A DNA stretch of 64,000 nucleotides from an uncultured Bacilli bacterium (GTDB lineage Bacteria > Bacillota_I > Bacilli_A > RF39 > UBA660). The notes beneath the pieces are model-generated. The model ran no database searches and had not been told where the DNA came from. It saw only the letters and a list, made by a program, of their open reading frames with translations. A program made the translations under genes and the position numbers. This document shows positions 1 through 64,000 of the stretch, one piece after another. Each line of letters starts with the position of its first letter. Positions within the stretch are counted from its first letter, which is position 1. The stretch is taken from contig CATJZL010000065.1 of the NCBI GenBank assembly GCA_949745755.1, forward strand, positions 1,185 through 65,184, written 5' to 3'.

Positions 1-452
1 GATTCTAAATATAATCTAATATTATTATCCTTAACAAATTCATCATAAGGATCTTCTGCAGTAGCAGGTCTTCCTTGATCAGCACTCCAATCAGCTGGAG
101 CTGTTCCACTAGCTACATTATTTTTTACAGCAACTACCTCATAATTAATAGCTGTTTTACCAATAATTTTAGCAGTTACAGTAAAATCAAATAATTCATT
201 AGTACTAGATAGAACTTTACCTTGAGTTTCAGTCATTGGTATAGCATTAGTAATATTAATTCCATTTTCTGGCTCATTATAAGCCATAGTAACAGCACCA
301 GTTGCAATTGTATTTTCTACTTGTCCTTCTTTACTATAACTAAAAGCAGCGAATGAAATACCTACAACAGCAACGATTAATATTGCTACTCCAAGTACTG
401 ATAATAATACTTGTTTTGATGTATTATTATTATTATCATTATGTTTTTCCAT
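1..452 (-). CDS. Partial (C-terminus beyond the window edge) secreted protein with one N-terminal TM or signal segment. TasA/camelysin-like (SipW-cognate signal peptide class). Paralog of the next gene.
   Basis: Hand translation of the minus strand gives a GGAGGA ribosome-binding site, an ATG at 452 and the protein MEKHNDNNNNTSKQVLLSVLGVAILIVAVVGISFAAFSYSKEGQVEN..TGAVTMAYNE... The hydrophobic segment followed by AAF-x-x-x-K and a GT-V-T-M motif resembles the TasA/CalY N-terminal architecture. It shares extended motifs with the 661..1302 protein (NAIPMTE, ELFDFTV, INYEVVA, IRLYLE). Confidence 0.35.
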   Translation of the reverse strand, partial: MEKHNDNNNNTSKQVLLSVLGVAILIVAVVGISFAAFSYSKEGQVENTIATGAVTMAYNEPENGINITNAIPMTETQGKVLSSTNELFDFTVTAKIIGKTAINYEVVAVKNNVASGTAPADWSADQGRPATAEDPYDEFVKDNNIRLYLE

Positions 453-660
453 ATATAAAATTTCCTCCTATCTTTATTATATACATCCTAATTATATAAT
501 ACCAAAACTTAAAAAGTAAATACCCAAAGTGATTTTTTAGAAAGAATTTGTCATATAAAAAAGATTATAAAATAAAAAAAGAAAGAAAAAGCTTATATTA
601 TAAGGGAAAACCAATTAACAAAAAAATGTAAAATAAAAAATTAGAGACAAACTCTAATCA

Positions 661-1302
661 TTATTCAATACCTTTACCATATACATTAATAGTTACTTTA
701 TAAGTTGATACATTTTCACTAAGCTCAAAAGAACTATCAACCCACATTCTTAATCTATAATATTGATTAAATTCTTTTTTTACAGACACATCTTCTAAGT
801 CAGCAGTACTAAAACTACCTGTATCAAGCTGCATAACCCCCTCTGGAGCACCAAGAGTAGATTTTTTAGTAGAAGGAGTAAAAGGCTTAGGCTCCAAAAC
901 AGAACTATAACTACCATCTGCTACACTACTTTTTTCTAAATAAAGTCTTATATACTGATCATCAATAGTACTACTTTCGTCCTTTTCTGCAACAATTTCA
1001 TAATTGATTGTTGTCTTTCCCATTATATCAGCAGAAACTGTAAAATCAAAAATTTCTCCCTCCCCTACAAGTAGCTTTCCTTTCTCTTCAGTCATAGGAA
1101 TAGCATTTTCTATAGAAATACCATTTAAAGCCTCTGTATAAGTCATAGTAACGGTACCTGTACGAACAACATTCTCTTCTTGTCCCTGTTTAGTAAAAGT
1201 AAAAGCCGCATAACTAACACCAATAATTGTCACAACTAGTATTAAAATACCAACAATAGATAAAATCATCTGTTTTTTATTATTTTCATTCTCTAATTCC
1301 AT
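661..1302 (-). CDS. Secreted protein, TasA/camelysin-like (SipW-cognate signal peptide class). Tandem paralog of the upstream partial gene.
   Basis: A 213-aa ORF with an N-terminal hydrophobic helix (ILSIVGILILVVTIIGVSYAAF) followed by TFTKQGQEEN..TGTVTMTY, similar to the AFFSD..GTLDL start of mature TasA/CalY. No catalytic motifs were recognised. Confidence 0.4.
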   Translation of the reverse strand: MELENENNKKQMILSIVGILILVVTIIGVSYAAFTFTKQGQEENVVRTGTVTMTYTEALNGISIENAIPMTEEKGKLLVGEGEIFDFTVSADIMGKTTINYEIVAEKDESSTIDDQYIRLYLEKSSVADGSYSSVLEPKPFTPSTKKSTLGAPEGVMQLDTGSFSTADLEDVSVKKEFNQYYRLRMWVDSSFELSENVSTYKVTINVYGKGIE

Positions 1303-1445
1303 TCTTCTACTTCCTCCTACCTATTATAAATTCATTATATACGAACAAAAGAGAAAATGCAAACACAATAAAATATATAAATAAATTAAAAAGATAGACA
1401 AACAGAAAAAAATGAGTATAACAATATATAGAAAGGAAGAAAACA

Positions 1446-3896
1446 ATGAACAAAAAGAAAATGAATTATCTAACTATTATCTTATATAGCATAATCTTAA
1501 TAATAATACTAAAAGGAAAAAATCACTTATATGGTTCAAATATTGATTGGATAAATCAACATACAACAATAACTGAATTATTTAGAAATATATTTTATGA
1601 AACAAAAAGACTCATTCCCAATTATTTATTTAATATAGGTGCAGGACAAAATATATTTAATTATAGCTATTATGGATTAATGAGCCCCATAATCTTAATA
1701 TCTTATTTACTACCATTCTTAGATATGAAAAAATATATAGAACTAGCAAGTATAGTATTATATATAGTAACAGGAATATTACTTTACAAATTCTTACTAA
1801 GCAAAAAAAATTCAACTAAATTAAGTCTATTATCTACCATATCATTTCAAACATTCGCATCAATAACCTATCACTTCCATCACCATATTATGTTTGTATG
1901 GTATTTTCCTTTTTTAATATTAGCATTAAAAGGAGTAGATAAATATAGAAAAGAAAAAAAATCTTTACTCCTAATAATAAGTATATTTTTAATTATAATG
2001 ACAAATTATTATTACAGTGTCCCTTCCATCATAACAATAACAATATATGGAACTTATACTCTTCTACAAGAAAACCTAACAGGAAAAGAATTAAAAAAAG
2101 AAATAATAAAGTCATCAATTAGAATTATAACTCCCATACTAATGAGTGCTTTCCTATTATTACCAACAGCATTAACAATGTTTTCTTCTAAAAGAACAAA
2201 TAAAACAGATACAAATTTAATAAACTTTCTAATACCAAATATAGAAGAAATATCTTATTCTCCCTTTAGTATAGGAGTCACTATCCTATTTTTAATAGCA
2301 AGTATTGGAAATTTATGTACAATAAAAAGAAAAAAAAGTGAATCATTTTTAAACACAACAATTTTAATCCTCACTTTATGCCCAATAATCATGTATATTT
2401 TAAATGGAACTTTATATATTAGAGGAAAAGTTCTCATTCCCATACTTCCTTTATATATATTAATAACAACAACCTTCATAAAAAATTTAAAAAAAGACAA
2501 TATAAACAAAAAAAAATTAAAATATAGTATCCTTATATTTACCATAACTTTAATAATATGTAATATAAAATCTCCCTATATCACAACACTAATAATAGAT
2601 TGTATCATAACCATAATAAGCCTATATCTTTATAAAAAAAGAAAAAAAACAGAAATTATATTTATACCATTAATAACTCTATTATTAATTATATCTCTAA
2701 ACAACAATAAAACAGAAAAATATGCATCCACTAAAACACTTGATGATGATAAAAATATAAATGAACTATTAAAAAAAAGAACAGATAAAGATATAGTAAG
2801 AATAAATAATTTAATAAATACAAATAGAACAGTAAACAAAATATACAACGAAAATCATTATAGTACATCGACTTACTCATCAACATATAATAATTATTAT
2901 CATGATTTTTATAATTTTCATATAGGAAATAATATAGAAAGACGAAATACCCTAAATACATCAGGTGCAAACAACTATCTATTTAATAAATTTATGGGAG
3001 TAAAATATATCCTATCAAAAAAAGAAGAAAAGACGTATACCAAAATAGATTCCTACAAAGATATAAATCTCTACTTAAATACAGATTATAATCCTCTAAT
3101 ATATGAAGCAGACAAAGTAGGAAGTAAAGAAACTTATGAGAATTTAAAATTTCCTTATAATTTAGAATACTTAATGAACTATTCAATTACAAAAACGAAT
3201 ACAAAAGAAAAGGATACTTCCTCAATTAAAGAGATAGAATCAAACCTACAAAAAGAATATAAATTTAGTCTAAATAAAGAAAAAAATATAAAATATAAAC
3301 TTCCTCAAAGAATAGAAAATAAAATACTAATACTTTCTTTTGATATGAAAGAAAATGAATTATGCTCCAAAAAAAATACAAATGATGTAACAATAGAAAT
3401 AGAAGGGATAAAAAATAAATTAACTTGCAAAGATTGGTTATATCATAACAAAAATTACAGTTTCGAATATATAATAACATCCAAAGAAAGTCTAGAAGAA
3501 TTAAATATAAAATTATCAAAAGGAAAATATCATATTACAAATATAAAAATATATACAATGAATTATCCGAAAAATACATTAAAAGAAATAAAAAATCTAT
3601 CTATAAATAAAAAAACAAGTACCATAAGAGGAAATATAAATTTAAATAAAGAAAACTACATAATAACAAGTCTTCCCTATGATGAAGGATTTAAAGTTTA
3701 TTTAGATAATAAAGAAATAAAGAAAGAAGTAGTAAATACAGCATTTTTAGGTTTCAAATCACCAAAAGGAAAACACAATATCAAAATAACCTATACATCG
3801 CCTGGATATAATCTAGGTAAAATAATAACCATTCTAAGCATTTGTATAACTTTAATAATCATTAAAAAAGAAAAATATAAAAAATGCATATTTTAA
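1446..3896 (+). CDS. YfhO-family polytopic membrane protein, a putative glycosyltransferase of the lipoteichoic-acid-glycosylating type.
   Basis: An 816-aa ORF. The N-terminal half has more than ten hydrophobic helices and YfhO-like motifs (DWINQH near the N-terminus, YYGLMSPII). The large Asn/Lys-rich C-terminal half is extracytoplasmic and is followed by one final TM helix. Confidence 0.5.
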   Translation: MNKKKMNYLTIILYSIILIIILKGKNHLYGSNIDWINQHTTITELFRNIFYETKRLIPNYLFNIGAGQNIFNYSYYGLMSPIILISYLLPFLDMKKYIELASIVLYIVTGILLYKFLLSKKNSTKLSLLSTISFQTFASITYHFHHHIMFVWYFPFLILALKGVDKYRKEKKSLLLIISIFLIIMTNYYYSVPSIITITIYGTYTLLQENLTGKELKKEIIKSSIRIITPILMSAFLLLPTALTMFSSKRTNKTDTNLINFLIPNIEEISYSPFSIGVTILFLIASIGNLCTIKRKKSESFLNTTILILTLCPIIMYILNGTLYIRGKVLIPILPLYILITTTFIKNLKKDNINKKKLKYSILIFTITLIICNIKSPYITTLIIDCIITIISLYLYKKRKKTEIIFIPLITLLLIISLNNNKTEKYASTKTLDDDKNINELLKKRTDKDIVRINNLINTNRTVNKIYNENHYSTSTYSSTYNNYYHDFYNFHIGNNIERRNTLNTSGANNYLFNKFMGVKYILSKKEEKTYTKIDSYKDINLYLNTDYNPLIYEADKVGSKETYENLKFPYNLEYLMNYSITKTNTKEKDTSSIKEIESNLQKEYKFSLNKEKNIKYKLPQRIENKILILSFDMKENELCSKKNTNDVTIEIEGIKNKLTCKDWLYHNKNYSFEYIITSKESLEELNIKLSKGKYHITNIKIYTMNYPKNTLKEIKNLSINKKTSTIRGNINLNKENYIITSLPYDEGFKVYLDNKEIKKEVVNTAFLGFKSPKGKHNIKITYTSPGYNLGKIITILSICITLIIIKKEKYKKCIF

Positions 3897-4051
3897 ATTA
3901 TCTATAAACTCAAAACTATATTTATCATAATATAATTCTTCATATGCAACACTATTGAATTAAACATACTCCATTAAATATATATACATCATCCTGTATA
4001 CTTTTGATACAATAATATATATCCATTATATTTCTATGCCTACTAAACCTA

Positions 4052-4807
4052 TCAATTAGAGAAAAAAACATGTATAGCATTTTCACTTGTAACAGAAGCA
4101 ACCTCTTCTACTGAAATACCCTTAATATCCGCAATTTTTTTTGCTATAATAGGAATATTTTTAGAAGTATTAACAGAACCACGAAAAGGATCTGGTGCAA
4201 GATAAGGACTATCAGTTTCTAAAACAATATCGGAAAGAGAAATATTTTGAACCACTTCACAAAGCTTAGAATTTTTAAAAGTAAGTACACCACCTATTCC
4301 TAATTTAAATCCCATTTTAATATAAATTTTTGCTGTATCTAAACTACCACTAAAACAATGAATAACTCCCTTTACTTTATATTTAGATAAAATCTTGATT
4401 GTATCCTCTGTAGCATCCCTAGAATGAATAACAACAGGTAAAGTAAGCTTTTCTGAAAGAGCAAGCTGCCTTTCAAACAATGAAATTTGTAAATCCTTAT
4501 TGTCTTTCACATAATGATAATCAAGTCCTATTTCTCCTATTGCAAGGACTTTTTTATTATTTTTTATATATTCTTCCAATTCAACTAAATCTTTTTGTAC
4601 AACCTCCTCAACAGAATCTGGATGATATCCAATACTAGCATATATATCACTATACTTATTAACAAAAAAAAGACTTTCTTTAATACCTTTCTTATCACAT
4701 CCAGAAACAATAATCTTAGAAACTCCCATATCATGATTATCATTCAAAACCTTATCAATATCATCATAATAATCAAGAGACAAATGACAATGTGTATCTA
4801 TAAACAT
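4052..4807 (-). CDS. tatD: TatD-family metal-dependent hydrolase (DNase).
   Basis: A 251-aa ORF starting MFIDTHCHL with conserved His/Asp/Glu positions of the TIM-barrel TatD fold. It sits next to metG, as yabD does in B. subtilis. Confidence 0.85.
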   Translation of the reverse strand: MFIDTHCHLSLDYYDDIDKVLNDNHDMGVSKIIVSGCDKKGIKESLFFVNKYSDIYASIGYHPDSVEEVVQKDLVELEEYIKNNKKVLAIGEIGLDYHYVKDNKDLQISLFERQLALSEKLTLPVVIHSRDATEDTIKILSKYKVKGVIHCFSGSLDTAKIYIKMGFKLGIGGVLTFKNSKLCEVVQNISLSDIVLETDSPYLAPDPFRGSVNTSKNIPIIAKKIADIKGISVEEVASVTSENAIHVFFSN

Positions 4808-4828
4808 AAAAACCTCCCAGTAAAAAAA

Positions 4829-5017
4829 TCACAATGAACCATTATGATTTTTTCTATACCTATAAACCTTTAAACGAACATAATAAAAAGTAACAACAAC
4901 AAAATAAACAACATCCAATAAATTACCATCACTCTTTATTAATAAAAGTAAAAAAATACTACTCAAAAAATAAATACTATCCAAATTCATTAACTTACTT
5001 AAAGTATCATCTGACAT
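4829..5017 (-). CDS. Hypothetical small membrane protein of 62 aa with two predicted TM helices.
   Basis: An internal ATG at 5017 is preceded by AAAGGAG about 8 nt upstream. The protein MSDDTLSKLMNLDSIYFLSSIFLLLLIKSDGNLLDVVYFVVVTFYYV... has two hydrophobic segments. The longer ORF-track version (start 5092) has no ribosome-binding site. Nothing else was recognisable in the 313-bp metG-tatD gap. Confidence 0.3.
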   Translation of the reverse strand: MSDDTLSKLMNLDSIYFLSSIFLLLLIKSDGNLLDVVYFVVVTFYYVRLKVYRYRKNHNGSL

Positions 5018-5120
5018 AGATTTGCTCCTTTTGTATATTTTATACTGCATTACTAACATACCATAAAAATAAAAAAGAAAATAGAAAAACATCTAATTTT
5101 ATCAAAATTTACATTTTATT

Positions 5121-6641
5121 TTACATATTTTTTACGTCAATACGCATAAATAAAGGTTCTATCTCTCCAAGATCATAAGAATTATCTTTTTGATAAGAGA
5201 AACACTCAACAAAATTATTTAGTTGTTTCTGTATTTTTGAAGATGTATCAGGTATATAAGGACTTAAAAATAGGGAACAAACACGAATACCTTCAAGTAA
5301 ATTATAAAGAACAGTCTCAAGCCTTTCCTTAGAACTATCATCTTTAGCTAGTAACCATGGAGTAGTATCATCAATGTATTTATTACTACTACGAACAACA
5401 TTCATAATCTCACTAATAGCATTACTAACTTCTAAATTATCCATTCTCTCCTCAACTCTCTTATCAATGGAATCAATTTGAGCAATATAAGAACAATCCA
5501 CATCTTCAACTTTTCCTCTATTAACAATCTTCCCACTAAAATATTTATATCCCATAGAAAGTGTTCGATTAACTAAATTCCCTAACACATTCGCAAGATC
5601 ACTATTAATTCTTTCTATTAACAACTCACGTGTAATATTACCATCATCAGCAAAAGGAATTTCATGAAGCAAATAATAACGAACAGCATCTACACCAAAT
5701 TCTTCCACTAAAGTATCAGCATAAAGTACATTACCCTTACTTTTACTCATCTTATCATCATTCATTAAAAGCCAAGGATGACCAAATACTTTTTTTGGAA
5801 GTTCTAAACCAAGAGACCATAAAAAGCAAGGCCAATAAATAGAATGAAAACGAATTATATCTTTTCCAATCAAATGTACATCACAAGGCCAATATTTCTT
5901 AAATTCATCTGTAACATCATCTACATCATAACCAATATTAGTAATATAATTAGTTAAAGCATCGAGCCAAACATAAACTACATGCCCTTCATCAAAATCA
6001 ACTGGTATCCCCCAAGTAAAAGAAGTCCTAGAAACACATAAATCCTGTAAACCTGGTTTAATAAAATTATTAAGCATTTCATTTTTTCTAGAAACAGGTT
6101 GTATAAAATCAGGATGACTTTCTATATAATCTTCCAATTTTTTCTGATACTTAGATAATCGAAAAAAATAGGCCTCTTCTAAAGCTTCATGAACTTCTCG
6201 ACCACAATCTGGACATTTTCCATCGATAAGTTGTGACTCTGTCCAAAAAGATTCACATGGAGTACAATAAAGTCCTTTATATTCCCCTTTATAAATATCT
6301 CCATTATCATACATCTTTTTAAAAATATGTTGTACTACCCTTTCATGATTTACATCCGTAGTTCGAACAAACTTATCATAACTAGTATTCATAACATCCC
6401 AAATTCTTTGAATTTCACTTGAAATATCATCAACAAATTCCTTAGGTTGAATTCCATTTTCTCTTGCTTTTATCTCGATCTTCTCACCATGTTCATCTGT
6501 ACCAGTTTGAAAATAAACATCATATCCCTTTAATCTTTTATATCTTGCAATACTATCAGCAAGCACAATTTCATAAGTATTTCCAATATGTGGTTTAGCA
6601 GATGCATAAGCAATCGCTGTACTAATATAAAATTTTTCCAT
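5121..6641 (-). CDS. metG: Methionyl-tRNA synthetase, short form without the C-terminal tRNA-binding domain.
   Basis: A 506-aa ORF with a HIGH-type motif (AKPHIGN), a KMSKS motif and CPDCG zinc knuckles. Confidence 0.9.
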   Translation of the reverse strand: MEKFYISTAIAYASAKPHIGNTYEIVLADSIARYKRLKGYDVYFQTGTDEHGEKIEIKARENGIQPKEFVDDISSEIQRIWDVMNTSYDKFVRTTDVNHERVVQHIFKKMYDNGDIYKGEYKGLYCTPCESFWTESQLIDGKCPDCGREVHEALEEAYFFRLSKYQKKLEDYIESHPDFIQPVSRKNEMLNNFIKPGLQDLCVSRTSFTWGIPVDFDEGHVVYVWLDALTNYITNIGYDVDDVTDEFKKYWPCDVHLIGKDIIRFHSIYWPCFLWSLGLELPKKVFGHPWLLMNDDKMSKSKGNVLYADTLVEEFGVDAVRYYLLHEIPFADDGNITRELLIERINSDLANVLGNLVNRTLSMGYKYFSGKIVNRGKVEDVDCSYIAQIDSIDKRVEERMDNLEVSNAISEIMNVVRSSNKYIDDTTPWLLAKDDSSKERLETVLYNLLEGIRVCSLFLSPYIPDTSSKIQKQLNNFVECFSYQKDNSYDLGEIEPLFMRIDVKNM

Positions 6642-6644
6642 TAT

Positions 6645-6900
6645 AAATCACTCCTTATCACAAAAAAAGCTATCATAATATAAGGACGAATAATTCCGCG
6701 ATACCACCTTATTTTATAATAACTAAATTATACACTCAAATAGTTAACGCCTATCTACGATTACATTTACATATCAACATAATAGTTCAAAAGCCATAAT
6801 CATTATATAGTAATATTTCTCTCACACCATAAAGAAACTCTCTTAAATTACAAATATAATAACCTCTTTCTCATCACATTTGATATAAACAGAATAACAT
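6645..6900 (-). promoter_or_regulatory. T-box riboswitch leader upstream of metG.
   Basis: A 267-bp untranslated leader. Its minus-strand sequence contains AGGUGGUAUCGCGGAA (plus strand about 6703..6720), which matches the T-box consensus AGGGUGGNACCGCGG. A U-tract lies just before the metG ribosome-binding site. Confidence 0.5.
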
Positions 6901-6908
6901 AAAATCAC

Positions 6909-7433
6909 TTATTCCTCAATATATTTAACAAAAATATCTAAAATCAAATTTAAAAAAACCTTATCCATCTCATGAACTTCATCATCTCCAAAAAATACAA
7001 CCCCCCCAACTACATCACCATTTGTAATCATACTAGAAAAAATAAAATGACTATTTATTTCTTTTTTATCAGTTAAAGAAAGCATTGTATTATTAACATA
7101 TTCCTTTTTCCTCTCCTCCATAAAATGATAAATATCATTAGAAATATTTTTACCTACAAAAGACTCTATATCTCCCCCAGCACCACATATAATCTTATCT
7201 CTATCACATATTAATATATTTTTTGCAGTAAGAACACTAATTTTATCAATAAATATTTTAAAAACATCACGAATATCCTCTAAAGTAGAATATTTCTTTA
7301 AAATAATATTCTCATTACTAATATTAATCTCTAAAGGATCACCATCCTTTATTCTTAAAGTTTTTCGAATTTCCTTTGGAATAACTATTCGCCCTAAATC
7401 ATCTATTCTTCTTACTATACCTGTTGTATTCAT
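6909..7433 (-). CDS. spoVT: Stage V sporulation protein T: AbrB/MazE-type N-terminal DNA-binding domain plus a GAF-like C-terminal domain.
   Basis: A 174-aa ORF. Its N-terminus, MNTTGIVRRIDDLGRIVIPKEIRKTLRIKDGDPLEI, closely matches the SpoVT/AbrB swapped-hairpin domain. The length and the mfd-proximal position match B. subtilis spoVT. Confidence 0.75.
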   Translation of the reverse strand: MNTTGIVRRIDDLGRIVIPKEIRKTLRIKDGDPLEINISNENIILKKYSTLEDIRDVFKIFIDKISVLTAKNILICDRDKIICGAGGDIESFVGKNISNDIYHFMEERKKEYVNNTMLSLTDKKEINSHFIFSSMITNGDVVGGVVFFGDDEVHEMDKVFLNLILDIFVKYIEE

Positions 7434-7589
7434 ACATTCCTCACTTTCTATATATCTATATATAGCATGAGTAAATATATTTTTTTTATACGATAAAGAT
7501 ATATTTTTTAATAATTTTATTCAAAACAAAACTTTATCATAATGAATATCTCCATCAAAATTATAAATTACTATATACAAATAATAAAT

Positions 7590-8228
7590 TTACTTAATCT
7601 TTACAAACTTTTTCATATGTTCAATATTAAAATTTCTCAAATCTTCCATATGAGAATACATAGCAAGAATAGAAAACGTATTTTCAATATTATGTTCACT
7701 TAAACAATCTCTTTTTGTTAAAGGAGAAAAAACATACTCATTTTCATACATTGCAAAATAATTTAATATTTCATTCTTTGAACTCAAAAGAATATTCTTT
7801 TTATAGATAAAACCTCTATCCAAAATTTTTTTACCAGAACGAACGGGTTTACCCGTTGACTGAAAAAAAGTCAACTCTTCATCTAAATATTGCTGTAAAA
7901 AAGAAATCGCTTGATCAAGCATGACTATAGTTTTAGGTCCCATAGACTTAATTTTCAATTTATCATCATAAGTTAAAGTAACATAATCATAAACATAAGA
8001 AAAAAAATCACAAACACGATGATCCCCAATACCTACTATAGGTAAATAAGACATAGGTATATCTTCCAATAAAGAAAAAATATCACTACAAATAACATCT
8101 TCCCTGTTTAAACATGTATGAATATAAGCACGTATATCTTTAACCTTAGAATGATTATTTATAATATAAAGTAATGCATTTAACTCATTGTTACTAAGTC
8201 CATCTATAAACTCTTTTATATTTTCCAT
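7590..8228 (-). CDS. Hypothetical protein of 212 aa, with no transmembrane segment and no recognised domain.
   Basis: A long ORF 21 bp downstream of the preceding gene, with an AAGGA ribosome-binding site. Codon usage and composition match neighbouring genes. No family recognised. Confidence 0.55.
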   Translation of the reverse strand: MENIKEFIDGLSNNELNALLYIINNHSKVKDIRAYIHTCLNREDVICSDIFSLLEDIPMSYLPIVGIGDHRVCDFFSYVYDYVTLTYDDKLKIKSMGPKTIVMLDQAISFLQQYLDEELTFFQSTGKPVRSGKKILDRGFIYKKNILLSSKNEILNYFAMYENEYVFSPLTKRDCLSEHNIENTFSILAMYSHMEDLRNFNIEHMKKFVKIK

Positions 8229-8249
8229 TTCACACTCATCCTTCTAAAA

Positions 8250-8891
8250 TTATAAATTATTAATTCTTGAATTCATCTTAGTAAAAATATATCTTTCCCC
8301 CTGTTCTTTAACCCCATTAATCAAAGTTGTATCCTTAACCAGTATCTTAAGATTGATATTTTCCATAAATTGTTTTTGATAAGTAATTCTAAAATATTTT
8401 GATAATTCTTCATATATATCCTGAAAACAACTCTCATCAAAAAAAAGAACAGATATATTTTCTATCAAATACTTAGAAATATCCTCGCTGACAACTTTTT
8501 TTAAATGACTATTAATTTTTTTATTAATAACAGACAACTGTTTTTTAGTAATCCTAATAATATCATATTCTTTTTTAGGAGAAAAAGACTCTATATCCTG
8601 AATTAAGTTATTTACTCGAAAATCTTGAATAAACAAAATATCATTACAAATAGCAGTCCTATATTCTAACAATAATTCATCTACTATTTCTGTATTTAAT
8701 ACTATATCTTTCTTTTTAGCAACAGAAAGAAATTTATTTTTAATAACATCCATAGAATCAAGAGGTGGTTTTTTAATTAAACTCATTATATCATCCTCAA
8801 TCAAAGAAATGGTATTATTACGAATAATCTCACTTACTGCCAAAATATAATTATTAAAAGATTGTCTTTTTATTTCATCTAATTCTGTCAT
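8250..8891 (-). CDS. Hypothetical protein of 213 aa with no recognised domain, first gene of a two-gene operon.
   Basis: A long ORF. A possible TTGACT-N17-TATTCT promoter lies in the 105-bp gap after mfd. No family recognised. Confidence 0.55.
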   Translation of the reverse strand: MTELDEIKRQSFNNYILAVSEIIRNNTISLIEDDIMSLIKKPPLDSMDVIKNKFLSVAKKKDIVLNTEIVDELLLEYRTAICNDILFIQDFRVNNLIQDIESFSPKKEYDIIRITKKQLSVINKKINSHLKKVVSEDISKYLIENISVLFFDESCFQDIYEELSKYFRITYQKQFMENINLKILVKDTTLINGVKEQGERYIFTKMNSRINNL

Positions 8892-8996
8892 TCTATCACT
8901 ATCCTAATAGTTAAAGAATAACGTAACATAAAATAGAAGTCAAGATTTTAATAAAAAGAATGTATCTTTACAAGAAAGAAAAAATATATTTTCCTA

Positions 8997-11900
8997 TTAT
9001 TGAATTTTTAAATTCAAAATAAGTTCCAATAAATCAATCAGGTAATAAAGAAAATGCTTTTCCAATTTTATTGTATCAAGAATAATAACTAAATTTTCTC
9101 CTCGCTTTTGAAACCGCAACATATTTGTAATTTTAAAGGACTCAGTAAATAATTCATCCACATTTATCTGACTAACAATATCTCTTAAAAATATAAGTTC
9201 GATAGAGTTTTTAGTTTGGCGAACCTTATTTAGATTAATTTTTTTAGCAAGATGTTCAAACCATTCTTCTAACATATAAATCTCCATATCCTCATCTACA
9301 AAACCAAATCGATCTTCTAATTCTTTTTTTACCTCATCAAACTTCATTTGACTATCAATTGTATTGATTTTTCTATGAATTTCTATTTTCAAATCTTCAG
9401 ATTCTACATAACTGTCTTTGATATGTGTACCTACATTTATCAAAGGATGACTTTCTTCCTCGAGCTCCTCCTCATTTATTCCCTTTCTTTTATTAACCTC
9501 TTGATTAAGCATACGAAGATAAAGATCAATTCCGACACTATCTATAAAACCAGCTTGCTCACTTCCCAAAATATCACCAGCTCCTCTAATAGATAAATCA
9601 CGTGTTGCAATAGAAAATCCACTTCCAAGTTCAGTAAACTCTTTAATAACATCTAAACGCTTAACAGCATTCTCGGTTAAACTTTTAAAAGGTTGATACA
9701 TTAAATAAGCATAAGCAAAACGATCACTCCGACCTACCCGACCACGAATTTGATATAATTGACTAAGACCAAATCGATCAGCATCTAAAATTATAAGTGT
9801 GTTTACATTAGGTATATCAATACCTGTTTCAATAATAGTTGTACAAATAAGTACATCATATTGATGATCAATAAATTTTAACATCCGATTTTCAAGTTCC
9901 TCTTTACTCATACGACCATGTGCATAAATAATACGAGCATCAGGTACAAGTTTCTGAATAGAAAAAACCTTTTCTTCGATATGTTCTACTCGATTAAATA
10001 AAAGAAAAACTTGGCCTTCACGAGATAATTCTTTATAAATAGCATCTTTAATAATTTGATCCTGTTCACTAAGAACATAAGTTTGTACAGGATATCGATT
10101 AACTGGTGGTGTTTCAATCAAAGAAAGACTACGAATTCCAGCCATAGACATTTGAAGTGTTCTAGGAATAGGTGTCGCGGAAAGTGTCAACACATCAACA
10201 TTTGTTTTATACTCTTTGATTTTTTCCTTATGTTTTACACCAAATCTCTGTTCCTCATCAATAATCAAAAGTCCTAAATCTTTAGGTTTAATTTGATCAT
10301 TTAAAAGTCGATGTGTCCCAATAACCATATCTATTGTACCATCAGCAAGACCTGCTAAAATAGTATGAGCCTCTTTAACTGTTGTAAACCGATTAAACAA
10401 TGCTATACGAACTGGGAAATCTCTAAAACGAACCAAAGCATTCTTATAATGTTGATTAGAAAGAATCGTTGTTGGACATAAAAGTAAAACTTGTTTAGAA
10501 TCCAAGATAGCCTTAAAAGCCGCTACAAAAGCCACCTCTGTCTTACCAAAACCAACATCACCACATAATAATCGATCCATTGGACGAGTAGACTCCATAT
10601 CTTCTTTAATCTGCATAATAGCACGAGTTTGATCAGCTGTAAGAGTATAAGGAAAATTTTCTTCAAATTGCTTTTGTAAATCATTATCCTTAGAAAAAGC
10701 ATACCCCTTTCTACTTTCTCTCTCAGCATAAAGCCTAATAAGTTCATCAGCCATATCAGCCACTTTTTTACTAACCCGCAACTTAGTCTTTTGCCACTCA
10801 TTACCATTTAATCTATTAACCTTAGGAACTATACCTTCCTTACCAGAATATTTATATAAATAATCTATTTTTTCAACAGGTATATAAAGTTTATCCTCAC
10901 CCTGATAAATAACTTCTATATAATCCTTTAAAATATTCCCAATACTAAGTTTTTTAATACCTTTATATATACCAATACCATGAACATTATGAACAACATA
11001 ATCTCCAACCTCTAATTTATTAATATCTGTAATTTTACTAGAATATTTAAATTTAGTCTTATATTTTTTATTTTCTTCATGAGATAAAAATAATTCCTTA
11101 TTTGTAATAAAAACATAATTTCCATAAATAAATCCTTCATTTAAATCATGAACAATCAAATTAACAATAGAAGGATGAATATGTTCTGTATCTGTTTCTA
11201 TACACTTACTATTTATATTTTTCCTTACATTCTTTACTTGATAATCTTTTAGACAAAGAATAACCGTTTTTCCTTCTTTTAAACATTTAGAAATAAAACT
11301 ATTAATAAGATCAGTCTTTTCATTAAAAGAAGATAAACTCTGCACATTATAATCATATAAATCTCTATTACTATTCATATTATCTAAAGAGAAATAATGA
11401 ACAACTTCCCCCGTCTTTATATGAGATAAATCATGCATATATTTTCCTGTAAAAGTAATATCTGTATGACTTTGATATTCAAATATTTCCTCCAATATAG
11501 ATTGATAACTTACCTCTAACTGACTATAATCCTTATAAAAAACAATAGGATGAGAAAGATAATTAGAAATACTAGAAACTTCCCCATTTGTATAATTTGG
11601 TAAATATTTTTGCTTAAATCTTTCTTCTTCTAAACATTCTTCATCAATCAAAAACTCAGAATTAGGATAAATAGTAATAGAAGATATAGTAGATATAGAT
11701 TTTTGTGTCCCACCATCAAAATAACGAATAGACTCAACCTCATCACCAAAAAATTCAATACGGATAGGCCTATCTTGCCCAATAGGAAAGACATCAATTA
11801 CAAAACCTCTAAGTCCAACTTCTCCTGTATTTGTAACAAGAACTTCTTTCTTATAACCAGAAGCAATCAATTTAGAAAAGAAATCTTTTGGAGAAATCTC

Positions 11901-12296
11901 ATCTCCTACCTGAATAGAAACAACACTAGATAAATACTTTTCTTTAGAAGGCAAAAATCGTAAATATCCCATTAAGTTAGTAATAAGAATAGACTTTTTC
12001 GATGAAATACTAAGTGATTGCAAAACTTCCATACGACTGATAAGTAAATCTGGACTAATAGCCAAGGCTTCACTTGTCAAAAAATCATCCATTCCAAATA
12101 AATAGACATCTTCTGTAAAAGAATTCACATATGAATAAAGTTGATTCGCCTCATATAAGGAGGGAACAACCACCAATAAATTTTGATTTTTTTTCTTTAA
12201 AAGACTCGCTAAATAAAGTCCAAAAAAAGGAGAATTAAGTCCAGTTATATTACTTTTATATACATCTATAATATCTAAAATATTCACTAAAATCAC
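8997..12296 (-). CDS. mfd: Transcription-repair coupling factor.
   Basis: A 1099-aa ORF with a UvrB-homology N-terminus, an RNAP-interaction domain and superfamily-2 helicase motifs (GDVGFGKTEVA, DEEQRFG). Confidence 0.9.
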   Translation of the reverse strand: MILVNILDIIDVYKSNITGLNSPFFGLYLASLLKKKNQNLLVVVPSLYEANQLYSYVNSFTEDVYLFGMDDFLTSEALAISPDLLISRMEVLQSLSISSKKSILITNLMGYLRFLPSKEKYLSSVVSIQVGDEISPKDFFSKLIASGYKKEVLVTNTGEVGLRGFVIDVFPIGQDRPIRIEFFGDEVESIRYFDGGTQKSISTISSITIYPNSEFLIDEECLEEERFKQKYLPNYTNGEVSSISNYLSHPIVFYKDYSQLEVSYQSILEEIFEYQSHTDITFTGKYMHDLSHIKTGEVVHYFSLDNMNSNRDLYDYNVQSLSSFNEKTDLINSFISKCLKEGKTVILCLKDYQVKNVRKNINSKCIETDTEHIHPSIVNLIVHDLNEGFIYGNYVFITNKELFLSHEENKKYKTKFKYSSKITDINKLEVGDYVVHNVHGIGIYKGIKKLSIGNILKDYIEVIYQGEDKLYIPVEKIDYLYKYSGKEGIVPKVNRLNGNEWQKTKLRVSKKVADMADELIRLYAERESRKGYAFSKDNDLQKQFEENFPYTLTADQTRAIMQIKEDMESTRPMDRLLCGDVGFGKTEVAFVAAFKAILDSKQVLLLCPTTILSNQHYKNALVRFRDFPVRIALFNRFTTVKEAHTILAGLADGTIDMVIGTHRLLNDQIKPKDLGLLIIDEEQRFGVKHKEKIKEYKTNVDVLTLSATPIPRTLQMSMAGIRSLSLIETPPVNRYPVQTYVLSEQDQIIKDAIYKELSREGQVFLLFNRVEHIEEKVFSIQKLVPDARIIYAHGRMSKEELENRMLKFIDHQYDVLICTTIIETGIDIPNVNTLIILDADRFGLSQLYQIRGRVGRSDRFAYAYLMYQPFKSLTENAVKRLDVIKEFTELGSGFSIATRDLSIRGAGDILGSEQAGFIDSVGIDLYLRMLNQEVNKRKGINEEELEEESHPLINVGTHIKDSYVESEDLKIEIHRKINTIDSQMKFDEVKKELEDRFGFVDEDMEIYMLEEWFEHLAKKINLNKVRQTKNSIELIFLRDIVSQINVDELFTESFKITNMLRFQKRGENLVIILDTIKLEKHFLYYLIDLLELILNLKIQ

Positions 12297-12859
12297 CTAT
12301 TCTTTTTATTATATTTGCTAACTAAAACAGAAAAATCCTCATAAAAATATTCATCAAGTATTTTTGAAATAGTAATAGAAAGTTCATCATAAGTAGAAAT
12401 CTCTTCCTTACTAAATTTAGATAAGACAAAATCTTTCATATGAATATTTCTATCATTACAAATACCAATTTTTATTCGCTTATAAAGATTAGTTCCTATA
12501 TGAGTTTCTATATTTTTAAGTCCATTATGTCCTCCACTACTACCCTTAGACTTAATCTTAAAATTACCAATACAAATATCCAAATCATCACTAATAACCA
12601 AAAGATCATCCACACTAATTTTAAAGAAATCCATATATTTGCGAACAACCTCTCCAGATAAATTCATATAGCTTTGTGGTTTCAAAAAAATAACTTTCTC
12701 TTGATTAATAACTATATCCTGATATAAACCATTAAACTTACATTTATAATCATATAAATTTTTACCTTCTAAATATTTATCAACCATAAAAAAGCCAATA
12801 TTATGACGTGTATTTTCATATTCACATCCTGGATTTCCAAGCCCTACAACTAACTTCAT
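12293..12859 (-). CDS. pth: Peptidyl-tRNA hydrolase.
   Basis: A 188-aa ORF starting MKLVVGLGNPG..YENTRHNIGF. It overlaps the mfd start by 4 nt. Confidence 0.9.
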   Translation of the reverse strand: MKLVVGLGNPGCEYENTRHNIGFFMVDKYLEGKNLYDYKCKFNGLYQDIVINQEKVIFLKPQSYMNLSGEVVRKYMDFFKISVDDLLVISDDLDICIGNFKIKSKGSSGGHNGLKNIETHIGTNLYKRIKIGICNDRNIHMKDFVLSKFSKEEISTYDELSITISKILDEYFYEDFSVLVSKYNKKNR

Positions 12860-12876
12860 AAATATTTCTCCATTCT

Positions 12877-13716
12877 CTACTTTTCTTTTTCCTCTAAATA
12901 TTCTTTATAAATAATAGATTTTGCTACTCCACGCTCTTTTGCAACCCTCTTTATAGCTTGCATCTCATCCATACCATCAGAAAGATAAAGTTTAATATGC
13001 GAAAGAATGGATAAATCATAATAAGATTCCTTTTCACACCCTGACACAACAAGAACATATTCTCCTTTAATAACTTTCATCTCTTTTAAACAACTAGAAA
13101 TAGGTCCACGAACAATTTCCTCATGAACTTTTGAAATCTCTCGACTAATAGAAACATAACGATCACCAAATACCTCCAACATATTAGATAAAGTTTTAAT
13201 AATACGATGAGGTGCTTCATAAAAAATAAGTGTATAAGGAAATTTTTTTAAACTTTCAAGCTCATTTTTCTGTTTACTACTTTTTATATTTAAAAAACCA
13301 TAATACAAAAAGTGATTTGCATTAATACCAGAGGATATAAGTGCAGGAACAAAAGCTGTAGCACCTGGAAGTCCTACTACATTATAACCATTTTGTATAA
13401 TATATTTACAAAGAAGATAACCAGGATCACTAATAATAGGACTACCTTGATCTGTAATAAGCGCAATATTTTTATCATTATTAAGTTCATTTAAAACAAA
13501 ATCCTTGATTTTATCTTCATTAAATTCATGACAACTAACCAATCTTTTAGAGATATTATAATGCCTTAATAATGGATAGGAAACCCGAGTATCTTCACAT
13601 AAAATAAAATCAACAAAAGATAAAATTGAAAGAGCACGTTCTGTTATGTCTTGCAAGTTTCCAATTGGAGTAGGAACCAAATATAAAGTAGCACGATTAT
13701 CATAACTTTTTTGCAT
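12877..13716 (-). CDS. rsmI: 16S rRNA (cytidine1402-2'-O)-methyltransferase RsmI, of the tetrapyrrole-methylase fold.
   Basis: A 279-aa ORF with LYLVPTPIGNLQDIT and CEDTR motifs. Its position matches B. subtilis yabC. Confidence 0.8.
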   Translation of the reverse strand: MQKSYDNRATLYLVPTPIGNLQDITERALSILSFVDFILCEDTRVSYPLLRHYNISKRLVSCHEFNEDKIKDFVLNELNNDKNIALITDQGSPIISDPGYLLCKYIIQNGYNVVGLPGATAFVPALISSGINANHFLYYGFLNIKSSKQKNELESLKKFPYTLIFYEAPHRIIKTLSNMLEVFGDRYVSISREISKVHEEIVRGPISSCLKEMKVIKGEYVLVVSGCEKESYYDLSILSHIKLYLSDGMDEMQAIKRVAKERGVAKSIIYKEYLEEKEK

Positions 13717-14447
13717 TACATAACCTCCTCTAAAAGCATTCTATATTCTTCTGTTTCTTGTCGATTTTCATCATACATAACAAAAGGTTTATCTATAATA
13801 AGTCCACTCCTACCACACTTTATACCCTCAATATAAAATAAACTTGGTGAAGTCGTAATATGATCATAAACAAACCGAATATACTTAGGCTCTATTTTAT
13901 ACTTTCGTAGCAATTCCAGTACTTCCATAAATCTAGAAACACGTTGAACCAGGGCAAAAACACCACCTTCTTTTAATAATTGAAAGGCGATTTTAATCAC
14001 TTCCTCTAAAGTAATAAAAACCTCATGTCTAGCAATAGCTTTATGAATATCCATATTTTTAGTAGATTTCTCTTCATTTTTAAAATAAGGAGGATTAGAA
14101 AGTATCAAATCATATGTATTATATCTTTTTTCAATCAAAAAATCTTTCATATCCATATTATACAAAGTAATAAATTTTTCTTTACAATTATAAATAACAC
14201 TTCTTAAAGCCATATCCACTAAATCTTTTTGAATTTCAACTCCATCAATATGACTTTTAGTTCTAAGAGATAAAATAAGGGATACTATCCCATTTCCACA
14301 TCCTAGATCAAGAATTTTCTTAGTTCTACATCGAACATTTACAAAATTAGCAAGAACTATACTATCAATAGAAAAACAAAAATAATCATAATTTTGATAA
14401 ATTTTTAAATCATACCCTAATACGTCATTCAACATTTCCATAATCAA
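13716..14447 (-). CDS. Class I SAM-dependent methyltransferase, tRNA(m6A37) TrmN6/YabB-like.
   Basis: A 243-aa ORF with a DLGCGNGIVSLIL SAM motif and a NPPY motif (LSNPPYFK) typical of N6-adenine and N-methyltransferases. Its position matches B. subtilis yabB. Confidence 0.55.
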   Translation of the reverse strand: MIMEMLNDVLGYDLKIYQNYDYFCFSIDSIVLANFVNVRCRTKKILDLGCGNGIVSLILSLRTKSHIDGVEIQKDLVDMALRSVIYNCKEKFITLYNMDMKDFLIEKRYNTYDLILSNPPYFKNEEKSTKNMDIHKAIARHEVFITLEEVIKIAFQLLKEGGVFALVQRVSRFMEVLELLRKYKIEPKYIRFVYDHITTSPSLFYIEGIKCGRSGLIIDKPFVMYDENRQETEEYRMLLEEVM

Positions 14448-15205
14448 TCTCTATAAGTAACACAAATCACGCTTTTATCAGGCAATTCTACATCAAGAGT
14501 CCCTTTAAAAATATCAACATGAATTACTTTTCCCTTTCCTTTTTCTGTATCATAATCACTATACAACTTAGGTGCACCTCTTTTTAATTGAATATATTGC
14601 TCATCTTCATACTTCAAACAACAAAGTAACCGTCCACAAAGACCATTAATTTTTGATGGATTAAGTGCTAAAAATTGATTTTTAGCCATATTAATTGAGA
14701 CACTATTAAAATCTGTCAAAAAAGAATTACAACATAAAAATAATCCGCACGGTCCTATCCCACCAATTCTCTTTGCTTTATCTCGAATACCAATTTGCCT
14801 AAGTTCTATTCTAGTTTTATACTTCTCTGCTAATTTTTTAACAAGTTGTCTAAAATCTATTCTTGCTTCAGCAACAAAAAGAAAAAACAATTGTTTTTTA
14901 TCAAAGGTATAGTAACAATCAACGATATTCATATCTAAATTCAACCTTTTTACTATTTTTTTTGCCTCATCTACAGCAAGAAGTGCATCTTTTCTATTAT
15001 TCTCGATAACTTTCAAATCATTACTATTAGCTTTTCGAACAACAGAAGCTTCAGAAAAAATAGAACTTTCTTCTATAACTTGTCCACTAAATAATACCTT
15101 ATTATCAAGAATAATAACAGTATCACCCTTAACTAATTTTAGATTTTTATAATCAACCACAACCTCTTCAAAACTGCCATCTAATAATACCTTAACTGAA
15201 CTCAC
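14444..15205 (-). CDS. ricT: PSP1-domain protein RicT/YaaT-like (stage 0 sporulation and RNase Y regulatory complex).
   Basis: A 253-aa ORF. The N-terminus VKVLLDGSFEEVVVDYKNLKLVKGDTVII and a Cys-rich C-terminus (CGLFLCC, CGRLLCC) are typical of the PSP1 C-terminal domain. It sits immediately after holB, as in B. subtilis. Confidence 0.55.
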   Translation of the reverse strand: MSSVKVLLDGSFEEVVVDYKNLKLVKGDTVIILDNKVLFSGQVIEESSIFSEASVVRKANSNDLKVIENNRKDALLAVDEAKKIVKRLNLDMNIVDCYYTFDKKQLFFLFVAEARIDFRQLVKKLAEKYKTRIELRQIGIRDKAKRIGGIGPCGLFLCCNSFLTDFNSVSINMAKNQFLALNPSKINGLCGRLLCCLKYEDEQYIQLKRGAPKLYSDYDTEKGKGKVIHVDIFKGTLDVELPDKSVICVTYRD

Positions 15206-16038
15206 GAAATCACCTCCGATATATCAAGAAGAAAATTATCTAACATTATTTTATAATTAACATTAAATTCCATTCTCTGCAAATATTCTTCCAAAATAAA
15301 TATAAATTTATAAATTTTATGATTACCAATAGAAAAAAGAGAAGAAATATTATAAGAATCAACTTTAATAAAGTTACCCTGAACACAAGAAAAAAGAAAT
15401 TTTTCCATCATATTAAAATAAGAACGAGCAACAAAACGATCAGGTAAAATAGATAATATTTCATCATAAGCTAAAAAGCCATTATTTTTAACAAATAAGG
15501 TCTCTATTAATTTATAACAATTCTCATCAAAAGAAGAAATAGCATCACTCTCAAGAGAAATTATCTGACATCTAGATAAAATAGTATCCAAAACATGATA
15601 CCTATTTTTAGTAACCAATATAGCTATTATATTAGAGGAAGGTTCTTCTAAAAACTTAAGCATAGTATTACCAGAAGAAGTGTTCAACTTACTTGCATCT
15701 TTTATAACATAAATTTGTCTGCCTCCATAAACAGAACGACTTATAAAAGCATCCTTCACATCTAACAACTGTTCTTTTTTTATATAAGCAGAAGAAGTAT
15801 CTATAATTTTCAAATCTGCATAGTTTTGACTATCAATAAGTGAACAGACATTACATTTTGTACAAGCGTGCTTATAATTATTTGTAGGACATAACAATTT
15901 TTTAATAAGTATAAACAAAAAAGAATCAACATCTAAAAGATCATTAGTTTCTATGAGATATGCATGTGATAATTTATCATCTTTAATTGCTTTATCAATC
16001 AAAGTAAAAAAATCTTCTTGCAATGTCATCACATCCAT
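15202..16038 (-). CDS. holB: DNA polymerase III delta-prime subunit.
   Basis: A 278-aa AAA+-like ORF with an LSHAYLIE N-terminal motif and SRCQ (sensor 2). Synteny with recR and dnaX. Confidence 0.7.
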   Translation of the reverse strand: MDVMTLQEDFFTLIDKAIKDDKLSHAYLIETNDLLDVDSFLFILIKKLLCPTNNYKHACTKCNVCSLIDSQNYADLKIIDTSSAYIKKEQLLDVKDAFISRSVYGGRQIYVIKDASKLNTSSGNTMLKFLEEPSSNIIAILVTKNRYHVLDTILSRCQIISLESDAISSFDENCYKLIETLFVKNNGFLAYDEILSILPDRFVARSYFNMMEKFLFSCVQGNFIKVDSYNISSLFSIGNHKIYKFIFILEEYLQRMEFNVNYKIMLDNFLLDISEVIS

Positions 16039-16054
16039 AAAAACATCTCCTATA

Positions 16055-16240
16055 CTACAAAACCGTAATTTTAAATAAAATTAAAGCAAACATTCCAGGT
16101 GCACCTAATAAAGTTATAAGAAAAATAGTAACAATATTAATAGGTATAACTAAATTAAAATTGCTAGCAATAATATTATAACCATATAAAAGAAAAGCAC
16201 TAAATATTATTTTTTTTAAATATGTAAGAATTTTATCCAA
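16055..16240 (-). CDS. bofA: BofA-like small membrane protein (sigma-K processing inhibitor family).
   Basis: A 61-aa ORF with two TM segments. VIPINIVTIFLITLLGAPGMFALILFK parallels the B. subtilis BofA C-terminal region. Its position next to recR matches the B. subtilis recR-yaaL-bofA arrangement. Confidence 0.5.
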   Translation of the reverse strand: MDKILTYLKKIIFSAFLLYGYNIIASNFNLVIPINIVTIFLITLLGAPGMFALILFKITVL

Positions 16241-16278
16241 TCATATCACCTAACAAATAATATGAAGAAAAAAGAAAA

Positions 16279-16875
16279 TTATTCTATTTCCTTTCGATCA
16301 AATAAAGCTCGTTCTAAAGTCAATGAATCAATATACTCAATATCAACACCCATAGGAATACCACTAGCAAGTTTAGTGATCTTTATAGACATATCTCCAA
16401 TGATTTTTTTTATATACAAAGAAGTAGTTTCCCCTTCTATAGTAGGCTTAAAAGCAAAAACAATTTCATCAAAATTTTGAGATTTAATTCTCTCTATTAA
16501 CTTTGGTAAACCTATATCTTCAGGATTCACACCCTCTATAGGAGAAATAAGTCCTTCCAACACATGATACCTTCCCTTAAATACATTCATACCTTCAAAA
16601 GTAAAAATAGTCTTTGCATCATCTACTACACACAAAATATTTTTACTTCTACTCTCATCATTACAAATATCACAAATATCGTTTTCTGTAAAACCATTAC
16701 AATTAGAACACTTATGAATCTTTGTATGTACATCAAGTAAACTATCACTAAAAAGAGAAACTTGTTCTTCCTCAAAATCAAGAACAGAAAAGGCAAGTCT
16801 TTCAGCAGTCTTTTGTCCTATACCTGGCAAATATTTAAAAGATTCAATTAAATTTTTTATACTCTCAGGATACAT
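16279..16875 (-). CDS. recR: Recombination protein RecR.
   Basis: A 198-aa ORF with an HhH motif (YLPGIGQKTAERLAF), a C4 zinc finger (CSNCNGFTENDICDIC) and a Toprim domain. Confidence 0.9.
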   Translation of the reverse strand: MYPESIKNLIESFKYLPGIGQKTAERLAFSVLDFEEEQVSLFSDSLLDVHTKIHKCSNCNGFTENDICDICNDESRSKNILCVVDDAKTIFTFEGMNVFKGRYHVLEGLISPIEGVNPEDIGLPKLIERIKSQNFDEIVFAFKPTIEGETTSLYIKKIIGDMSIKITKLASGIPMGVDIEYIDSLTLERALFDRKEIE

Positions 16876-16880
16876 AAAAA

Positions 16881-17174
16881 CTAAAACAATCCAGGAATAC
16901 TACCAAACTTTCCCATCTTTTTTTCCATAACATCATCAACTTTTTTTATTGCCTGATTTAAAGCAACTACAATCATATCTTGTAACATATCCATATCATC
17001 TTTATCAACATGATCTGTATCAATCTTAACTTCTAATACTTCTTTCTTCCCATTGATTTTAACAGAAACAAAGTTACTTTCACCAGTAAATTCTTTCTTC
17101 TCTACTTCATCCCTTATTTTTATCATATCTTTTTGCATAGCTTGAGCTTGTTTCATTATGGCCTGCATATTCAT
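16881..17174 (-). CDS. ybaB: Nucleoid-associated protein YbaB/EbfC.
   Basis: A 97-aa ORF starting MNMQAIMKQAQAMQKDM. Conserved position between dnaX and recR. Confidence 0.85.
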   Translation of the reverse strand: MNMQAIMKQAQAMQKDMIKIRDEVEKKEFTGESNFVSVKINGKKEVLEVKIDTDHVDKDDMDMLQDMIVVALNQAIKKVDDVMEKKMGKFGSIPGLF

Positions 17175-17253
17175 ATTATCATCCTCCTTAAAAAATACAA
17201 TTATATTTTACCAAATTATAAATACAAAGTCTATTAATATTAAAAATAAAAAA

Positions 17254-19041
17254 TTAACCAATTTCTACAATATCACCAAACATCTCACTAATACTATCAC
17301 AAGTAGAATTACTAGTACTAGAAGTACCCTCATCACATTTATTAAATACAAGTGGAGGCTCCTCTATATATTTGTATACGATATTAAGCTTTTTATTATT
17401 AACAAAATTCTTAGCCTGTTCATTCCAAAAAGAATCAGAAATAATAACTAACTTTTTATCTATATCTAACAATTTCTTTAATATATTTTCCATTTGCTCT
17501 AAATTTTCTAAGGTCGACTCACATACAGAATCATACTCATAACTAATAACAATATACTCATCACTGCTAAGTCTCAAAGTTCCCTCTAATAAAGAACAAA
17601 TCAAATACCCGTATTCTTGATTAAAAACATAGTCATTCAGCTGAATAAATTTTTGCTGCATATCTTTTAAAATTTCCTTAGTAGCATAAACAAATGCATT
17701 ATTCACTCTGATTTCCATAATTTCCTTTAAATTTGAATTAAGAATAGAACACTTCCCATGAGCTTTAGATTCAAAAAAAGAATCAGAAGACTTACTCTCC
17801 TCTTTCTTATCTAAAGAAATAGAATTTTCCTTACTCTTCGATATTTCAGAATCAAGAACAACAGATTGTTTTTGAACTTTAGAATTTGCAAATTTTTTCT
17901 CCTTATTTTGCTCAGTTTCATGTGAAACTTCCTGGGAAATAATTGGTTTTATAGAATGATCTTCTTCAATTATTTCCCGGGAAATAATTGAAACATTTTT
18001 ATTTCCCAAAACAGTAGTAGACATAAAATTTAAAATCATAATTTCAATAAATATTTTAGGATTAGAACTCTTCTTAATATCAAACATTTTATCATTTATT
18101 AAATTAGCAAGAAGTTGATAATTATATCTATCTATTTCTAAAGAATCATGAATATAAGCTTCTACCAATACATCTCTCAAATAATCCAAATACTGAATAA
18201 TAATTTGAATCAAATTTTTACCAATAGAATTCCATTGATCAATTAAATCAATAACTTTCTTAAAATCACCCTCAAATATACAAGTTGATAGCTCCTCTAA
18301 AGAATTTTTTGTCACCAAACCATTTAACTTCAAAAAATCATCTAAACTAATTTTTCCATCTCCATAAACGATCAACTTATCAAGCATACCTAAAGCATCT
18401 CTCATTCCTCCATCAACAACAATGGAAATCTGCTTTAAAACATCATACTCCATTTCCACATTTTCCTTACTACACACCATAGATAAATTATCAATAATAT
18501 TTTGTTCAGTCATCCTGGAAAAGTTGAAAACCTGACATCTAGAAATAACAGTTTCAGGAACCTTTTGTACATCCGTAGTAGCAAGTATAAAAATAATATG
18601 TTCAGGAGGTTCTTCTAAAGTCTTTAAAAGAGCATTAAAAGCTGAAATTGTTAACATATGTACCTCATCAATAATATAAATTTTATATTTCAATTGATTA
18701 GGAACTAAAAGAACTTTATCTCTTAAATTACGAATTTCATCTACACCATTATTAGATGCAGCATCAATTTCAATAATATCCAAACACTCTCTATCAGCGG
18801 AAATTTTGCAACTATTGCAATCACAACATATATCACCATCAATAGCATTTTCACAAGTAACAGCCCTAGCAAACAACTTAGCAGTAGATGTTTTTCCAGT
18901 TCCACGTGGTCCCACAAATAAATAAGCATGCGATATTTTATTATTTTTTATAGAATTTTTCAGAGTTCTAATAATAACATCTTGTCCCACAATTTCACTA
19001 AATTTAGCAGGTCTATATTTTCTATATAGTGTCTGATACAT
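17254..19041 (-). CDS. dnaX: DNA polymerase III tau/gamma subunit.
   Basis: A 595-aa ORF with a Walker A motif (GPRGTGKTS), a C4 zinc module and an AAA+ core, followed by a variable linker. The linker contains in-frame copies of a 22-bp palindrome (see findings). Confidence 0.9.
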   Translation of the reverse strand: MYQTLYRKYRPAKFSEIVGQDVIIRTLKNSIKNNKISHAYLFVGPRGTGKTSTAKLFARAVTCENAIDGDICCDCNSCKISADRECLDIIEIDAASNNGVDEIRNLRDKVLLVPNQLKYKIYIIDEVHMLTISAFNALLKTLEEPPEHIIFILATTDVQKVPETVISRCQVFNFSRMTEQNIIDNLSMVCSKENVEMEYDVLKQISIVVDGGMRDALGMLDKLIVYGDGKISLDDFLKLNGLVTKNSLEELSTCIFEGDFKKVIDLIDQWNSIGKNLIQIIIQYLDYLRDVLVEAYIHDSLEIDRYNYQLLANLINDKMFDIKKSSNPKIFIEIMILNFMSTTVLGNKNVSIISREIIEEDHSIKPIISQEVSHETEQNKEKKFANSKVQKQSVVLDSEISKSKENSISLDKKEESKSSDSFFESKAHGKCSILNSNLKEIMEIRVNNAFVYATKEILKDMQQKFIQLNDYVFNQEYGYLICSLLEGTLRLSSDEYIVISYEYDSVCESTLENLEQMENILKKLLDIDKKLVIISDSFWNEQAKNFVNNKKLNIVYKYIEEPPLVFNKCDEGTSSTSNSTCDSISEMFGDIVEIG

Positions 19042-19189
19042 AATAAATCACCAACCTAACTATGATTATATCAAAAAAAAAATAAACAATCATAGTTTTA
19101 TTAAAAAAATAAAATTAAAAATTAACAAAAGACAAAAATCATAATTCATCAAAATCAACCATTTTCTTAGTAACAAAATTTAATAAATA

Positions 19190-19216
19190 AAATAAAAAAG
19201 CTAGTCTCTCTTAGCT
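19190..19216 (-). terminator. Weak intrinsic terminator overlapping the tadA stop codon.
   Basis: The minus strand reads AGCUAAGAGAGACUAGCU (5-bp stem) followed by a U-tract. Confidence 0.3.
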
Positions 19217-19647
19217 CTAAAAAAACTATTCATCAATTTTTCTATTTCAAATGAAAAATATCCACAGCTTACCTCTACTGCAGGATTTGAAAAATCTTTT
19301 TCTAATATTGAATAAATAATAGTCTTATTATTTTGGTCTCTATTACTTAACCCATAATATAAGTGGGAAATTCTAGATTGCTTTATCGCACTTGCACACA
19401 TAGGACAAGGCTCCAAAGTAACATATATATCACAACCATTTAATCTCCAATTATTCAATTTCAAAGAAGCCTCCTCTATAACATTTAATTCAGCATGCTT
19501 AGTAACCAACTGATCATGCTCCTTAGTATTAAAAGACTTAGCAATTACAATTCCATTTTTCACTATTACAGCACCAACCGGAACCTCATCTAATTCTAAA
19601 GCTTTTTTAGCCTCCTCTATAGCCATAAGCATAAATCTTTCTTCCAT
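19201..19647 (-). CDS. tadA: tRNA-specific adenosine deaminase.
   Basis: A 148-aa ORF with the CDA zinc motifs HAE...PCPMC and a GGAGGA ribosome-binding site. Confidence 0.85.
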   Translation of the reverse strand: MEERFMLMAIEEAKKALELDEVPVGAVIVKNGIVIAKSFNTKEHDQLVTKHAELNVIEEASLKLNNWRLNGCDIYVTLEPCPMCASAIKQSRISHLYYGLSNRDQNNKTIIYSILEKDFSNPAVEVSCGYFSFEIEKLMNSFFRAKRD

Positions 19648-19659
19648 ATTTCCTCCAAA

Positions 19660-19740
19660 AAAAAGTGCACATAAGTTAAAGTGTTAAGGCTGCTATCTTC
19701 CAATCCTGACCTGTTTCCACACAACTTATTGCACAAATAT
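19660..19740 (-). ncRNA. ffs: Small (Bacillus/4.5S-type minimal) signal recognition particle RNA.
   Basis: The minus strand reads GUGCAAUAAGUUGUGUGGAAACAGGUCAGGAUUGGAAGAUAGCAGCCUUAACACUUUAACUUAUGUGCAC. The core CAGGUCAGG-AUUGGAAGAUAGCAGCC matches the conserved SRP RNA domain IV (CAGGUCAGGUCCGGAAGGAAGCAGCC). The 5' and 3' ends pair, and a U8 tract follows. Its position next to tadA and dnaX matches B. subtilis scr. Confidence 0.65.
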
Positions 19741-20245
19741 ATTGTATACGAATTAATATAAAATAGCAATAATTTTTACAAAATAATTTTATCCACAGAG
19801 TAAACAAAGCAAAATATAAAAGAAATAAGAAATAACATTAATAACCAAAATAACTTAACTCATTATTTGAATGGAATAAAAACCGTGTTCCACGTAGAAC
19901 TTAAAAAATAAATTTAACTTAATAAAGCGAAATATAACAATAATTTAAATAAAAAAATTAACATATTAAAACTTATTAAATAATTAATTAAATTTTTACA
20001 CAAATTATGTGTAAAAATTTATTATTTATTGCTATATCTGATCTTATTTATATTCAATTAAAATATTGTTTATTCACAATATTATATTTTATGTTTAAAA
20101 TATTCTTTCATTACTTATCAAAATACAGAACAGTATAAAAAAATTATTTCCTGGGAAATAATTAAATATTATCATAAATACATATTTTTTTAATATAGAA
20201 TTTTTGGATGATACAACTATGTATCTAATTTTTTTTAACTAAAGG

Positions 20246-20300
20246 GATTATAATCCACATTTTTAGTGGATATTTATAATATAGTTTCACGTGAAACATT
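20246..20300. repeat. Composite palindrome unit 1: TAATCCACA..TAGTGGATA followed by GTTTCACGTGAAAC.
   Basis: Read directly from the sequence: a DnaA-box-like pair of half-sites and a 14-bp perfect palindrome with a CACGTG core. Confidence 0.6.
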
Positions 20301-20449
20301 AAGCTGATATTTTATAAAAAGTAATAATAACTTCTTTTAATATATATACACTGCTTACATTTTATTGTATTTTTTTAACACTATACTTTTATTTGAATAA
20401 AATAACAAACAATTAACAATTCTAACACAGTTTGATTTGAATTTCTATA

Positions 20450-20500
20450 ATATAATCCACAAAATTGTGGATTATTAATGTTTCACGTGAAACATTAATA
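20450..20500. repeat. Composite palindrome unit 2: TAATCCACA-aaat-TGTGGATTA followed by TAATGTTTCACGTGAAACATTA.
   Basis: A 22-bp perfect inverted repeat of DnaA-box-like 9-mers is immediately followed by a 22-bp perfect palindrome. It duplicates unit 1 about 200 bp upstream. Confidence 0.6.
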
Positions 20501-20593
20501 TAATTGATGAAATGTACTATATTGACATAATATAAGAATACCGAAATTATTATAGAACATTTGTTTTATTAAGTCATAAAAAAAAGAACATTA

Positions 20594-23071
20594 TTAAATA
20601 ACATTCTCCTTATTGTTTTCCTCAGAGCTTTCTATGGACTCGGACCCTTCCTGAGAATCCTCTTTAGTAACTATAGCAACTGTAGAAACGCTTTGATTAT
20701 CTTTTAAATTGATTAATCTAAGCCCCTGCGTCGCTCTCTTTAGCACCGAAACCTGAGATAATGGCATTCGCATAACAACTCCACTATCTGTTATAATCAT
20801 TAAATCACAATTATCTATATTATCTATTGTTTTAATAGAAACTATAGAACCATTTTTTTCAGTCATATTTAACGCTTTAACGCCCTTACTACCTCTGTGA
20901 GTAAGTCTATACTCATCAATCAATGTTTGCTTACCATAACCCTTTTCTGTGACAATTAGGACATATTGATTAACTTGGACAACTTCTGAACCAACAACAT
21001 AACTATCAACCAAGTCAATTCCTTTAACACCACTGGCACTTCGACCCATAGAACGAACCTCATTCTCATTAAATCTTACCATATGACCATTACTAGCACC
21101 AATAATGATTTCATCAGTACCTGTAGTCTTTCTTACACTAATCAACTCATCCTCATCTTTAAGTGTTATAGCAATTTTTCCACCAGAACGAATCGAATCA
21201 AATTCCTCAAGTGGAGTTCTCTTTATTAATCCACATTTAGTAACAAATACTAAATATTTAATCTCATCTGTATTAGTATTTACATTAACAATTGAAGTTA
21301 TTTTTTCCTCTTTATCAAGCTGTAATAAGTTAATAATAGGAAGTCCCTTAGATTGTCTAGCAAATTCAGGTACTTCATACCCCTTCAATCTATAAACTCG
21401 ACCAAAATTAGAGAAAAATAACATATAATCATGAGTTTTCATATTAACTAAATGCTCTACAAAATCCTCTTCATTTGTAGCCATTCCCTTTATACCAACT
21501 CCACCACGATTTTGTGCCCTATAAACATCACTCTTAACTCTCTTAATATAACCTTTATTTGTAAGTGTAATGATAATATCCTCAACTGGTATTAAAGATT
21601 CATCCTCAATATAATCGATAGCTGTCATATCAATATTTGTCTTTCTCTCATCACCATATTTATTCTTAATTTCAAGCATTTCTTCTTTAATAATACCTAA
21701 AATTTTCTCTTCACTAGCAAGTATAGACTTCAACTCTTCAATCTCAGCAAGGAGAGCTGCAAGTTCATTTTCTATCTTATCTCTTTCAAGACCTGTCAAT
21801 CTTCTTAGTTTCATCTCTAAGATAGCTTGAGCTTGTATTTCACTCAAATTATAAGTATTAATAAGTGCTTTCTGAGCCTCCTCATCACTCTTACTAGACT
21901 TAATTAACTGAATAATCGCATCTATATGATCAAGAGCTATTTTAAGTCCTTCTAAAATATGTGCACGTCGCTCATCTTTATCTAAATCAAACTTAGTACG
22001 ACGTATAATAACCTCTTTCTGATAATCCACATATTTAACAAGAATATCTTTAAGACCAAGTGTTTTTGGCGTACCCTGATCAAGCATTAAAAATATAATT
22101 CCATAATTCATCTGAAATGCAGTATGTTTATATAAATTATTAAGTACCACTTGTGGATTAGCATCTTTCTTCAAAGTAATAGTAATCTTAATTCCATCCT
22201 TCAAATCTGTATGATAGTCACTTATCCCCTCAATAACTTTATTATGAACAAGTTCAGCAACCTTATTTTTTAAATCAAGTGTATTAATACCATAAGGTAC
22301 TTCATCAATAATAATATAATGTTTACCACGTTCCTCTTCTATACGAGCCTTACTTCGAATGGTAATAGAACCCCTACCAGTCTCATAGGCTTTACGAATA
22401 CCACTATTTCCAAGAATAGTTGCACCAGTTGGAAAATCAGGACCCTTAATATACTGCATAAGTCCATCCAAATCAATATCAGGATTATCAATATAAGCAA
22501 CACAACCATCAATCACCTCACTTAAATTATGAGGAGGTATATTAGTAGCCATCCCAACCGCAATTCCCATTGTTCCATTAACTAAAATATTAGGAAAACG
22601 AGAAGGAAGAATTTCAGGTTCTCTTTCTGTCTCATCAAAGTTAGGTTTAAAATTAACCGTATTTTTGTTAATATCTTTTAAAAGTTCTAATGAAATCTTA
22701 GAAAGACGAGACTCTGTATAACGCATAGCAGCAGCACCATAACCCTCTATATTACCAAAATTACCATGACCATCTACAAGCATATATCGATAAGAAAAAT
22801 CCTGCGCCATCCTTACCATAGCTTCATATATAGAACTATCTCCATGAGGATGATATTTTCCCATGACATCTCCAACAATTCTAGCACTCTTCTTATGTGG
22901 TTTATCTGGTGTATAACCAGATTCATACATAGAATATAAAATTCGTCTATGAACAGGCTTTAAGCCATCTCTAAGATCTGGTAAAGCTCGAGAGACAATA
23001 ACACTCATAGAATATTCAAGAAAAGAATCACGAACTTCTTTTACAATACTATTTTTTTCTAATCTATCCAT
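20594..23071 (-). CDS. gyrA: DNA gyrase subunit A.
   Basis: An 825-aa ORF with the active-site region AAMRYTE, QRR loop context and C-terminal beta-pinwheel repeats. Confidence 0.95.
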
Positions 23072-23084
23072 CTTACCTGACCTC

Positions 23085-25046
23085 CTAAATATCTAAATTT
23101 TCAGCATAAACTGCATTTTCTTCAATAAATTCACGACGAGGAGCCACCTCTTCACCCATTAATTTACTAAAAACATCATCAGCAGCTATAGCATCTTCTA
23201 CCGTAATCTGTCTTAATACTCTCTTTTCTATATCCATAGTTGTCTCATTAAGTTCTTCTGCATCCATCTCACCAAGACCTTTCATACGACTAACATCTCT
23301 CTTAGTGTTTTCAGGAAGTGTAGCAAGATACTCATCTCTTTCTTCATCTGTTAATACATATTTGATAGTCTTCCCATGCTTTATACAATAAAGTGGTGGT
23401 TGAGCAGCATAGACATGACCAGCCTCTACAATAGGCTTAAAGAAACGATAAAACAAAGTAAGTAATAAAACTCTTATATGGCTTCCATCCACATCAGCAT
23501 CCGTCATAATAATAATTTTATTATATCTTAATTTTTCAAGATTAAACTCTTCACCAATCCCTGTTCCAAAAGCAGTAATAATAGTACGAATTTCCTCATT
23601 AGATAAAGCTCGATCAAGTCGTGCCTTTTCAACATTCAATATTTTTCCACGAAGAGGAAGAATCGCTTGACGTATACTATCTCGTCCCTTTATAGCAGAT
23701 CCTCCAGCAGAGTCTCCTTCGACTAAGAAAATCTCACACTCTTTAGGATCCTTACTCTTACAATCAGATAATTTTCCATAAAAGTTTGTAACATCAAGAT
23801 CACCTTTACGACGAGTTAACTCTCTCGCTTTTTTCGCCGCAACACGAGCACGTGAAGCAGTCATACTCTTATCAATAATGATCTTCGCCTGATCAGGATT
23901 CTCCATTAAAAATCGCTCAAAAGTATCACTAAAAATTTTATCAGCAATTCCACGAACCTCACTATTACCAAGTTTTGTCTTAGTTTGTCCCTCAAATTGA
24001 GGATTAGGATGTTTAATAGATATAATCATAGTAATACCTTCACGAACATCATCACCTGTTAAAGAATCATCTTTATCCTTTAATATTCCATTATTAACAG
24101 CATACTTATTAAGTATACGAGTAAGAGCACGCCTTACACCATCTTCATGTGTTCCTCCTTCAGGAGTAGTTATATTATTAACAAAAGAATAAATAGAAGA
24201 ATTATACGTTTCATTATATTGTAAAGCAACTTCCAAAGAAATCCCTTTCTCTTCACCCATAACATCAATAATGGTATCATGAATAGGACTCTTCGTTTTA
24301 TTAAGCATTTCAACATATTCACGTATTCCACCTTCATAATAAAAAGAATCATCCTTCTCTACATCACGTAAATCATAAAGCGTAATACGAAGTCCTCTAT
24401 TCAAAAAAGCAAGTTCACGAAGTCTTGTACTAAGTATTTCATAATCATAAATAGTCGTATCAGTAAATATATCTGGATCTGGTTTAAAGGTAACTGTAGT
24501 TCCTGTTCGATCATCATCACATTCATCAATAATCTTAAGCTCATCTTCAGGTTTTCCACCATTACTATATCTTTGAAAATAAACCTTACTATTTTTATAA
24601 ACACGAACTTCTAGCCATTCACTAAGAGCATTAACAACACTGGCACCAACACCATGAAGTCCACCTGATACTTTATATCCTCCTCCTCCAAATTTTCCAC
24701 CTGCATGAAGTACAGTATAAACAGTTTCTACAGTACTCTTATGTGTTTTCGGATGAATATCAACAGGAATACCCCTTCCATCATCCTTAACTGTAATTGT
24801 ATTACCTTGATTAATGGTAACCTCGATATGCTTACAATATCCAGCTAAAGCCTCATCAATCGCATTATCAACAATTTCCCACACTAAATGATGAAGCCCC
24901 CGCACACTAGTAGAACCAATATACATACCAGGTCTTTTTCGAACAGCCTCTAATCCTTCTAAAACTTGAATCGCTGAAGAATCATATGCTCCTTCTACTT
25001 TTTCTTCCATATCCATAAAATCCCTACTTTCTTGTAACATTTCCAT
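23085..25046 (-). CDS. gyrB: DNA gyrase subunit B.
   Basis: A 653-aa ORF with a GHKL ATPase domain (GLHHLV, GGLHGVG), a Toprim domain (EGDSAGG) and a [10 protein letters not shown] motif. Confidence 0.95.
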
Positions 25047-26133
25047 CTTTCACTTCAAAAATATATGCATCTTTTAAATACTTTTTTTGAATACTTTTTA
25101 AATCTGTCGTAGTAATAACACTTTGAATATCTTGACTTACAAATTTCAATAACTTATTACGCTTTTCTATATCAAGTTCGCTAAAAATATCATCAAACAA
25201 TAATACTGGCTTCGTACCACAAACTCTCTCAAATATAAAAATCTCAGAAAGCTTATAACAAATAACAGCAAGCTTCTGTTGCCCTTGTGAACCATATTGC
25301 TTTAAATCTCTTTTCGTTAATACAAAATTCATATCATCACGATGTGGTCCAAATAAAGTCATTCCATAATTAAGTTCTTTACGATAATTTTTACTAAAAA
25401 TAGACAATAAATTGCTCTTTAATATATCCTCTTCGTAGCTATCTATTATAATATTAGGAACATATTCTATATACAAATCTCCACTTCCTACTATATCTTT
25501 ATAAATACTTCCTATATTCTCATTAATAAAATCTATATATTCTTTCCTCATATTATAAATAATAACAGCCTTTTCTATCAATTTTTCAGTAAGAATATCC
25601 AAATATTTCTTATCAGCAATACTGTTCGTAAATAAAACTTTTAAGTATTCATTTCTAGTCTTTAAAATCTTATTATATTCATTATAAGTATTCAAATACT
25701 TTTTAGATAATTGACTAAGTTGTATGTTTAAAACACCTCTTCTGACACTAGGAGAAGACTTAATAATTTCTAAATCATCTGGAAAAAAAGAAATAACATA
25801 TAAATTAGAAATATAATCAGATAATCTTTTAATTTGACTTTTATTAACAAATAACTTCTTAGTGTTGTTTTCAAAAATAACAAGAAGTTCATTAAGAAGT
25901 TTATCATTTCTCACTTTACATTTTAAAGAAGATTTGACTTTTCCAAACTGAATAATCTGCTCTTCAAATGTATTACGACTAGATTTAGTTAAAGCAAGAA
26001 CAAGTATAGACTCTAAAAAATTCGTCTTTCCTTGAGCATTATTACCTATAAAAAGATTCATAGTTTTATTAAGAGAAATATCCAACTTATTATAATTCCT
26101 AAAATTTACTAAATTAATCTTAGTTATTTCCAT
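25024..26133 (-). CDS. recF: DNA replication and repair protein RecF.
   Basis: A 369-aa ORF with a Walker A motif (GNNAQGKTN) and an SMC-like signature. It overlaps the gyrB start. Confidence 0.9.
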
Positions 26134-26297
26134 TATAAATCACAAAAACCATTCATTTAATCACCTTTCCCCTAGTTCAGTATTCCTATACATACGAATA
26201 TATTATATCAAAAAAATAGTATCTATGCACAAAAAATCACTCATTTTATAAATATTTTTCCATAAAAAAAGATAACTAAATATCCTTACAAATAAAG

Positions 26298-26525
26298 TTA
26301 TCTTCTTTTATAACGAACTTCTTCATTTTCATTTGCATAATCAGATTGTCTTTCCATCACTTCCAAATATTCATCAGGAGTCAACATTTTCTCTCTAGTA
26401 TGTTTATAACCACATACAGTACATATTCTACTCTCTATCTTGACATATACCTTTGGTGCATGGACACCAAAGGTATGATGCTCTATAACTCTAAAACTTA
26501 CACTTGAATATTCTTCTTTTAGCAA
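26298..26525 (-). CDS. Questionable small ORF with no ATG start, possibly a gene remnant.
   Basis: The frame is open for about 100 codons but its only candidate start is a TTG with no convincing ribosome-binding site. It contains a single CxxC (CTVCGY). It is not similar to the S4-domain YaaA normally found at this position. Confidence 0.2.
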   Translation of the reverse strand: MLKEEYSSVSFRVIEHHTFGVHAPKVYVKIESRICTVCGYKHTREKMLTPDEYLEVMERQSDYANENEEVRYKRR

Positions 26526-26733
26526 ACCACTAGTCCAATCACCCTTCTTTAAATTTAAATAAGATTCTACTTCAGATAGTTCCTCTACACTATAAACCTA
26601 TTTTATAAGAACATTCTTAGAAAAAAATTCCTCCCATCCATCATATTTTAACATCTTAATTAAATAAATCATAACTATATAATACACAAACTTATAGATA
26701 CTGTAAATACATATTTAAAAAACACATAATACT

Positions 26734-27201
26734 TTACATTACCTTATTTACATCAGATCTTCTCTCATTTAATAAATGGACTAAACGAGTCGAACGATAA
26801 ATCTGATTTTCTACCACTCGATAAGAGATAGGTACAACAAGCTCCATATCATTTTCAAAAATAATTCTAGTAGTATTAAATTGTTCAGCAATATAACTCT
26901 TAATTTTATTAACAGCTATCCAAATACACCTTTTATCAGTTGGACTCATAGTAGGAAAAAAAACAATATTTAAATTATCCTGAATAACAATAGGTAATTT
27001 ATAATTAGCACCAATAATAGCCTTAGCCCCTGCTCTCCTACCCTCATAACTACTGCCAAAATATTTGCAACTATGATCTAAAATATCATAACTAGAACAA
27101 GGTATAATATAATCTTGAGAATCCTCAAGTATTTTTGTTTTTCCATCTTCCATAGATATAACAGCAAGAGTTCCTTTATTAATTTCATATTCATTTTTCA
27201 T
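26734..27201 (-). CDS. comK: ComK-family competence transcription factor.
   Basis: A 155-aa ORF. SCKYFGSSYEGRRAGAKA, IVFFPTMSPTDKRCIWIA and ELVVPISYRVVENQIYRST align with the ComK signature blocks SCRFFGSSYAGRKAG, IFLFPTLSSTRPQCGWIS and ELPISYNSFENQVYRT. Confidence 0.7.
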   Translation of the reverse strand: MKNEYEINKGTLAVISMEDGKTKILEDSQDYIIPCSSYDILDHSCKYFGSSYEGRRAGAKAIIGANYKLPIVIQDNLNIVFFPTMSPTDKRCIWIAVNKIKSYIAEQFNTTRIIFENDMELVVPISYRVVENQIYRSTRLVHLLNERRSDVNKVM

Positions 27202-27216
27202 AATCTTATCCCCCCA

Positions 27217-27243
27217 AGAAAACGACTATCTCTCCGTTTTCTT
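27217..27243 (-). promoter_or_regulatory. A 9-bp-stem hairpin immediately 5' of the comK ribosome-binding site.
   Basis: The minus strand reads AAGAAAACG-gagagauagu-CGUUUUCUU followed by GGGGGGAUAAGAUUAUG. It has no U-tract, so it is unlikely to be a terminator. It may act as an RNA stabiliser or translational control element for comK. Confidence 0.3.
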
Positions 27244-27369
27244 GAAAGAATTATAACACATACAACAGTCGAAAAAGAACGAATTTTGTCATAAAAATAA
27301 GAAAATTAAACACACTTTTTATATGGAAAAAATGTTTTAATAATATACTTTTAAGAAAAAAAAGAACAG

Positions 27370-28500
27370 TTAGTATGTTCTAATAGGCAAAACAAGTTGT
27401 GTAAGAGTAGTATCTTCATTAGACTTTAATAAAATAGGCTTTATCTCTCCTACATAATGAATTTCAATTGTATCAGTAGAAAAACTTTTTAAAGCTTCCA
27501 TCATATATCTAGAACTAAAAGAAATCTTTATATCTTCACTAGAACTTTTTGTAATTTTCATTTTTTCTTCTACTCTACCTATTTCTATAGAAGAACTCTT
27601 CAAAATAAGTGTATCATCATTAGTCTCTAAAGTAACTATATTTTTTTCCTTATCACTAGTTAAAATACTAGCCCGATCAATAACATTATAAAAAGTATTT
27701 AGATCTGCTGTAAGGATCAAAGTAGCCTCTTCTGGCATTAGATTAGCAGTATTAGGATAAGTACCATTAATAAGCCTAGACTGAAATAAAATATTTTTAT
27801 ATTTAAATAATACCTTGTTATTAAAGATATGTAATTCAACAATAGCAGCCTCATCTTCATCCATAATCCTTATAAACTCTACAATATTATGACTAGGAAT
27901 AACAATATTATAAATATCCTCACTTTCTTTTTCTAAAGTAATAATTTTACGTGCCAAACGATAACTATCAGTAGAATTACATTCAAGAATATTTCCCGCT
28001 ATATTAAAATTAATTCCAGTAAGAACAGGCTTTGTTTCCTCATTACTAGATGCAAAAGCAGTCTGATTGACTATATCTTTAAATATAGAACTATTAATAT
28101 CAATCTTTTTCTTACTTTCTTCCAAATTAATAGTAGGATATTCTTTTTCATCAATTCCATTCAAATTAAATTCACTATTTTCAGTATAAATAAGTATCTT
28201 GAATTCATCAATTACTTCTATATTAATATATTTATCAGGAAGTTTTCTTACAATATCTGAAATATATTTACCTTGAACAATGATATTTCCTTCTTCTTCC
28301 ACTAAAAAATCCTCTTCAGAAGCCCCTTCAATTGTAGTCTGAATAGTTATATCATTATCACTAGCAGTAAGAGTCAACCTATTTTTCTTTAACTCAAATT
28401 TAATACCTGCAAGTACGGGTATCAAATTTTTAGTAGAAATAGCCTTAGACACTTTATTTATAGCTTCTTGTAATATATCTTTTTTGATTCTTAATTTCAT
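27370..28500 (-). CDS. dnaN: DNA polymerase III beta sliding clamp.
   Basis: A 376-aa three-domain clamp starting MKLRIKKDILQEAINKVSKAI. Confidence 0.9.
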   Translation of the reverse strand: MKLRIKKDILQEAINKVSKAISTKNLIPVLAGIKFELKKNRLTLTASDNDITIQTTIEGASEEDFLVEEEGNIIVQGKYISDIVRKLPDKYINIEVIDEFKILIYTENSEFNLNGIDEKEYPTINLEESKKKIDINSSIFKDIVNQTAFASSNEETKPVLTGINFNIAGNILECNSTDSYRLARKIITLEKESEDIYNIVIPSHNIVEFIRIMDEDEAAIVELHIFNNKVLFKYKNILFQSRLINGTYPNTANLMPEEATLILTADLNTFYNVIDRASILTSDKEKNIVTLETNDDTLILKSSSIEIGRVEEKMKITKSSSEDIKISFSSRYMMEALKSFSTDTIEIHYVGEIKPILLKSNEDTTLTQLVLPIRTY

Positions 28501-28647
28501 AATTATTCCTTCTTTCTTTTATTAATTAATTGTTATTATTATTATAGCTGTGGAAAATGTGGAAAACAATGTTTTTTCTTAAAATTTCATTCTTTGCATT
28601 CCCAAAATATTGTGAATAAAATGTGTATATTCTTTTTTTATTCACAT
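28501..28647. other. oriC downstream part: dnaA-dnaN intergenic region with tandem DnaA boxes and an AT-rich unwinding element.
   Basis: TGTGGAAAA appears twice in tandem at 28549..28566 (reverse complement TTTTCCACA). The flanking sequence is an (ATT)n-like AT-rich run. Confidence 0.6.
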
Positions 28648-30015
28648 CTACCCCACATCTTTTTTCAATTTTTCTATAATATTAGCTAAATCGGTATTAA
28701 CTTGTATTTCCTTTTCAATCTTTGAAATAGAATGCATAACAGTAGTATGATCCTTGCCACCAAATTCTGTTCCTATTTTAGGTAGAGATTCACTAGTTAA
28801 CTTCCTACACAAATACATAGCAATTTGTCTTGGAAAAGCAATATTACTACTACGCTTTTTACTTCGAATATCTTCCACACTTATTTGAAAATATTCAGCA
28901 ACCACTTTTTGAATTCTATGAACATCATTTTTTTCACTAATACCTTTACTAATAAAGTCTTTTAAAGCCTCAATAGCAAGATTTAATGTAATAGAAGTTC
29001 CTCCCATTATAGCAGAATAAGCAACAAGTCTTGTAATGGAGCCCTCAAGTTGTCGAACATCATTTCCCATATTAGATGCAATATATTCAATTACATCATC
29101 AGGAATTTCCTTTTCAAAATTACCTGCTAAAATTTTCCTACGAATAATTTCCACTCTAAGATTAAAATCAGGTGGATAAATGTTAACAGTAAGACCCCAA
29201 CAAAATCTTGTCCGTAAACGTTCCTCTAAAAGTTTTAAATCATCAGGAGAACGATCAGAAGAAATAATAATTTGTTTAGAATCACTATATAATGTATTAA
29301 AAGTATGAAAAAATTCTTGTTGTGTTTGTGTGGCACCACCTAAAAACTGTATGTCATCAATAATTAAAACATCAATATTTCTATATTTATCCTTAAAAAA
29401 ATCAATAAAGTTAAAATTACTACCAGTACTATCCCTTTTATTAATACCTATAAAATCTTGAATAAATTGATCACTGGTAACATAAATAACACGTTTATTA
29501 GAATTTTCCACAATATAATTACCTATAGCATGCATCAGATGTGTTTTTCCAAGACCACTATTTCCATAAATAAATAAAGGATTATACATTTTTCCAGGAT
29601 TTTCAGCGACAGATAAAGCTGCAGCCTGTGCAAATTTATTCGTATTTCCAACAATAAAATTATCAAAAGAGTATTTACTCTCCAAATTATTATTTATTTT
29701 ATTGCTTTTTTCCTGAACAGTTGCCTTTTTTTGTTCCTGCTCTTTTATTTGAAGCTCAATCTCTTTCACTTCATCTTCAAGTAAAAATTCAATTTCACAA
29801 TGATTTCCACAAATATCACTTAAAATATCTTCAATTTTTTCTCCATAATTATCCATTAAATGACTTTTATGAATAGACATAGGAACAGTAATAATCGCTT
29901 TACCATCAATTAATGAATAAAGTTTAGTTTCCCTAAACCATGTTTCAAAAGCGAGAGATGATAGTTCAACTTTTATTTGTTGTAAAAGTTTGGTCCAAAG
30001 GACCTCTGTATTCAT
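28648..30015 (-). CDS. dnaA: Chromosomal replication initiator DnaA.
   Basis: AAA+ core (GNSGLGKTHL) and a C-terminal DNA-binding helix. The true start is probably the ATG at 30015 (MNTEVLWTKLL, with GGGAG 9 nt upstream) rather than the ORF-track start at 30108, which would run into the DnaA-box cluster. Confidence 0.93.
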   Translation of the reverse strand: MNTEVLWTKLLQQIKVELSSLAFETWFRETKLYSLIDGKAIITVPMSIHKSHLMDNYGEKIEDILSDICGNHCEIEFLLEDEVKEIELQIKEQEQKKATVQEKSNKINNNLESKYSFDNFIVGNTNKFAQAAALSVAENPGKMYNPLFIYGNSGLGKTHLMHAIGNYIVENSNKRVIYVTSDQFIQDFIGINKRDSTGSNFNFIDFFKDKYRNIDVLIIDDIQFLGGATQTQQEFFHTFNTLYSDSKQIIISSDRSPDDLKLLEERLRTRFCWGLTVNIYPPDFNLRVEIIRRKILAGNFEKEIPDDVIEYIASNMGNDVRQLEGSITRLVAYSAIMGGTSITLNLAIEALKDFISKGISEKNDVHRIQKVVAEYFQISVEDIRSKKRSSNIAFPRQIAMYLCRKLTSESLPKIGTEFGGKDHTTVMHSISKIEKEIQVNTDLANIIEKLKKDVG

Positions 30016-30432
30016 CCGATCATCTCCCTTCAAGCAATTTCTATACCAACTATAATAAATCAAATTGTGGAAAAAAGAAACAAAAAAATTACAAAAAAAA
30101 GAATCCACAAAAAATCCACAAAGTTATCAACAATTAAATACCTTATAAACTATAATGTTAAATAAGTTATCCACATTTTCCACAAATTAAAATTCACAAT
30201 TGTGAATAGAGTTATAAACAAACATGTGTATTCTGTGGAAAATATATTTTATTACACACAAAAAAATGACCAAAAGAAATATCTTCTTATATATATTCTT
30301 ATACAATATAGAAAGGAAAAACGATAAATAAGAAAAAAGTACTAAAAAAATACATAATATAACAAATTTAATTGACAACTAAAAGATTTTTTTATTATAA
30401 TAAGGTAGATTTATGTCTGGAGGTGGAACTTT
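30016..30432. other. oriC upstream part: DnaA-box cluster between rpmH and dnaA.
   Basis: TTATCCACA at 30167..30175, TTTTCCACA at 30176..30184, a reverse-complement TTTCCACAA at 30065, AATCCACAA repeats at 30102..30120 and TTTTCCACAG (reverse) at about 30232. A -10-like TATAAT lies at 30151. Confidence 0.7.
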
Positions 30433-30555
30433 ATGAAGAGAACTTATCAACCAAATAACCGTAAAAAAGCAAAGAAATTAGGATTTTTTGCACGTAAAAA
30501 AACAAATATTCTAAATCGTCGTCGTCGTAAAGGTCGTAAAAGACTTTGTAAATAA
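30433..30555 (+). CDS. rpmH: 50S ribosomal protein L34.
   Basis: A 40-aa [43 protein letters not shown], with an AGGTGGA ribosome-binding site. Not in the ORF track because it is under 60 aa. Confidence 0.85.
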
Positions 30556-30557
30556 TA

Positions 30558-30584
30558 CCACCGTTTTCAAAACAGTGGTTTTTT
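30558..30584 (+). terminator. Intrinsic terminator or attenuator between rpmH and rnpA.
   Basis: CCACCGUUUU-ca-AAAACAGUGG stem with one mismatch, then UUUUUU. Confidence 0.5.
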
Positions 30585-30604
30585 AAATTAAAAGAAGGGT
30601 TAAC

Positions 30605-30946
30605 ATGAAAAAATTATATATTGTAAAAACAAAAGAGGAATTTAATAATTTAATAAATAAAGGTTACTGTTCTAAAAATAAATATTTTGTAGTATATTCT
30701 AAAGACAACAATTTAAAATATGATAGATTTGGAATATCTGTTGGAAAAAAAATAGGCAAAGCAGTTACAAGAAATAAGTATAAGAGAAAAATAAGAAGTA
30801 TCATAGATATTTATAGAAAAGACTATCTAAAAAGAAAAGATTATATTATAATATTAAGAAGTAGAGCTTTGAATTTAAATTATAAAGACTTAAAAACAGA
30901 ATTATTTTCTCTACTGCTAAATAAAGGAGATCTAAATGAAAAATAA
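30605..30946 (+). CDS. rnpA: RNase P protein component.
   Basis: A 113-aa basic protein in the conserved rpmH-rnpA-yidC order, with the RNR motif region KAVTRNKYKR. Confidence 0.85.
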   Translation: MKKLYIVKTKEEFNNLINKGYCSKNKYFVVYSKDNNLKYDRFGISVGKKIGKAVTRNKYKRKIRSIIDIYRKDYLKRKDYIIILRSRALNLNYKDLKTELFSLLLNKGDLNEK

Positions 30947-31868
30947 AACCAAGAAAAGATTTATAATACTCACTTTACTATTAATTCTAACTACAGGCTG
31001 TACAAAAACCTTAACAGATAAAAATAATAAAGCAGTAACAAATAAAGTTACAGGACAAAACCTAACAGAAAATATTCTATGTAGACCAAAAGATAAAGAA
31101 ACAATAAAACAATATGAAAAAAACAAAGTAAATATTAAAAAATTACCAGAGTGTGAAAAATTTAAAATAAATGAAGGAAAATATGAGGGCCTATGGACAA
31201 CTTTTTTAATAAAACCATTAGCATTTTTTATACTCCAATTAGGAAAATTAACCAAAAATTATGCCTTAGCAGTAATACTAATTACACTAATAATTAGACT
31301 AATATGTTATCCATTTACAAGAAAAACAGCAATGCAATCAGAATTGATGAAACAAGCTCAACCTGAAATGCAACGTATACAAAAAAAATATGCTGGAAAA
31401 CAAGATGAAAAATCTATGATGATGCAATCACAAGAAATGTTAGCAATCTATAAGAAATATAACATATCACCTGCATCAGGATGTTTATTTTCACTTATCC
31501 AATTACCTCTTTTCCTAGCCTTTTATGAATCAGTACAAAGAATACCAGCTATATTTGAAGGGACTTTTTTAGGATTACAATTAGGTACAACTCCAACTGT
31601 GGGGATTACAACATCAACATTCTATATATATGTAATTCTTATGATATTAATTTCTCTAACAACTTATTATTCCTTTAAAATGAATATGTCAGGTCAAACA
31701 CTAGATCCTGCCATGAAAAATATGCCAATATACATGAGCGTAATGATAATAGTAACAGCACTATTTATGCCATCAGCATTATGTATTTATTGGCTAGTAA
31801 GTAATTTATGTACTATTTTCCAGAATATGGCTGTGAAAAAAAATAAAGTAGAGAGAAAAAGGAGTTAA
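30936..31868 (+). CDS. yidC: Membrane protein insertase YidC/SpoIIIJ, lipoprotein type.
   Basis: A 310-aa ORF with a lipobox LTTGC after the signal peptide and five TM helices of the Oxa1 fold. Confidence 0.85.
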   Translation: MKNKTKKRFIILTLLLILTTGCTKTLTDKNNKAVTNKVTGQNLTENILCRPKDKETIKQYEKNKVNIKKLPECEKFKINEGKYEGLWTTFLIKPLAFFILQLGKLTKNYALAVILITLIIRLICYPFTRKTAMQSELMKQAQPEMQRIQKKYAGKQDEKSMMMQSQEMLAIYKKYNISPASGCLFSLIQLPLFLAFYESVQRIPAIFEGTFLGLQLGTTPTVGITTSTFYIYVILMILISLTTYYSFKMNMSGQTLDPAMKNMPIYMSVMIIVTALFMPSALCIYWLVSNLCTIFQNMAVKKNKVERKRS

Positions 31869-31870
31869 AT

Positions 31871-32473
31871 ATGGAAAAACATATATTTACTGCTCCAACA
31901 AAAATCGAAGCAATAAACAACGCAAAAAAGAATTTAGTTGAAACAGAAAAAAATTTATTAATAAAAGAACTAAAAAAAAGTGACAAGGAAACAACAATAT
32001 GTGTTATAGAAAAAAGAGAAATATTAAATTTTATTGAAGAATACATAAAAGAGATATTAAAAAATATGGGATATAATTCTATAAATATCGAAGTAACCAA
32101 TAAAGATACAACACCAACCTTTACAATATATTCAGAAAATGATGCCTTACTAATTGGCAAAAATGGAAAAAATTTAAATGCTCTACAAACAATTATAAAA
32201 GAAACATTAAAAAAAGAACTAGATGATTATATTAAATTTATTGTAACAATAAGTGATTATAATGAAAAAAGAGAAAAATCTCTAATAAAATTAGCAAATA
32301 ATATAGCAGAAGAAGTAAGAGCAAGCCAAATAGAAGCAAATCTTGATTCAATGAATTCCTATGAAAGAAGAATCATACATAATAGTCTATTAAATAATAA
32401 ATATGTTTATACAGAAAGTGCTGGAGAAGAACCAAATAGATATATAATAATAAAACCCAAAAAAGAAAGATAG
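31871..32473 (+). CDS. jag: Jag/KhpB RNA-binding protein with KH and R3H domains.
   Basis: A 200-aa ORF in the conserved yidC-jag order. It has a GKNGKNLNALQ KH-like motif and a C-terminal R3H (SYERRIIHNSL). Confidence 0.75.
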   Translation: MEKHIFTAPTKIEAINNAKKNLVETEKNLLIKELKKSDKETTICVIEKREILNFIEEYIKEILKNMGYNSINIEVTNKDTTPTFTIYSENDALLIGKNGKNLNALQTIIKETLKKELDDYIKFIVTISDYNEKREKSLIKLANNIAEEVRASQIEANLDSMNSYERRIIHNSLLNNKYVYTESAGEEPNRYIIIKPKKER

Positions 32474-32616
32474 CAAAAAAGCTATCTTTTACTATTCATA
32501 TAATATGAAAAAATAGCCATTATAAAAAAATATTTTATTCTTTATAAATAAAAGTTATATGTTATAATAAGAAAAGTAAAAAAAGAAATAATAAAAAATT
32601 AGAAGTAGGTGAAAAA

Positions 32617-33972
32617 ATGGACGACACAATAGTAGCAATTTCAACCGCCTTAGGAGTAGGAGCCATATCAATCGTAAGAATGAGCGGAAATAATTGTATA
32701 GAAATAGCAAATAAAGTGTTTAAAGGAACAGATTTAACAAAAGTAGATTCCCATACTATTCATTATGGAAAAATAGTTGTTGATGAAGAAATAATAGATG
32801 AAGTTCTAGTAACAATAATGAAAAGTCCTAAAACATACACCACAGAAAACATAGTAGAAATCAATTGTCATGGAGGAATAAGCACTACAAAAAAAATAGT
32901 AGAAATACTGTTATTAAATGGAGCACGATTAGCAGAAAAAGGAGAATTTACTAAAAGGGCCTTTCTAAATGGAAGAATAGACTTAACCCAAAGTGAAGCA
33001 GTAATGGACTTAATAGAAAGTAAAACAAATAAAGAAAGAAATTTAGCAATAAATAACTTACAAGGAAACCTATTAAAAAAAATAGAAAAACTTAGAAATG
33101 AAATAAAAGACCTAATTTCACATATAGAAGTAAATATTGATTATCCAGAATATTATGATATAGAAATCATGACAGAAGAAAAAACAAAAAAAATAGTAGA
33201 AAAACAAATAAAAGAACTGAAAGAACTCATAAAAGAATCAGAAGACCACGAAATAATAAAAACAGGTATTAAAACAATTATTATAGGAAGACCAAATGTA
33301 GGAAAAAGTAGCATTTTAAATAGCCTTTTAGAATATGAAAAAGCAATTGTTACAGATATAGAAGGAACAACAAGAGATATAGTAGAAGGAAATATTTCTT
33401 TAGAAGGAATAGCACTTAATATAATAGACACAGCAGGAATTAGGAAAACAGAGGATAAAGTAGAAAAAATAGGAGTAAATAAAAGCCTCTCTCTAATAGA
33501 AGAAGCAGATCTAATTTTAGTAGTTTTAAATGGAAATGAAAAATTAACAAAAGAAGATAAAGAAATAATAGAAAAAACAAAAGAGAAAACGAGCATTATA
33601 GTAATAAATAAAAATGACTTACCAAAAAATATAGAAACAGAAAAGCTCTCTAATAGAATTACAATAGAAACAAATACAACTACAGCAAATGGAATAAATC
33701 CTTTAAAAGAAAAGATAAAAGAGTTATTTAATCTTGATAAGATAGAGTCAAAAAAGAATACATATCTAACAAATACAAGACAGATATCTCTTGCTAAAAA
33801 AAGCTTAAAATCTTTAGAGGAAGCAAAAAAATCCTTAGAGAAAGAAGAAGTATTAGATATGGTGGAAATAGATTTAAAAGAGGCATTTGATAATTTAGGA
33901 AAAATAATAGGTATAGACTATAGTGACGAAATAATAGATAACTTATTTCAAAATTTTTGTGTAGGAAAATAG
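32617..33972 (+). CDS. mnmE: tRNA modification GTPase MnmE.
   Basis: A 451-aa ORF with G-domain motifs GRPNVGKSS and DTAG and the C-terminal CxGK motif (CVGK). Confidence 0.9.
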   Translation: MDDTIVAISTALGVGAISIVRMSGNNCIEIANKVFKGTDLTKVDSHTIHYGKIVVDEEIIDEVLVTIMKSPKTYTTENIVEINCHGGISTTKKIVEILLLNGARLAEKGEFTKRAFLNGRIDLTQSEAVMDLIESKTNKERNLAINNLQGNLLKKIEKLRNEIKDLISHIEVNIDYPEYYDIEIMTEEKTKKIVEKQIKELKELIKESEDHEIIKTGIKTIIIGRPNVGKSSILNSLLEYEKAIVTDIEGTTRDIVEGNISLEGIALNIIDTAGIRKTEDKVEKIGVNKSLSLIEEADLILVVLNGNEKLTKEDKEIIEKTKEKTSIIVINKNDLPKNIETEKLSNRITIETNTTTANGINPLKEKIKELFNLDKIESKKNTYLTNTRQISLAKKSLKSLEEAKKSLEKEEVLDMVEIDLKEAFDNLGKIIGIDYSDEIIDNLFQNFCVGK

Positions 33973-33980
33973 GTGAAAAA

Positions 33981-35861
33981 ATGGAATATGAAATAATTGT
34001 AATTGGTGGAGGACATGCAGGATGTGAAGCATCTCTAGCAGCAGCTAGAAAAAATCATAAAACACTACTTATAACAGGAAATATTAAAAATATAGCAGAT
34101 ATGCCATGTAATCCTTCAATTGGAGGTCCTGCTAAGGGGATAATCGTAAGAGAAATAGATGCTTTAGGAGGAGAAATGGCTAAAAATGCAGACAAAGCCA
34201 TACTTCAAATTAAACTTTTAAATACCAAGAAGGGCCCTGCTGTTCAAGCATTAAGAGCACAAGTAGACAAAGTAGACTACCCAAGAGAAATGCTAAAAAC
34301 ACTTAAAAACACAAAAAATTTGGATATTTTAGAAGGAATAGTAGAACACCTAATCATAGAAGAAAATAAAATAAAAGGAGTAATACTAGAAAATGGAAAG
34401 GAAATAAAAACAGAAGCTTTAATTTTAACAACAGGAACATATCTAAAAAGTACAATTTTAATAGGAAGCGAAAAGAAAAGCGAAGGCCCTCATGGAGAAA
34501 AACCAAGTAAATACTTAAGTGATGACTTAAGAAAACTAGGGTTTACAATTCTAAGACTAAAAACAGGAACACCTCCAAGATTAGATAAAAATACAATTGA
34601 CTTCACAGAAACAACAGAAGAAACAGGAGATAATATTTATCATACCTTCTCTTTTGATAACAAAAAAAATTATGATATAGAAAGCCAAGTAAAATGTCAT
34701 TTAATCTATACAACAAAAGAAACACACGAAATAATCAAAAAAAATCTAGAAAAATCAAGCATGTATGGAGGTTATGTAGAAGGAGTTGGTCCAAGATATT
34801 GTCCTTCAATAGAAGATAAAGTAGTTAGATTTAGTGATAAAGAACGCCATCAATTATTCTTAGAACCAGAAAGTATAGATAGTACAAGTAAAGATTATGG
34901 AAATACAATATATATACAAGGATTTTCTACAAGTATGCCCTATGATGTACAAGAAAAAATGCTAAAATCATTACCTGGAATGAAAAATGTCAAAATATTA
35001 AAATATGCTTATGCTATAGAATATGATGCGATAGACCCTAGACAATTGAAACCAAGCCTAGAAACAAAGAAAATAGAAAATTTATTTACAGCAGGGCAAA
35101 TTAATGGCACCAGCGGCTATGAAGAAGCAGCAGGACAAGGACTAATAGCAGGAATAAACGCAAGCCTAAAACTAGAAAATAAAGAGCCATTAATATTAAA
35201 AAGAAATGAAGCATACATTGGTGTATTAATAGATGATTTGATAACGAAAGGAATAAAAGATCCTTATAGAATGTTAACATCTCGTGCAGAATATAGACTT
35301 TTATTAAGAAATGATAATGCAGATATAAGATTAACAGAGTATGGATATAAAATAGGATTAATAAAAGAAGACAGGTATGATTTATTTAAAAAGAAACAAC
35401 AAAAAATAGAAAAATTATTCAAATTATTAAAAGAAAATAAAATAACCCCAACCAAAGAGACAAATAAATATTTAAAACAAATAAATACCTCGATTTTGAA
35501 AGATAGTATAACACTATATGATCTATTAAAAAGACCAGAAGTAAAAATAGAACATTTAACTTATTTTATAGATATTCCATTTAATGAAGAAGAAAAAGAA
35601 TATGCTGAGATTAATATTAGATATGAAGGATATATAAAAAAAGCAAATCATGATGTAGAAAAAATGTTACAACTTGAAAATAAAAAAATTCCAGAAAATA
35701 TAAATTATCAAAAAATCAAAAACTTAGCAAGTGAAGCAAGAGAAAAATTAGAAAAAATAAGACCTACCTCTTTAGGACAAGCCTCACGTATAAGTGGAGT
35801 AAATCCTGCAGATATTGGAGTATTAATGGTATATTTAAAAAGGAATGAAAAAAATGACTAA
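33981..35861 (+). CDS. mnmG: tRNA uridine 5-carboxymethylaminomethyl modification enzyme MnmG.
   Basis: FAD-binding GGGHAGCEA. The start is chosen at MEYEIIVIGG, which has an AGGTGA ribosome-binding site. Confidence 0.9.
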   Translation: MEYEIIVIGGGHAGCEASLAAARKNHKTLLITGNIKNIADMPCNPSIGGPAKGIIVREIDALGGEMAKNADKAILQIKLLNTKKGPAVQALRAQVDKVDYPREMLKTLKNTKNLDILEGIVEHLIIEENKIKGVILENGKEIKTEALILTTGTYLKSTILIGSEKKSEGPHGEKPSKYLSDDLRKLGFTILRLKTGTPPRLDKNTIDFTETTEETGDNIYHTFSFDNKKNYDIESQVKCHLIYTTKETHEIIKKNLEKSSMYGGYVEGVGPRYCPSIEDKVVRFSDKERHQLFLEPESIDSTSKDYGNTIYIQGFSTSMPYDVQEKMLKSLPGMKNVKILKYAYAIEYDAIDPRQLKPSLETKKIENLFTAGQINGTSGYEEAAGQGLIAGINASLKLENKEPLILKRNEAYIGVLIDDLITKGIKDPYRMLTSRAEYRLLLRNDNADIRLTEYGYKIGLIKEDRYDLFKKKQQKIEKLFKLLKENKITPTKETNKYLKQINTSILKDSITLYDLLKRPEVKIEHLTYFIDIPFNEEEKEYAEINIRYEGYIKKANHDVEKMLQLENKKIPENINYQKIKNLASEAREKLEKIRPTSLGQASRISGVNPADIGVLMVYLKRNEKND

Positions 35862-36501
35862 AGAAGAATTTATAAAAGAAATAAAAAAATTAGGTCTATC
35901 CCCTACCTCACTCCAGTTAGAACAACTAGAAAAATATTATAATATGTTAATAAATTGGAATGAAAAAATAAACTTAACAAGAATTACAAAAAAAGAAGAT
36001 GTATATTTAAAACATTTTTATGATAGTTTAACTATAATAAAAATAATTGATTTAAAAAAAGAAGAAACACTCCTAGATTTTGGAACAGGAGCTGGATTTC
36101 CAGGAATGGTATTAAAAATAATGTTTCCAAATCTTAAAGTAACTCTTCTTGATTCACTAAATAAAAGAATAATTTTTTTAAATGAGGTAATAAAAGAATT
36201 AAACTTGAAAGAGATAGAAACAGTTCATGAAAGAATAGAAAAATATACAGAAAAAAGATTTGATGTACTAACAACAAGAGCAGTAGCCAATTTATCAAAA
36301 CTCATAGAATATACAAAAAACATAATGGATAAAAATACTAAATTCATTCCTCTAAAAGGTCATATAGAAGAAGAATTACAAGATGTTGAAAACAAAAAAC
36401 TATTACAAAAATATGGCTTAACAATAAGAGATAAAAAAGATTTTCTTCTCCCAAAAGAAAAAAGCACTAGAACGATATTATTAATTGAAAAAAGGAAATA
36501 G
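35845..36501 (+). CDS. rsmG: 16S rRNA m7G527 methyltransferase RsmG.
   Basis: A 218-aa ORF with a SAM motif (DFGTGAGFPG). Confidence 0.85.
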   Translation: MKKMTKEEFIKEIKKLGLSPTSLQLEQLEKYYNMLINWNEKINLTRITKKEDVYLKHFYDSLTIIKIIDLKKEETLLDFGTGAGFPGMVLKIMFPNLKVTLLDSLNKRIIFLNEVIKELNLKEIETVHERIEKYTEKRFDVLTTRAVANLSKLIEYTKNIMDKNTKFIPLKGHIEEELQDVENKKLLQKYGLTIRDKKDFLLPKEKSTRTILLIEKRK

Positions 36502-36775
36502 AATAAGTAAAAAATTGAAACAAAGAAAAAGTTTCTTTTTTATTAAAAGAAAAAATACAAAGAGAAAACAAAAAGTAGAAAAAATAAATCTATATTAATT
36601 TTTTAACAAATAGACAGAAACAAAGGAGAAAAGAAACATTTATTTAAAAGAAAGATAAAAAAGGAAGAACAAAAGAACCTCAAAAACTAGGAATCGCCCT
36701 TTTGTAAGAACTATATTACTATGTTAATATACTGTCTAAGAAAGGAGATGAAACGATAGAAATAGAGAAATAAAT

Positions 36776-36805
36776 ATTTATATACAACTAGTTGTATAAG
36801 CACTA
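36776..36805. repeat. An 18-bp perfect palindrome, TATACAACTAGTTGTATA, in the rsmG-noc intergenic region.
   Basis: Read directly from the sequence. Possible operator. Confidence 0.5.
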
Positions 36806-37130
36806 TAATAAATATAAGTACAGAAAGAAAGATAAAAGAACAAACTAAAAATATAAAGTAATGCTATAAAAATATGGAGCCATTAAAAATCTCCAATAAA
36901 AAACAACCTTATAATTAATAAAAAAACGCACAAAAATACAAATATAAAATATAATAAAATAAATACTAGAAAATAAAAAATTCCATTTCATAAAAAAAGT
37001 AACATCTTTAAAATATAAAGTTTTGGCTTAGCTTTCTATATATAAATGTACTAATATTAAATTAGTGCTTTTTTTGTGAGGAAAGTAAAAATTAAAATAG
37101 ATTAGCCTTCATTTCTGTTTCCACATTTTG

Positions 37131-37163
37131 CTTGAAAATAGTTTTTTCATCTGCTATAATCAT
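37131..37163 (+). promoter_or_regulatory. SigA-type promoter for the noc-like gene.
   Basis: TTGAAA, a 17-nt spacer, then TGcTATAAT (extended -10), about 30 nt upstream of the ribosome-binding site. Confidence 0.4.
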
Positions 37164-37191
37164 AATAGAATAGAAAGCGGGATGAAAAAAT

Positions 37192-38751
37192 ATGAATGAA
37201 AATCAAGAAGTAGTGTTTTTGCATTTAGATGATATTATACCAAATAGATTTCAACCTCGTGAAGTTTTTGACGAAAAAGCCTTAAAAGAATTAGCTATAT
37301 CAATAAAGGAGCATGGAGTAATCCAACCAATTATTGTTAGAAAAATAAATGAAAGTAAATATGAAATAATAGCAGGAGAAAGAAGATATAAAGCATCAGC
37401 TTTAGCAGGACTTACCCAAATACCTGCAATTATTAGGAATTTGGACGATAAAGAAGCTGCAAAAGTAGCTCTTTTAGAAAATCTACAAAGAAGAAATCTA
37501 AATCCAATAGAAGAAGCAAGAACTTATCAAAAAATAATAGAACTAGATCAAATGACACAAGAAGAATTAGCAAAAACAATGGGAAAAAGTCAGTCAGCAG
37601 TTGCGAATAAACTAAGATTACTCTCTTTAACGGAAGAAGTTCAAAAATCACTATTAAAGGAAGAAATATCAGAAAGACATGCCAGAACCTTACTAAATTT
37701 ACAAGATGCAGAAGAGCAAGTTGAAATGCTAAAAAAAGTAATAAAACAAAAAATGACAGTAAGACAATTAGAAAGTGAAATCAAGGAAAAAACAATAGTA
37801 CAAGATAAAAAAGATGAAATAAAAGATGAACAAGATTTAGCATCAATGATAAATCCAACACCTGTTCCTCTACCAAAAGAAAATAATAAAATAAATAACT
37901 CTTTTGAAACAAAGAAATCTCCTAATTTGATGGAAAACTTTATGAATAAGGAAAATGATATTCCACCCCTACCCTCTCTTCCTAAATTATCAGAAGATAT
38001 TATAAATTATGGAGAAATAAACAATGAAGAGGATGAGGAAGTAGAAGAAAATTCTTTAGATTTAAATGGAAATAATAATACATTGTTGACAAATCCAGTA
38101 AATTTAATAGATTTAAAAAACAATACTAAAGATATAGCAAATATCAATGATACAATAGAACCTATAAAAAAAGAAAACTCAGACCTAGACTCCTTATTAA
38201 ATGTAAAACCAAATTTAATGTCCCTACAAACAGAAGAAAAAGAAGATAAAAAATTAAGCCCAGCAGAAGAAGCATTAAAAGAAAGTGAAGAAAAAAATTA
38301 TGAAAACAAAGAAGACTATTTCAAGGCACCAAATTTAATGTCTATTGACTTACCAACTACAGGAATAACTCAAAAAGACAAATTAACAGATATGTTTTCA
38401 AATCCTACAACATCAAGCAATAGTCTAATAGATTTTGTAAAAAAACCAGCTACAAATCAAGAAAAGAAAGATTCATTAACAAATATGAATCAAACATTAT
38501 TCCACAAAAAGAATGATGAGGAAGACTCAAATGTTCCTTCAAAAAAATCTTTAGGAAGCTTCCTTATGAATGAAAATTTAAAAAATAATGCAAAGAACAA
38601 AGAGGAATATAATATTCAACAAATGGTTAATGAGATACGAAAAACATTAAAAGAATTAGAATCACATGGCGCTAAAATTGACACAGATGAAATGAATTTT
38701 GAAAACCAATATCAAATATTAATAAAAATAGATAAAGACAACAACTATTAG
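37192..38751 (+). CDS. noc: ParB/Noc-like nucleoid occlusion protein with a roughly 300-aa low-complexity C-terminal extension.
   Basis: The N-terminal 200 aa form a ParB N-domain (GERRYKAS) plus an HTH (QEELAKTMGKSQSAVANKLRLL). The rest is rich in Asn, Lys and Glu, with three PNLM(S/E) repeats. The rsmG-noc-soj-spo0J order is conserved. Confidence 0.7.
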   Translation: MNENQEVVFLHLDDIIPNRFQPREVFDEKALKELAISIKEHGVIQPIIVRKINESKYEIIAGERRYKASALAGLTQIPAIIRNLDDKEAAKVALLENLQRRNLNPIEEARTYQKIIELDQMTQEELAKTMGKSQSAVANKLRLLSLTEEVQKSLLKEEISERHARTLLNLQDAEEQVEMLKKVIKQKMTVRQLESEIKEKTIVQDKKDEIKDEQDLASMINPTPVPLPKENNKINNSFETKKSPNLMENFMNKENDIPPLPSLPKLSEDIINYGEINNEEDEEVEENSLDLNGNNNTLLTNPVNLIDLKNNTKDIANINDTIEPIKKENSDLDSLLNVKPNLMSLQTEEKEDKKLSPAEEALKESEEKNYENKEDYFKAPNLMSIDLPTTGITQKDKLTDMFSNPTTSSNSLIDFVKKPATNQEKKDSLTNMNQTLFHKKNDEEDSNVPSKKSLGSFLMNENLKNNAKNKEEYNIQQMVNEIRKTLKELESHGAKIDTDEMNFENQYQILIKIDKDNNY

Positions 38752-38890
38752 GCATAATAAAACTTATGCCTTTTATGATAGAATTTAAATAAAAATAAGA
38801 TTAAGTGACAAAAAGGGACAATTTTGTTTTCAAAAAAACAAATATTTGATACAATATATCTGGTTAGAACAAAAAGAAAAAGGTGATAAG

Positions 38891-39679
38891 ATGGGAAAAA
38901 CTATAGCATTAGTCAATCAAAAAGGTGGAGTAGGAAAAACTACAACCAGCATCAATCTATCTGCATCCCTTGCAGTATTAGGTAAAAAAGTATTATTAAT
39001 AGATTTAGACCCTCAAGGAAATACAACAACAGGAGTAGGAATAAATAAAGCTGACATAGAAAGAAGTATATATGATGTTTTAACAGGAACATGTAAAATG
39101 GAAGAGGCAGTTATACAAACAAAATTTAAGAAATTATCTATTATGCCTGCAACAATCAATCTAGCAGGTCTTGATATAGAATTATTAGAAAAAAGTCAAC
39201 ATGAGCCAGGATATCAAAAACAAAATCAGTTAAAAATAACCCTAGATACAATAAGAGAAGACTATGACTATATAATAATTGATTGCCCACCCTCTCTTGG
39301 ATTGATTACAACAAATGCCCTAACAGCATCAGACTCAGTAATCATTCCAGTTCAATGTGAATTTTTTGCTTTAGAAGGAATTATGCAATTATTAAATACA
39401 ATTATGCTTGCTCAAAAATCCCTAAATCCAACATTACAAATAGAGGGAGTTTTGCTAACAATGTTAGACTCTAGAACCAACTTAGGTTTTGAAGTAGTAG
39501 ACGATATTAGAAAATTTTTTAAAGAGAAAGTATACAATACAATTATTCCTAGATTAATAAGATTAACAGAAGCACCATCACATGGTGAGCCAATAATAGC
39601 CTATGATCCAAAAAGTAGAGGTTCAGAAGCTTATTTAAATCTTGCAAAGGAAGTGATTGAAAGAAATGGAAAACAGTAA
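38891..39679 (+). CDS. soj: ParA/Soj chromosome partitioning ATPase.
   Basis: Deviant Walker A motif KGGVGKTT. The start is chosen at MGKTIAL, which has an AAGGTGA ribosome-binding site. Confidence 0.85.
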   Translation: MGKTIALVNQKGGVGKTTTSINLSASLAVLGKKVLLIDLDPQGNTTTGVGINKADIERSIYDVLTGTCKMEEAVIQTKFKKLSIMPATINLAGLDIELLEKSQHEPGYQKQNQLKITLDTIREDYDYIIIDCPPSLGLITTNALTASDSVIIPVQCEFFALEGIMQLLNTIMLAQKSLNPTLQIEGVLLTMLDSRTNLGFEVVDDIRKFFKEKVYNTIIPRLIRLTEAPSHGEPIIAYDPKSRGSEAYLNLAKEVIERNGKQ

Positions 39680-40556
39680 TATAAAAAGAAAAGCATTAGG
39701 AAAAGGACTAGAAGAACTATTTAATAGTGAACCAATCGATTATACAAAAGTAGAAGAAAAAATAATTGAAGAAACACCAAAAGAAGAAATCAAGAATATT
39801 CCATTAAAAGATTTAAGAAGCAATCCATATCAACCGAGAAAAGTATTTGACGAACAAAAATTAGAAGAATTAGCAGCATCAATAAAAGAACATGGAGTAT
39901 TTCAACCAATCATTGCAAAAAAAAGTATTAAAGGCTATGACATAATAGCAGGAGAACGAAGAGTAAAAGCTTCTCTTTTAGCAGGATTGGAAGAAATTCC
40001 AACAATTATAAAAGACTTTACAGATACAGAAATGATGGAAATAGCTCTTTTAGAAAATCTACAAAGAGAAGATTTAACAGCAATAGAAGAAGCAAATGCT
40101 TATAAAAACTTATTAGAAAATTTAAAAATAACACAAGAAGAATTAGCAACTAGATTAGGAAAAAGCAGATCCTATATAACAAATACAATAGGACTTTTAA
40201 ATCTTCCAATTGAAACTCAAAATCTTATAAATGAAAAAAAAATATCTATGGGACATGCAAAAGTATTAAGTAAATTAGATAATGCTTATCAAATAAAAGA
40301 ATTAACTGATAAAATAATAACAGAAGGATTAAGCGTTAGAGCATTAGAAGATATAACAGGAGAAAATACAGAATATGAAAGAAGAAATAAAGTTCACAAA
40401 AAAGAAAAAACAGAGAATCCTTATAAATATATAGAAGAAGTATTAAATGATCATTTAGGTACAAAAGTAAAAATTAAAACAAATAAAATAGAAATCACTT
40501 TTACAAATACAAATGACTTAAATAGATTATTAGAAATAATGCACCTAGATAATTAA
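39657..40556 (+). CDS. spo0J: ParB/Spo0J.
   Basis: A 299-aa ORF with a ParB box (GERRVKAS), an HTH and a C-terminal dimerisation region. It overlaps the soj stop. Confidence 0.85.
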   Translation: MKEMENSNIKRKALGKGLEELFNSEPIDYTKVEEKIIEETPKEEIKNIPLKDLRSNPYQPRKVFDEQKLEELAASIKEHGVFQPIIAKKSIKGYDIIAGERRVKASLLAGLEEIPTIIKDFTDTEMMEIALLENLQREDLTAIEEANAYKNLLENLKITQEELATRLGKSRSYITNTIGLLNLPIETQNLINEKKISMGHAKVLSKLDNAYQIKELTDKIITEGLSVRALEDITGENTEYERRNKVHKKEKTENPYKYIEEVLNDHLGTKVKIKTNKIEITFTNTNDLNRLLEIMHLDN

Positions 40557-40571
40557 AATAAAGGAGGACGT

Positions 40572-41402
40572 ATGATAACTTTATTTGACACATATGAACT
40601 AAATCTAAAATTTTTTACCTTACCTATAATATATATAGCCATTGGGATGGTGTCATACACAATTTTAAAAAGAATAATAAACAATGTATTTAAAAAAAGG
40701 CAATCTAAAATATTAATAAAAAGACATTATCAAAAAAGAGCAGACACAATTAGAATAATGATTTTAAATATTTTAAAATATTCAATCATTATATTTGTAA
40801 TATTAGGAGAATTAACAGTATTTGGAATTAACATTAGATCTATCGTAGCAGGACTTGGAATTACAGCAGCAGTACTTGGACTTGCTTTTCAAGACATTGC
40901 AAAAGACTTATTAGCAGGTATATTCATAATTGCAGAAGATCAATACGAAATAGGAGATACAATAGAAATTAATGGTTTTATGGGAGAAGTAATTTTTATA
41001 GGACTAAAAACAACAAGACTAAGAGATTATAAAGGAAGAACTAAAATTATTGCGAATCACAATATAACAGAAGTAATAAATTATAATTTGGCAAATAATT
41101 TAGCAGTAGTAGATATTGGAATTGATTATGGAGAGGATTTAGAAAAAGTAGAACAAGTATTAAATGAATTAGCAAAATCTTTAACAAAAACACTTCCAAA
41201 AATAAAAGGAGAAGTAAAGGTATTAGGAATAGACTCTTTAGATGCATCTTCTGTAGTATACAGAATTACAGCACCAGTATCTTCACTAGAACAATATGCT
41301 GCTCAAAGAATTATGCGAAAAGAAATAAAGGAAGCTTTAGATAAAGAAAATATTAAAATACCATTCCCACAAATCGAGGTGCATAATAGCAATGAATCAT
41401 GA
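40572..41402 (+). CDS. Small-conductance mechanosensitive channel of the MscS family.
   Basis: A 276-aa ORF with three N-terminal TM helices and an MscS beta-domain motif region (GLGITAAVLGLAFQDI). Confidence 0.7.
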   Translation: MITLFDTYELNLKFFTLPIIYIAIGMVSYTILKRIINNVFKKRQSKILIKRHYQKRADTIRIMILNILKYSIIIFVILGELTVFGINIRSIVAGLGITAAVLGLAFQDIAKDLLAGIFIIAEDQYEIGDTIEINGFMGEVIFIGLKTTRLRDYKGRTKIIANHNITEVINYNLANNLAVVDIGIDYGEDLEKVEQVLNELAKSLTKTLPKIKGEVKVLGIDSLDASSVVYRITAPVSSLEQYAAQRIMRKEIKEALDKENIKIPFPQIEVHNSNES

Positions 41403-41592
41403 ATATAGTGTTGGTACAAGATGCCAAATGAAAAAGAAACATCCATGTGGAGGAGATATTTGGGAAGTACTAAGGGTTGGAGCAGATATAAAAATAAAAT
41501 GCCAAACCTGTGGTCGTACTTTTTTTATTCCCCGCATAGATTTTAATAAAAAAATAAAGAAAACAATTAAAGAAGAAGGTAAAGAAATATGA
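41392..41592 (+). CDS. DUF951-family small protein (YyzM-like).
   Basis: A 66-aa ORF with two CxxC-like pairs (CQMKKKHPCGG, CQTCG). It lies upstream of ychF, as in B. subtilis. Confidence 0.45.
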   Translation: MNHEYSVGTRCQMKKKHPCGGDIWEVLRVGADIKIKCQTCGRTFFIPRIDFNKKIKKTIKEEGKEI

Positions 41593-43193
41593 AAGAAAAG
41601 CGAAAGTTAAAACTGAAAAAATTCTATTTCCATCCAATAACTATGTTTTTTCTAACAACAATTTTAATTTTAATAGTAAGCTCTATCCTCTCTAATTTAG
41701 GAGTACAGGCAACATATAATGTAGTAAACGAAACAACTAAAGAATTAGAACCCAAATTAGTATCAGTAGAAAATCTTTTAACAGCAAAAAGTATCAAAAG
41801 CTTATTAGGAAATTCTTTATATACAGTAGCTTCCTTTGCCCAACTAAGTAGACTCATTATAGCACTAGCAGGAATAAGTATGCTAAAAGCTAGTGGACTA
41901 ATAGATACCCTAACAAAAAGAAAAATAAAAAAAATATCAAAATATAAATTGACATTTATTATTGTTTTTTTAGGAGTAATTTCATCATTAATAAGTGATG
42001 TAGGCTATGTTCTATTAATACCACTTACAGCACTAATATATGAATTATGTGGGAGAAACCCTTTACTTGGAGTAATAACAGCATTTTGTGGTACAGCTTT
42101 TGGAAGTGGAGTAAGTATATTTACTAGTTGGTGTGATGTAAAACTAATTCCATTTACACAACTAGCGTCTTATTTAATCGATACATCTACCCATATAAGT
42201 TTGACATCAAACCTAATCTTTATAATAGCATCGAGCATCATAATATCTATCGTTGGAACAATAGTAATTGAAAAAATAGTCAGTAAGAGTGTAGGCAAGT
42301 ACCACTTCTATGATATAAATGGAAATACTTTAAAAACAACAGAGTTAGTACTTAAAGATATAGAAGAAGCTGAACAAAATAAAATAGCAATAGAAAAGCA
42401 AGAAAAAAAAGGGTTAAGAAATGCACTGATTACAAGTATCCTATTAATATTATTATTCATATATATGTTAATACCTAATTTACCATTATCAGGACTATTA
42501 TTAGACCTAACAGAAAAATCTTATGTAAACCAATTATTTGGACCAACAGCATATCTGCATACATCTTTTACCTTTTTAGTATCCCTTTTCTTTATAATAG
42601 TAAGTTTAAGTTATATTATAGGAGCAAAGAGTGTAAAAAATGATAAAGAGTTAATAGAAAAAGCAGGGGATTATTTAAAAAATATAGGAACACTTCTAAT
42701 ATTAATATTTGTATTTTCTACATTTATAATGGTGTGGAAAAAATCAAATATTGGAATAGTAATAGCCAGCCTATTAGCGAATTTATTATCTCACTTAGAA
42801 CTAACAGATATCCCTTTAATACTGGTAACGATCCTTTTAATAGCAATATCAAATGTACTATTAACTAGTACAACAACTAAATGGCAAATTTTTGCACCAG
42901 TTGTAGTACCAATGTTTATGCAAGCGAACATATCTCCACAATTTGCCCAAGTAGTAATGCGTGTAGCAGATTCAATGACAAAAGGAGTAACACCATTTTT
43001 AACATCATTTGTAATTTATATAGGATACTTAAATATATATAATCAAAATAAACAAAAACCTATGACAATACATCATAGCCTAAAAATGGTAATGCCATAC
43101 TTTACAATAATAGGATTCATTTGGATATTACTAGTAATCATTTGGTATTTAGTAGGAATACCAATAGGACCAGGAGTATATCCAACAATATAA
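41589..43193 (+). CDS. AbgT-family (YdaH-like) transporter.
   Basis: A 534-aa polytopic ORF. ISDVGYVLLIPLTALIYELCGRNPLLGVITAFCGTAFG parallels the AbgT signature ASDAGYVVLPPLAAMLF..GRHPLAGL. Confidence 0.55.
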   Translation: MKEKRKLKLKKFYFHPITMFFLTTILILIVSSILSNLGVQATYNVVNETTKELEPKLVSVENLLTAKSIKSLLGNSLYTVASFAQLSRLIIALAGISMLKASGLIDTLTKRKIKKISKYKLTFIIVFLGVISSLISDVGYVLLIPLTALIYELCGRNPLLGVITAFCGTAFGSGVSIFTSWCDVKLIPFTQLASYLIDTSTHISLTSNLIFIIASSIIISIVGTIVIEKIVSKSVGKYHFYDINGNTLKTTELVLKDIEEAEQNKIAIEKQEKKGLRNALITSILLILLFIYMLIPNLPLSGLLLDLTEKSYVNQLFGPTAYLHTSFTFLVSLFFIIVSLSYIIGAKSVKNDKELIEKAGDYLKNIGTLLILIFVFSTFIMVWKKSNIGIVIASLLANLLSHLELTDIPLILVTILLIAISNVLLTSTTTKWQIFAPVVVPMFMQANISPQFAQVVMRVADSMTKGVTPFLTSFVIYIGYLNIYNQNKQKPMTIHHSLKMVMPYFTIIGFIWILLVIIWYLVGIPIGPGVYPTI

Positions 43194-43334
43194 ACTAATA
43201 TACATCTATTAGTTTTTTTGTTTTAAAAAAGGAAACAAAAAACGAAAAGAAGAATATAAATCGTTAGATAAATCACTTCTATAGACTTCATTAAACGAAT
43301 TTGATATAATAAGTAGCAGAAAAGAGGTAATAAT

Positions 43335-44435
43335 ATGAGTTTAACAGCAGGAATAGTAGGACTTCCAAATGTAGGAAAATCAACATTATTTAATGCTATT
43401 ACAAAAAAACATATATTAGCAGAAAATTATCCATTTGCAACAATTGATCCAAATATAGGAGTGGTCACAGTACCAGATAAAAGAATTGATAATCTAAATA
43501 AAATGTACAATCCAAATAAATTAATTCCCACCTCTTATGAATTTACAGATATAGCAGGATTAGTAAAAGGTGCATCAAAAGGAGAAGGTTTAGGAAACAA
43601 ATTTCTTTCTCATATAAGAGAAACAGATGCTATATGTGAAGTAGTAAGATGTTTTGAAAATGATAAAATTATTCATGTTGATGGCGATATTGATCCAATA
43701 AGAGATGTAGAAACTATAAATCTAGAATTATCAATAGCTGATTTAGATATAGTAAACAATAGACTAGAAAAAGTAGCAAAAAAGGCTCGAACAAGTAAAG
43801 ATAAAAATGACTTGCTAGAAGTTGAAGCATTAGAAAAAGCAAAGAAGTCCTTAGAAAGCAATATACCATTAAGATTAGTGGAATATACAGAAGAAGAAAA
43901 ACAAATCCTAAAATCTTATAGTTTTCTAACTATAAAGCCAATCATCTATCTAGCTAATGTAACAGAAGATGAGGTATCCCAAAAAGATAATGAATTAGTC
44001 CAAAAAGTAAAAGAATATGCAGGAAAAGAAAAAGCTCCTGTAGTAAAATTATGTGCCAAACTAGAAGAAGATTTAAGTGAATTAGAAAGTGAAGAACAAA
44101 GAGAAATGTTGGAAGCATTAAATATAGAAAAAAGCGGATTAGATGAGTTAATTGCAACAACATACGATTTACTAGGATTGGCCACCTATTTTACAGTTGG
44201 AAAAGATGAAGTGAGAGCTTGGACCTTTAAAAAAGGAATGAATGCAAAAAAATGTGCAGGACTCATTCATACAGACTTCGAAAAAGGTTTTATTAAAGCA
44301 GAAGTAATAAGTTATGAAGATCTAATAAAATATGGAGATGAATTAAAAGTAAGAGAAAATGGTAGAGCAAGGTTAGAAGGAAAAGATTATTTAATGCAAG
44401 ATGGAGATATATGTCATTTTAGATTTAATGTATGA
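43335..44435 (+). CDS. ychF: Ribosome-binding ATPase YchF.
   Basis: A 366-aa ORF with G1 motif GLPNVGKST and a C-terminal TGS domain. Confidence 0.9.
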   Translation: MSLTAGIVGLPNVGKSTLFNAITKKHILAENYPFATIDPNIGVVTVPDKRIDNLNKMYNPNKLIPTSYEFTDIAGLVKGASKGEGLGNKFLSHIRETDAICEVVRCFENDKIIHVDGDIDPIRDVETINLELSIADLDIVNNRLEKVAKKARTSKDKNDLLEVEALEKAKKSLESNIPLRLVEYTEEEKQILKSYSFLTIKPIIYLANVTEDEVSQKDNELVQKVKEYAGKEKAPVVKLCAKLEEDLSELESEEQREMLEALNIEKSGLDELIATTYDLLGLATYFTVGKDEVRAWTFKKGMNAKKCAGLIHTDFEKGFIKAEVISYEDLIKYGDELKVRENGRARLEGKDYLMQDGDICHFRFNV

Positions 44436-44612
44436 AAAAGAAAGATAAAGAAAATTCTATATAGACTATATAGATATAATAAATGCAATAAAGAAGTAAT
44501 AATACAAAAAAGAAACAATTTACAAATAAAAAAACATTTGATATAATACATACGAGTATTTAAAATACTCCTTGCCTTGAAAAAGGCCTAATGTCCAAAA
44601 GGAGGTGTAAAA

Positions 44613-44900
44613 ATGAATAAATATGAGATAACATTCATAGTAAAAACAACAATTGAGGAACAAGAAATTAAAAATATTGCAGAGACTATGAAAAAAGTAT
44701 TAACAGATAATAACGCAAAAATAGTAGAAGAGAAAGCTCTTGGTCAAAAAGAGTTAGCATATGAAATTAACAAAGTAAAAACAGGTTATTATTTCTTATA
44801 TGTTGTTGAAGCATCAAGCGAAGCAATAGACGAATTTACTCGCGTTGCTGGAATTAATGAAAATATACTTCGTTATTTAACAATTAAAGTAGAAGACTAA
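44613..44900 (+). CDS. rpsF: 30S ribosomal protein S6.
   Basis: A 95-aa ORF starting MNKYEITFIV, in the rpsF-ssb-rpsR order. Confidence 0.9.
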   Translation: MNKYEITFIVKTTIEEQEIKNIAETMKKVLTDNNAKIVEEKALGQKELAYEINKVKTGYYFLYVVEASSEAIDEFTRVAGINENILRYLTIKVED

Positions 44901-44913
44901 GAGTGAGGAAATT

Positions 44914-45426
44914 ATGAATAAAGTATTTTTAATAGGTCGACTAACAAGAGATCCAGAATTAAGATATACAGGAGCAAATACAGCAGTAGCCACATTTTCC
45001 CTTGCAATAAGTAGAACATATTCTAATTCAGCAGGAGAAAGAACTACAGATTATGTAAATATCGTAGTATGGAGAAAACAAGCTGAGAATGTAAAAAATT
45101 ATTTAAGTCAAGGAAGTCAAGTAGCAATAGATGGAAGAATTCAATCTAGAACTTATGATGCTCCTGATGGCAAAAGACGTTATATAACAGAAATAGTTGC
45201 TGATAATATTGAATTTTTAGGAGCAAGACCTGGAAGTCGTCGCACAGGAACAAGTACAAATGAACAACCATCAGAAGAAAACGCTCCAGAACCTACCCCA
45301 TATGATTTTGAAATACCAATACAAGAGGAAGAAGATTCAAATTTTTCAGGAGCAGATATAGATTCCAATCCTTTTGCAGATTTTGGTGCGAGTATTGAAA
45401 TTGATGATAACGAATTACCATTTTAA
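44914..45426 (+). CDS. ssb: Single-stranded DNA-binding protein.
   Basis: An OB fold ([18 protein letters not shown]) and an acidic C-terminal tail ending DDNELPF. Confidence 0.9.
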
Positions 45427-45440
45427 AAAGGAGGATAGAA

Positions 45441-45656
45441 ATGGCTGAATTTTATCGTAAAAAGAAAAAAGTTTGTATGCTATGTACAGGTAAAACTGTG
45501 AATTATAAAGAGCCAGAAACTTTAAAAAGATATATAAATGAAAAAGGTAAAATTGTTTCACGTCGTATAACAGGAACATGCGCACGTCACCAAAGAGTAA
45601 TAGCACGTGAAATAAAAAGAGCACGTGCAATAGCACTATTACCATATACAAAATAA
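45441..45656 (+). CDS. rpsR: 30S ribosomal protein S18.
   Basis: A 71-aa ORF with the motif [21 protein letters not shown]. Confidence 0.9.
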
Positions 45657-45815
45657 GCATTGGAAATCAATGTTTTTTTTGTATAATAAATAAAATTAAA
45701 TATAAATAACAAAAGAGATAGAATAAAAAGAAGATTATAGATAAGTTTATATAATTTTCTTCATTAGACAAGGAGGAAAAATTATTATATAATAGTAATA
45801 GCAAGTGGAGGAATT

Positions 45816-46802
45816 ATGGGACTAGTAGAAAATAAGAAAAAACTAAAGAAAAGAATAAAAAAAGCAAAAAATGTTTTTTTAATGGGACATAAAAATCTAG
45901 ACTTAGATGCCATAGGAAGTTGTATAGGCATGTATAATATACTAAAACAACAAAAAAAAGAATGTTTTATAGTAATTGACGACATAGATACAGAAATGGG
46001 AGTTACCAAGGTATTAAAAGAAATAGACGGATGTTATAATATTATAAAATCAGAAGATATTCCTGTCTATTTACATAAAAAAAACAAAAAAAACCTATTA
46101 ATGATTCTAGATACAAACAAGAAATGTCTAGTTCAAAATGAAAGTTCCCTAGATTATTTTACAAAAAAGATAATAATCGACCATCATGATTTAGGAAAAG
46201 ATACAATTGAAGATGCCTTAATCATAACAGAAGAAAACACATCTAGTACTTGCGAGATAGTCGTAAACATAATAAATTTATATAATATTGAGATTTCTCC
46301 ATATGTTTGCACATTGTTATTATCAGGAATAATACTAGATACAAATAATTTTACACTAAAAACGACAGCAGATACCTATTATGCAGCTTATTTTTTAACA
46401 GCAATGGGAGGAAGTCCAAAAAAAGTACAATATCTTCTAAAACAAGACATAACGGAATATGTAGAACGTCAAAAGTTACTTTCAAGTATAGAAGTAATTG
46501 ATAATATAGCAATAACAAAAGGAACCCAATATATCACATATAGAAGAGAAGACTTAGCTAAAATAGCAGATACGCTATTATTCTTTAATGATATAGAAGC
46601 AAGTTTTGTAATAGGAAAGATAGGAAAAGATTTAATAGGACTCTCAGCGCGCTCATTAGGAAATTATAATATTACAAATATATTAGAACATTTAGGAGGA
46701 GGAGGAGATGCTTATAATGGAGCATGTACCTTTGAGAAAAAAACAATTAGTGAAGCACATACTCTATTAAAAAAAGAACTAAAAAAACAAAATAAACAAT
46801 AA
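45816..46802 (+). CDS. DHH/DHHA1-family phosphoesterase (NrnA or stand-alone GdpP-like), with no TM, PAS or GGDEF module.
   Basis: A 328-aa ORF with DHH motifs (GHKNLDLDAIGS, DHH at IDHHDLG) and a DHHA1 GGGG motif. It sits where yybT/gdpP sits upstream of rplI in B. subtilis. Confidence 0.65.
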   Translation: MGLVENKKKLKKRIKKAKNVFLMGHKNLDLDAIGSCIGMYNILKQQKKECFIVIDDIDTEMGVTKVLKEIDGCYNIIKSEDIPVYLHKKNKKNLLMILDTNKKCLVQNESSLDYFTKKIIIDHHDLGKDTIEDALIITEENTSSTCEIVVNIINLYNIEISPYVCTLLLSGIILDTNNFTLKTTADTYYAAYFLTAMGGSPKKVQYLLKQDITEYVERQKLLSSIEVIDNIAITKGTQYITYRREDLAKIADTLLFFNDIEASFVIGKIGKDLIGLSARSLGNYNITNILEHLGGGGDAYNGACTFEKKTISEAHTLLKKELKKQNKQ

Positions 46803-46882
46803 AAGTAGATGTTATCAATTACATTCTATTAGATAGTTTTGATGATTAATGTATTATAAAAAAGAAAGGAATGTGATGAAAT

Positions 46883-47323
46883 ATGAGAGTTATTTTCATA
46901 AAAGACCTAAAAAAACAAGGAAGAAAAGGAGAAATTAAAGAAGTAAAAGATGGTTATGCAGAAAATTATTTAATAAAAAATAACTACGCTATAAAAGCAA
47001 CAGATGATAATTTAAGAAAACTAGAACAAGAAAATAAATTTGAAGAAAAACAAAAAAATAAAGAAAAAGAAAAAGCCAAAGAACTAAAAATACAATTAGA
47101 AAAAGAAACAATCGACTTCAAAGTAAATACAGGAGAAGGAGATAAAGTTTTTGGAAGTATAAGTGTAAAGCAAATAAAAGAAAGCTTAACAAAAAAAGGA
47201 TATAAAGTTGATAAAAAGCAAATAGAAATAAACAATCCTATTTCATCATTAGGTTTTCATTATGTAGATATTAATCTTTTTGAAGATATCAAAGCAAAAC
47301 TAAAAATACATGTAATAAAATAA
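46883..47323 (+). CDS. rplI: 50S ribosomal protein L9.
   Basis: A 146-aa ORF starting [21 protein letters not shown]. Confidence 0.9.
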
Positions 47324-47336
47324 AGAGGTGAAAAAA

Positions 47337-48689
47337 ATGGCTCTTAGAACACTCCCAAATAATATAGAAGCAGAAAAATCAGTTTTAGGGGCATGTTTTC
47401 TATCAAAATATGCTTTAGAAAAAGCTTGTGAAAGTTTAGATGAAACTAAATTTTTTGATGAGAAAAATGCAAAACTATTTTCAGCAATAAGACATGTTCA
47501 TGAACAAAAAGTACCTTTAGACATTATTACTTTAACAGAAGATTTACAGAAAAAAAATGAGTTAAATGAAGTTGGTGGAGTAGAATATATAACAGAAGTA
47601 ATGAACTTCGTACCTGTAGCTACCAATGTAGAGTATTATATTAAAGGTGTAGAAGAAAAAGCACTATTAAGAAATTTAATTGAAACAGCAACCTCCATAG
47701 CAGAAGATGGTTATAATCCAGAGGAGGATTTAAATGATACTTTAGATTCTGCTGAACGAAAAATTTTAAACATAGTAAAAACACGTAAATCAACAGAATT
47801 TAAATCAATTCAAGAAGTGATGAATCAAGCTGAAAAAAATTTAGAAAAACTAGCAGAAACAAAAGGAGAAGTAACAGGATTACCTACTGGCTGGTACGAC
47901 CTTGATAAATTAACATCAGGATTACATGAAAATCAATTTATAATTATAGCAGCTCGGCCAGCAATGGGAAAAACAGCATTTGCTTTAAATTTAGCAACGA
48001 ATGTAGCAATAAATACAGGAAAAACAGTAGCTGTATTCAATCTGGAAATGGGAGCAGAACAATTAGCAAATCGTATTATATCATCTCTTGGACAATTAGA
48101 GGGTTACAAACTCCAATCGGGAAAACTATTAAATGAAGATTGGAAAAGAGTCAATGAAGCAATTAGTCAATTAGAAGATACCAATATTTTTATAGATGAT
48201 ACACCAGGAATTACTATAGGAGAAATAAGAGCAAAATGTAGAAGACTTGCAAATAGTGAAAAAGGTTTAAGTCTTGTAGTAATAGATTATCTTCAATTGA
48301 TATCAGGTGGTAAGAATTATGGAGCAAATAGACAGCAAGAAGTATCTGATATTTCTCGTTCACTAAAAACATTAGCTATGGAATTGAATATACCAATTAT
48401 TGCTTTAGCACAACTATCTCGTGCAGTAGAAGGAAGAGAAGATAAAAGACCATTAATGAGTGATCTACGCGAGTCAGGTTCAATTGAACAAGATGCCGAT
48501 ATTGTTTCATTTCTATATCGAGATGATTACTATAATAAGGAAGCTAGAAATGAAGATAATACAAGTATTGTAGAATTAATAATAGGAAAACATCGTAATG
48601 GTCCAACTGCAACAATTGAATTATTATTTAAAAAAAATACTTCCACATTTCTAAATTTAAGAAAGGAGAATAGAGCAAATGAAACATAA
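47337..48689 (+). CDS. dnaB: Replicative DNA helicase (DnaB family, called DnaC in B. subtilis).
   Basis: Walker A motif AARPAMGKT, an arginine-finger region and RecA-like motifs. The start is chosen at MALRTLPNNIEAEK, which has an AGAGGTGA ribosome-binding site. Confidence 0.9.
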   Translation: MALRTLPNNIEAEKSVLGACFLSKYALEKACESLDETKFFDEKNAKLFSAIRHVHEQKVPLDIITLTEDLQKKNELNEVGGVEYITEVMNFVPVATNVEYYIKGVEEKALLRNLIETATSIAEDGYNPEEDLNDTLDSAERKILNIVKTRKSTEFKSIQEVMNQAEKNLEKLAETKGEVTGLPTGWYDLDKLTSGLHENQFIIIAARPAMGKTAFALNLATNVAINTGKTVAVFNLEMGAEQLANRIISSLGQLEGYKLQSGKLLNEDWKRVNEAISQLEDTNIFIDDTPGITIGEIRAKCRRLANSEKGLSLVVIDYLQLISGGKNYGANRQQEVSDISRSLKTLAMELNIPIIALAQLSRAVEGREDKRPLMSDLRESGSIEQDADIVSFLYRDDYYNKEARNEDNTSIVELIIGKHRNGPTATIELLFKKNTSTFLNLRKENRANET

Positions 48690-50148
48690 AAAAATACTAA
48701 CTATAGCCTTAGCAGGAATAATCAGTTTAAACCTTGGAATGCAGAAATTTTCATTAACACCAAAAACAGTATATCATGTCTATTTAAAAGGAAAATCTAT
48801 TGGATTAGTAGAATCAAAGGAAGATTTAGAAAAATATATAGATAGAGAACAAGAAAGTCTAAAAGAAAAATATAACATAAAAAAAGTATACGCTCCTGAT
48901 GAATTAGATATAAAAAAAGAGATTACATATAAAGAAGATATTTCATCATCTGAAGAAATATATACAAAGATTAAAGATAGTAGCTCATTTTCTATAGATG
49001 GTTACGAAATTAATATAAAAAAAGAAATAGCATCAAAAGAAGAAGATAAAACAGAAACAAAAAATATAAAGATATATGTAATAGATAAAAAAGTATTTAC
49101 AGATTCCATAGATAAAACAGTAAAGTCATTTATTACAAATGAAGACTATAACACATATAAATCAAATAAAAAACAAAAGATTAAAGAAACAGGTAAAATA
49201 ATAGAAAAAATATACATTGAAAATGATATAACTATAAAAAAAGGAAAAATTCCAACAAACAAAAAAATATATCAGGAAGTAGATGAATTAAGTAGATATC
49301 TATTATTTGGAACAACAAAGAGTCAAGCTATCTATACAATAAAAGATGGAGATACAATAAACGATATTGCTTACAATAATAAAATGTCAAATGAAGAATT
49401 TCTAATTATGAATCCAGAATTCACTTCAGAGAATGCCCTACTCTATGCTGGCCAAAATGTAAATATAGGGATTTTGAATCCACAAATAAATATTGTAGAA
49501 GAAGATGAAGTTGTTGCCTACGAAGAAAAAAAATACCAAACTGAAACAAGGTATGACAATTCAAAAACCGTAGGTTACCAAGAAACAACTCAACAAGGAG
49601 TAAATGGAAAAAATAGAGTAACGCAAAAAGTAAGAAAAGTAAATGGAGAAACAACAAATATTATTACTGCAAATACAGAAGAAATAACTCCAGTAATCAA
49701 TGAAATTATTGTAAAAGGTGGAAAAGAAGAGTTATATACTGGTAGTCCTATTCCAACAGCAGGAGCTTGGGGATGGCCAGCATCATGTAATTCAGTATCA
49801 AGTCCATTTGGTTACCGTTGGGGAACATTACATGATGGAACAGATATAGCAGGTTGCGGACGAAATTCTGCTATATATGCAGCACAATCAGGAACAGTAA
49901 TAATAGTCGCTGAAAAATGGGACAATGGTAAATATATAGTAATCAATCATAATAATGGTTACTATACAATGTATGCCCATCTACAAGGATTCGCAGTAAA
50001 AAAAGGACAACAAGTAGAAAAGGGACAAGTAATAGGAGGAATGGGAGACAGTGGATTTGCAACAGGAGTACACCTACACTACTCAATTTGGTTAGGCGGT
50101 CCACCATATTCAGGAGGAAAAGTATTAAATGCCATGTCTATGTACTAA
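48679..50148 (+). CDS. Secreted M23-family metallopeptidase with LysM and G5 domains.
   Basis: A signal peptide, a LysM (IKDGDTINDIAYNN), a G5-like segment (YQTETRYDNSKTVGYQETTQQGVNGKNRVTQKV) and an M23 domain (HDGTDIA...HLHYSI). It overlaps the helicase stop by 11 nt. Confidence 0.7.
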   Translation: MKHKKILTIALAGIISLNLGMQKFSLTPKTVYHVYLKGKSIGLVESKEDLEKYIDREQESLKEKYNIKKVYAPDELDIKKEITYKEDISSSEEIYTKIKDSSSFSIDGYEINIKKEIASKEEDKTETKNIKIYVIDKKVFTDSIDKTVKSFITNEDYNTYKSNKKQKIKETGKIIEKIYIENDITIKKGKIPTNKKIYQEVDELSRYLLFGTTKSQAIYTIKDGDTINDIAYNNKMSNEEFLIMNPEFTSENALLYAGQNVNIGILNPQINIVEEDEVVAYEEKKYQTETRYDNSKTVGYQETTQQGVNGKNRVTQKVRKVNGETTNIITANTEEITPVINEIIVKGGKEELYTGSPIPTAGAWGWPASCNSVSSPFGYRWGTLHDGTDIAGCGRNSAIYAAQSGTVIIVAEKWDNGKYIVINHNNGYYTMYAHLQGFAVKKGQQVEKGQVIGGMGDSGFATGVHLHYSIWLGGPPYSGGKVLNAMSMY

Positions 50149-50911
50149 AAAAGATTTAAAATTTCAAACATTAGCAAGTGGTTCAAAGGGAAATTGTGCT
50201 ATAGTATTATGTGATAATATAAATTTAATAATAGATGCTGGAATTTTATATAGTCCATTAAAAAAGAGATTAGAAGAAAATAATTTATACTTCTCCTCTT
50301 TTTTTGGAATATTAATAACTCATTCACATGCTGATCATATAAAAGGATTAAAAGGTATAATAAAAAATACAAATTTAAAAATATTAATACCAGAAGAGAT
50401 GTATGAAGAACTAAAAGAAATAGTACCTAAAAATCAAGCAATATTTATAAAAAATAAAAATAAATTAGGATCAATAACAATAGAACTAATTCATACATCA
50501 CATGATACAGCTTGTTCTGTAGGATATATAATAACATATAAAAATAAAAGTTTAGTTTATATAACAGATACAGGATATATCAATAGAAAATATTTAAAAA
50601 TGATAGAAAATAAATATATTTATTTGATAGAAAGCAACCATGATGAAGAAATGTTAATGAATGGACCTTATCCACCCTTTCTAAAACAAAGGGTAATCAG
50701 TGATAGAGGTCATCTCTCTAATAGAACAACAGCATCATATCTAAAACAAGTCGTAGGAGAAAATACAAAATACGTAGTTTTAGCTCACTTAAGTGAACAG
50801 AATAATGATGAAAATTTAGCTCTAAAAATTGCAAAAGAAGCTTTATTCGAAAAGAATATAGAACTAATTATCGCTCATCAAAATGAAGTAAGTCCAGTAA
50901 TAGAAGTATAA
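50129..50911 (+). CDS. MBL-fold metallo-hydrolase, YycJ/WalJ-like.
   Basis: A 260-aa ORF with HxHxDH (THSHADH). Its position between the helicase and rlmH parallels yycJ-yydA of B. subtilis, but there is no walRK. Confidence 0.55.
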   Translation: MPCLCTKKDLKFQTLASGSKGNCAIVLCDNINLIIDAGILYSPLKKRLEENNLYFSSFFGILITHSHADHIKGLKGIIKNTNLKILIPEEMYEELKEIVPKNQAIFIKNKNKLGSITIELIHTSHDTACSVGYIITYKNKSLVYITDTGYINRKYLKMIENKYIYLIESNHDEEMLMNGPYPPFLKQRVISDRGHLSNRTTASYLKQVVGENTKYVVLAHLSEQNNDENLALKIAKEALFEKNIELIIAHQNEVSPVIEV

Positions 50912-50920
50912 GGTGAAAAA

Positions 50921-51376
50921 ATGATCAAAATAATTTGTATAGGAAAAATAAAAGAAAAGTATTTAAGAGAAGCAATAGAAGACTATGTAAAACGTATAAA
51001 AAAATATACGAATTTTGAAATAATAGAATTAAAAGATGAAAACAATCAAGATATAAAAAAAGTAATCAAAGTAGAAGGAGAAAATATATTAAAATATGTA
51101 AATACAAAAGACTATATAATAACCCTTGAAGTAAAAGGAGAACAATTAAGCTCTGAAAAGTTTGCAGAAAAAATAACAAAAATTAATATAGATTATTCAA
51201 ACATATGCTTTATAATAGGAGGAAGTAATGGACTATCTGAAGATGTACTAAAGAAGAAAAAATTTTCCCTTTCTTTTTCCAAAATGACATTTCCTCATCA
51301 ACTATTTAGAGTCATTTTGTTAGAGCAAATATATAGAGCATATAAAATAAAAAATAATGAAACATATCATAAATAG
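50921..51376 (+). CDS. rlmH: 23S rRNA (pseudouridine1915-N3)-methyltransferase RlmH, of the SPOUT fold.
   Basis: A 151-aa ORF starting MIKIICIGKIKEKYLREAIEDYVKRI, with the C-terminal knot region GGSNGLS. Confidence 0.8.
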   Translation: MIKIICIGKIKEKYLREAIEDYVKRIKKYTNFEIIELKDENNQDIKKVIKVEGENILKYVNTKDYIITLEVKGEQLSSEKFAEKITKINIDYSNICFIIGGSNGLSEDVLKKKKFSLSFSKMTFPHQLFRVILLEQIYRAYKIKNNETYHK

Positions 51377-51385
51377 GAGGTAAGA

Positions 51386-52045
51386 ATGATAGGAAATAGC
51401 TGGGATAAATATTTAGAAGAAGAATATAATAAGGAGTATTTTAAAAACTTAATAAATTTTGTAAATGAAGAATATAAAGAAAAAACAATATATCCACCAA
51501 AAAATGAAATATTTAATGCCTTTCGTTATACACCTTATGAGAATTTAAAGGTTGTAATATTAGGACAAGATCCATATCATGGAGAAAATGAGGCAGAAGG
51601 ATTATCCTTTTCTGTAAAAAATAAAATAAAAAGACCACCCTCTTTACAAAATATTTTTAAAGAATTAGAAAGTGACCTAAATATAAAAATATCAAGTAAC
51701 AATTCACTTATCCCATGGGCAAAGCAAGGAATATTATTATTAAATTCAGTATTAACAGTAATAAAAGATCATCCAGCATCTCACCAAAAACAAGGATGGG
51801 AAACATTTACAGACAATGTAATAAAAATAATAAATGAAAAAGAAGAACCAGTAGTGTTTATACTTTGGGGAAGTTATGCAAGAAGTAAAAAGACTTTAAT
51901 AACCAATAAAAATCATTATATAATAGAATCAACCCACCCTTCTCCATTTTCAGCATATAATGGTTTCTTTGGTAGTAGACCCTTTTCCAAAACAAATGAT
52001 TATTTAAAAAGCAAAGGTATAGATGAAATAAATTGGGAAATATAA
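51386..52045 (+). CDS. ung: Uracil-DNA glycosylase, family 1.
   Basis: GQDPYH water-activating loop and HPSPFS leucine-loop motifs. Confidence 0.85.
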   Translation: MIGNSWDKYLEEEYNKEYFKNLINFVNEEYKEKTIYPPKNEIFNAFRYTPYENLKVVILGQDPYHGENEAEGLSFSVKNKIKRPPSLQNIFKELESDLNIKISSNNSLIPWAKQGILLLNSVLTVIKDHPASHQKQGWETFTDNVIKIINEKEEPVVFILWGSYARSKKTLITNKNHYIIESTHPSPFSAYNGFFGSRPFSKTNDYLKSKGIDEINWEI

Positions 52046-52053
52046 AATTATTT

Positions 52054-52075
52054 CCCGGGAAATAATTAAAAAGAA
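52054..52075. repeat. A 22-bp perfect palindrome, AATTATTTCCCGGGAAATAATT.
   Basis: Read directly from the sequence. A perfect copy lies at 17978..17999 inside dnaX, a one-mismatch copy at 20142..20163 and a half-copy at 17927..17942. Confidence 0.7.
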
Positions 52076-52078
52076 CTT

Positions 52079-52110
52079 GTCAAAAAAGATAAGTTCTTTT
52101 ATATATAATA
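52079..52110. terminator. Bidirectional intrinsic terminator between convergent ung and lemA.
   Basis: AAGAACUU-gucaaaaaagau-AAGUUCUU followed by UUUAU. An A-tract precedes it, so it can serve the opposite strand too. Confidence 0.5.
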
Positions 52111-52135
52111 AGAAATTTTTTATCGATCCCCAAAT

Positions 52136-52660
52136 CTATAAAGTACTCATAGAATCTTTGGAATACTCATCAAATTTTTTGTATCCACAAAATGACTTCA
52201 TTAAACGAGCTACAAATCCATCAAAAATTTTATTATACTCACAAACATTATCATTGTAATATTGAATAGAACCCTCAATATAACTTTTAACACCATTCAA
52301 CTCATCAATGAGTTGAACTAAATCTTTATTATGATTAAGTTCATCATCATCAATAATAATATCCCGTAACATAGAATTGTATTTATCAACTATTTGATAT
52401 GTCTCTTTACTATTCATATCCCCAAAATCAACTTTATCATAACCTTCAGAAAATTCTTCATCCTTAATATAATCTTTACTATTATCCAAGATATCAATAT
52501 TTTTAGTTAAACATTCACCAATACTTTCAAGAGCTACATCAATTTTATAAATAATACTTTTAGCTTGTCTCTTAAGCTTTAAAATAGAGAAAAGAAAAAA
52601 TAAAAGAACAAAAGAACAAATACCAACACTTATTAAAATTTTAATATCCAAAAAAAACAT
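52136..52660 (-). CDS. LemA-family membrane protein.
   Basis: A 174-aa ORF with an N-terminal TM helix. The C-terminal region IQYYNDNVCEYNKIFDGF parallels the LemA signature QYYNDxVxxYN..IxxFP. Confidence 0.5.
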   Translation of the reverse strand: MFFLDIKILISVGICSFVLLFFLFSILKLKRQAKSIIYKIDVALESIGECLTKNIDILDNSKDYIKDEEFSEGYDKVDFGDMNSKETYQIVDKYNSMLRDIIIDDDELNHNKDLVQLIDELNGVKSYIEGSIQYYNDNVCEYNKIFDGFVARLMKSFCGYKKFDEYSKDSMSTL

Positions 52661-52805
52661 CTCCCTACTTTTATTAATAAATTATAACAAAAAAAGAAAA
52701 AGGATACTAGTCCTATTTTCTTTTTTCTTATGTAAAAATGAATAAAAAGTTCCATAAAAAAGCATATCTTTAAAAATAAAAAATATGCTCATATATTGAA
52801 TAGAA

Positions 52806-53096
52806 TTATGTATCCAATATAATATAATCAATATATTTATTCCATAGCAAAACAGGTTTATTTGTAGTAGAATCCACAATAGTAGTATAATCTTTATTGG
52901 TATCCTGAATATTTCCTTTAAAAATAGTATCACGCCACTCATTTGAATTATTAAAAGTTAAATAAAAAGAAGCAGACTTTCCTACAAAAGGAGATAGCAT
53001 ATTATCATTATACATATCCTGCATTTGCCCTCCTCGTGAAGGTGTTACTCTTATATTACTACCTGGATAATTTGAATACATGTAATTATTATTCAT
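52806..53096 (-). CDS. gerQ: Spore coat protein GerQ (YwdL)-like.
   Basis: A 96-aa ORF. GKSASFYLTFNNSNEWRDTIFKGNIQ..YIDYIILDT parallels the GerQ conserved core GKTATIYMTFENSKEWGSKIFRGVL..YLDYITFD. It lies next to ung, as ywdL does in B. subtilis. Confidence 0.5.
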   Translation of the reverse strand: MNNNYMYSNYPGSNIRVTPSRGGQMQDMYNDNMLSPFVGKSASFYLTFNNSNEWRDTIFKGNIQDTNKDYTTIVDSTTNKPVLLWNKYIDYIILDT

Positions 53097-53123
53097 AAAA
53101 TCTTCCTTTCCTTATACACCATA

Positions 53124-53150
53124 AGTATATGTAAAAAAGGGAAGAATATT
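53124..53150 (-). promoter_or_regulatory. Candidate mother-cell (SigE or SigK type) promoter for gerQ.
   Basis: The minus strand reads AATATTC, a 13-nt spacer, then CATATACT, which resembles SigE -35 ATATT and -10 CATACA-T. It lies about 28 nt upstream of the gerQ ATG. Confidence 0.3.
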
Positions 53151-55113
53151 ACTCAATCCCTACTTCATTTAACTTTTCATCAAATACAGCCTGCGAAGTG
53201 GATGGTTCTGTTCCCTTAATAAAATACATAAGTTTTTTCTTATTAGCAGTCTCATCTACAATTTGTCCTGAAATAGGATCAACAAGTACAGCAGAAACAT
53301 TGTCAGGTTTATCATACCATTTATTTTCTTTTCCATCTTCGTAATTTTCAATACTTTTATACCAAATATTTTGAGCATAAAGAGCAACATTTGTAGGAAT
53401 TTCTTTATTATCATCATTGCCAAGCCATACAGAAGTTACAATGTCATTATTATAACCAATATACCATTCATCTGTATTAGTCGTACCACTTTTTAATGCA
53501 TAAGTATGTTTAAGTTTTGAAGCAAGACCTATAGCTGTAGGATAATTATAATCAATGTATAAAGGATCATAAGTAGCAGTAAGCATATTATTTAAAATGA
53601 AAACAATGCTAGAATTTAAAACTAAAGTTTTTTTGTTTTCAGCCTCATACAAAATATGTCCCTCAGAATCCTCTACTCTTTCGATAAGATGAGGAGTAAC
53701 TTTATATCCAAGATTAGCAAAAGAAGCATATCCTGCAGTCATCTCAGTCATTTTGATTTCATTCGTTCCTAGTGGTAATGAAGGAACATCATCAAAATTA
53801 GTAGTAATACCTACCCTTTTTGCCACATTAATAAGAGAATCACTTCCCAAAAATAAATTAGTTTTAACAGCATAAATATTATCAGAATAACTCACAGCTG
53901 CCGCCATACTAATAGCCTTATTTCCATATTTATCATTATAATTTTTAGGAGAATAATCATCTCTTTCAGAAAAAGTAAAAGTGGTCTTCTCACTTGTAAA
54001 AGAGCTACTAGTAGTAAAACCACTTTCAAGAGCAGCATAGTAAAGATAAGGTTTCATAGTAGAACCTACCTGCCTTCTAGCAGTGGTAGCACGGTTATAT
54101 TGAGATTGATTATAATCTCTTCCACCAATAAGAGCAACAATCCCTCCAGTATTTGGATTCATCATAACAGCAGCAACTTGTAATTCCTCCTCCTCAGCAA
54201 GTTGTTCATTGATATTCTTTTCAAGTTCCATTTGAGCAGCAACATCTAAATTAGTATAGATTTTAAGCCCCTTTGTTTCAGAATAATTTTTAGGGATACT
54301 AGTAATTTGATTCAATTCATCTAGAACCGCATCATGATAATACATAATAGTACTAGAGTCCCCTTCCTCTTTTTTACCATAAAATTCAAGTTTTTTATTA
54401 TAAGCACGATCAGCCTCTGCCTGTGAAATATAGTTATTTTTAACCATTAAATCAAGAATAATCTTTTGTCTTTTCTTTGCAATATCTAAATTGACAAGTG
54501 GAGAATAATTACTAGGAGATTTAGGTACACCAACTAAAATACTAGCTTCAGCAAGATCCAATTCTTTAGCAGGCTTATTAAAATAATACTTACTAGCATT
54601 TTCAATTCCATACATACCATGTCCATAATTAATGGTATTTAAGTACCCCTCCAATATCTCATTTTTACTATAATTAGCCTCTAATCTCAAAGTGTATAAA
54701 GCCTCATCCCATTTTCTCTTCCAAGTCTTATCAAAATCCAAAAATAAATTTTTTGCATATTGTTGTGAAATAGTAGAAGCACCCTGCTTAGTAGAACGAT
54801 TGACTATATTAATATAGAGTGCTTTTAAAATACGAAAAATATCAAAACCCTTATGATTATAAAAATTCTTATCTTCAGTAGAAATAGTAGCATGGATAAC
54901 ATTTTCACTAATATCAGAAAGACTTACCCATTCTTTATTATCGCTTCCTTGAAAAAAAACAGTTTTGCTACTATCATAAAGAACCAAATTGTTAGCAGAC
55001 TTGATCTCTAATTTAGGACTAAATTTAGCATAACAAAAAGCACCTACTAAAAGGAGTAAACCAAAAAAAGAGAAAACAAAAAATAAATTACGAATTCTTT
55101 TTAAATGCTTCAT
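53149..55113 (-). CDS. Class A penicillin-binding protein (GT51 transglycosylase plus transpeptidase).
   Basis: A 654-aa ORF with an N-terminal TM helix, the GT51 motifs EDKNFYNHKGFD and RKQGASTISQQ, and transpeptidase STMK and KSG motifs (STMKP, KSGT). Confidence 0.8.
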   Translation of the reverse strand: MKHLKRIRNLFFVFSFFGLLLLVGAFCYAKFSPKLEIKSANNLVLYDSSKTVFFQGSDNKEWVSLSDISENVIHATISTEDKNFYNHKGFDIFRILKALYINIVNRSTKQGASTISQQYAKNLFLDFDKTWKRKWDEALYTLRLEANYSKNEILEGYLNTINYGHGMYGIENASKYYFNKPAKELDLAEASILVGVPKSPSNYSPLVNLDIAKKRQKIILDLMVKNNYISQAEADRAYNKKLEFYGKKEEGDSSTIMYYHDAVLDELNQITSIPKNYSETKGLKIYTNLDVAAQMELEKNINEQLAEEEELQVAAVMMNPNTGGIVALIGGRDYNQSQYNRATTARRQVGSTMKPYLYYAALESGFTTSSSFTSEKTTFTFSERDDYSPKNYNDKYGNKAISMAAAVSYSDNIYAVKTNLFLGSDSLINVAKRVGITTNFDDVPSLPLGTNEIKMTEMTAGYASFANLGYKVTPHLIERVEDSEGHILYEAENKKTLVLNSSIVFILNNMLTATYDPLYIDYNYPTAIGLASKLKHTYALKSGTTNTDEWYIGYNNDIVTSVWLGNDDNKEIPTNVALYAQNIWYKSIENYEDGKENKWYDKPDNVSAVLVDPISGQIVDETANKKKLMYFIKGTEPSTSQAVFDEKLNEVGIE

Positions 55114-55233
55114 AAAGTATCACCTTCATAAGTAGTATGAAACAAAAATTTAGAAATATGTAATAGTTTCAAGAAAAACATGTTATAATCAAAACAGAAA
55201 AAATATTTTATCAAAAGTAAAGTAGGAATAAAA

Positions 55234-55602
55234 ATGAAACAGATAAAAATAAGAGCAAGCATTACTTCAAAAGAAACAAAAAGAATAGATAAAGTCGAAG
55301 CAACTTATGAAGAGAAAAAATATATTTACTACATAGAAAAAGACAAAGAAAAAACAGTAACCATATACAATTTGCAAAATGATACATTAGAAAGAGACAA
55401 CGAAGAAATGTATTTATATTTACCCTTTAAAACAAAAGAAGAAACCTTAGGCACAATGATAGTAAAAGATATAAATCAAGAAATAAAATTAGAAATATAT
55501 ACAAAAGAAATTTTGAAAAATAAAAAAGAAATAAAAATAAGATACACTTTAAATGATGAACAATATACCTATAGGTTAGAATATGGAGAAGAAAATACTT
55601 AA
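55234..55602 (+). CDS. DUF1934-family protein (YwiB-like).
   Basis: A 122-aa ORF predicted to be all-beta. The argS-proximal position matches ywiB-argS in B. subtilis. Confidence 0.45.
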   Translation: MKQIKIRASITSKETKRIDKVEATYEEKKYIYYIEKDKEKTVTIYNLQNDTLERDNEEMYLYLPFKTKEETLGTMIVKDINQEIKLEIYTKEILKNKKEIKIRYTLNDEQYTYRLEYGEENT

Positions 55603-55616
55603 AATGGAGAATAAAT

Positions 55617-56285
55617 ATGAAACTAGAGGATTTAAATAAAGAATATGATAAACTTCAATTAAAACATGGAGCAAAAGAACTAAACTCTATTTATAATGGT
55701 GGATGTGACAAAAATCCAGATATCTGCTTTGTATTTATGAACCCAACAGGTAAAATTTTAGCATCAAATAAAGAATGGATGGGTCCAAGATATCCATGGA
55801 TAGGGGTTAAAAATGTATGGGATTTATTCTATGCTATAAATTTATTAGATAAAGAAATATATGGGAAAATAAAAGAAATAAAAGGAAAAGAATGGACAGT
55901 AGAATTTTCAAAACAAGTATATGATAATGTAAAAAAGCACAAGTACTTTATCACAAATTTAGGAAAATGTACACAAATTGATGCAAGACCTCTGCCAGAT
56001 AGTGTGTATAAAGAATACTTAGAATTATTAGAAAAAGAGATAGAAATTATTGATCCAAAAGTTATAGTACTATTTGGAAATCAGGTAAGTAGTATTGTAA
56101 TAAATAAAAAAATAGCAGTATCCCAAGTTAGAAAACAAGTATTTGAAAAAAATATCAATGGAAAAAAGTATAAATGTTATGCAGTTTTTTATCCAATAGG
56201 CAATGGAAGATATAATATGAATAAATCAATAGAAGACATAAAATGGATACAACATAGTATAAAGATGGATATAAAAGAAAAATAA
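55617..56285 (+). CDS. Uracil-DNA glycosylase superfamily-like protein of uncertain family.
   Basis: A 222-aa ORF. The N-terminal ICFVFMNPTGK resembles the G(M/I)NPG motif of UDG families 2 and 3, and the overall length and beta-alpha pattern fit the UDG fold. The canonical HPS motif is not clear. Confidence 0.35.
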   Translation: MKLEDLNKEYDKLQLKHGAKELNSIYNGGCDKNPDICFVFMNPTGKILASNKEWMGPRYPWIGVKNVWDLFYAINLLDKEIYGKIKEIKGKEWTVEFSKQVYDNVKKHKYFITNLGKCTQIDARPLPDSVYKEYLELLEKEIEIIDPKVIVLFGNQVSSIVINKKIAVSQVRKQVFEKNINGKKYKCYAVFYPIGNGRYNMNKSIEDIKWIQHSIKMDIKEK

Positions 56286-56416
56286 TAATTTAAAATAATG
56301 ATATAAAGAAAATAGAAATTAAACTATATCCCCTACCCTTGGCAAAATAAAAATAGAATGATACAATAAAAAAAATTTCTAATAGACAAGAAAAAATAAA
56401 GAAAAAGGAGAAAAAT

Positions 56417-58162
56417 ATGAGTATATTAAAAGAGTTAAAATATTCCTTAAAAAGCATAATAAAAAATGCAGGATATGATGTAGAAGACATAATTTTTGCA
56501 ACTTCTTCAAGAAAAGATTTAGGAGATTATCAAATAAATGATGCAATGAGACTTTCGAAAATATATAATGAAAATCCAAGAGATATAGCAGAAAAAATAG
56601 TAAACATACTGAAAAAGGATCCTCGTTTTATTAATGTAAATATAGCAGGACCAGGCTTTATCAATCTAACACTAAGTCCTTATTTTTTACAGACAGCCTT
56701 AAATCAAATTTTAGATGATTTTAATCTAAATATAGATAAGGTACCGAAAAAAAACATATTTATGGATTATGGAGGAGCAAATGTTGCCAAAACACTTCAC
56801 GTAGGACACTTACGTTCTGCAAACATTGGAGAAGCTATAAAACGTTTAGCAAAATATTTAGGATTAGAAGTCATAAGTGATGTACACTTTGGAGATATTG
56901 GAAGACAATCAGGAATGGTAATATCTGAAATAAAAAAAAGATACCCTACTCTAGCCTATTTCGATGAAAACTACACAGGAAATTACGAAGAAATAGACTT
57001 TAATATAACAGAAGAAGAACTAGGAGAGATATATCCTATTGCATCGATTGCAGCTAAAGAAAATAAAGAAAGAATGGAAGAAGTCGTTGAAATTACAAAA
57101 GAGTTAGAAGAAGGAAATAAAGCCTATACAGCTCTATGGAACAAAATTAAAGATATCTCTATTTCAGATATAAAACAAGTTTATAAAGACATAAATGTAG
57201 TGTTTGATTTATACGAAGGAGAAACAGACTGCTATCCTTATATACCAGAAGTAATTGATTATTTAGAAAAGAACAACTATCTAAAAGAAAGCGAAGATGC
57301 TCAAATAATGGATGTAAAAGAAGAACAAGATACATCCCCAATGCCCCCACTTGTAGTCATTAAAAGAAATGGAGGTACTCTTTATGCTACACGTGATATA
57401 GCAACTATTTATTCAAGATTAAAAAGATTCGATATAAATGAAATATGGTATTTTGCAGATAATAGACAAGCCCTTTATTTTGAACAAATTTTTAGAGCCG
57501 TAAAAAAATCAAAGCTAGTACCAAAAGATTTAAAATTAGAATTTTTTGGTTTTGGAACTTTAAATGGAGAAGATAAAAAACCATTTAAAACAAGAGATGG
57601 AAACGTGATGAGCTTGAAGGAACTAATTAAAATATTAGAGGAAGAAACAACCAAAAGACTCAATAAAGACATGGTAGAAGAAGAAAAACAGCAGGAAACA
57701 GCAAAAAAAATAGCAATTGCTGCTTTAAAATATGCAGACTTAATTCCTTATAGAGAAACAGATTATGTTTTCTCACCTGAAAAATTCACAAGTCTAGATG
57801 GAAAAACAGGACCATTTCTATTATATTCTACAATCAGAATGAAGTCCCTTCTAGAAAAAGCAAGTATAAAAAAATATGCCTTAAAAAAATTCAAAAATGA
57901 AATAGATAGAGCCCCTGCCCTACTTTTACTAGATTTCCCACAAATACTTACAAATTGTTTAGAAGAAAAATCTCTCAATGAACTAACTGATTACATATAT
58001 AAGTTAACCAGTAGTTATAATACATTCTACAATGAAAATAAAATTATAGCTGAAACAGATGAAGATCTAAAAGAAAGTTGGATTGCCCTAACTCATTTAG
58101 TATACAAGACAAATATGGAAATTCTAAATATTTTAGGAATAAATGTTCCTGAAAAAATGTAA
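56417..58162 (+). CDS. argS: Arginyl-tRNA synthetase.
   Basis: A 581-aa ORF with a HIGH-type motif (AKTLHVGH), a C-terminal DALR anticodon-binding domain and an N-terminal Arg-tRNA synthetase N domain. Confidence 0.9.
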   Translation: MSILKELKYSLKSIIKNAGYDVEDIIFATSSRKDLGDYQINDAMRLSKIYNENPRDIAEKIVNILKKDPRFINVNIAGPGFINLTLSPYFLQTALNQILDDFNLNIDKVPKKNIFMDYGGANVAKTLHVGHLRSANIGEAIKRLAKYLGLEVISDVHFGDIGRQSGMVISEIKKRYPTLAYFDENYTGNYEEIDFNITEEELGEIYPIASIAAKENKERMEEVVEITKELEEGNKAYTALWNKIKDISISDIKQVYKDINVVFDLYEGETDCYPYIPEVIDYLEKNNYLKESEDAQIMDVKEEQDTSPMPPLVVIKRNGGTLYATRDIATIYSRLKRFDINEIWYFADNRQALYFEQIFRAVKKSKLVPKDLKLEFFGFGTLNGEDKKPFKTRDGNVMSLKELIKILEEETTKRLNKDMVEEEKQQETAKKIAIAALKYADLIPYRETDYVFSPEKFTSLDGKTGPFLLYSTIRMKSLLEKASIKKYALKKFKNEIDRAPALLLLDFPQILTNCLEEKSLNELTDYIYKLTSSYNTFYNENKIIAETDEDLKESWIALTHLVYKTNMEILNILGINVPEKM

Positions 58163-58277
58163 AAAAATATTGCATAAGAAATAAATGTATGGTATATATA
58201 TTCTCGTGTTGATTTATATAATATAAACAAGTTAGAAAGAGTAACATATAATGACTTGAACGGAGGATAAATAGATT

Positions 58278-58727
58278 ATGAAAATTAGTAAAATGAAAAA
58301 AGAAGATTTAGAATTATTATCCAATAAGGATATAACAAAATTAGTTCTAGAAGAAAGCAAAAAGCCAATGAACACAGCTGATTTATTTAAAAAAATAATA
58401 GAACTTTTAGAATTACCTGAATCAAGTTTTGAAAATAAAATAGGAGACTACTATACATCCTTATCAACAGATAAAAGATTTCTTCTTCTAGAAGATGGAT
58501 GTTGGGATTTAAAAAGCAATCATACATCAGATAAAGTTAAAAAAAATATAGATTCAATTGATGAAGAATATGATGAAGAAGAGGATGAACTACCAGAAGA
58601 AGATGATATATTAAATGAAGAAATAGAAGATGATTACTCAGATGATGATACAACTTATGAAGATACAACAGAAGATTTAAAAGATTTAGTAGTCTTAGAT
58701 GAAGATGATCTAGGTTTAGAAGAGTAA
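58278..58727 (+). CDS. rpoE: RNA polymerase delta subunit.
   Basis: A 149-aa ORF with an N-terminal HARE-HTH-like region (DITKLVLEESKKPMNTADLFKKI) followed by an Asp/Glu-rich tail of about 60 aa. The family is restricted to Bacilli, Erysipelotrichia and Mollicutes. Confidence 0.7.
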   Translation: MKISKMKKEDLELLSNKDITKLVLEESKKPMNTADLFKKIIELLELPESSFENKIGDYYTSLSTDKRFLLLEDGCWDLKSNHTSDKVKKNIDSIDEEYDEEEDELPEEDDILNEEIEDDYSDDDTTYEDTTEDLKDLVVLDEDDLGLEE

Positions 58728-58876
58728 ATAGAGAAAATACACTTAATTTTAGAATCATTCAAGTATGACAAAAAGATATGTAGAAAAAAGCAGAAGAGGA
58801 AAAGACAAATTGTTTAGAAGAAAAATACAAAACAGATTAGGAAAAATATATAGAACAAATTAAAAGGAACAAAAAC

Positions 58877-58906
58877 AACAATACTGAATAAGTATTGTTA
58901 TTTTTA
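58877..58906 (+). terminator. Intrinsic terminator after rpoE.
   Basis: AACAAUACU-gaaua-AGUAUUGUU followed by UUUUU. Confidence 0.5.
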
Positions 58907-59199
58907 TATAATAAGAAGAAAAAATAAAATGAACAGGATAATAGTTAACCTTCAAATAATGTTATTATTAAACATTAGATTTATTCAGATGGATAAATAA
59001 AAACAATGACTAAATTTTTAAAGTAGGAGTAGATTATTTTTGATTTTCTTAATGCATAGAAAACACTAGTATTTTTTTATATAGAAATTATGTTAAAAAC
59101 AATTTAATATATCTAAGAATTATGATATAAAAATATATAATTATTGAGGAGAAAAAAAGAATATGCTATAATAATAACAGCTAAAAAAGGAGAAATAAT

Positions 59200-60258
59200 A
59201 TGTTTGAACATTTAGAGCAAATAGAAAAAAGATATGTAGAAATAGAACAAGACCTTACAAAACAAGAAGTATTAAGTGATATAAAACAAACTAGAATATT
59301 ATCAAAAGAATTAAGCGAATTAGAAAGCGTAGTCAATTGTTATAGAGAATATAAAAAAGTCGAAAAAGAAATAACAGAAACAAAAGAAATGTTAAAAGAC
59401 AAAGATCTAGAAGATATAGCAAAAGAAGAATTAGTAACTTTAGAACCTAAAAAAGAAGAATTAGAAAGAAGATTAGAAATACTTTTAATCCCTAAAGACC
59501 CAAATGATAATAAAAATGTTATAGTAGAAATAAGGGGAGCAGCAGGAGGAGATGAAGCAAACATTTTTGCAGGAGATCTATTTAGAATGTATACAAGATA
59601 TGCTGAAAAAAAGGGATTTAAATACGATGTTTATAACGCAATAGAAGGAGATGCAGGGGGATTTAGTCAAATAGAGTTTATGATAAAAGGCGAGGGAGCC
59701 TATAGCAAATTTAAATATGAAAGTGGTTCCCATAGGGTACAAAGAGTTCCAGTAACAGAATCAAATGGACGCCTTCAAACCTCGACTGCAACAGTACTGG
59801 TTATGCCAGAAGCAGAAGAAGTAGATATTGAAATTAAACAATCAGACCTGAGAATAGACATTTATAGATCATCAGGTTGTGGAGGACAAGGAGTAAATAC
59901 AACAGACTCAGCAGTGAGAATTACGCATTTACCAACAAATACAGTAGTGACATGTCAAAATGAAAGAAGTCAAATTCAAAATAAAGAACAAGCTATGAAA
60001 GTATTAAAGACAAGATTATATGAATTAGAACTTGAAAAAAAGGAAAAAGAAGAAGGAAATGAAAGACGTAGCAAAATAGGAACAGGGGATAGGGCAGAAA
60101 AAATAAGAACCTATAACTATCCACAAAACAGAGTAACTGATCATAGAATAGGATATACAACAAAAAATCTTGATAGAGTAATAGATGGAGACCTAGATGA
60201 TATCATAGAAGCATTAATAACAGAAGATCAAGCCAGAAAATTAGCAGGAGAAAAATAA
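59200..60258 (+). CDS. prfA: Peptide chain release factor 1.
   Basis: PxT-region and GGQ motif ([12 protein letters not shown]). Confidence 0.95.
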
Positions 60259-61094
60259 TGACCGTAGAAAATCTTTTGGTTTACGCACAATCTAAAATAC
60301 ATAAAGATCATGCTCGAATTCTATTAGCGAATTTACTAAATTTAAATCCTTTAGAAATATTCCTACATCTAAATGATGAAGTAGAAAAAGAAAAACAAGA
60401 TATATATATAAAAGAAGTAGAAGCTCTAAAAAATAACAAACCTTTACAATATGTTTTAGGTTATACAAACTTTTATGGGAATAAATTAATAGTAAATGAA
60501 AACGTTTTAATACCAAGATTTGAAACAGAAGAATTAGTAGAAAATACTTTAAAATATATAGATAAATATTTTAATCAATCATTAGATATAATAGATTTAG
60601 GATGCGGAAGTGGCGCGATAGGATTAACATTAAAACAAAATATTACGAAAATAAAAACAAATATTACCCTTTTAGATATTTCAGAAGAAGCCTTAAAAGT
60701 AGCAAAAGAAAATGCGAAAAATCTAAATTTAGATGTAAATTTTATCAAAAATGACATGTTAGAAAATAGAAAAGAAAAATACGATATAGTAATAAGCAAT
60801 CCCCCTTATATAAGTGAGGAAGAAGAAATAGAACCAATAGTAAGAGAAAATGAACCACATTTAGCACTTTATGCCAAAGAAAAAGGTCTATATTTCTATA
60901 GAAAAATTTTAAGTAATATAAGTAAAAATTTAAAAAACCAATTTTTAATAGCTTTTGAAATAGGATGTACCCAAAAAGAAGAAATAATAAAAATAGCAAA
61001 TACTTATTTGAATAATATTCAAATAATTTGTCAAAAAGACTTACAAAATCGTGATAGAATGTTGTTTATTATCAGTAATTCCCTAATTAAGTAA
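60258..61094 (+). CDS. prmC: Release factor glutamine methyltransferase PrmC/HemK.
   Basis: SAM motif DLGCGSGAIG and NPPY. It is translationally coupled to prfA. Confidence 0.85.
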   Translation: MTVENLLVYAQSKIHKDHARILLANLLNLNPLEIFLHLNDEVEKEKQDIYIKEVEALKNNKPLQYVLGYTNFYGNKLIVNENVLIPRFETEELVENTLKYIDKYFNQSLDIIDLGCGSGAIGLTLKQNITKIKTNITLLDISEEALKVAKENAKNLNLDVNFIKNDMLENRKEKYDIVISNPPYISEEEEIEPIVRENEPHLALYAKEKGLYFYRKILSNISKNLKNQFLIAFEIGCTQKEEIIKIANTYLNNIQIICQKDLQNRDRMLFIISNSLIK

Positions 61095-61154
61095 TATTTT
61101 GTAATATCAAAAATGAATAAAGAACAAAAATAAATCCCTTTACCATAGTGAAGG

Positions 61155-61712
61155 GTGATAAAAATGAAAAAAATAATTATATTGTTAAGTGTAATAACAG
61201 CAGTATTCATAGTAAATGATTTATCAAAAGAAGAAGTAATTATACCAAAAGAGTCAATTAGATTAAGAGTAATTGCAAACTCTGATTCAACAGAAGATCA
61301 AGCTTTGAAACAAAAAGTAAAAGAAAAATTAAACAAAAATATAGAAGAACTTTTAACAAATAGTAAAAATATTGAGGATACAAGAATGACTTTAAAAAAG
61401 AATATTCCACTATTTGAAAATACAATCAATACTACGTTAAAAGAAAACAATACAAATATAGGCTATGATATAAATTATGGAGAAAACTATTTTCCAGAAA
61501 AAAATTACAAAAATGTAACTTATAAAGAAGGAAATTATGAATCTTTAGTAGTAAAAATAGGAAAAGGACAAGGAAAAAATTTCTGGTGTGTATTATTCCC
61601 ACCATTATGTTTTATAGATGAACAACAAGAAAAGAACAAAGAAGTAGAATATCATCTTCTAGTAAAAGATATACTAAATAAATTTTCAAAAAACAAAATA
61701 AAAGAGAAATAA
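61155..61712 (+). CDS. spoIIR: Stage II sporulation protein R.
   Basis: A signal peptide, then IRLRVIANSDSTEDQALKQKVKEKL and KGQGKNFWCVLFPPLCF, which are signature blocks of SpoIIR. Synteny with prfA and prmC as in B. subtilis. Confidence 0.6.
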   Translation: MIKMKKIIILLSVITAVFIVNDLSKEEVIIPKESIRLRVIANSDSTEDQALKQKVKEKLNKNIEELLTNSKNIEDTRMTLKKNIPLFENTINTTLKENNTNIGYDINYGENYFPEKNYKNVTYKEGNYESLVVKIGKGQGKNFWCVLFPPLCFIDEQQEKNKEVEYHLLVKDILNKFSKNKIKEK

Positions 61713-61781
61713 GGAAAAGAATTTTTTACAGATAAAAGAATAAATTAAAATGAAAATAATAAATTTATACTAGGTGAAAAC

Positions 61782-62318
61782 ATGAATAAAATAATAATGG
61801 ATTTTGCTATAGCACTAGCACTTAGTATGGACGCATTTTCAATATCTATTTGCATGACAACAAGCAATTTATTAAATAAAAGAAAAATGTTTATATTTAC
61901 AATATTAGTTGGAATTCTTCATTTCGTAATGCCCCTTTTGGGAAATTACATAGGTTTAGCTATCTCAATAAATTTAGAAAAAATAGCAAACTATATTTTA
62001 GGAATTATTTTTCTAATATTAGGTATAGAAGTACTAAATTCAAAAGAAAAGGAAGAAATTCCAAAAATAAATTATTTATATTTAACAATTATTGCTATAA
62101 CTGTAAGTATCGATAGCTTTACAGTAGGACTAGGTTTATCACTAACACATGAATATACTTATATATCAAGCATGATATTTTCAATTGTAAGTTTTTCTTT
62201 TACAATACTAGGTTTAACAATAGGAAAATACTTAAATGAAAAAATAGAAAAAAAAGCCACTATAATAGGAGGCATTTTATTAATAATGTTATCTATAAAA
62301 TATTTTTTAAAATTGTAG
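61782..62318 (+). CDS. mntP: Manganese efflux pump MntP (DUF204).
   Basis: A 178-aa ORF with six TM helices and the duplicated motifs LALSMDAFSIS and TVSIDSFTVG. Its position matches B. subtilis ywlD. Confidence 0.7.
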   Translation: MNKIIMDFAIALALSMDAFSISICMTTSNLLNKRKMFIFTILVGILHFVMPLLGNYIGLAISINLEKIANYILGIIFLILGIEVLNSKEKEEIPKINYLYLTIIAITVSIDSFTVGLGLSLTHEYTYISSMIFSIVSFSFTILGLTIGKYLNEKIEKKATIIGGILLIMLSIKYFLKL

Positions 62319-62417
62319 ACATAATAATATAGGGTGACAAAATGAAAAAGGAAAATATAGGGAAAGATTATTTACAAGGTATGAAATATTATAAAAAACT
62401 AATATCCTTTATAAAAA

Positions 62418-62452
62418 ATAAAAAGAATAAGTAAAATAGACTTGAATTTACT
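62418..62452 (+). terminator. Intrinsic terminator after mntP.
   Basis: AAGUAAA-auagacuugaau-UUUACUU followed by AUUUUUUU. Confidence 0.45.
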
Positions 62453-62472
62453 TATTTTTTTATTCCCTTTAT

Positions 62473-62507
62473 TGACAAAGAAAAATATCTTTAATATGAT
62501 ACTTATA
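62473..62507 (+). promoter_or_regulatory. SigA-type promoter for murA.
   Basis: TTGACA, a 17-nt spacer, then TATGAT. Confidence 0.4.
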
Positions 62508-62632
62508 GAGTTAAGTGAGAAAAAGTGTTTGTAAAAAAACAATAAAAGAAAGAAAAAACAAACTCTAATATTTTAAATAAAATAATGCACTTAATTAGCA
62601 AGTAAGAAATACAATATAGTGATGGAGGCTTT

Positions 62633-63886
62633 ATGAAAATATTAGAAATAACAGGTGGGCAAAAATTATCTGGAACTATAAGAATAAGTGGAGCTAAAAA
62701 TAGTGCTGTGGCACTTATCCCTGCAGCAATTTTAGCAGAGACAGAAACTACGATATGTAATATACCAGAAATCACTGATACAGATAATTTATGTGATATA
62801 TTAAATAACCTAGGTGTAAAAACAAAAAGAGCCAGTGAAAGTATAATAATTGATTCAACAAATATGCAAAATCAGGTTATAAATGAAGAATTTTCAAAAA
62901 AACTAAGAGCATCTTATTATTTTATGGGAGCATTATTAGGAAAATACAAAAAAGTAACCATGCATTTTCCTGGAGGCTGTTCAATAGGAGCAAGACCAAT
63001 CGACTTACATTTAAAAGGATTTGAAGCATTAGGAGCTACAGTAAAAAAAGAAGAAAATAAATATACTGTTGAAGCAGATAGACTAATAGGATGTCCAATA
63101 TATTTAGATTTTGCATCAGTAGGTGCAACAATAAACATTATGTTAGCGGCCGTAAAAGCAGAAGGAAGAACAACAATAGATAATGCAGCCAAAGAACCAG
63201 AAATAGTAAATGTAGCAACCTTTTTAAATAATATGGGAGCACGAATTACAGGAGCAGGAACATCAACAATAAGAATAGATGGAGTAAAACATTTACATGG
63301 TTGCTTCCACGAAGTGATACCAGATAGAATAGAAGCAGGAACCTATACAATTATAGGAGCTTTATGTGGAGAAAACCTAAAAATAGATAATATCATTCCA
63401 GAACATATAGAATCATTAACATCTAAATTACAAGAAATAGGTGCAAAATTAGAAATAGGATCAGACTATATAACAATCAGTAGAAGTGAGAACTATAAAG
63501 CAACAAATATCAAAACATCTACCTATCCAGGTTTTCCAACCGACTTACAACAACCATTTTCTATACTTTTAACACAATGTAATGGCAAATGTAAAATAGA
63601 AGAAACCATATTTGAAAATAGATTTATGCAAGTTCCATATTTATGTCAAATGGGTGCAGATATTTCTGTAAAAAATCAAACAGCAACTTTCATAGGACCA
63701 ACAAAACTAAAAGGAAAAGAAGTAGTAGCAACAGACCTGCGTGCTGGAGCAAGCCTAGTTGCAGCATCGCTAATAGCAGAAGGTACAACAAAAATCACAA
63801 ATGTAGAACATATATTAAGAGGATATGAAAATATAGTAGAAAAATTAACCCAAGTAGGTGCTAAAATAAAGAGAGAGGAAATATAA
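62633..63886 (+). CDS. murA: UDP-N-acetylglucosamine 1-carboxyvinyltransferase.
   Basis: A 417-aa ORF starting MKILEITGGQKLSGTIRISGAKNSA, with active-site Cys in CSIGARPIDLH. Confidence 0.9.
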   Translation: MKILEITGGQKLSGTIRISGAKNSAVALIPAAILAETETTICNIPEITDTDNLCDILNNLGVKTKRASESIIIDSTNMQNQVINEEFSKKLRASYYFMGALLGKYKKVTMHFPGGCSIGARPIDLHLKGFEALGATVKKEENKYTVEADRLIGCPIYLDFASVGATINIMLAAVKAEGRTTIDNAAKEPEIVNVATFLNNMGARITGAGTSTIRIDGVKHLHGCFHEVIPDRIEAGTYTIIGALCGENLKIDNIIPEHIESLTSKLQEIGAKLEIGSDYITISRSENYKATNIKTSTYPGFPTDLQQPFSILLTQCNGKCKIEETIFENRFMQVPYLCQMGADISVKNQTATFIGPTKLKGKEVVATDLRAGASLVAASLIAEGTTKITNVEHILRGYENIVEKLTQVGAKIKREEI

Positions 63887-63920
63887 ATATATTGAAGACT
63901 CTTTTTATTTTGGAGGAAAT

Positions 63921-64000
63921 ATGTATAAAAAACTAAAATTATTAACCTTAATTTTATTAAGTCTATCTGTATATTTTATTTATAATAAAGAAAATAAAAA
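63921..64000 (+). CDS. N-terminal fragment of a signal-peptide protein. By synteny after murA it could be SpoIID-like, but this is unverified.
   Basis: GGAGGA ribosome-binding site, then MYKKLKLLTLILLSLSVYFIYNKENK, then the window ends. Confidence 0.2.
   Translation, partial: MYKKLKLLTLILLSLSVYFIYNKENK

Follow-up and report, generated by a model that had tools for sequence, protein, structure and literature searches.

ORF213, a conserved gene fixed after mfd in RF39 Bacilli, and ORF212, a recent arrival beside it

The window, meaning the whole stretch of 64,000 nt analysed here, is an origin-proximal region of a very AT-rich Firmicute in which tadA, dnaX, recR, holB and a PSP1/yaaT homologue were present. 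The coding-strand polarity flips at about 30.1-30.9 kb, and the ORFs adjoining this switch, judged by size and order, look like the usual dnaA-dnaN-recF-gyrB-gyrA set. The minus strand carries, in order, an rsmI-like methylase gene, pth, mfd, ORF213, ORF212, a SpoVT-like regulator gene, the T-box leader of metG, metG and tatD. On the B. subtilis 168 map, spoVT directly follows mfd. An earlier sequence-only reading had placed two ORFs of 213 and 212 aa, 21 nt apart, between mfd and the spoVT-like gene, and these coordinates were confirmed, with both genes on the minus strand. The mfd-ORF213 spacer measured 105 nt. The features of the locus are:

6679-6883, minus strand: T-box leader of metG (Rfam RF00230, 93.9 bits, gathering score 93), of ordinary type
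6909-7433, minus strand: SpoVT-like regulator gene (Pfam MazE_antitoxin/AbrB N-domain plus SpoVT_C)
7463-7491, minus strand: forespore-type (sigma-F/G-like) promoter match of spoVT (GTATA, 17 nt, CATGCTA)
7590-8228, minus strand: ORF212, 212 aa, ATG start; predicted cytoplasmic, mostly helical protein
8229-8249, minus strand: 21-nt spacer between ORF213 and ORF212, carrying the ORF212 RBS AGAAGGATGAG
8250-8891, minus strand: ORF213, 213 aa, ATG start; predicted cytoplasmic all-alpha protein
8915-8943, minus strand: predicted sigma-A-type promoter of ORF213 (TTGACT, 17 nt, TATTCT; consensus match), in the mfd-ORF213 spacer
8997-12296, minus strand: mfd, transcription-repair coupling factor (Pfam UvrB_inter/CarD_TRCF_RID/DEAD/Helicase_C/TRCF)
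12293-12859, minus strand: pth, upstream of mfd

The composition of both genes was host-like, with a GC content of 0.21-0.26 over ORF213 and ORF212 and of 0.20-0.34 generally in the first 16 kb of the window. Neither protein contained a transmembrane segment, the maximum Kyte-Doolittle 19-residue means being 0.93 for ORF213 (residue 133) and 1.28 for ORF212. The two proteins and all members of both alignments were compared with Pfam, NCBIfam, PADLOC and PHROGs, and only noise was returned. The best matches, RE_ApaLI (E 0.012) and TerS_C (E 0.027), were far below cut-off and absent from the homologues, and were rejected. PDB sequence profiles gave nothing better than E 0.13. The AlphaFold model of ORF213 was an all-helical bundle with a pLDDT of 91.9, for which no specific PDB match was found; the protein is near-neutral (pI 6.0) and showed no recognisable catalytic motif. 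ORF213 and ORF212 therefore have no assignable family and no relative of solved structure, and their description as uncharacterised holds.

The distribution of ORF213 was then determined. Among 5.8 billion protein clusters, 621 homologues of about 205-235 aa were identified, with 'hypothetical protein' as their sole annotation and a Pfam domain in 0/621. By tblastn on GTDB species representatives, 150 ORF213 loci were confirmed and 80 were kept, which together with 4 fetched earlier gave 84 loci. The 80 kept loci all belonged to uncultured, low-GC gut 'Bacilli/Tenericutes/Mycoplasmatota' MAGs. Among the named carriers of the family are Candidatus Faecimonas, which corresponds to GTDB genus CAG-877 in the order RF39 (PMC8035907), and Mycoplasma sp. 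CAG:877. ORF213 was found on the same strand directly after mfd in 84/84 loci, save a few with inserted genes between them, and the window gene takes the same position; the typical related locus reads pth-mfd-ORF213-(spoVT)-metG-tatD. At nine loci (L010, L011, L066, L067, L069, L070, L075, L082 and L084) spoVT was missing, yet ORF213 was kept.

An alignment of 57 sequences, comprising the window protein and 56 homologues 43-77% identical to it, contained 25 invariant columns; the window protein aligned end to end with the homologues and possessed all 25 invariant residues. The invariant motifs were NNTxSL..DDI..L..PPLDSMD and KxLVKDTTLxxGxxEQxERxxFT, and the invariant columns clustered in three places: helix 1, the PPLDSMD loop, and the last helix in its C-terminal half (KILVKDTTLINGVxEQGERYLFT). 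In a comparison with L091, the nearest other species, dN/dS was 0.11 for ORF213, 0.11 for mfd and 0.13 for metG, and the range over pth, mfd, spoVT, metG and tatD was 0.11-0.17, these figures being approximate because dS was 0.6-1.3 and thus near saturation. With 621 homologues and a dN/dS of 0.11, ORF213 is a real gene and not a chance ORF. These results show that ORF213 is under purifying selection and is a conserved core gene fixed after mfd in a lineage whose named members are RF39. It is an old, order-wide resident of the post-mfd site.

The transcription signals of ORF213 were compared across the related loci. The pattern TTGAC-16/18-TAnnnT was present upstream of ORF213 in 70 of 79 loci, the frequency in random 130-nt windows drawn from these loci being 2%. 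The median distance from the end of the putative -10 to the ATG was 24 nt, and a TG extended -10 was seen in 54 copies. A hairpin followed by a T-run lay 3' of the ORF213 stop codon in 46 of 80 loci; no such terminator-like hairpin was found after ORF213 in the window. ORF213 is accordingly predicted to be transcribed from a sigma-A-type promoter of its own and, in most species, to be followed by a separate terminator.

The spoVT-like gene carried a signal of another type. Its product scored 59.5 bits with Pfam SpoVT_C and 41.1 bits with MazE_antitoxin, and 136 bits with NCBIfam spore_V_T, which is below the equivalog cut-off of 235.9. The promoter match upstream of it, followed by the RBS GAAAGTGAGGAAT, was read as forespore-type by comparison with the B. 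subtilis sigma-G consensus. In loci L005-L084, G[TA]ATA was present in 67/67 spoVT upstream regions (80 nt upstream), and the strict forespore -35/-10 pattern in 18/67 against a background of 0.9%. Because ORF213 has a sigma-A-type promoter and a terminator-like hairpin, and spoVT a forespore-type motif, the signals indicate that ORF213 would normally be monocistronic, vegetatively expressed and outside the spoVT unit. At the level of sequence, the spoVT match also supports the published prediction that the order RF39 is spore-capable, with unusual regulation (PMC10868615).

A conserved element of about 45 nt, GGAAATATTTACCAAGGGAAAttTTGGGAATATTGaTTATAATA, was observed about 60-110 nt upstream of spoVT in loci L012-L083 (e.g. 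L019:6698-6745), between the ORF213 terminator and the forespore-type promoter of spoVT, and was absent from the subclade of the window. Within it lie the palindrome AAATATTT and a direct repeat of GGrAATATT, and it could be an operator or a second promoter. Rfam matched neither ORF213, ORF212 nor this element; the T-box of metG alone was matched.

The possibility that ORF213 is an RF39 sporulation accessory protein, working with or controlled by SpoVT, was considered in the light of these signals. ORF213 adjoins a spoVT-like gene with a forespore-type promoter in most loci, the conserved element lies between the two in many of them, and the order is predicted to form spores. However, the 70 of 79 ORF213 loci with a sigma-A-type promoter compare with a single locus (1/79) with a forespore pattern, in a scan that covered the sigma-A and forespore types; ORF213 usually has a terminator of its own (hairpin plus T-run), and it is intact in the nine loci that have no spoVT. 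Moreover, the pth-mfd-spoVT adjacency in Firmicutes is not known to carry functional meaning by itself. The promoter type and the retention of ORF213 without spoVT thus disfavour the sporulation accessory role suggested by the sequence-only reading, and we regard it as unlikely.

An Mfd- or RNA-polymerase-associated factor, acting as a lineage-specific accessory of transcription-coupled repair or of transcription, was the next reading weighed for ORF213. The adjacency to mfd is the only real argument in its favour, and gene order in the origin-proximal region is kept for non-functional reasons. In addition, the matches to PRIN2 lie in the same range as hits to helical bundles in general, the protein is near-neutral, and its promoter is predicted to be independent, so that this reading appears quite improbable. 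A comparison with the PrsA-like/SurA-domain foldase gene, which sits between mfd and spoVT in Clostridia, was likewise made; the sequence-only reading had put forward homology to a PrsA-like foldase as something that would refute its view. That gene occupies the same position, after mfd and before spoVT, and the chaperone domain of its product is also largely helical, with the N- and C-terminal helices packing together. On the other hand, ORF213 has no hydrophobic N-terminus that could serve as a signal peptide or lipoprotein anchor, and neither a parvulin PPIase nor a SurA N-terminal chaperone domain was detected in it.

We infer that ORF213 would be a cytoplasmic helical bundle, expressed constitutively and serving a housekeeping role specific to its lineage. 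Its conservation and fold suggest that it most probably binds a partner, protein or nucleic acid, and the likely face would be its most conserved part, in which helix 1 and the invariant PPLDSMD loop are joined by the C-terminal half of the long last helix. Like the clade-restricted orphan families of uncultured, genome-reduced Bacilli (RF39), ORF213 is a 'hypothetical protein' of MAGs, found in one lineage only and having no detectable relatives elsewhere; it differs from them in its unusual conservation, its strictly fixed position and a confident fold unmatched in the PDB. A more far-reaching proposal is that ORF213 founds a new RF39-specific family of unseen helical architecture and essential cytoplasmic function, possibly as a lineage-specific partner of Mfd or RNA polymerase, or as a vegetative regulator gating RF39 entry into sporulation via the adjacent spoVT control region. 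We give it a small chance; if it were true, the strict conservation in a genome-reduced lineage would mark a clade-defining innovation.

ORF212 showed a very different distribution. An exhaustive HMMER search of 1.84 billion representatives returned about 15 clusters of 25-56% identity, a profile search of a larger collection gave 10 clusters, and nothing was found in the metagenome scan. ORF212 too is a real gene, given its roughly 15 clusters of distant homologues and its confidently predicted fold. No ORF212 relative occurred in the 84 related loci bearing ORF213 (0/84). The five distant relatives with clear context were transcribed divergently from a femAB pair and were followed by a small convergent gene and then trmB; for a sixth, on a 1.7-kb contig, the small convergent gene alone was visible. 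ORF212 is thus a member of a very small orphan family that normally lies between trmB and a divergent femAB pair. Even there, its members evolve at two to three times the rate of trmB. The convergent ORF following the ORF212 relative in L085, L096, L098, L099 and L100 was 68-84 aa long and had no Pfam match, and trmB was followed by a conserved series of genes without annotation, their products measuring about 218, 299-337 and 98-100 aa.

Between ORF213 and spoVT, ORF212 was present only in the window species and its closest relatives, that is in three lineages (the window species, L087 and L091/L093). It was 100% identical on three conspecific contigs of the window species. The L087 copy was 50% identical and was followed by a SpoVT N-terminus 96% identical to that of the window. 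In the sister species L091/L093 (L091:5669-6313, L093:3007-3650), an in-frame TAA interrupts the ORF212 orthologue at codon 148, beside an intact ORF213, on contigs from three sequencing runs of one study. Because the sequence past the TAA still aligned in the same frame, this indicates that ORF212 was probably inactivated recently in the sister species. Across the subclade ORF212 was 50-55% identical, compared with 76-85% for the flanking genes; its dN/dS was about 0.6 (0.55-0.64) against 0.11-0.17 in the neighbours, and its non-synonymous rate at the spoVT site was three to five times theirs.

In other species, the slot between ORF213 and spoVT held unrelated genes: in L006 one for a membrane-anchored protein of 384 aa, in L033 one for a predicted multi-pass membrane protein with a 162-aa ORF, and in L053 the same multi-pass protein with others. 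The slot is therefore variable, and ORF212 is one of several lineage-specific occupants. The mfd-ORF213 spacer in two loci of close relatives (L002:3900-4868 and L001:4678-5605) had gained an rve-family transposase or a GNAT acetyltransferase together with small ORFs, which shows that insertions are tolerated on either side of ORF213. ORF212 is a recent arrival at the post-ORF213 site and appears to have been relocated or duplicated from the femAB-trmB locus.

Residues 55-110 of ORF212 look by eye like tandem helix-hairpin-helix motifs, which raised the question of a small DNA-binding regulator of the helix-hairpin-helix or alpha-CTD-like type. When its profile was compared with the alpha-CTD of E. 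coli, the probability was only 0.07%, and Pfam found nothing on the isolated segment. The likeness of ORF212 to the RNA polymerase alpha C-terminal domain and to (HhH)2 domains is thus one of appearance, with no significant profile or structural similarity; this identity was rejected, and we hold such a regulator to be doubtful.

The relationship between the two genes in the window species was also examined. Because the gap is 21 nt, ORF212 has the RBS AGAAGGATGAG and no promoter-like or terminator-like site was found between the genes, ORF212 is probably co-transcribed with ORF213; no promoter pattern was detected in the 130 nt upstream of ORF212 either. No terminator separated ORF213, ORF212 and spoVT in the window, where transcription may read through towards spoVT with some regulatory coupling. 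Of the two-gene operon proposed earlier, the shared transcript thus probably stands, but the functional unit does not, since ORF212 was found in 0/84 ORF213 loci. The two do not always co-occur: ORF213 is fixed in 84/84 loci and ORF212 present in 0/84, the two being together only in the small species group of the window. Because of these counts, and because the ORF212 relatives stand alone at the femAB-X-trmB locus, the two genes have had separate histories. BLASTP between ORF213 and ORF212 gave no similarity, and paralogy was rejected. We consider it fairly probable that ORF213 and ORF212 are unrelated genes which share a transcript in this species only through a recent gene relocation; ORF212 would then be a dispensable accessory gene riding on the ORF213 transcript and no partner of ORF213.

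A functional two-component module encoded as an operon, either toxin-antitoxin-like or a regulator with its partner, is very improbable and is already largely refuted by the missing co-occurrence: the short spacer with its RBS, the lack of signals between the genes, their adjacency on one strand, similar size and stable pairing within the window species, and the AbrB/MazE-fold domain of the neighbouring gene product recall a type II system, but the ORF212 relatives are alone at femAB-trmB, the sister species keeps ORF213 intact beside an interrupted ORF212, neither protein matched a recognised toxin, antitoxin or defence family in Pfam, NCBIfam or PADLOC, and both, at about 212 aa, exceed the typical size of type II components, which are smaller. 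Nor is the distribution patchy, mobile and multi-copy as in mobile toxin-antitoxin genes, since ORF213 is a strongly constrained core gene, syntenic in every related locus fetched, and no second ORF212 copy was found within the 64-kb window.

A phage or mobile origin of the two genes was rejected as well, as neither had relatives in viral contigs; no mobile-element genes adjoined them in the window. A 17-nt direct repeat, AAAATTATAAATTAYTA, flanks ORF212 at 7557-7573 and 8246-8262 (16/17 identical), the latter copy overlapping the ORF213 stop codon and the former lying 17 nt past the ORF212 stop codon. Since 1.7 kb contains eight repeat families of this sort, the p value of the flanking placement was roughly estimated at about 0.01-0.02. 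The repeat was rejected as an insertion footprint and is probably due to chance in AT-rich DNA, because no equivalent was found in the sister species L091 and because a neutral repeat would not be expected to outlast the divergence of the gene to 50% identity.

The result is mainly corrective, in that the apparent 'operon' is best read as an accident of gene relocation and not as a new two-component system. Evidence for a new kind of system was not obtained, and ORF213 is a hypothetical protein of the ordinary, lineage-restricted sort, such as uncultured lineages commonly have in conserved form. What sets it somewhat apart is that it is strictly conserved and keeps a fixed position in an order with reduced genomes, and it is a reasonable target for later study. 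RF39 is an abundant, uncultured, genome-reduced order of gut Bacilli, so genes kept throughout it are likely to be important, and if a definable role is found for ORF213, one clade-defining, strongly conserved protein would be added to RF39 biology.

Some further genes in the window were noted. A 213-aa ORF after tatD (661-1302, minus strand) has no Pfam match and a 215-aa counterpart in L001/L003; it is acidic (pI 4.5), its N-terminus is hydrophobic (mean Kyte-Doolittle value 2.84 at residue 12), and despite the same size it is not related to either ORF213 or ORF212. The PSP1/yaaT homologue (14444-15205) overlaps the start of a yabB-like methyltransferase gene (13716-14447), leaving no room for yabA, which in B. 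subtilis lies between the yaaT and yabB genes. A full-length ComK homologue (26734-27201, minus strand; Pfam ComK, E 1.6e-41) was found in the origin-proximal cluster, a few kb from the strand switch; it is unexpected in an uncultured gut lineage with reduced genomes, and hints that competence regulation has been retained.

Follow-up and report, generated by a model that had tools for sequence, protein, structure and literature searches.

A putative origin-proximal parS cluster with Noc-type and DnaA-box motifs downstream of gyrA in an uncultured Bacilli bacterium

What purpose is served by a noncoding, palindrome-rich island that separates gyrA from the gene for the small SRP RNA in an uncultured Bacilli bacterium? 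The island lies in a contiguous stretch of 64,000 nucleotides (hereafter, the window), and a sequence-only reading of this DNA, made without database searches, proposed that it was a DnaA-titrating or DnaA-regulated element. Here we argue that the island is most likely a centromere-like region in the vicinity of the replication origin, namely, a small cluster of parS sites, in which Noc-type sites and DnaA boxes appear as additional components.

Location and content of the island

One boundary of the island is the small SRP RNA gene (19659..19738, minus strand; identified by an Rfam match), which is preceded by a promoter-like TTGCTA-17-TACAAT at 19769-19741; the other boundary is gyrA (20594..23071, minus strand; NF004043, 1152 bits). 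The distance to oriC is about 10 kb, as judged from the position of dnaA (28648..30108, minus strand), which is flanked by the oriC DnaA-box clusters at 28549-28646 and 30124-30242, and from the minimum of the GC skew which, like the gene-strand switch, is found beside dnaA at ~30-31 kb. The GC content of the island is 19%. Among strains, 6-7 SNPs fall in the 946-bp spacer vs 7 across the other 19.5 kb, and all the motifs described below are free of these 6-7 SNPs, a number too small for significance.

As the sequence-only reading stated, the island contains neither an ORF of 60 aa or more nor a recognisable structured RNA: the longest ORFs are of 43-50 aa, and an Rfam scan at permissive E-values returned the flanking SRP RNA as the sole family, with nothing else at E below 0.29. 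There are no tRNAs in the 64-kb window. A hidden protein gene was considered and rejected, given that the translation of the 43-aa ORF at 20007-20138 is AT-rich, hydrophobic and of low complexity, and that the length of the island among relatives ranges from 83 to 2281 bp. The high density of palindromes was confirmed as well, with four inverted repeats whose arms span 10 bp or more vs 0.14 expected in Markov-simulated islands; these four make up nearly half of the nine such repeats in the entire 64 kb. One of them, previously described as a 12-bp inverted repeat at 19991..20019, is indeed present, albeit with longer arms of 14 bp (TAAATTTTTACACA-aatta-TGTGTAAAAATTTA, 19989..20021, with the arms at 19989-20002 and 20008-20021). 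Its RNA fold has an energy of -15 kcal/mol (z -4 to -5), and it could be either an AT-rich bidirectional hairpin located between the two genes, gyrA and that of the SRP RNA, or two paired DnaA-like boxes with two mismatches each.

Binding motifs and their putative cognate proteins

The palindrome with the CACGTG core had been thought to match no known Firmicute operator; in fact, it corresponds to the published parS consensus, TGTTTCAC-GTGAAACA (PMC7383237). A perfect copy of this consensus, TGTTTCACGTGAAACA (parS-2), is located at 20479..20494, inside a 28-bp perfect palindrome at 20473-20500, and a second copy, AGTTTCACGTGAAACA (parS-1, 20283..20298), deviates from the consensus only at the outermost position, a variant that is also found in the relatives L010, L011, L015 and L032. 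The parS core, GTTTCACGTGAAAC, is exact at 20284-20297 and 20480-20493, and there are three matches to it with up to two mismatches in 64 kb vs 0.09 expected. For the full consensus, a search of the 64 kb with up to two mismatches retrieves the perfect and the one-mismatch copies only, and one with up to three mismatches yields three matches vs 0.2 expected. All these counts refer to the 64 kb of the genome covered here, and further parS clusters may exist elsewhere. A degenerate parS-like site, TGTTCCACGTAGAACT (19886..19901), which is two mismatches away from TGTTCCACGTGGAACA, the variant of the relatives L022 and L031, is probably a decaying copy. Since these CACGTG palindromes are textbook parS sites, the island is most likely the place where ParB would be loaded near the replication origin. 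In contrast to the relatives discussed below, no tandem array was found in the island of the window; with only two good parS sites, it may represent a reduced version of the relatives' clusters.

The other conspicuous palindrome, that of TTCCCGGGAA, is one mismatch away from the Noc-binding site (NBS). The 22-bp copy reported at 20142..20163 is found there (AATTATTTCCTGGGAAATAATT) and encompasses the NBS-like palindrome TATTTCCTGGGAAATA (20145..20160), in which a single central mismatch to the published NBS consensus, TATTTCCC-GGGAAATA (PMC7383237), a C-to-T change, disrupts the palindrome. Perfect NBS are present elsewhere in the window as scattered copies, at 17971-17986 and 52049-52064. Given that the CACGTG palindrome is parS and the TTCCCGGGAA palindrome is NBS-like, the primary identity of the island would be that of a ParB/parS centromere cluster and not of a DnaA-titrating element.

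The window also encodes the proteins that might act on these sites. The putative trans factor for parS is the product of parB/spo0J (39666..40556, plus strand), with an N-terminal LGKGL motif and a GERR box; the parA/soj ATPase gene is found at 38846..39679 on the same strand and, upstream of parA-parB, there is a gene for a 519-aa Noc paralogue (37192..38751, plus strand), the putative trans factor for NBS. The published specificity types are RTAG for ParB and QKKR for Noc, with a single lysine at position 179 or 184 being reportedly sufficient (PMC7383237). In Caulobacter numbering, the specificity residues of the window's ParB are R173/T179/N184/G201, that is, of the parS type, whereas those of the paralogue are Q173/K179/S184/R201, of the NBS type (GKSQSAVANKLRLLSL...ISERHAR); the Q, K and R are invariant among 10 homologues from the lineage, and position 184 is occupied by S, A or V. 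Among solved structures, ParB is best matched by B. subtilis Spo0J (6SDK, 206 bits) and the paralogue by Noc (7NFU, 216 bits).

A conserved N-terminal amphipathic helix that targets the protein to the membrane is a feature of Noc (PMC4331003). Alignment to 7NFU indicates that this helix is absent from the window's paralogue, which starts only 2-5 residues ahead of the ParB N domain, with its residue 3 opposite residue 24 in the alignment. The reading frame offers no possible start further upstream, and the short N-terminus is common to all 10 of the 10 aligned homologues. The linker of the paralogue is about 270 aa long. Judging from its sequence, this protein would be Noc-like in its binding specificity, yet not a canonical Noc.

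The island further contains DnaA boxes. The perfect box TTATCCACA, previously noticed at 19788..19796, does exist, with its exact position at 19789..19797 (plus strand), ~20 bp upstream of the -35 hexamer of the promoter-like sequence of the SRP RNA gene, and a box-like 9-mer, TTATTCACA (20070..20078, plus strand), is a variant shared with two boxes of the dnaA-dnaN spacer. Two composite units, each consisting of paired boxes followed by the CACGTG palindrome, had been described. Both are present. Next to parS-2, a head-to-head pair (20452..20475), with TAATCCACA at 20453-20461 (plus) and 20466-20474 (minus), forms a 24-bp palindrome with 11-bp arms, 4 bp from parS-2. The first copy is more degenerate than stated (20251..20273), with TAATCCACA at 20251-20259 (plus) and, as the right arm, the weak partner AGTGGATAT, so that only the 6-bp arms ATCCAC/GTGGAT at 20253-20271 pair, the right arm being 11 bp from parS-1. 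In the 64 kb, ATCCAC-N6/7-GTGGAT occurs at 20253-20271 and 20455-20472 only, vs 0.01 expected.

Altogether, the 946-bp spacer harbors five DnaA-box-like 9-mers with at most one mismatch vs ~0.3 expected. The TAATCCACA variant is not among the box variants at the organism's own oriC, and three further copies of it lie inside gyrA; the head-to-head TAATCCACA pair was found in none of 24 relatives and is, hence, specific to the window species. The idea that TAATCCACA-N3-7-TGTGGATTA accompanies parS in general, or that it is an operator already known, was rejected after a metagenome scan in which the pair turned up on at least 120 unrelated contigs, covering the whole range of GC contents. Among the matches listed, none has parS within 150 bp and none represents the gyrA-SRP RNA locus, which is consistent with chance occurrence at that database size.

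Orthologous islands and rival explanations

Comparison with orthologous loci is instructive. At least two parS sites downstream of gyrA are found in 22 of the 25 loci from related uncultured gut Bacilli (2-10 parS each) vs 4 of the 55 loci from other Bacillota; in total, the related loci contain 106 parS and 52 NBS vs 16 parS and a single NBS in the other Bacillota. The order gyrA - island - SRP RNA is kept across the lineage and the island contains no rRNA-related sequence; the suggestion that comparison with related genomes might reveal a remnant rRNA promoter region is not supported. The core positions of the 16-base sequence are 90-100% conserved across 24 species, with free flanks and no compensatory changes. 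In the relatives' islands, perfect NBS are present, and parS sites are often interleaved with them, the tandemly repeated unit being 64, 82 or 126 bp long; the spacer sequences of the 64-, 126- and 82-bp units are unrelated.

DnaA boxes are enriched in the islands of the relatives L011, L025, L031, L017 and L021 as well, and none were found in those of L010, L014, L016, L018, L020 and L022. When parS and NBS were masked and the 7-mers derived from the SRP RNA set aside, the top 7-mers of an unbiased count were DnaA boxes. No fewer than 18 of the 34 boxes, spread over 9 of the 24 species, lie 0-8 bp from parS, whereas random placement, repeated 5000 times, put 2.9 boxes there on average and never more than 10; within a species, the box strand is uniform. 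Boxes being the third enriched motif, with 18 of 34 abutting parS, the earlier DnaA proposal is partly supported: it fails as the primary identity of the island but survives as an accessory feature, with boxes that are enriched here and in relatives and lie near parS.

Could the island, nevertheless, be primarily a DnaA-box cluster of the datA or B. subtilis DBC type, a titrating or DnaA-regulated element in which the head-to-head boxes are the key component? Its boxes, far in excess of expectation, form the second densest cluster in the window, behind oriC, boxes recur among the orthologous islands, and B. subtilis possesses oriC-proximal DBCs (PMC3245932). However, the element conserved in the lineage is parS, many islands lack any box, the inverted pair is restricted to the window species, and the perfect parS and the NBS would be left without explanation, so that we regard this possibility as improbable. 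A different reinterpretation, which we consider unlikely as well, if somewhat more credible, concerns the 9-mers beside parS: instead of being DnaA sites, these could be extra ParB half-sites (half-parS) or hitch-hikers duplicated with the parS units. Indeed, TTTTCCACA equals the parS half-site TGTTCCAC in 7 of 8 aligned positions, binding of half-parS heptamers by the ParB of P. aeruginosa is described in PMC10419367, and a single box strand per species is what duplicated units would give. Nonetheless, the boxes next to parS most commonly have the exact consensus sequence for DnaA, TTATCCACA (twice in L011 and once each in L017, L021 and L025), the variant TTATCAACA (three times in L031, and in L024) lacks the CCAC/TCAC core of the parS half-site, and boxes adjoin parS in 9 independent species, where both orientations and differing spacers occur.

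The palindromes might also act at the level of RNA, as hairpins (terminators or stabilisers) in a long 3' UTR of gyrA or as parts of an unannotated small RNA. The hairpins computed for them are stable (-12 to -20 kcal/mol, z -3 to -5), and two of them are terminator-like on the plus strand, but such folding is expected of any DNA palindrome, and the terminator-like matches are the DnaA-box inverted repeats only, on the strand that carries none of the neighbouring genes. Furthermore, it is the exact 16-base sequence and not the pairing that is conserved in 24 species, no Rfam family matches, and the length of the island varies greatly among relatives, all of which makes this explanation highly implausible. 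Even less credence can be given to the island being an element of a second, or displaced, origin of replication: although DnaA boxes and AT-rich DNA are at hand, the cumulative GC-skew minimum and the gene-orientation switch are at ~30-31 kb by dnaA, where eight boxes are clustered, and the genes that flank the island share both strand and skew. Thus, the parS cluster remains the preferred reading of the island.

Known systems and a possible mode of action

In B. subtilis, parS sites are mostly intragenic. The parS sites of the window resemble those of the B. subtilis Spo0J/ParB system in being 16-bp palindromes in an origin-proximal place, and the proteins are alike as well, with a ParB that contains the LGKGL motif, the GERR box and an HTH and a ParA encoded nearby. 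The chromosomal parS consensus is TGTTNCACGTGAAACA (Livny et al. 2007, as quoted in PMC3245932 and PMC7383237), and the eight origin-proximal parS sites of B. subtilis are single and dispersed (PMC3245932), whereas the window species and its relatives concentrate parS in one noncoding gyrA-SRP RNA spacer, with the relatives' tandem arrays reaching 8-10 copies. A parallel for the DnaA boxes exists in Caulobacter crescentus where, as outlined in PMC6399470 with reference to Mera, Kalogeraki and Shapiro (2014), the parS region, itself only a few kb away from the origin, contains DnaA boxes, and DnaA binding in this region enables segregation. The two cases share DnaA boxes within an origin-near parS region and differ in the phylum, in the boxes abutting parS (0-8 bp) in ~9 of 24 species, and in the head-to-head palindrome formed by two boxes of the window, which are putative sites, known from sequence.

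With the B. subtilis Noc system (Wu et al. 2009; PMC4331003; PMC8429893), the lineage shares the 16-bp NBS consensus TATTTCCCGGGAAATA and a paralogue with Q173/K179/R201. The NBS of B. subtilis are dispersed over the chromosome (PMC4331003), whereas in the tandem units of the lineage many NBS alternate with parS, one for one, and the window's Noc differs by its lack of the membrane-targeting helix and by its ~270-aa linker.

Tandem-repeat centromeres are known from plasmids: the sopC centromere of the F plasmid consists of twelve 43-bp tandem repeats, and such centromeres have one site type and one protein. The relatives' head-to-tail repeats are similar in that each would carry a binding palindrome for a ParB-family protein, but they alternate two paralogue-specific sites per unit, and the array is chromosomal. 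Finally, like the B. subtilis DBCs and E. coli datA, the island is a noncoding cluster of consensus-like DnaA boxes near oriC (PMC3245932), and in B. subtilis the deletion of DBCs is synergistic with the deletion of spo0J (PMC3245932). For the known DBCs, however, no interleaving with parS is described, and the boxes of the island are secondary to parS and missing from many orthologous islands. As a kind, the island would thus belong with the already known chromosomal parS clusters; what appears to be new is the composite form that combines parS, NBS and DnaA boxes. Taken singly, parS, NBS and DnaA boxes are well understood; for their regular interleaving in one origin-proximal island, for interleaved parS/NBS arrays in general, and for parS downstream of gyrA, no description was found in the literature covered, subscription journals being outside this coverage.

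By extension from the established behavior of ParB/Spo0J, the working of the island can be envisaged as follows. ParB dimers (39666-40556) would nucleate on the perfect parS at 20479-20494 and on the one-mismatch parS at 20283-20298, and would then close as CTP-dependent clamps, spreading onto the adjacent DNA. Together with ParA/Soj (38846-39679) and, probably, SMC, this partition complex would organise and segregate the origin region ~10 kb away. The Noc paralogue (37192-38751) might be recruited or titrated at the near-consensus NBS (20145-20160), and DnaA at the boxes of the island, including the head-to-head pair, which is separated from the perfect parS by 4 bp; such joint recruitment of Noc and DnaA would connect segregation and the function of Noc with the control of initiation. 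That the three proteins, ParB, Noc and DnaA, bind to the island, and that there is any interplay among them, is inferred here from the motifs and the protein sequences.

A more far-reaching scenario, which we put forward only tentatively, is that the centromere of this lineage is composite: along the array, each ParB site would be followed by one for the Noc paralogue, and parS would often be abutted by a DnaA box. The paralogue would then be a second centromere-binding clamp that co-assembles with ParB, not a membrane-tethering nucleoid-occlusion factor, and would represent a state between ParB and canonical Noc, with DnaA in the same complex. It is the lost helix and the gained long disordered linker with conserved short motifs that suggest that the paralogue may be such a clamp.

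The more modest, practical outcome for the window is that the island can be annotated as a chromosomal parS region. More generally, the motifs could serve as simple markers by which the centromere can be recognised from sequence in this widespread, uncultured group of gut Bacilli with small genomes. Should the three proteins, ParB, the Noc paralogue without the helix and DnaA, indeed load on the island, two paralogous CTP-gated clamps would nucleate tens of bp apart and would have to either coexist or block each other, providing a natural system for this encounter, and segregation, Noc function and initiation control would be tied to one locus. The composite island would also be relevant to the evolution of Noc from ParB.

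A probable parS cluster downstream of gyrA

The noncoding island at 19760-20593 is very probably a chromosomal parS cluster, that is, a cluster of ParB/Spo0J sites, with accessory Noc-binding site (NBS)-like and DnaA-box elements, and it displays each testable feature of such a cluster. Its CACGTG palindrome had been taken, in an earlier sequence-only reading, to match no familiar Firmicute operator; however, GTTTCACGTGAAAC is the parS core, and the operators then compared (Rex, CodY, CcpA, LexA, Fur, PerR and HrcA) included neither that of Spo0J nor that of Noc. As judged from the published consensus sequences (parS, TGTTTCAC-GTGAAACA; NBS, TATTTCCC-GGGAAATA; PMC7383237), the island contains one perfect parS (parS-2, 20479-20494, TGTTTCACGTGAAACA), which lies within a 28-bp perfect palindrome, a second with one mismatch (parS-1, 20283-20298, AGTTTCACGTGAAACA), a parS-like site two mismatches away from a variant that relatives use (19886-19901, TGTTCCACGTAGAACT), and an NBS-like site with one mismatch (20145-20160, TATTTCCTGGGAAATA). 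A scan of all 64 kb for parS with at most two mismatches to the consensus or to the relatives' TGTTCCACGTGGAACA variant returned only the three parS sites of the island. This local version of the cluster has no tandem array; it consists of two good parS, a third that has decayed, and a single near-NBS. The signal is real and non-random, and its core is a well-known element that was initially missed.

The individual elements described from the sequence were all found, with small corrections. Specifically, the DnaA box placed at 19788-19796 lies one base to the right, at 19789-19797; the arms of the reported 12-bp inverted repeat measure 14 bp (19989-20021); and, of the two copies of a "composite unit", the second was borne out while the first is degenerate. 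The impression of palindrome density was justified, as the 64-kb window has nine inverted repeats whose arms reach 10 bp or more, and four of these fall in the island (0.14 expected). The claimed lack of ORFs of 60 aa or more and of recognisable structured RNA also held: island ORFs do not exceed 50 aa, and the Rfam search of the island matched only the SRP RNA. The inverted repeat at 19989-20021 could be an AT-rich bidirectional hairpin that keeps gyrA read-through out of the SRP RNA gene, or else a pair of box-like 9-mers with two mismatches.

The island is bounded by gyrA (20594-23071, minus strand) and the small SRP RNA gene (19659-19738, minus strand; Rfam, 51 bits). In the window (GC about 27%), genes lie on the minus strand to the left of about 30.3 kb and on the plus strand to the right of it, and the cumulative GC skew reaches its minimum at 30-31 kb. 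The minus-strand order is dnaA (28648-30108), dnaN, a comK homologue, recF, gyrB, gyrA, the island, the small SRP RNA, tadA, dnaX, ybaB and recR. Gene order and skew minimum together thus place this noncoding island at a distance of about 10 kb from oriC; skew and gene orientation exclude a second origin at the island. The ComK-family gene (26734-27201, minus strand; Pfam PF06338, E 1.6e-41) occupies the dnaN-recF gap; for a genome of about 1.5 Mb, this is an unusual location of a competence regulator. Next comes a 75-aa ORF that matches no Pfam family and, between this ORF and recF, an inverted repeat of relatively high GC with 12-bp arms (26447-26476, ATACCTTTGGTGcatggaCACCAAAGGTAT) that may be a terminator.

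Two putative readers and further Noc-type sites

The noc-like gene, parA and parB follow one another (37192-40556) in the same order as noc, soj and spo0J in B. subtilis. The Noc paralogue (37192-38751, plus strand) comprises 519 aa, the B. subtilis Noc being about 283 aa long; its best match is Noc (7NFU, 216 bits). The ParB is canonical, with the N-terminal ...ALGKGLEELF motif, the GERR box, an HTH and a C-terminal dimerisation domain, and matches best the B. subtilis Spo0J (6SDK, 206 bits). At the specificity positions, ParB carries R173/T179/N184/G201 and the Noc paralogue Q173/K179/S184/R201. As shown by Jalal et al., the RTAG to QKKR changes switch specificity from parS to NBS, a single lysine at 179 or 184 being enough (PMC7383237). 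Judged by its residues, the paralogue is Noc-like at the DNA-binding surface, and the specificity residues of the two proteins make it plausible that this genome has a dedicated reader for parS and another for NBS.

The paralogue differs from the canonical Noc/NBS system in one defining feature: its ParB N domain begins at about residue 6, and the N-terminal amphipathic helix, conserved in every Noc protein examined by Adams et al. (PMC4331003), is absent. Instead, the protein has a low-complexity, N/E/K-rich linker, about 270 aa in length, in which the short motifs NYGEI, DYFxAP(N/D)LMS, SLIDF and SLGxxLM are conserved; the C-terminal domain behind it, about 45 aa long, is likewise conserved among homologues. 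More than 120 homologues of the lineage, 450-535 aa long, share this architecture.

Two perfect NBS lie outside the island. One (17971-17986) is inside dnaX (17254-19041, minus strand), embedded in a 28-bp perfect palindrome (17965-17992) at about codons 352-357 (peptide IISREII), with a degenerate parS/NBS composite (AGTTTCATGTGAAACTTCCTGGGAAATA, 17914-17941) at a distance of about 45 bp; the loci L017, L021, L024 and L027 likewise have an NBS, with no more than one mismatch, at a similar dnaX position. The other (52049-52064) sits within a perfect 22-bp palindrome (AATTATTTCCCGGGAAATAATT, 52046-52067) in the short spacer of convergent genes, so that Noc-type sites are scattered beyond the island too.

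Composite arrays and DnaA boxes in the lineage

Identical proteins are present in assemblies of animal and human gut metagenomes; among genome representatives, the closest are MAGs labelled uncultured "Bacilli" or "Tenericutes", about 1.3-1.5 Mb in size, whose gyrA is at most 85% identical. Among 80 gyrA loci, one genome per species, at least two parS were found in 22 of the 25 from related uncultured Bacilli (106 parS and 52 NBS over all 25) and in 4 of the 55 from other Bacillota (16 parS and 1 NBS over all 55). In the relatives, the sites lie almost exclusively in the spacer downstream of gyrA, mostly ahead of the SRP RNA gene; a Lysinibacillus locus has the familiar rRNA operon at this position instead. 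Three related loci are clusterless, and in two of them (L012, L033) the contig stops less than 300 bp from the gyrA stop. Tandem arrays with one NBS and one parS per unit were found in L014 (7.8 units of 64 bp), L016 (5.6 units of 126 bp) and L023 (8.1 units of 82 bp), with related patterns in L032, L011, L015, L029 and L031. The spacers of the array units are unrelated between species, whereas the 16-bp cores are 90-100% conserved (symmetrised consensus: parS, aATGTTTCACGTGAAACATt; NBS, AAATTATTTCCCGGGAAATAATTT), which argues for selection on the binding sites rather than on the repeat unit as a whole or on RNA pairing. The MAG contigs of L012, L033, L026, L029 and L032 stop within or shortly after gyrA-proximal repeat arrays, suggesting that short-read assemblies break at the parS/NBS tandem arrays and that MAGs under-represent them. 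The metagenome strains L001-L009 are 99.94% identical to the window across 20 kb (gyrA, 100%); of 13 differences, 6 are located in the 946-bp spacer (19648-20593), corresponding to an evolution about 17 times faster than that of the flanking genes. All motifs are intact, an avoidance that so small a number of differences does not make significant.

The spacer also holds five 9-mers within one mismatch of TTATCCACA (0.3 expected); at the same threshold, the two oriC spacers hold eight and the other 62 kb of the window 21. Orthologous islands are likewise enriched (eight boxes, all on a single strand, in L011, four each in L025 and L031, two each in L017 and L021), and, after masking of parS and NBS and exclusion of words that come from the SRP RNA, the most over-represented 7-mers of all islands are TTTCCAC, ATCCACA, TCCACAA, TATCCAC and TTCCACA. 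Of 34 boxes, 18, spread over 9 of 24 species, have a parS at a distance of 0-8 bp (random placement: mean 2.9, maximum 10 in 5000 trials), as in TGTTTCACGTGAAACT-TTATCCACA of L011 and TTATCCACA-n-TGTTTCACGTGAAACA of L017, L021 and L024; a parS-adjoining box thus recurs in the lineage without being universal. In Caulobacter, DnaA boxes of the parS region are bound by DnaA (Mera 2014, as cited in PMC6399470), and in B. subtilis spo0J interacts genetically with oriC-proximal DnaA-box clusters (PMC3245932). In the window, the perfect parS has a head-to-head TAATCCACA pair at 4 bp, and parS-1 a degenerate copy of that pair at 11 bp. The pair was seen in the window's species alone and in none of the relatives, the matches listed by a metagenome scan were unrelated and at chance level, and TAATCCACA is not found among the box variants at this genome's own oriC. 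Binding of DnaA to this pair is plausible, and is the weakest link.

The suggestion of a DnaA element is partly borne out, as an accessory feature, by the box enrichment and the recurrence near parS; yet a pure DnaA-titration role is improbable, since it leaves the perfect parS unexplained and the lineage-wide common element is parS, not the box. Somewhat less unlikely is that the box-like 9-mers are half-parS sites, which could explain TTTTCCACA-type boxes but does not account for the exact TTATCCACA and TTATCAACA forms abutting parS. That the palindromes work as RNA hairpins is hardly credible: folding is predicted, but any palindrome would fold so, sequence rather than pairing is conserved, and no RNA family matches.

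A possible composite centromere

By analogy with established ParB, Noc and DnaA biology, ParB would nucleate on the two parS, close into a CTP clamp and spread; acting with ParA/Soj, the complex would probably load SMC, so that the origin region is organised and segregated. The Noc paralogue would nucleate at NBS-type sites within or close to the ParB complex, and DnaA would occupy the adjacent boxes, which could locally titrate or sense DnaA, or help to couple initiation to segregation. Sequence and comparison lend support to the consensus match, the statistical excess, the encoded readers, the origin-proximal position and the lineage-wide arrangement; co-assembly of ParB and the Noc paralogue on a composite centromere is a tentative and rather doubtful extension.

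Two features together appear to be new: in relatives, NBS and parS alternate one to one, and a DnaA box recurrently abuts parS. A literature search, with many subscription papers outside its reach, found no description of interleaved parS/NBS arrays. Taken alone, the window gains an annotation, that of its chromosomal parS region, to which NBS-like and DnaA-box elements are accessory; across the lineage, it is the composite centromere and the atypical Noc that merit specialist attention.

Follow-up and report, generated by a model that had tools for sequence, protein, structure and literature searches.

ComK is the master activator of the K-state, i.e., competence, in Bacillus subtilis, where it has 192 aa and a C-terminal tail bearing the MecA-targeting motif FMLYPK, and where its gene lies ~1.1 Mb from the replication origin. 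In that species Spo0A~P binds the comK promoter (PcomK) directly, and the same report also describes ComK as activating its own promoter (PMC3297582). The sequence and 3-bp spacing of Spo0A boxes (0A boxes) have been documented separately (PMC3485338, PMC2731898). In Streptococcus pneumoniae, competence depends on proteins unrelated to ComK (a two-component system, a peptide pheromone, and sigma X), and it is there that the concept of gene dosage has been established, as comCDE and comAB lie no more than a few kb or degrees from oriC and rise in copy number under replication stress (PMC5034851). The origin region of Firmicutes, meanwhile, is typically arranged as dnaA-dnaN-yaaA (rlbA, S4 domain)-recF-remB-gyrB-gyrA. 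Here, we describe a lineage of uncultured AT-rich gut Bacilli, including the GTDB order RF39 and its kin (one clade member, Ca. Faecimonas, has been assigned to RF39; PMC8035907), in which comK adjoins oriC between dnaN and recF.

Our analysis started from a single stretch of 64,000 nucleotides (hereafter the window), in which dnaA, dnaN, recF, gyrB, and gyrA keep the order of the Firmicute block, whereas yaaA and remB are both missing and comK, with what appears to be its own promoter, occupies the position of yaaA. The features of the slot and its borders, all on the reverse strand, are as follows.

28549-28566, reverse strand: pair of neighbouring canonical DnaA boxes (TTTTCCACA), read from the sequence between dnaA and dnaN
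27370-28500, reverse strand: dnaN, the upstream neighbour of comK
27356-27381, reverse strand: weak terminator-like hairpin, AGAACA...TGTTCT followed by T8, straddling the dnaN stop codon
27267-27293, reverse strand: three half-sites in direct orientation, phased at 10 bp and preceding the comK promoter (TATGACA at 27287-27293, TTCGTTC at 27277-27283, TTCGACT at 27267-27273)
27250-27258, reverse strand: predicted extended -10 element of comK, TGTTATAAT, with no -35 hexamer at 16-18 bp
27213-27246, reverse strand: 5'-leader hairpin of comK, in which CAAGAAAACG (27235-27244) pairs with CGTTTTCTTG (27215-27224)
27209-27215, reverse strand: GGGGGGA, a strong Shine-Dalgarno sequence at 7 nt from the ATG of comK
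26734-27201, reverse strand: comK
26298-26672, reverse strand: ORFan frame of 124 codons, interrupted by a TAG at 26598-26600
26264-26302, reverse strand: terminator-like hairpin, GATAACT...AGTTATC followed by T7 (dG -7.0)
26131-26210, reverse strand: region of the recF promoter, leader, and mini-ORF, with the putative promoter TGATATAAT at 26202-26210
26160-26195, reverse strand: recF leader, including a GUAU-AGGA-AUAC hairpin at 26180-26191
26133-26156, reverse strand: mini-ORF of 7 codons upstream of recF, its stop overlapping the recF ATG
25024-26133, reverse strand: recF, the downstream neighbour of comK

Further DnaA boxes lie upstream of dnaA, and the GC skew flips with its minimum at 28-32 kb of the window; the start of comK is ~1.35 kb from the boxes in the dnaA-dnaN spacer and ~3 kb from those upstream of dnaA, i.e., within a few kb of oriC. 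Pfam calls gave no S4-domain product in the slot, bearing out the earlier claim that yaaA is absent from it, and none at window positions 1 to ~57 kb. As had also been anticipated, the arrangement appears to be undescribed: our literature search found no paper on comK in the dnaN-recF slot or on its promoter architecture there.

The comK gene is intact and encodes 155 aa. A profile search matched its product to Pfam PF06338 over model positions 2-151 of 152 (E=1.6e-41, 142 bits vs a cut-off of 22.3), so the slot does hold the genuine ComK homolog that the original prediction had placed there, and the signature blocks did align as proposed, at 38% identity over 146 aa to B. subtilis ComK. Core residues are common to the two proteins (e.g., SC[KR][YF]FGSSY.GR, FFPT, and ENQ), 25 columns are invariant among the 28 diverse sequences that were aligned, and PF06338 was present in all 250+ homologs found. 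The ORF is intact in all relatives (144-165 aa), with dN/dS of 0.03-0.25 across them; by these sequence measures, comK is an intact ComK-family transcription factor gene under purifying selection, belonging to a short (~150 aa) subfamily. Though the likeness to B. subtilis ComK extends over the whole Pfam domain, the C-terminus here aligns with residue ~157 of the longer protein, so that the C-terminal ~35 residues are missing. The 155-aa sequence contains no LYP-type motif and no C-terminal degron of the B. subtilis type, which is targeted by MecA/ClpCP and relieved by ComS. None of the late competence genes comG, comE, comF, dprA, and ssbB occurs within the 64-kb window, and we infer a competence role for this ComK solely from its family membership.

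The placement had been put forward as unusual, but relatives routinely carry comK at the same position. The dnaA-dnaN-comK-recF-gyrB layout was found in 80/80 species-level genomes, in 79/80 metagenome loci (70 complete and 9 with one side missing, the remaining locus being too short to tell), and in five more distant relatives, the most distant ComK matches sampled. Across the ~165 loci examined in total there was no clear exception to the comK position, and we reached no synteny boundary, every more distant ComK within reach still lying between dnaN and recF. The position is lineage-typical and not an oddity of one genome. As the comparison shows, the slot given to yaaA in B. subtilis-type genomes was taken by comK in the lineage ancestor and has been kept since; some relatives carry extra slot genes, none of them an S4-domain gene or yaaA.

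Such constancy could be passive, given that the dnaA-gyrA block is rarely rearranged. In that case comK would have landed beside dnaN once and been retained as a frozen accident, its proximity to the origin having no regulatory meaning, and we regard this as a real contender, if somewhat short of even odds. Collinearity of the entire block holds at every locus examined; in some relatives lineage-specific genes have entered the slot before or after comK and left it in place, implying that the slot tolerates neutral cargo; and all regulation of comK apparently resides in its own promoter (see below). Nothing that we found speaks directly against an accident; however, members of the short ComK subfamily occur nowhere else in the ~165 loci, even in lineages whose DnaN is only 48% identical, and a dosage mechanism has been proven for another origin-proximal competence switch (PMC5034851).

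Directly upstream of comK, a generic promoter scan had found no promoter because there is no -35 element. The extended -10 is nonetheless conserved across 74 species, with the TG at 95%/89%, the first T and the A of the hexamer invariant, and its last T at 89%. Overlapping the place of the missing -35 are direct repeats centred near -27, -37, and -47, phased by one helical turn and separated by A/T-rich spacers. Column statistics of the alignment gave the clade consensus TTCGACA-N3-TTCGACA, often with a third in-phase half-site, which is the reverse complement of the Spo0A 0A box TGTCGAA. No more than 3 of 14 mismatches to this tandem box were found in 50/74 species (vs 0.6% of shuffles), and no more than 2 of 14 in 27/74 (vs 0.03% of shuffles), with no spacer length other than 3 bp in use; the copy in the species studied here is degenerate, with 4 of 14 mismatches, and is still the best position weight matrix match of the whole window. 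A scan of ~1 Mb from origin regions found the motif to be rare outside PcomK and all but restricted to it. DnaA boxes were considered as the identity of these repeats and rejected, as the repeats have G in 74-84% of sequences where DnaA boxes need C (C 0-3%), the genuine boxes of this locus reading CCACA.

The candidate sites share with Spo0A promoters carrying tandem 0A boxes (phage phi29/Nf A2c, abrB, and B. subtilis PcomK) an identical 7-bp core, on the opposite strand, as well as two copies set 3 bp apart and overlapping the core promoter. The distance of 21 bp from box 2 to the -10 recalls the spoIIG/spoIIE promoters. SpoVT_C and GerQ genes are present in the window, and RF39 has been predicted to sporulate, the order including both sporulating and non-sporulating species (PMC10868615). 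Neither the window nor the origin loci hold a Spo0A-like sequence, nor would one be expected so close to the origin. The comK promoter is probably of a Spo0A-type, and direct input from such a regulator is probably common to this promoter and to PcomK of B. subtilis, where it is documented (PMC3297582).

It is also conceivable, if unlikely, that the phased repeats are sites for ComK itself, in a positive autoregulation like that of B. subtilis, or for another response regulator. The self-activation described for B. subtilis ComK, the helical phasing with A/T-rich spacers, and the near-restriction of the motif to PcomK all suit a ComK site. What weighs more with us is that the consensus is an exact 0A box at the documented spacing, that it does not fit the AAAA-N5-TTTT pattern of K-boxes, and that direct repeats suit response-regulator dimers. 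Indeed, no K-box of type I or II with up to one mismatch was found near comK, in which respect its promoter, with an extended -10 and tandem boxes over the -35 region, differs from that of B. subtilis; the lone match in the window, at chance level, lies inside dnaB. K-box specificity may have diverged in this lineage.

The original prediction had comK embedded in the replication operon, its transcription tied to initiation. It is true that dnaN and comK share a strand across a gap of only 168 bp, the hairpin after dnaN is weak in this species (dG only -4.0, z -0.5), about half of the species have no recognisable terminator there, and inverted DnaA boxes lie just upstream of the comK promoter in several relatives; co-transcription with dnaA-dnaN, and hence control by DnaA autoregulation, would be compatible with all of these. 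Against it, the extended -10 and the regulator boxes stand directly before comK in 74/74 species, the boxes have the base composition that sets them apart from DnaA boxes, and the leader hairpin is placed at about +1 of the predicted comK transcript. Terminator-like hairpins with T-runs follow dnaN in 34/74 species and the comK stop in at least 37/72, about half of the species having them on both sides of comK. In relatives, a similar hairpin, AATAGTTA...TAACTATTTTTT, is found directly at the comK stop, and the hairpin at 26264-26302 probably terminates comK, the ORFan insertion having moved it away from the stop. We consider co-transcription distinctly improbable and the operon claim unsupported: with a clade-wide promoter, leader, and terminator-like hairpins, comK appears to be transcribed and regulated as a unit of its own rather than carried along by dnaA-dnaN.

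The predicted transcript would begin almost immediately with the leader hairpin, which starts ~6 nt after the -10. A hairpin abutting the ribosome-binding site had been noted before and is there, though its stem has 10 bp rather than 9; the stem is perfect, closes a 10-nt loop, and has its end within the run of Gs at the ribosome-binding site (dG -13.4 kcal/mol, z=-3.9; 0/200 shuffles fold as well). In 57% of species the stem reaches 7 or more Watson-Crick pairs, compared with 8.5% of shuffles, and covariation is evident, with 94% of cells paired and 24 double-change cells vs 6.2 in shuffles (0/500 as high). The hairpin is unique in the window and, in the loci, almost exclusive to the comK leader position; a search for known RNA families gave no match. 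AGGGGG or GGGGGA precedes comK in 65/75 species, and folding predicts the ribosome-binding site to be 95% unpaired in the short comK transcript.

Whether such a hairpin acts as a 5' stabiliser of the mRNA or whether the conserved GAAAAC...GTTTTC is instead a DNA operator or a translational riboregulator can be judged from the variation among species. The stem sequence itself is well conserved (TGAAAAC/GTTTTCA in most species), and in this species a longer helix of 18 bp can form that hides the ribosome-binding site (dG -20.1, z -5.4), both of which would suit an operator or riboregulator. Yet loop length ranges from 3 to 14 nt, ill-suited to a dimeric operator, compensatory AU-to-GC changes are found, the 5' flank sequesters the site no better than shuffled flanks do (56 species, p=0.59), and a sub-clade of ~17 species has no leader hairpin at all; the alternative seems quite unlikely to us. 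That same comparison with shuffled flanks led us to reject the 18-bp helix as a clade-wide insulator hiding the ribosome-binding site in read-through RNA. The 18-bp helix is particular to this species and to a handful of others.

Downstream of comK, the slot had been said to hold a start-less ORF with a single CxxC. The ORF and its one CxxC (CTVCGY) are present, but a TTG at 26525 does open a 75-aa ORF (26298-26525, the ORF of the gene caller), which is the tail of the 124-codon frame. The interrupting TAG recurs in 9/9 independent assemblies, and within this window TAG serves as a normal stop codon; the "intact" database versions of 124 and 117 aa were discounted, as gene callers had read the TAG as Q, and the 124-aa locus that was checked bears it. 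Pfam, NCBIfam, and PHROGs held no match for the slot ORF, and an exhaustive phmmer search of 1.84 billion representatives returned no full-length homolog. A phage origin was rejected in the absence of any phage tblastn or PHROGs match. The frame is missing from the loci of all other species. All these signs mark it as an inert insertion peculiar to this species, situated in the 3' region of comK, and not as a partner conserved alongside the gene.

Transcription of recF would appear to restart from a promoter of its own, followed by a leader that is nearly invariant across species and has no Rfam match. Another departure from the Firmicute origin block is that recF has a translationally coupled upstream mini-ORF of 7-8 codons; in at least 53 of ~70 species its stop codon and the recF start overlap, and we speculate that the mini-ORF is a vestige of the lost yaaA. 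These elements bear on the idea that the ComK fold has been repurposed to regulate recF-gyrBA (repair or topology) or replication rather than DNA uptake. That comK has stayed strictly linked to dnaN and recF through deep divergence, that the C-terminal residues are missing, and that no K-box was found could all be read in its favour; the invariance of core ComK residues argues against it, as does a recF promoter and leader that look constitutive and contain no 0A-type or K-box-like element, and we hold repurposing to be very improbable.

The best explanation, to which we give a probability of roughly 60%, is that an ancestral comK took the oriC-side slot and has since combined its own regulated unit, a Spo0A-type switch, and origin copy number, with an inert small ORF beside it in this species. 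Under this explanation, a Spo0A-type response regulator would switch the comK promoter, much as Spo0A~P acts directly on PcomK in B. subtilis; the hairpin at the 5' end would stabilise the mRNA while keeping the ribosome-binding site accessible; and ComK would then activate genes for DNA uptake and recombination. Its position beside oriC would give comK the highest copy number, which over-initiation or stalled forks would raise further, as with comCDE in pneumococcus. Such coupling of comK dosage to replication is plausible, though the dosage effect is experimental in S. pneumoniae and only inferred here, and it matters there through a positive-feedback loop that turns a dosage change of less than 2-fold into a switch, whereas our K-box search gave no evidence of autoregulation at comK.

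A bolder version, which we consider doubtful, is that an order-level lineage, RF39 and its kin, hard-wired its competence master regulator to the origin under the gate of tandem Spo0A boxes, losing yaaA in the same event with a stub left before recF. If true, such a ComK switch would integrate replication-dependent dosage with input from the sporulation phosphorelay; it would be convergent with pneumococcal comCDE at oriC and built from unrelated parts.

RF39 and their relatives have small genomes and are abundant in the gut; we know of no cultured members and of nothing reported on their gene exchange. That comK is under strong purifying selection and fixed beside oriC in all genomes examined suggests that they have kept a regulated competence programme, and the conservation of the comK promoter suggests input of a Spo0A-type. 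Cis-elements that emerge from the comparison, namely the tandem boxes and 5' hairpin of comK together with the leader and mini-ORF of recF, could be used in heterologous hosts. The layout also offers a second, independent case in which to ask whether an origin-placed competence switch is an adaptive sensor of replication stress, as so far shown only in streptococci.

The origin-proximal block of the window runs from dnaA to recF on one strand, as listed here.

Genes of the dnaA-recF block (window positions, strand, feature)
28648-30015, minus strand, dnaA
27370-28500, minus strand, dnaN
26734-27201, minus strand, comK, the 155-aa ORF
26298-26525, minus strand, small ORF between comK and recF
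25024-26133, minus strand, recF

In the same block, gyrB and gyrA also lie on the minus strand, while rpmH-rnpA-yidC-jag-trmE-gidA run on the plus strand from 30.4 kb. Canonical DnaA boxes (TTTTCCACA and variants) occupy the dnaA-dnaN spacer and the region upstream of dnaA, and the sign of the GC skew flips at 28-32 kb, which marks the region as the chromosomal origin of a 27% G+C genome. Near the origin lies a gene for an unusually long ParB_N/HTH_ParB protein (519 aa; 37192-38751, plus strand), directly followed by a regular parA-parB pair (38846-40556). Elsewhere, the window carries a T-box leader (Rfam RF00230, 93.9 bits; 6679-6883, minus strand) upstream of a class-I aminoacyl-tRNA synthetase gene (5121-6641), a small bacterial SRP RNA (RF00169; 19659-19738, minus strand) between a deaminase gene (19201-19647) and gyrA, and, downstream of mfd, two adjacent minus-strand genes of ~212 aa (8250-8891 and 7590-8228) with no Pfam family on record.

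The original prediction placed a ComK homolog between dnaN and recF, and profile searches bear this out: the 155-aa protein belongs to the ComK family and is full-length (Pfam PF06338, E=1.6e-41, model positions 2-151 of 152), with 38% identity to residues 12-157 of the 192 of B. subtilis ComK. The S4-domain gene yaaA is indeed missing, as neither it nor remB was found in the slot or in annotated window positions 1 to ~57 kb. No solved structure was found among relatives of the window ComK. The comK ORFs of relatives are all intact (144-165 aa), with dN/dS of 0.03-0.25, and the gene is evidently under purifying selection; its function is presumably in competence.

The identical ComK protein occurs on many contigs, including those of MAGs GCA_949023515.1 and GCA_948645875.1, with neighbours unchanged throughout. 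When genomes were scanned at one per species, 320 contained a relative, and the order dnaA-dnaN-comK-recF-gyrB-gyrA was kept, as far as contigs reach, in 80 of the 80 best loci. Independently, metagenome contigs had comK with both neighbours in 70/80 loci, the remaining ten being incomplete on one side (nine) or too short to judge (one). Even the most distant ComK relatives reached (~40% identity, found by searching again from the most divergent match) were encoded between dnaN and recF, as was comK in two loci (L044 and L052) whose DnaN is only 48% identical. Candidatus Faecimonas intestinavium (GTDB order RF39, family CAG-611; PMC8035907) belongs to this clade, in which other records are labelled uncultured Bacilli, Tenericutes or Mycoplasmatota. 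The position had been thought unusual unless relatives routinely carried comK there; they do, and that reading therefore falls. Judged by gene order, comK is a clade-wide occupant of the slot and is fixed there across a deep lineage, an arrangement for which we found no published description.

Also at variance with the original prediction, which embedded comK in the replication operon, comK is predicted to form a separate transcription unit. Alignment of dnaN-comK spacers from 74 species revealed two TTCGACA-consensus heptamers 3 bp apart, often with a third element, (G/T)ACA, in phase ahead of them, and, eight bases after them, an extended -10 (TG-n-TAtnnT; TG 95%/89%, TA invariant, last T 89%), with no -35 hexamer 16-18 bp from it. 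Allowing up to 3/14 mismatches, 50/74 species match TTCGACA-N3-TTCGACA, against 0.6% of dinucleotide shuffles; allowing up to two, the figures are 27/74 and 0.03%. Only the 3-bp spacer is in use (27 species vs 0-2 for every other length between 0 and 8). In ~0.8 Mb of sequence from origin regions, a matrix of the motif found few sites elsewhere, and its best match in the window is at comK. The boxes of the window species are degenerate (TATGACA, TTCGTTC and TTCGACT at 27267-27293). We rejected DnaA boxes as an identity for these heptamers, which have G where DnaA boxes have C (the real boxes here being CCACA). Read on the opposite strand, TTCGACA is the Spo0A 0A box TGTCGAA (PMC3485338), a footprinted Spo0A site comprises two 0A boxes with 3 bp between (PMC2731898), and Spo0A~P directly binds activating and repressing sites at the B. 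subtilis comK promoter (PMC3297582). Conservation points to a private comK promoter with 0A-type tandem boxes, which is probably under Spo0A-type control. Sporulation genes are predicted to be kept in RF39 (PMC10868615). The window encodes an AbrB/SpoVT-type regulator with a SpoVT_C domain (6909-7433, minus strand) and a 96-aa Spore_GerQ protein (~52.7-53.1 kb, minus strand), suggesting that the organism keeps at least part of the sporulation programme.

The predicted hairpin by the comK ribosome-binding site proved real (10-bp perfect stem, dG -13.4 kcal/mol, z=-3.9). In the leader, a stem-loop ~6 nt after the -10 is followed 3-5 nt later by AGGGGG(A) and, after a further 7-9 nt, by ATG. Stems of at least seven Watson-Crick pairs just upstream of the ribosome-binding site occur in 57% of species (8.5% of shuffles), and the 7-pair core, 94% paired in a 54-sequence alignment, covaries: double-sided changes number 24 (6.2 in shuffles, 0/500 as high), one pair alternates between A-U (36 sequences) and G-C (12), and shifting the register lowers pairing to 31-59%. 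Loop length ranges from 3 to 14 nt, which favours a structured RNA over an operator bound as DNA by a dimer. The window has a single GAAAAC-N(3-16)-GTTTTC (0.11 expected), and in relatives' loci the pattern is almost confined to this position. Starting ~6 nt past the -10, the stem should form the 5' end of the comK mRNA; with the ribosome-binding site 95% unpaired in such a transcript, this argues for a 5'-terminal hairpin that would stabilise the mRNA rather than block translation. In the window species, read-through RNA could form a longer helix of 18 bp that hides the ribosome-binding site; this was rejected as a conserved feature (p=0.59). The hairpin is absent in a sub-clade of ~17 species including Ca. 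Faecimonas (L026, L032, L034, L036-L039, L047, L050, L051, L059-L061, L063, L064, L068 and L081), which keeps the boxes and extended -10 with a different conserved leader, AATTTCATGTTTAGGAGGGGGAA.

Upstream, a hairpin and T-run follow dnaN in 34/74 species, and in several relatives two inverted DnaA boxes make up its stem (e.g., AAATATCCACAATTTTTGTGGATATTT then T-run; L013, L032, L036, L037, L050, L066 and others), placing putative DnaA-binding sites directly upstream of the comK promoter. Downstream, at least 37/72 species have a hairpin and T-run spanning the comK stop codon; the corresponding terminator-like element of the window lies 3' of the small ORF (26264-26302), suggesting that the comK 3' end took up the ORF region as an insert. 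Beyond it, recF has a separate promoter and leader: an invariant extended -10 and ~60-nt leader (26131-26210, minus strand; same position in L006-L085), the latter (GTATGTATAGGAATACYGAAATAGGGGATAGGTGAT, no Rfam match) conserved above the flanking proteins and containing an AGGA-looped hairpin of 4 bp. Next comes a mini-ORF of 7-8 codons, and in at least 53 of ~70 species its stop overlaps the recF start (ATGA/TTGA/TAATG). This region may descend from the lost yaaA and have been kept for translational coupling, or it may be a regulatory leader.

The likeliest reading of the small ORF is an inert insertion specific to this species. Its frame (26298-26672) spans 124 codons with TAG, a normal stop in the window, at codon 25 in 9/9 independent assemblies. 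"Intact" database versions of 124 and 117 aa (P0121 and P0122; loci L086-L088) have Q at this codon; the locus checked for the 124-aa version has TAG in the DNA, so that version is a gene-caller artefact. Alternative-code gene calling on short contigs reads TAG as Q, and pseudogenes can look intact. Searches gave no family or phage match, and none of 1.84 billion representatives was a full-length homolog; no other species examined has the ORF.

Flanking comK on one side or the other, different relatives have unrelated lineage-specific genes as inserts (L009 6643-7440, L012 6691-7482, L029 5203-5886, L036 5302-5862), among them those for a coiled-coil protein of 263-265 aa, a 227-aa ORFan and an opposite-strand P-loop kinase-like protein. 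The dnaN-recF slot is an insertion hot spot that tolerates cargo, with comK retained in all. As to what its position means, the main rival explanation is passive retention in a rarely rearranged block; alternatively, origin proximity would couple comK dosage to replication, a kind of dosage coupling that is established for pneumococcal comCDE/comAB (PMC5034851).

Follow-up and report, generated by a model that had tools for sequence, protein, structure and literature searches.

We have identified the 519-aa protein encoded at 37192..38751 as a genuine Noc by several tests. As read from the same data, it differs from every characterised Noc in the loss of the N-terminal helix and in the presence of a long acidic linker, and these differences are common to the whole clade. 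The linker is, judging by its conservation, under functional constraint and is not the product of drift. Considering that the helix is absent and about 250 acidic, motif-bearing residues are found instead, this lineage probably couples its chromosome and cell division differently. Here, the window means the whole stretch of DNA that was analysed (64,000 nucleotides). The source organism is an uncultured mouse-gut bacterium.

Identity and domain layout of the protein

The gene and its neighbours in the window are located as follows.

35845..36501, + strand: rsmG (gidB), the upstream neighbour (Pfam GidB, E 4e-52)
37132..37160, + strand: promoter-like site TTGAAA-17-(TG)TATAAT, 32 nt 5' of the start codon (a consensus match only: 11/12, extended -10)
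37192..38751, + strand: noc coding sequence, 519 aa plus stop (ORF list)
38750..38771, + strand: terminator-like hairpin immediately 3' of the noc stop codon
38846..39679, + strand: soj (parA) (Pfam AAA_31, CbiA and ParA matches)
39657..40556, + strand: spo0J (parB), the canonical paralogue, with parS-type residues R, T, N and G (best solved-structure match, B. subtilis Spo0J)

The gene order mnmE-mnmG-rsmG-noc-soj-spo0J in the window is kept in relatives. The first-pass annotation had read the protein as a Noc-type ParB paralogue with an N-domain and an HTH at the rsmG-noc-soj-spo0J position, and the Pfam matches and the synteny agree with it. Just standard origin-proximal housekeeping genes surround the noc loci of the clade, and ftsZ was not found in the window, in 83 related loci or in 10-kb extensions on both sides.

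The Noc family model TIGR04285 gave this protein a score of 292 bits (292.2, in two stretches) and the Spo0J of the window a score of 229. Among the solved structures, Noc (7NFU/7NG0) matched it at 216 bits versus 166-171 for Spo0J/ParB, and the Spo0J of the window showed the reciprocal pattern. The score of 292.2 does not reach the curated TIGR04285 cut-off of 315 bits, and this shortfall coincides with the missing N-terminus and with an insertion that splits the match. Therefore, the name given by NCBI is only 'ParB/RepB/Spo0J family partition protein'. The NCBI entry MCI8548547.1, from a 'Bacilli bacterium' MAG, is identical to the 519-aa protein and is found on 87 contigs. Some other database entries for the variant are truncated fragments at contig ends.

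The specificity for the Noc-binding site (NBS) lies, in Caulobacter ParB numbering, in Q173, K179, K184 and R201, of which Q173 and R201 together with one Lys at 179 or 184 suffice for binding (PMC7383237). The variant has Q, K, S and R at these positions (in GKSQS, ANKLR, LLSL and SERHAR) instead of the R, x, x, G of canonical ParB/Spo0J. Its N-terminus, MNENQEVVF, is without the LG(K/R)GL ParA-stimulating peptide, and the neighbouring spo0J fills the ParB role. The protein is divided into four parts.

37207..37488, + strand: ParB N-terminal (CTP-binding) domain, aa 6-99, with GERRYKA and ENLQR boxes (Pfam PF02195, ParB_N, E 4e-36)
37495..37791, + strand: HTH DNA-binding domain, aa 102-200, with Q134, K140, (S145) and R162 (Pfam PF17762, HTH_ParB, E 5e-34; aligned to the Noc structures 7NFU and 7OL9)
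37831..38580, + strand: inserted acidic linker, mostly predicted disordered, aa 214-463 (no counterpart in TIGR04285, which matches aa 7-213 and 464-515 only)
38581..38736, + strand: Noc C-terminal domain, aa 464-515, helix 475-491 plus beta-hairpin (TIGR04285 match; AlphaFold2 secondary structure)

In the alignment A1, the N-domain residues G62, E63, R64 and R65 and the stretch E96-R100 are invariant, which covers the CTP motifs GERR and ENLQR. The last 52 aa (464-515) alone aligned to TIGR04285 positions 204-255 of 255 (E 6e-5) and represent the Noc C-terminal domain. Accordingly, the extra 250 aa or so (214-463) are an insertion between the DNA-binding and C-terminal domains. The extra sequence had been described as a tail of about 300 aa that ends in a short predicted helical segment. 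It is real, but it is an inter-domain linker of about 250 aa, and the helix near the end, although present, is part of the Noc C-terminal domain with its beta-hairpin.

Predicted binding sites for the protein were found in the window with the 16-bp NBS consensus taken from PMC7383237.

17968..17989, unstranded: predicted NBS, a perfect 16-bp consensus TATTTCCCGGGAAATA (17971-17986) in the 22-bp palindrome AATTATTTCCCGGGAAATAATT, within dnaX
20142..20163, unstranded: NBS-like sequence with one central mismatch (CCTGGG)
52046..52067, unstranded: second perfect predicted NBS, TATTTCCCGGGAAATA at 52049-52064 in the same 22-bp palindrome AATTATTTCCCGGGAAATAATT, intergenic

The 64 kb, at 27% GC, thus hold two perfect 16-bp sites, versus an expectation of none from shuffles. 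The consensus TATTTCCCGGGAAATA is also present in 9 of 83 related loci.

The missing helix and the inserted linker

The variant is without the N-terminal membrane-targeting helix region of about 21 aa, as its aa 3 aligns to aa 24 of Geobacillus Noc. No N-terminal extension of noc is possible in genetic code 11 or 4, since an in-frame TGA lies 9 nt upstream of the start and, when TGA is read as Trp, a TAA follows five codons further upstream; TGA terminates 6 of the 53 ORFs in the window. The absence of an N-terminal amphipathic helix, already suspected in the first-pass annotation, is thereby confirmed. In all 80 clade loci (80/80), and in the homologues of the tail query among the matches listed, the protein starts just 15-25 aa before PNRFQPR. 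A hidden N-terminal extension was considered and rejected; the in-frame residues resembling 'KRGIF' that precede some orthologues are translated Shine-Dalgarno sequences and are non-coding.

In B. subtilis, the N-terminal amphipathic helix (aa 1-10) is needed for Noc function (PMC4331003, PMC8429893). Noc without its first 10 aa is non-functional, a helix is present in every Noc homologue examined, and the native helix can be replaced by a heterologous amphipathic helix (PMC4331003). Considering that helix-less Noc does not function and that the helix is universal in the examined homologues, some compensation for its loss is expected in this clade. The searchable literature yielded no earlier account of a Noc that lacks the helix or has a long linker.

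From aa 201 to 463, the protein consists of 14% N, 12% K, 11% E, 11% L and 8% D, has no R, W or C, and carries a net charge of -21. About two thirds of this region have a pLDDT below 50 in the AlphaFold2 model, in keeping with the disorder that had been proposed for it. Short helices are placed on islands (aa 305-310, 331-335 and 454-468) in the otherwise low-confidence chain of this weak model (mean pLDDT 53, 24-sequence alignment). The islands and the PNLM motifs are listed below.

37915..37941, + strand: PNLM copy 1, KSPNLMENF, aa 242-250; PSFLM or KPNLM in relatives
37996..38022, + strand: IINYGEI island followed by an acidic run, aa 269-277; NYGE invariant in A1, pairwise identity 0.69
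38089..38214, + strand: most widespread linker module, aa 300-341, (V/I)xLIDLKNNTKDI ... DLDSLLN (locally built HMM)
38209..38220, + strand: PNLM copy 2, aa 340-343, in nearest relatives only; pairwise identity 0.16 over aa 339-345
38260..38289, + strand: PAEEALKESE island, aa 357-366, predicted helix; pairwise identity 0.57, PAEEALRESE in the family form
38311..38355, + strand: PNLM copy 3 in EDYFKAPNLMSIDLP, aa 374-388; pairwise identity 0.58 over 15 aa, no gaps
38422..38436, + strand: SLIDF island, aa 411-415
38545..38574, + strand: KSLGSFLMNE island, aa 452-461, start of the predicted helix 454-468; L454, G455 and L458 invariant in A1, family form KSLGxALMxE

PNLM occurs at aa 244, 340 and 380 (KSPNLMENF, VKPNLMSLQ and KAPNLMSID) and is absent from the other 17,700 or so aa encoded in the window. 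When the tail was shuffled, any 4-mer of four different residues appeared at least three times in 332 of 50,000 shuffles. The three copies reported earlier in a low-complexity extra region are present, but they are not equivalent repeats: copies 1 and 3 are conserved, and copy 2 is restricted to the nearest relatives. In copy 3, which has the conserved form DYFxAPDLM(S/N)(I/V)x(L/M)P, the residues D375, Y376, F377 and M383 are invariant in A1. An origin of the copies by recent DNA duplication was rejected, with no tandem repeat and with unrelated flanks. Beyond PNLM, the most conserved elements of the linker are NYGE, IDxxxIKxNxxDI...DLDSLL, PAEEALRESE, SLIDF and KSLGxALMxE.

The tail alone, used as a query, matched 227 proteins. 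Conserved islands of 5-15 aa show pairwise identities of 0.57-0.77, and the variable spacers between them 0.16-0.26. With a locally built HMM, 50 of 81 clade Noc proteins were found to carry the module IDxxxIKxNxxDI...DLDSLL, of which the DLDSLLN part reaches 0.77. Because of these matches, the contrast between islands and spacers, the A1-invariant residues and the spread of the module, we consider the linker functional. Over 200 orthologues, which come from independent assemblies, keep the extra region and several of its motifs; therefore, mere low-complexity drift and an artefact through frameshift or fusion, the two outcomes that the first-pass annotation had named against itself, do not apply.

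For the clade, 594 candidate stretches were found and at least 80 species genomes were checked. Helix loss and linker expansion occur together in 80 of 80 related species genomes, which belong to uncultured gut Bacilli. The total length of the clade Noc proteins ranges from 319 to 639 aa, and the linker length varies widely. The core module is missing in 31 of the 81 members, whose linkers are very different; any partner-binding role is therefore not universal or is encoded differently. Exact repeated motifs are seen in 8 of 81 members, for example seven copies of LFG in L026 and four of NPF in L070, besides the three of PNLM in the present protein. The available orthologue tails are either nearly identical or diverged (at most 65% identity).

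Searches of NCBIfam, Pfam and PDB profiles (E up to 10) gave nothing meaningful as a known domain in the linker. The linker module was not found outside Noc, as a set of 1.84 billion representatives gave 34 matches, all of which are Noc proteins or fragments of them and, fragments aside, end in the Noc C-terminal domain. A derivation of the core module (…DLDSLL) from a ParB-type C-terminus (…DLNRIL) was unsupported, at an hhalign probability of 0.5% with just 3 Spo0J C-termini. A hydrophobic-moment scan found no cationic amphipathic helix in the linker, and its top segments sit in the folded domains.

Possible roles of the linker

We tentatively propose, as the likeliest of the readings, that the linker is a multivalent docking platform, which would replace the lost helix through a partner. 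The first-pass annotation had suggested for the repeated motifs that they recruit a membrane or divisome protein in place of the helix, and this is a reasonable possibility. The Noc variant would still load at the NBS and spread as a CTP-dependent clamp, while its flexible linker would expose short motifs able to bind one or more partner proteins. Such a partner, most plausibly from the membrane or the division machinery, would take over in trans a contact for which Bacillus relies directly on the amphipathic helix. Protein docking is favoured over lipid binding because the linker has a net charge of -21, no Arg and no cationic amphipathic helix, and because it has conserved polar residues (D, N, E, G) and AlphaFold2 helices on its islands. 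However, no known domain or motif family was matched by the linker, which is confined to Noc and shares with other proteins no module that would hint at a pathway, and the gene neighbourhoods hold just housekeeping genes. Also, confidence in the AlphaFold2 model is low, the core module is missing from 31 of 81 clade members, and the islands could equally contact each other or Noc's own folded domains.

If such contacts dominate, the hydrophobic islands would bind each other or the folded domains and bridge the clamps into a bulky condensate or polyanionic brush. FtsZ assembly over the nucleoid would then be kept out or disturbed, with no need for a membrane tether or an outside partner. The alternation of conserved islands and variable spacers does have a sticker-and-spacer layout, different short hydrophobic repeats (LFG, NPF and PNLM) were independently acquired, the linker module never occurs outside Noc, and two acidic chains of 250 aa per dimer would make a large excluded volume. 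On the other hand, the invariant polar or small residues (in NYGE, DxD and LGxxL) suggest specific recognition and not generic cohesion. Self-association is also disfavoured by the net charge of -21 on each chain unless counter-ions or a basic partner are present, and the exact repeated motifs are confined to just 8 of 81 members. We consider this explanation somewhat unlikely.

It is unlikely, too, that the linker is a passive spacer. In that case it would enlarge the lumen or the reach of the clamp, the islands would be minor structural elements, and Noc, no longer tethering DNA to the membrane, would serve either as another ParB-like organiser or in the regulation of replication initiation. 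The wide variation in linker length (total 319-639 aa) and the many members without the core module would fit such a role. The NBS sites lie near oriC and parS sites, and Noc is reported to control the initiation of DNA replication in Staphylococcus aureus (PMC5540599). However, strong island conservation with invariant residues within a family of 227 proteins would not be expected of a passive spacer, and the co-occurrence of helix loss and linker expansion in 80 of 80 genomes also speaks against it.

A narrower form of docking concerns the division machinery itself. DYFxAPDLM, PSFLM and KPNLM might engage FtsZ membrane anchors of the FtsA, SepF or EzrA class, so that DNA-bound Noc clamps would be tethered to the membrane through these anchors and Noc would compete with FtsZ for them over the nucleoid. 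The FtsZ C-terminal peptide has the consensus D/E-x-hydrophobic-D/E-I/V-P-x-F-L-R/K, which the P-x-hydrophobic-hydrophobic motifs of the linker loosely resemble. DYFxAPDLM and PSFLM share with it only this core and an upstream acidic or aromatic residue, and about four of the nine consensus positions differ. We regard such a decoy as improbable.

Equally doubtful is a direct contact with the membrane by an amphipathic helix in the linker (IDxxxIKxNxxDI or KSLGxALM) that has taken over from the N-terminal one. AlphaFold2 places short helices at aa 305-310, 331-335 and 454-468, the core module shows an i, i+3/4, i+7 hydrophobic periodicity as read from the sequences, and B. subtilis Noc accepts a heterologous amphipathic helix (PMC4331003). 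However, the candidate helices are neutral or acidic in a linker without Arg and with a net charge of -21, the top hydrophobic-moment segments are in the folded domains, and the conserved polar positions point to protein recognition. Finally, we give practically no credence to a frameshift, an assembly chimera or a neighbour-gene fusion, since such an origin of the long C-terminal part is refuted by the orthologue data, with the same architecture and Noc C-terminal end in 227 proteins and across 80 independently assembled species genomes, an identical 519-aa protein on 87 contigs, and a promoter-like site and a terminator-like hairpin of noc's own.

Comparison with known systems and meaning

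On the one hand, the variant resembles the Noc of B. subtilis and Geobacillus thermoleovorans (PDB 7OL9, 7NFU, 7NG0 and 6Y93; TIGR04285) in its CTP-binding N-domain with GERR and ENLQR, the HTH residues Q, K and R, the same 16-bp NBS consensus, the same C-terminal domain and the same position in rsmG-noc-soj-spo0J. On the other hand, the alpha1 membrane helix and the conserved alpha2 (about 21 aa) are missing in the variant, about 250 acidic disordered residues with conserved motifs stand where the family model has no gap, and Ser takes the place of Lys at the third specificity position. With Spo0J/ParB (PDB 6SDK and the paralogue in the window), it shares the fold, the CTP-clamp motifs and the domain order of N-domain, HTH, linker and C-terminal domain. 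Spo0J/ParB, however, has an N-terminal ParA-interacting peptide (KRKALGKGLEELF in that of the window), the parS-type residues R, T, N and G, a short linker and the ParB_C dimerisation domain, none of which is found in the Noc variant.

Two other proteins are relevant to the proposed docking platform. SlmA of E. coli, a TetR-family fold unrelated to Noc, achieves nucleoid occlusion through a protein contact with the FtsZ C-terminal peptide and not by way of a membrane-binding helix. In the case of KorB of plasmid RK2, KorA reportedly binds the folded part of KorB and not linker motifs. KorB is a ParB-family sliding clamp with a predicted flexible linker that joins its DNA-binding and C-terminal domains, its output needs the protein partner KorA, and the mutants KorB F249A and KorA Y84A were used in interaction assays (PMC11790492). 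Its linker has 53 aa, in contrast to about 250 aa in the Noc variant, and the two linkers show no sequence similarity.

The N-terminal helix is central to the current model of Noc, in which DNA that bears NBS is pulled to the membrane by CTP-loaded clamps and the resulting crowd blocks divisome assembly. The helix-less clade has an otherwise intact Noc, a consensus NBS and a long acidic, motif-bearing linker. In practical terms, these Noc proteins fall under the family cut-off and are annotated merely as generic ParB. Their nucleoid occlusion may proceed via another route, such as a partner tether, a decoy or a steric brush, or else their Noc may have a membrane-independent function. Both possibilities would extend the range of ways in which ParB-family CTP switches are known to work.

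Identity of the Noc variant and its candidate sites

We have shown by sequence analysis that the window encodes a predicted Noc which is conserved, has candidate cognate sites, lacks the membrane-targeting helix and bears short motifs in a conserved, acidic linker that is mostly disordered. By most criteria, this variant reads as a Noc. Among solved structures, Geobacillus and Bacillus Noc match it best (216 and 184 bits) and Spo0J/ParB score lower (166-171); the order is reversed for the neighbouring paralogue (B. subtilis Spo0J 206 bits, Noc 158-162). Four residues decide the preference for parS, the site of Spo0J, or the Noc-binding site (NBS), and Q173 and R201 suffice if a lysine is present at 179 or 184 (Jalal et al. 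2020, PMC7383237); the variant has Q, K, S and R as specificity residues, and the Spo0J of the window R, T, N and G. The CTP-motif residues GERR and ENLQR are invariant in the alignment of its relatives (A1), and its score against the Noc family model TIGR04285 is below the curated cut-off (292 vs 315 bits). The exact protein occurs on 87 contigs. At NCBI it is annotated merely as 'ParB/RepB/Spo0J family partition protein' (MCI8548547.1, Bacilli bacterium), and the JGI label of one relative (P0074) is 'nucleoid occlusion protein'; Noc orthologues are probably under-annotated across the whole clade.

The gene stands in the order rsmG-noc-soj-spo0J, as the first-pass annotation had described, with mnmE and mnmG upstream. 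The replication origin lies inside the window; dnaA, dnaN, recF, gyrB and gyrA are on the minus strand up to 30108, and rnpA, yidC and jag on the plus strand from 30605.

35845-36501, rsmG, upstream neighbour of noc
37192-38751, plus strand, noc, 519 aa (ORF list)
aa 6-99 of the Noc variant, ParB_N (Pfam)
aa 102-200 of the Noc variant, HTH_ParB (Pfam)
38846-39679, soj, downstream of noc
39657-40556, spo0J, downstream of noc

A promoter-like site (TTGAAA-17-TGnTATAAT) is located 32 nt 5' of the noc start, and a hairpin 3' of the stop codon. The rsmG-noc spacer (36502-37191) comprises 690 nt of 20% GC with a marked A-over-T skew and a strong promoter-like site at its 3' end; it showed no Rfam family and no credible ORF, and its counterpart in the P0074 lineage (L081) measures about 110 nt.

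Using the 16-bp NBS consensus TATTTCCCGGGAAATA of PMC7383237, we found matches in the window where none was expected by chance. CCCGGG occurs at two sites only, both of them the perfect NBS, and the consensus is present in 9 of 83 related loci.

17971-17986, perfect consensus NBS (sequence match), in a palindrome of at least 22 bp (28 bp), inside dnaX
52049-52064, perfect consensus NBS (sequence match), in a palindrome of at least 22 bp
20145-20160 (within 20142-20163), NBS-like site, one mismatch (sequence match)
20479-20494, perfect consensus parS, candidate site for the paralogue
20283-20298, consensus parS with one mismatch, candidate site for the paralogue
19659-19738, minus strand, small SRP RNA, in the intergenic region downstream of gyrA

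The dnaX gene (17254-19041, minus strand) contains a site cluster at 17914-17992, in which a parS-like 16-mer, AGTTTCATGTGAAACT (3 mismatches), shares 2 nt with the half-degenerate NBS-like CTTCCTGGGAAATAATT; the perfect NBS lies 35 bp downstream of this overlap, and predicted ParB and Noc sites are nearly superposed in the coding sequence. The intergenic region 19650-20600, downstream of gyrA, holds two parS and one NBS-like site together, with DnaA-box-like 9-mers at 19789 (perfect) and at 20251, 20453 and 20466 (one mismatch each).

The linker and its conserved islands

A ParB-domain protein with an N-, K-, E- and D-rich extra region and three PNLM copies had been described from the sequence, and the ORF, Pfam domains, composition and shuffles agree with this. 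The extra region, taken at that time for a C-terminal tail, is instead a linker. TIGR04285 matches the variant twice, at aa 7-213 (model positions 2-207) and, with the last 52 aa alone, at positions 204-255 of 255 (E 6e-5), and AlphaFold2 predicts a helix (475-491) followed by a beta-hairpin (496-513) in the C-terminal domain. Therefore, about 250 residues (214-463) are inserted between the DNA-binding and C-terminal domains. N, K, E, L and D predominate in residues 201-463, where R, W and C are absent and the net charge is -21. PNLM, at aa 244, 340 and 380, has no further copy in the remaining ~17,700 residues that the window encodes; any comparable 4-mer occurred three times in only 0.7% of tail shuffles, and the three copies do not stem from a repeat at the DNA level.

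We compared 29 sequences sharing <80% identity. The N-domain plus HTH shows a pairwise identity of 0.81 and the C-terminal domain one of 0.57; within the linker, islands at 0.57-0.77 take turns with gap-rich spacers at 0.16-0.26.

DLxSxINP, aa 214-222
PSFLM/KPNLM, PNLM copy 1 (KSPNLMENF)
IINYGEIxDEED, NYGE invariant in A1
(I/V)D(L/I)xxLKxNTxDI, aa 303-316
DLDSLLN, aa 331-337
PAEEALRESE
NKEDYFxAPDLM(S/N)(I/V)x(L/M)P, PNLM copy 3 (KAPNLMSID); D, Y, F and M invariant in A1
SLIDF
NQTLF
KSLGxALMxE, 38545-38574, aa 452-461; L, G and L invariant in A1

PNLM copies 1 and 3 lie in islands, and copy 2 (VKPNLMSLQ) is restricted to the window protein and its closest relatives. Most islands are lost in the wider clade. 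With a locally built profile, a bipartite module, IDxxxIKxNAxDI(N) and DLDxLL separated by 5 to 20 aa, was found in 50 of 81 proteins, some of them with linkers that cannot otherwise be aligned, and KF(F/I)xPAEE often follows it. As it was built on a shallow alignment and has a mean pLDDT of 53, the AlphaFold2 model is no more than indicative; some two thirds of the linker falls below pLDDT 50, and short helices are predicted over several islands (aa 213-220, 246-251, 305-310, 331-335, 357-367 and 454-468).

No relatives of the linker were found in Pfam, NCBIfam or the PDB, and a linker profile against 1.84 billion representative proteins gave 34 matches, all ending in the Noc C-terminal domain. 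A relationship to the ParB C-terminal domain was considered and was not detectable. In KSLGxALM, L-G-x-x-L has the same spacing as L-G-(K/R)-G-L of the ParB N-terminal ParA-interacting peptide (KRKALGKGLEELF in the window's Spo0J), a three-residue likeness only, without the basic residue. Different repeats also occur in the linkers of other members (L026, L028, L070 and L076), and the linker is a hotspot for repeat evolution.

The missing helix across the clade

In the alignment to Geobacillus Noc, aa 3 of the variant corresponds to aa 24, so that helix alpha1 (the membrane-targeting sequence) and alpha2 have no counterpart; an N-terminal amphipathic helix had likewise not been evident at first pass. 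The start codon is preceded, at 9 nt, by an in-frame TGA, the terminator of 6 of the 53 window ORFs; translating TGA as Trp would only extend the frame to a TAA five codons further upstream. The Noc N-terminus has been described as extremely conserved, with a helix predicted in every homologue examined, and Noc without its first 10 aa is non-functional unless another amphipathic helix is supplied (Adams et al. 2015, PMC4331003). Jalal et al. 2021 (PMC8429893) assigned this helix the role of output in the CTP switch. It is a functionally defining feature of Noc, and the variant lacks it. In the literature that could be searched, no earlier account of a Noc without the helix or with a long linker turned up.

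The tail by itself, used as a query, matched 227 proteins; almost all of the matches listed have 450-535 aa with ParB_N and HTH, a few being shorter fragments, and those examined (60 of 120 listed) begin with M-x3-5-EVVYLHLDDIIPNRFQPR, bar three truncated entries. Scanning one genome per species gave 594 relatives. The best 80 loci all belong to MAGs of uncultured gut Bacilli, which bear the labels 'Tenericutes', 'Mycoplasma' or Erysipelotrichaceae and derive from samples of human, mouse, rabbit, goat and chicken. In all 80, the N-terminus is short, the protein is 319-639 aa long and the Noc C-terminal motif is present.

The window's flanking genes occur on contigs from mouse gut. The organism encodes a class A PBP, MurA and an M23/LysM peptidase and is therefore walled. 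The sporulation-associated SpoVT, SpoIIR, GerQ, YabG (peptidase U57) and Veg occur in this ~27% GC gut Bacilli MAG (window 6909-7433 and 61155-61712; L084 174-464; L086 15605-16611), whose lineage often goes under the label 'Tenericutes' or 'Mycoplasma', and the organism is possibly spore-forming. Two further features were recorded.

6679-6883, minus strand, T-box leader upstream of the methionyl-tRNA synthetase gene (5121-6641)
L086 16974-20642, just past the left end of the window in the same organism, very large protein (3875 aa) with Dockerin_1 and peptidase M26 domains

Possible roles of the linker

We tentatively favour a model in which the variant would load at NBS sites as a CTP clamp, the linker islands would dock a partner, and this partner would restore contact with the membrane or divisome. 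We infer partner docking because the helix is needed in Bacillus, because helix loss and linker expansion coincide in 80 of 80 genomes examined, because both polar and hydrophobic residues are conserved in the islands, and because the acidic charge of the linker makes it an unlikely direct binder of anionic lipid or DNA. A loose resemblance links DYFxAPDLM and PSFLM to the C-terminal peptide of FtsZ, in which P-x-F-L comes after acidic and hydrophobic residues; no ftsZ gene was found in the window, the 83 related loci or the 10-kb extensions. The nearest ParB-family precedent of a partner-dependent clamp is KorB, whose linker has 53 aa (PMC11790492).

On the one hand, the islands could be homotypic stickers forming a condensate or brush, which we consider rather doubtful; independent repeated motifs elsewhere favour it, namely (E/D)SLFG-type motifs with LFG seven times in L026, NPFG(I)NPQP repeats in L070 and about six tandem ~20-aa repeats, VNEVQAEPVNMVPNVNNVQP, in L076. 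On the other hand, a passive spacer in a protein whose role has become membrane-independent is unlikely beside the conserved islands. A relocated membrane anchor is improbable; no cationic amphipathic helix was found within the linker. An artefact is hardly conceivable for a protein conserved in this way.

The linker motifs are defined and open to direct testing. The Noc variant runs counter to the reported view that the Noc helix is universal.
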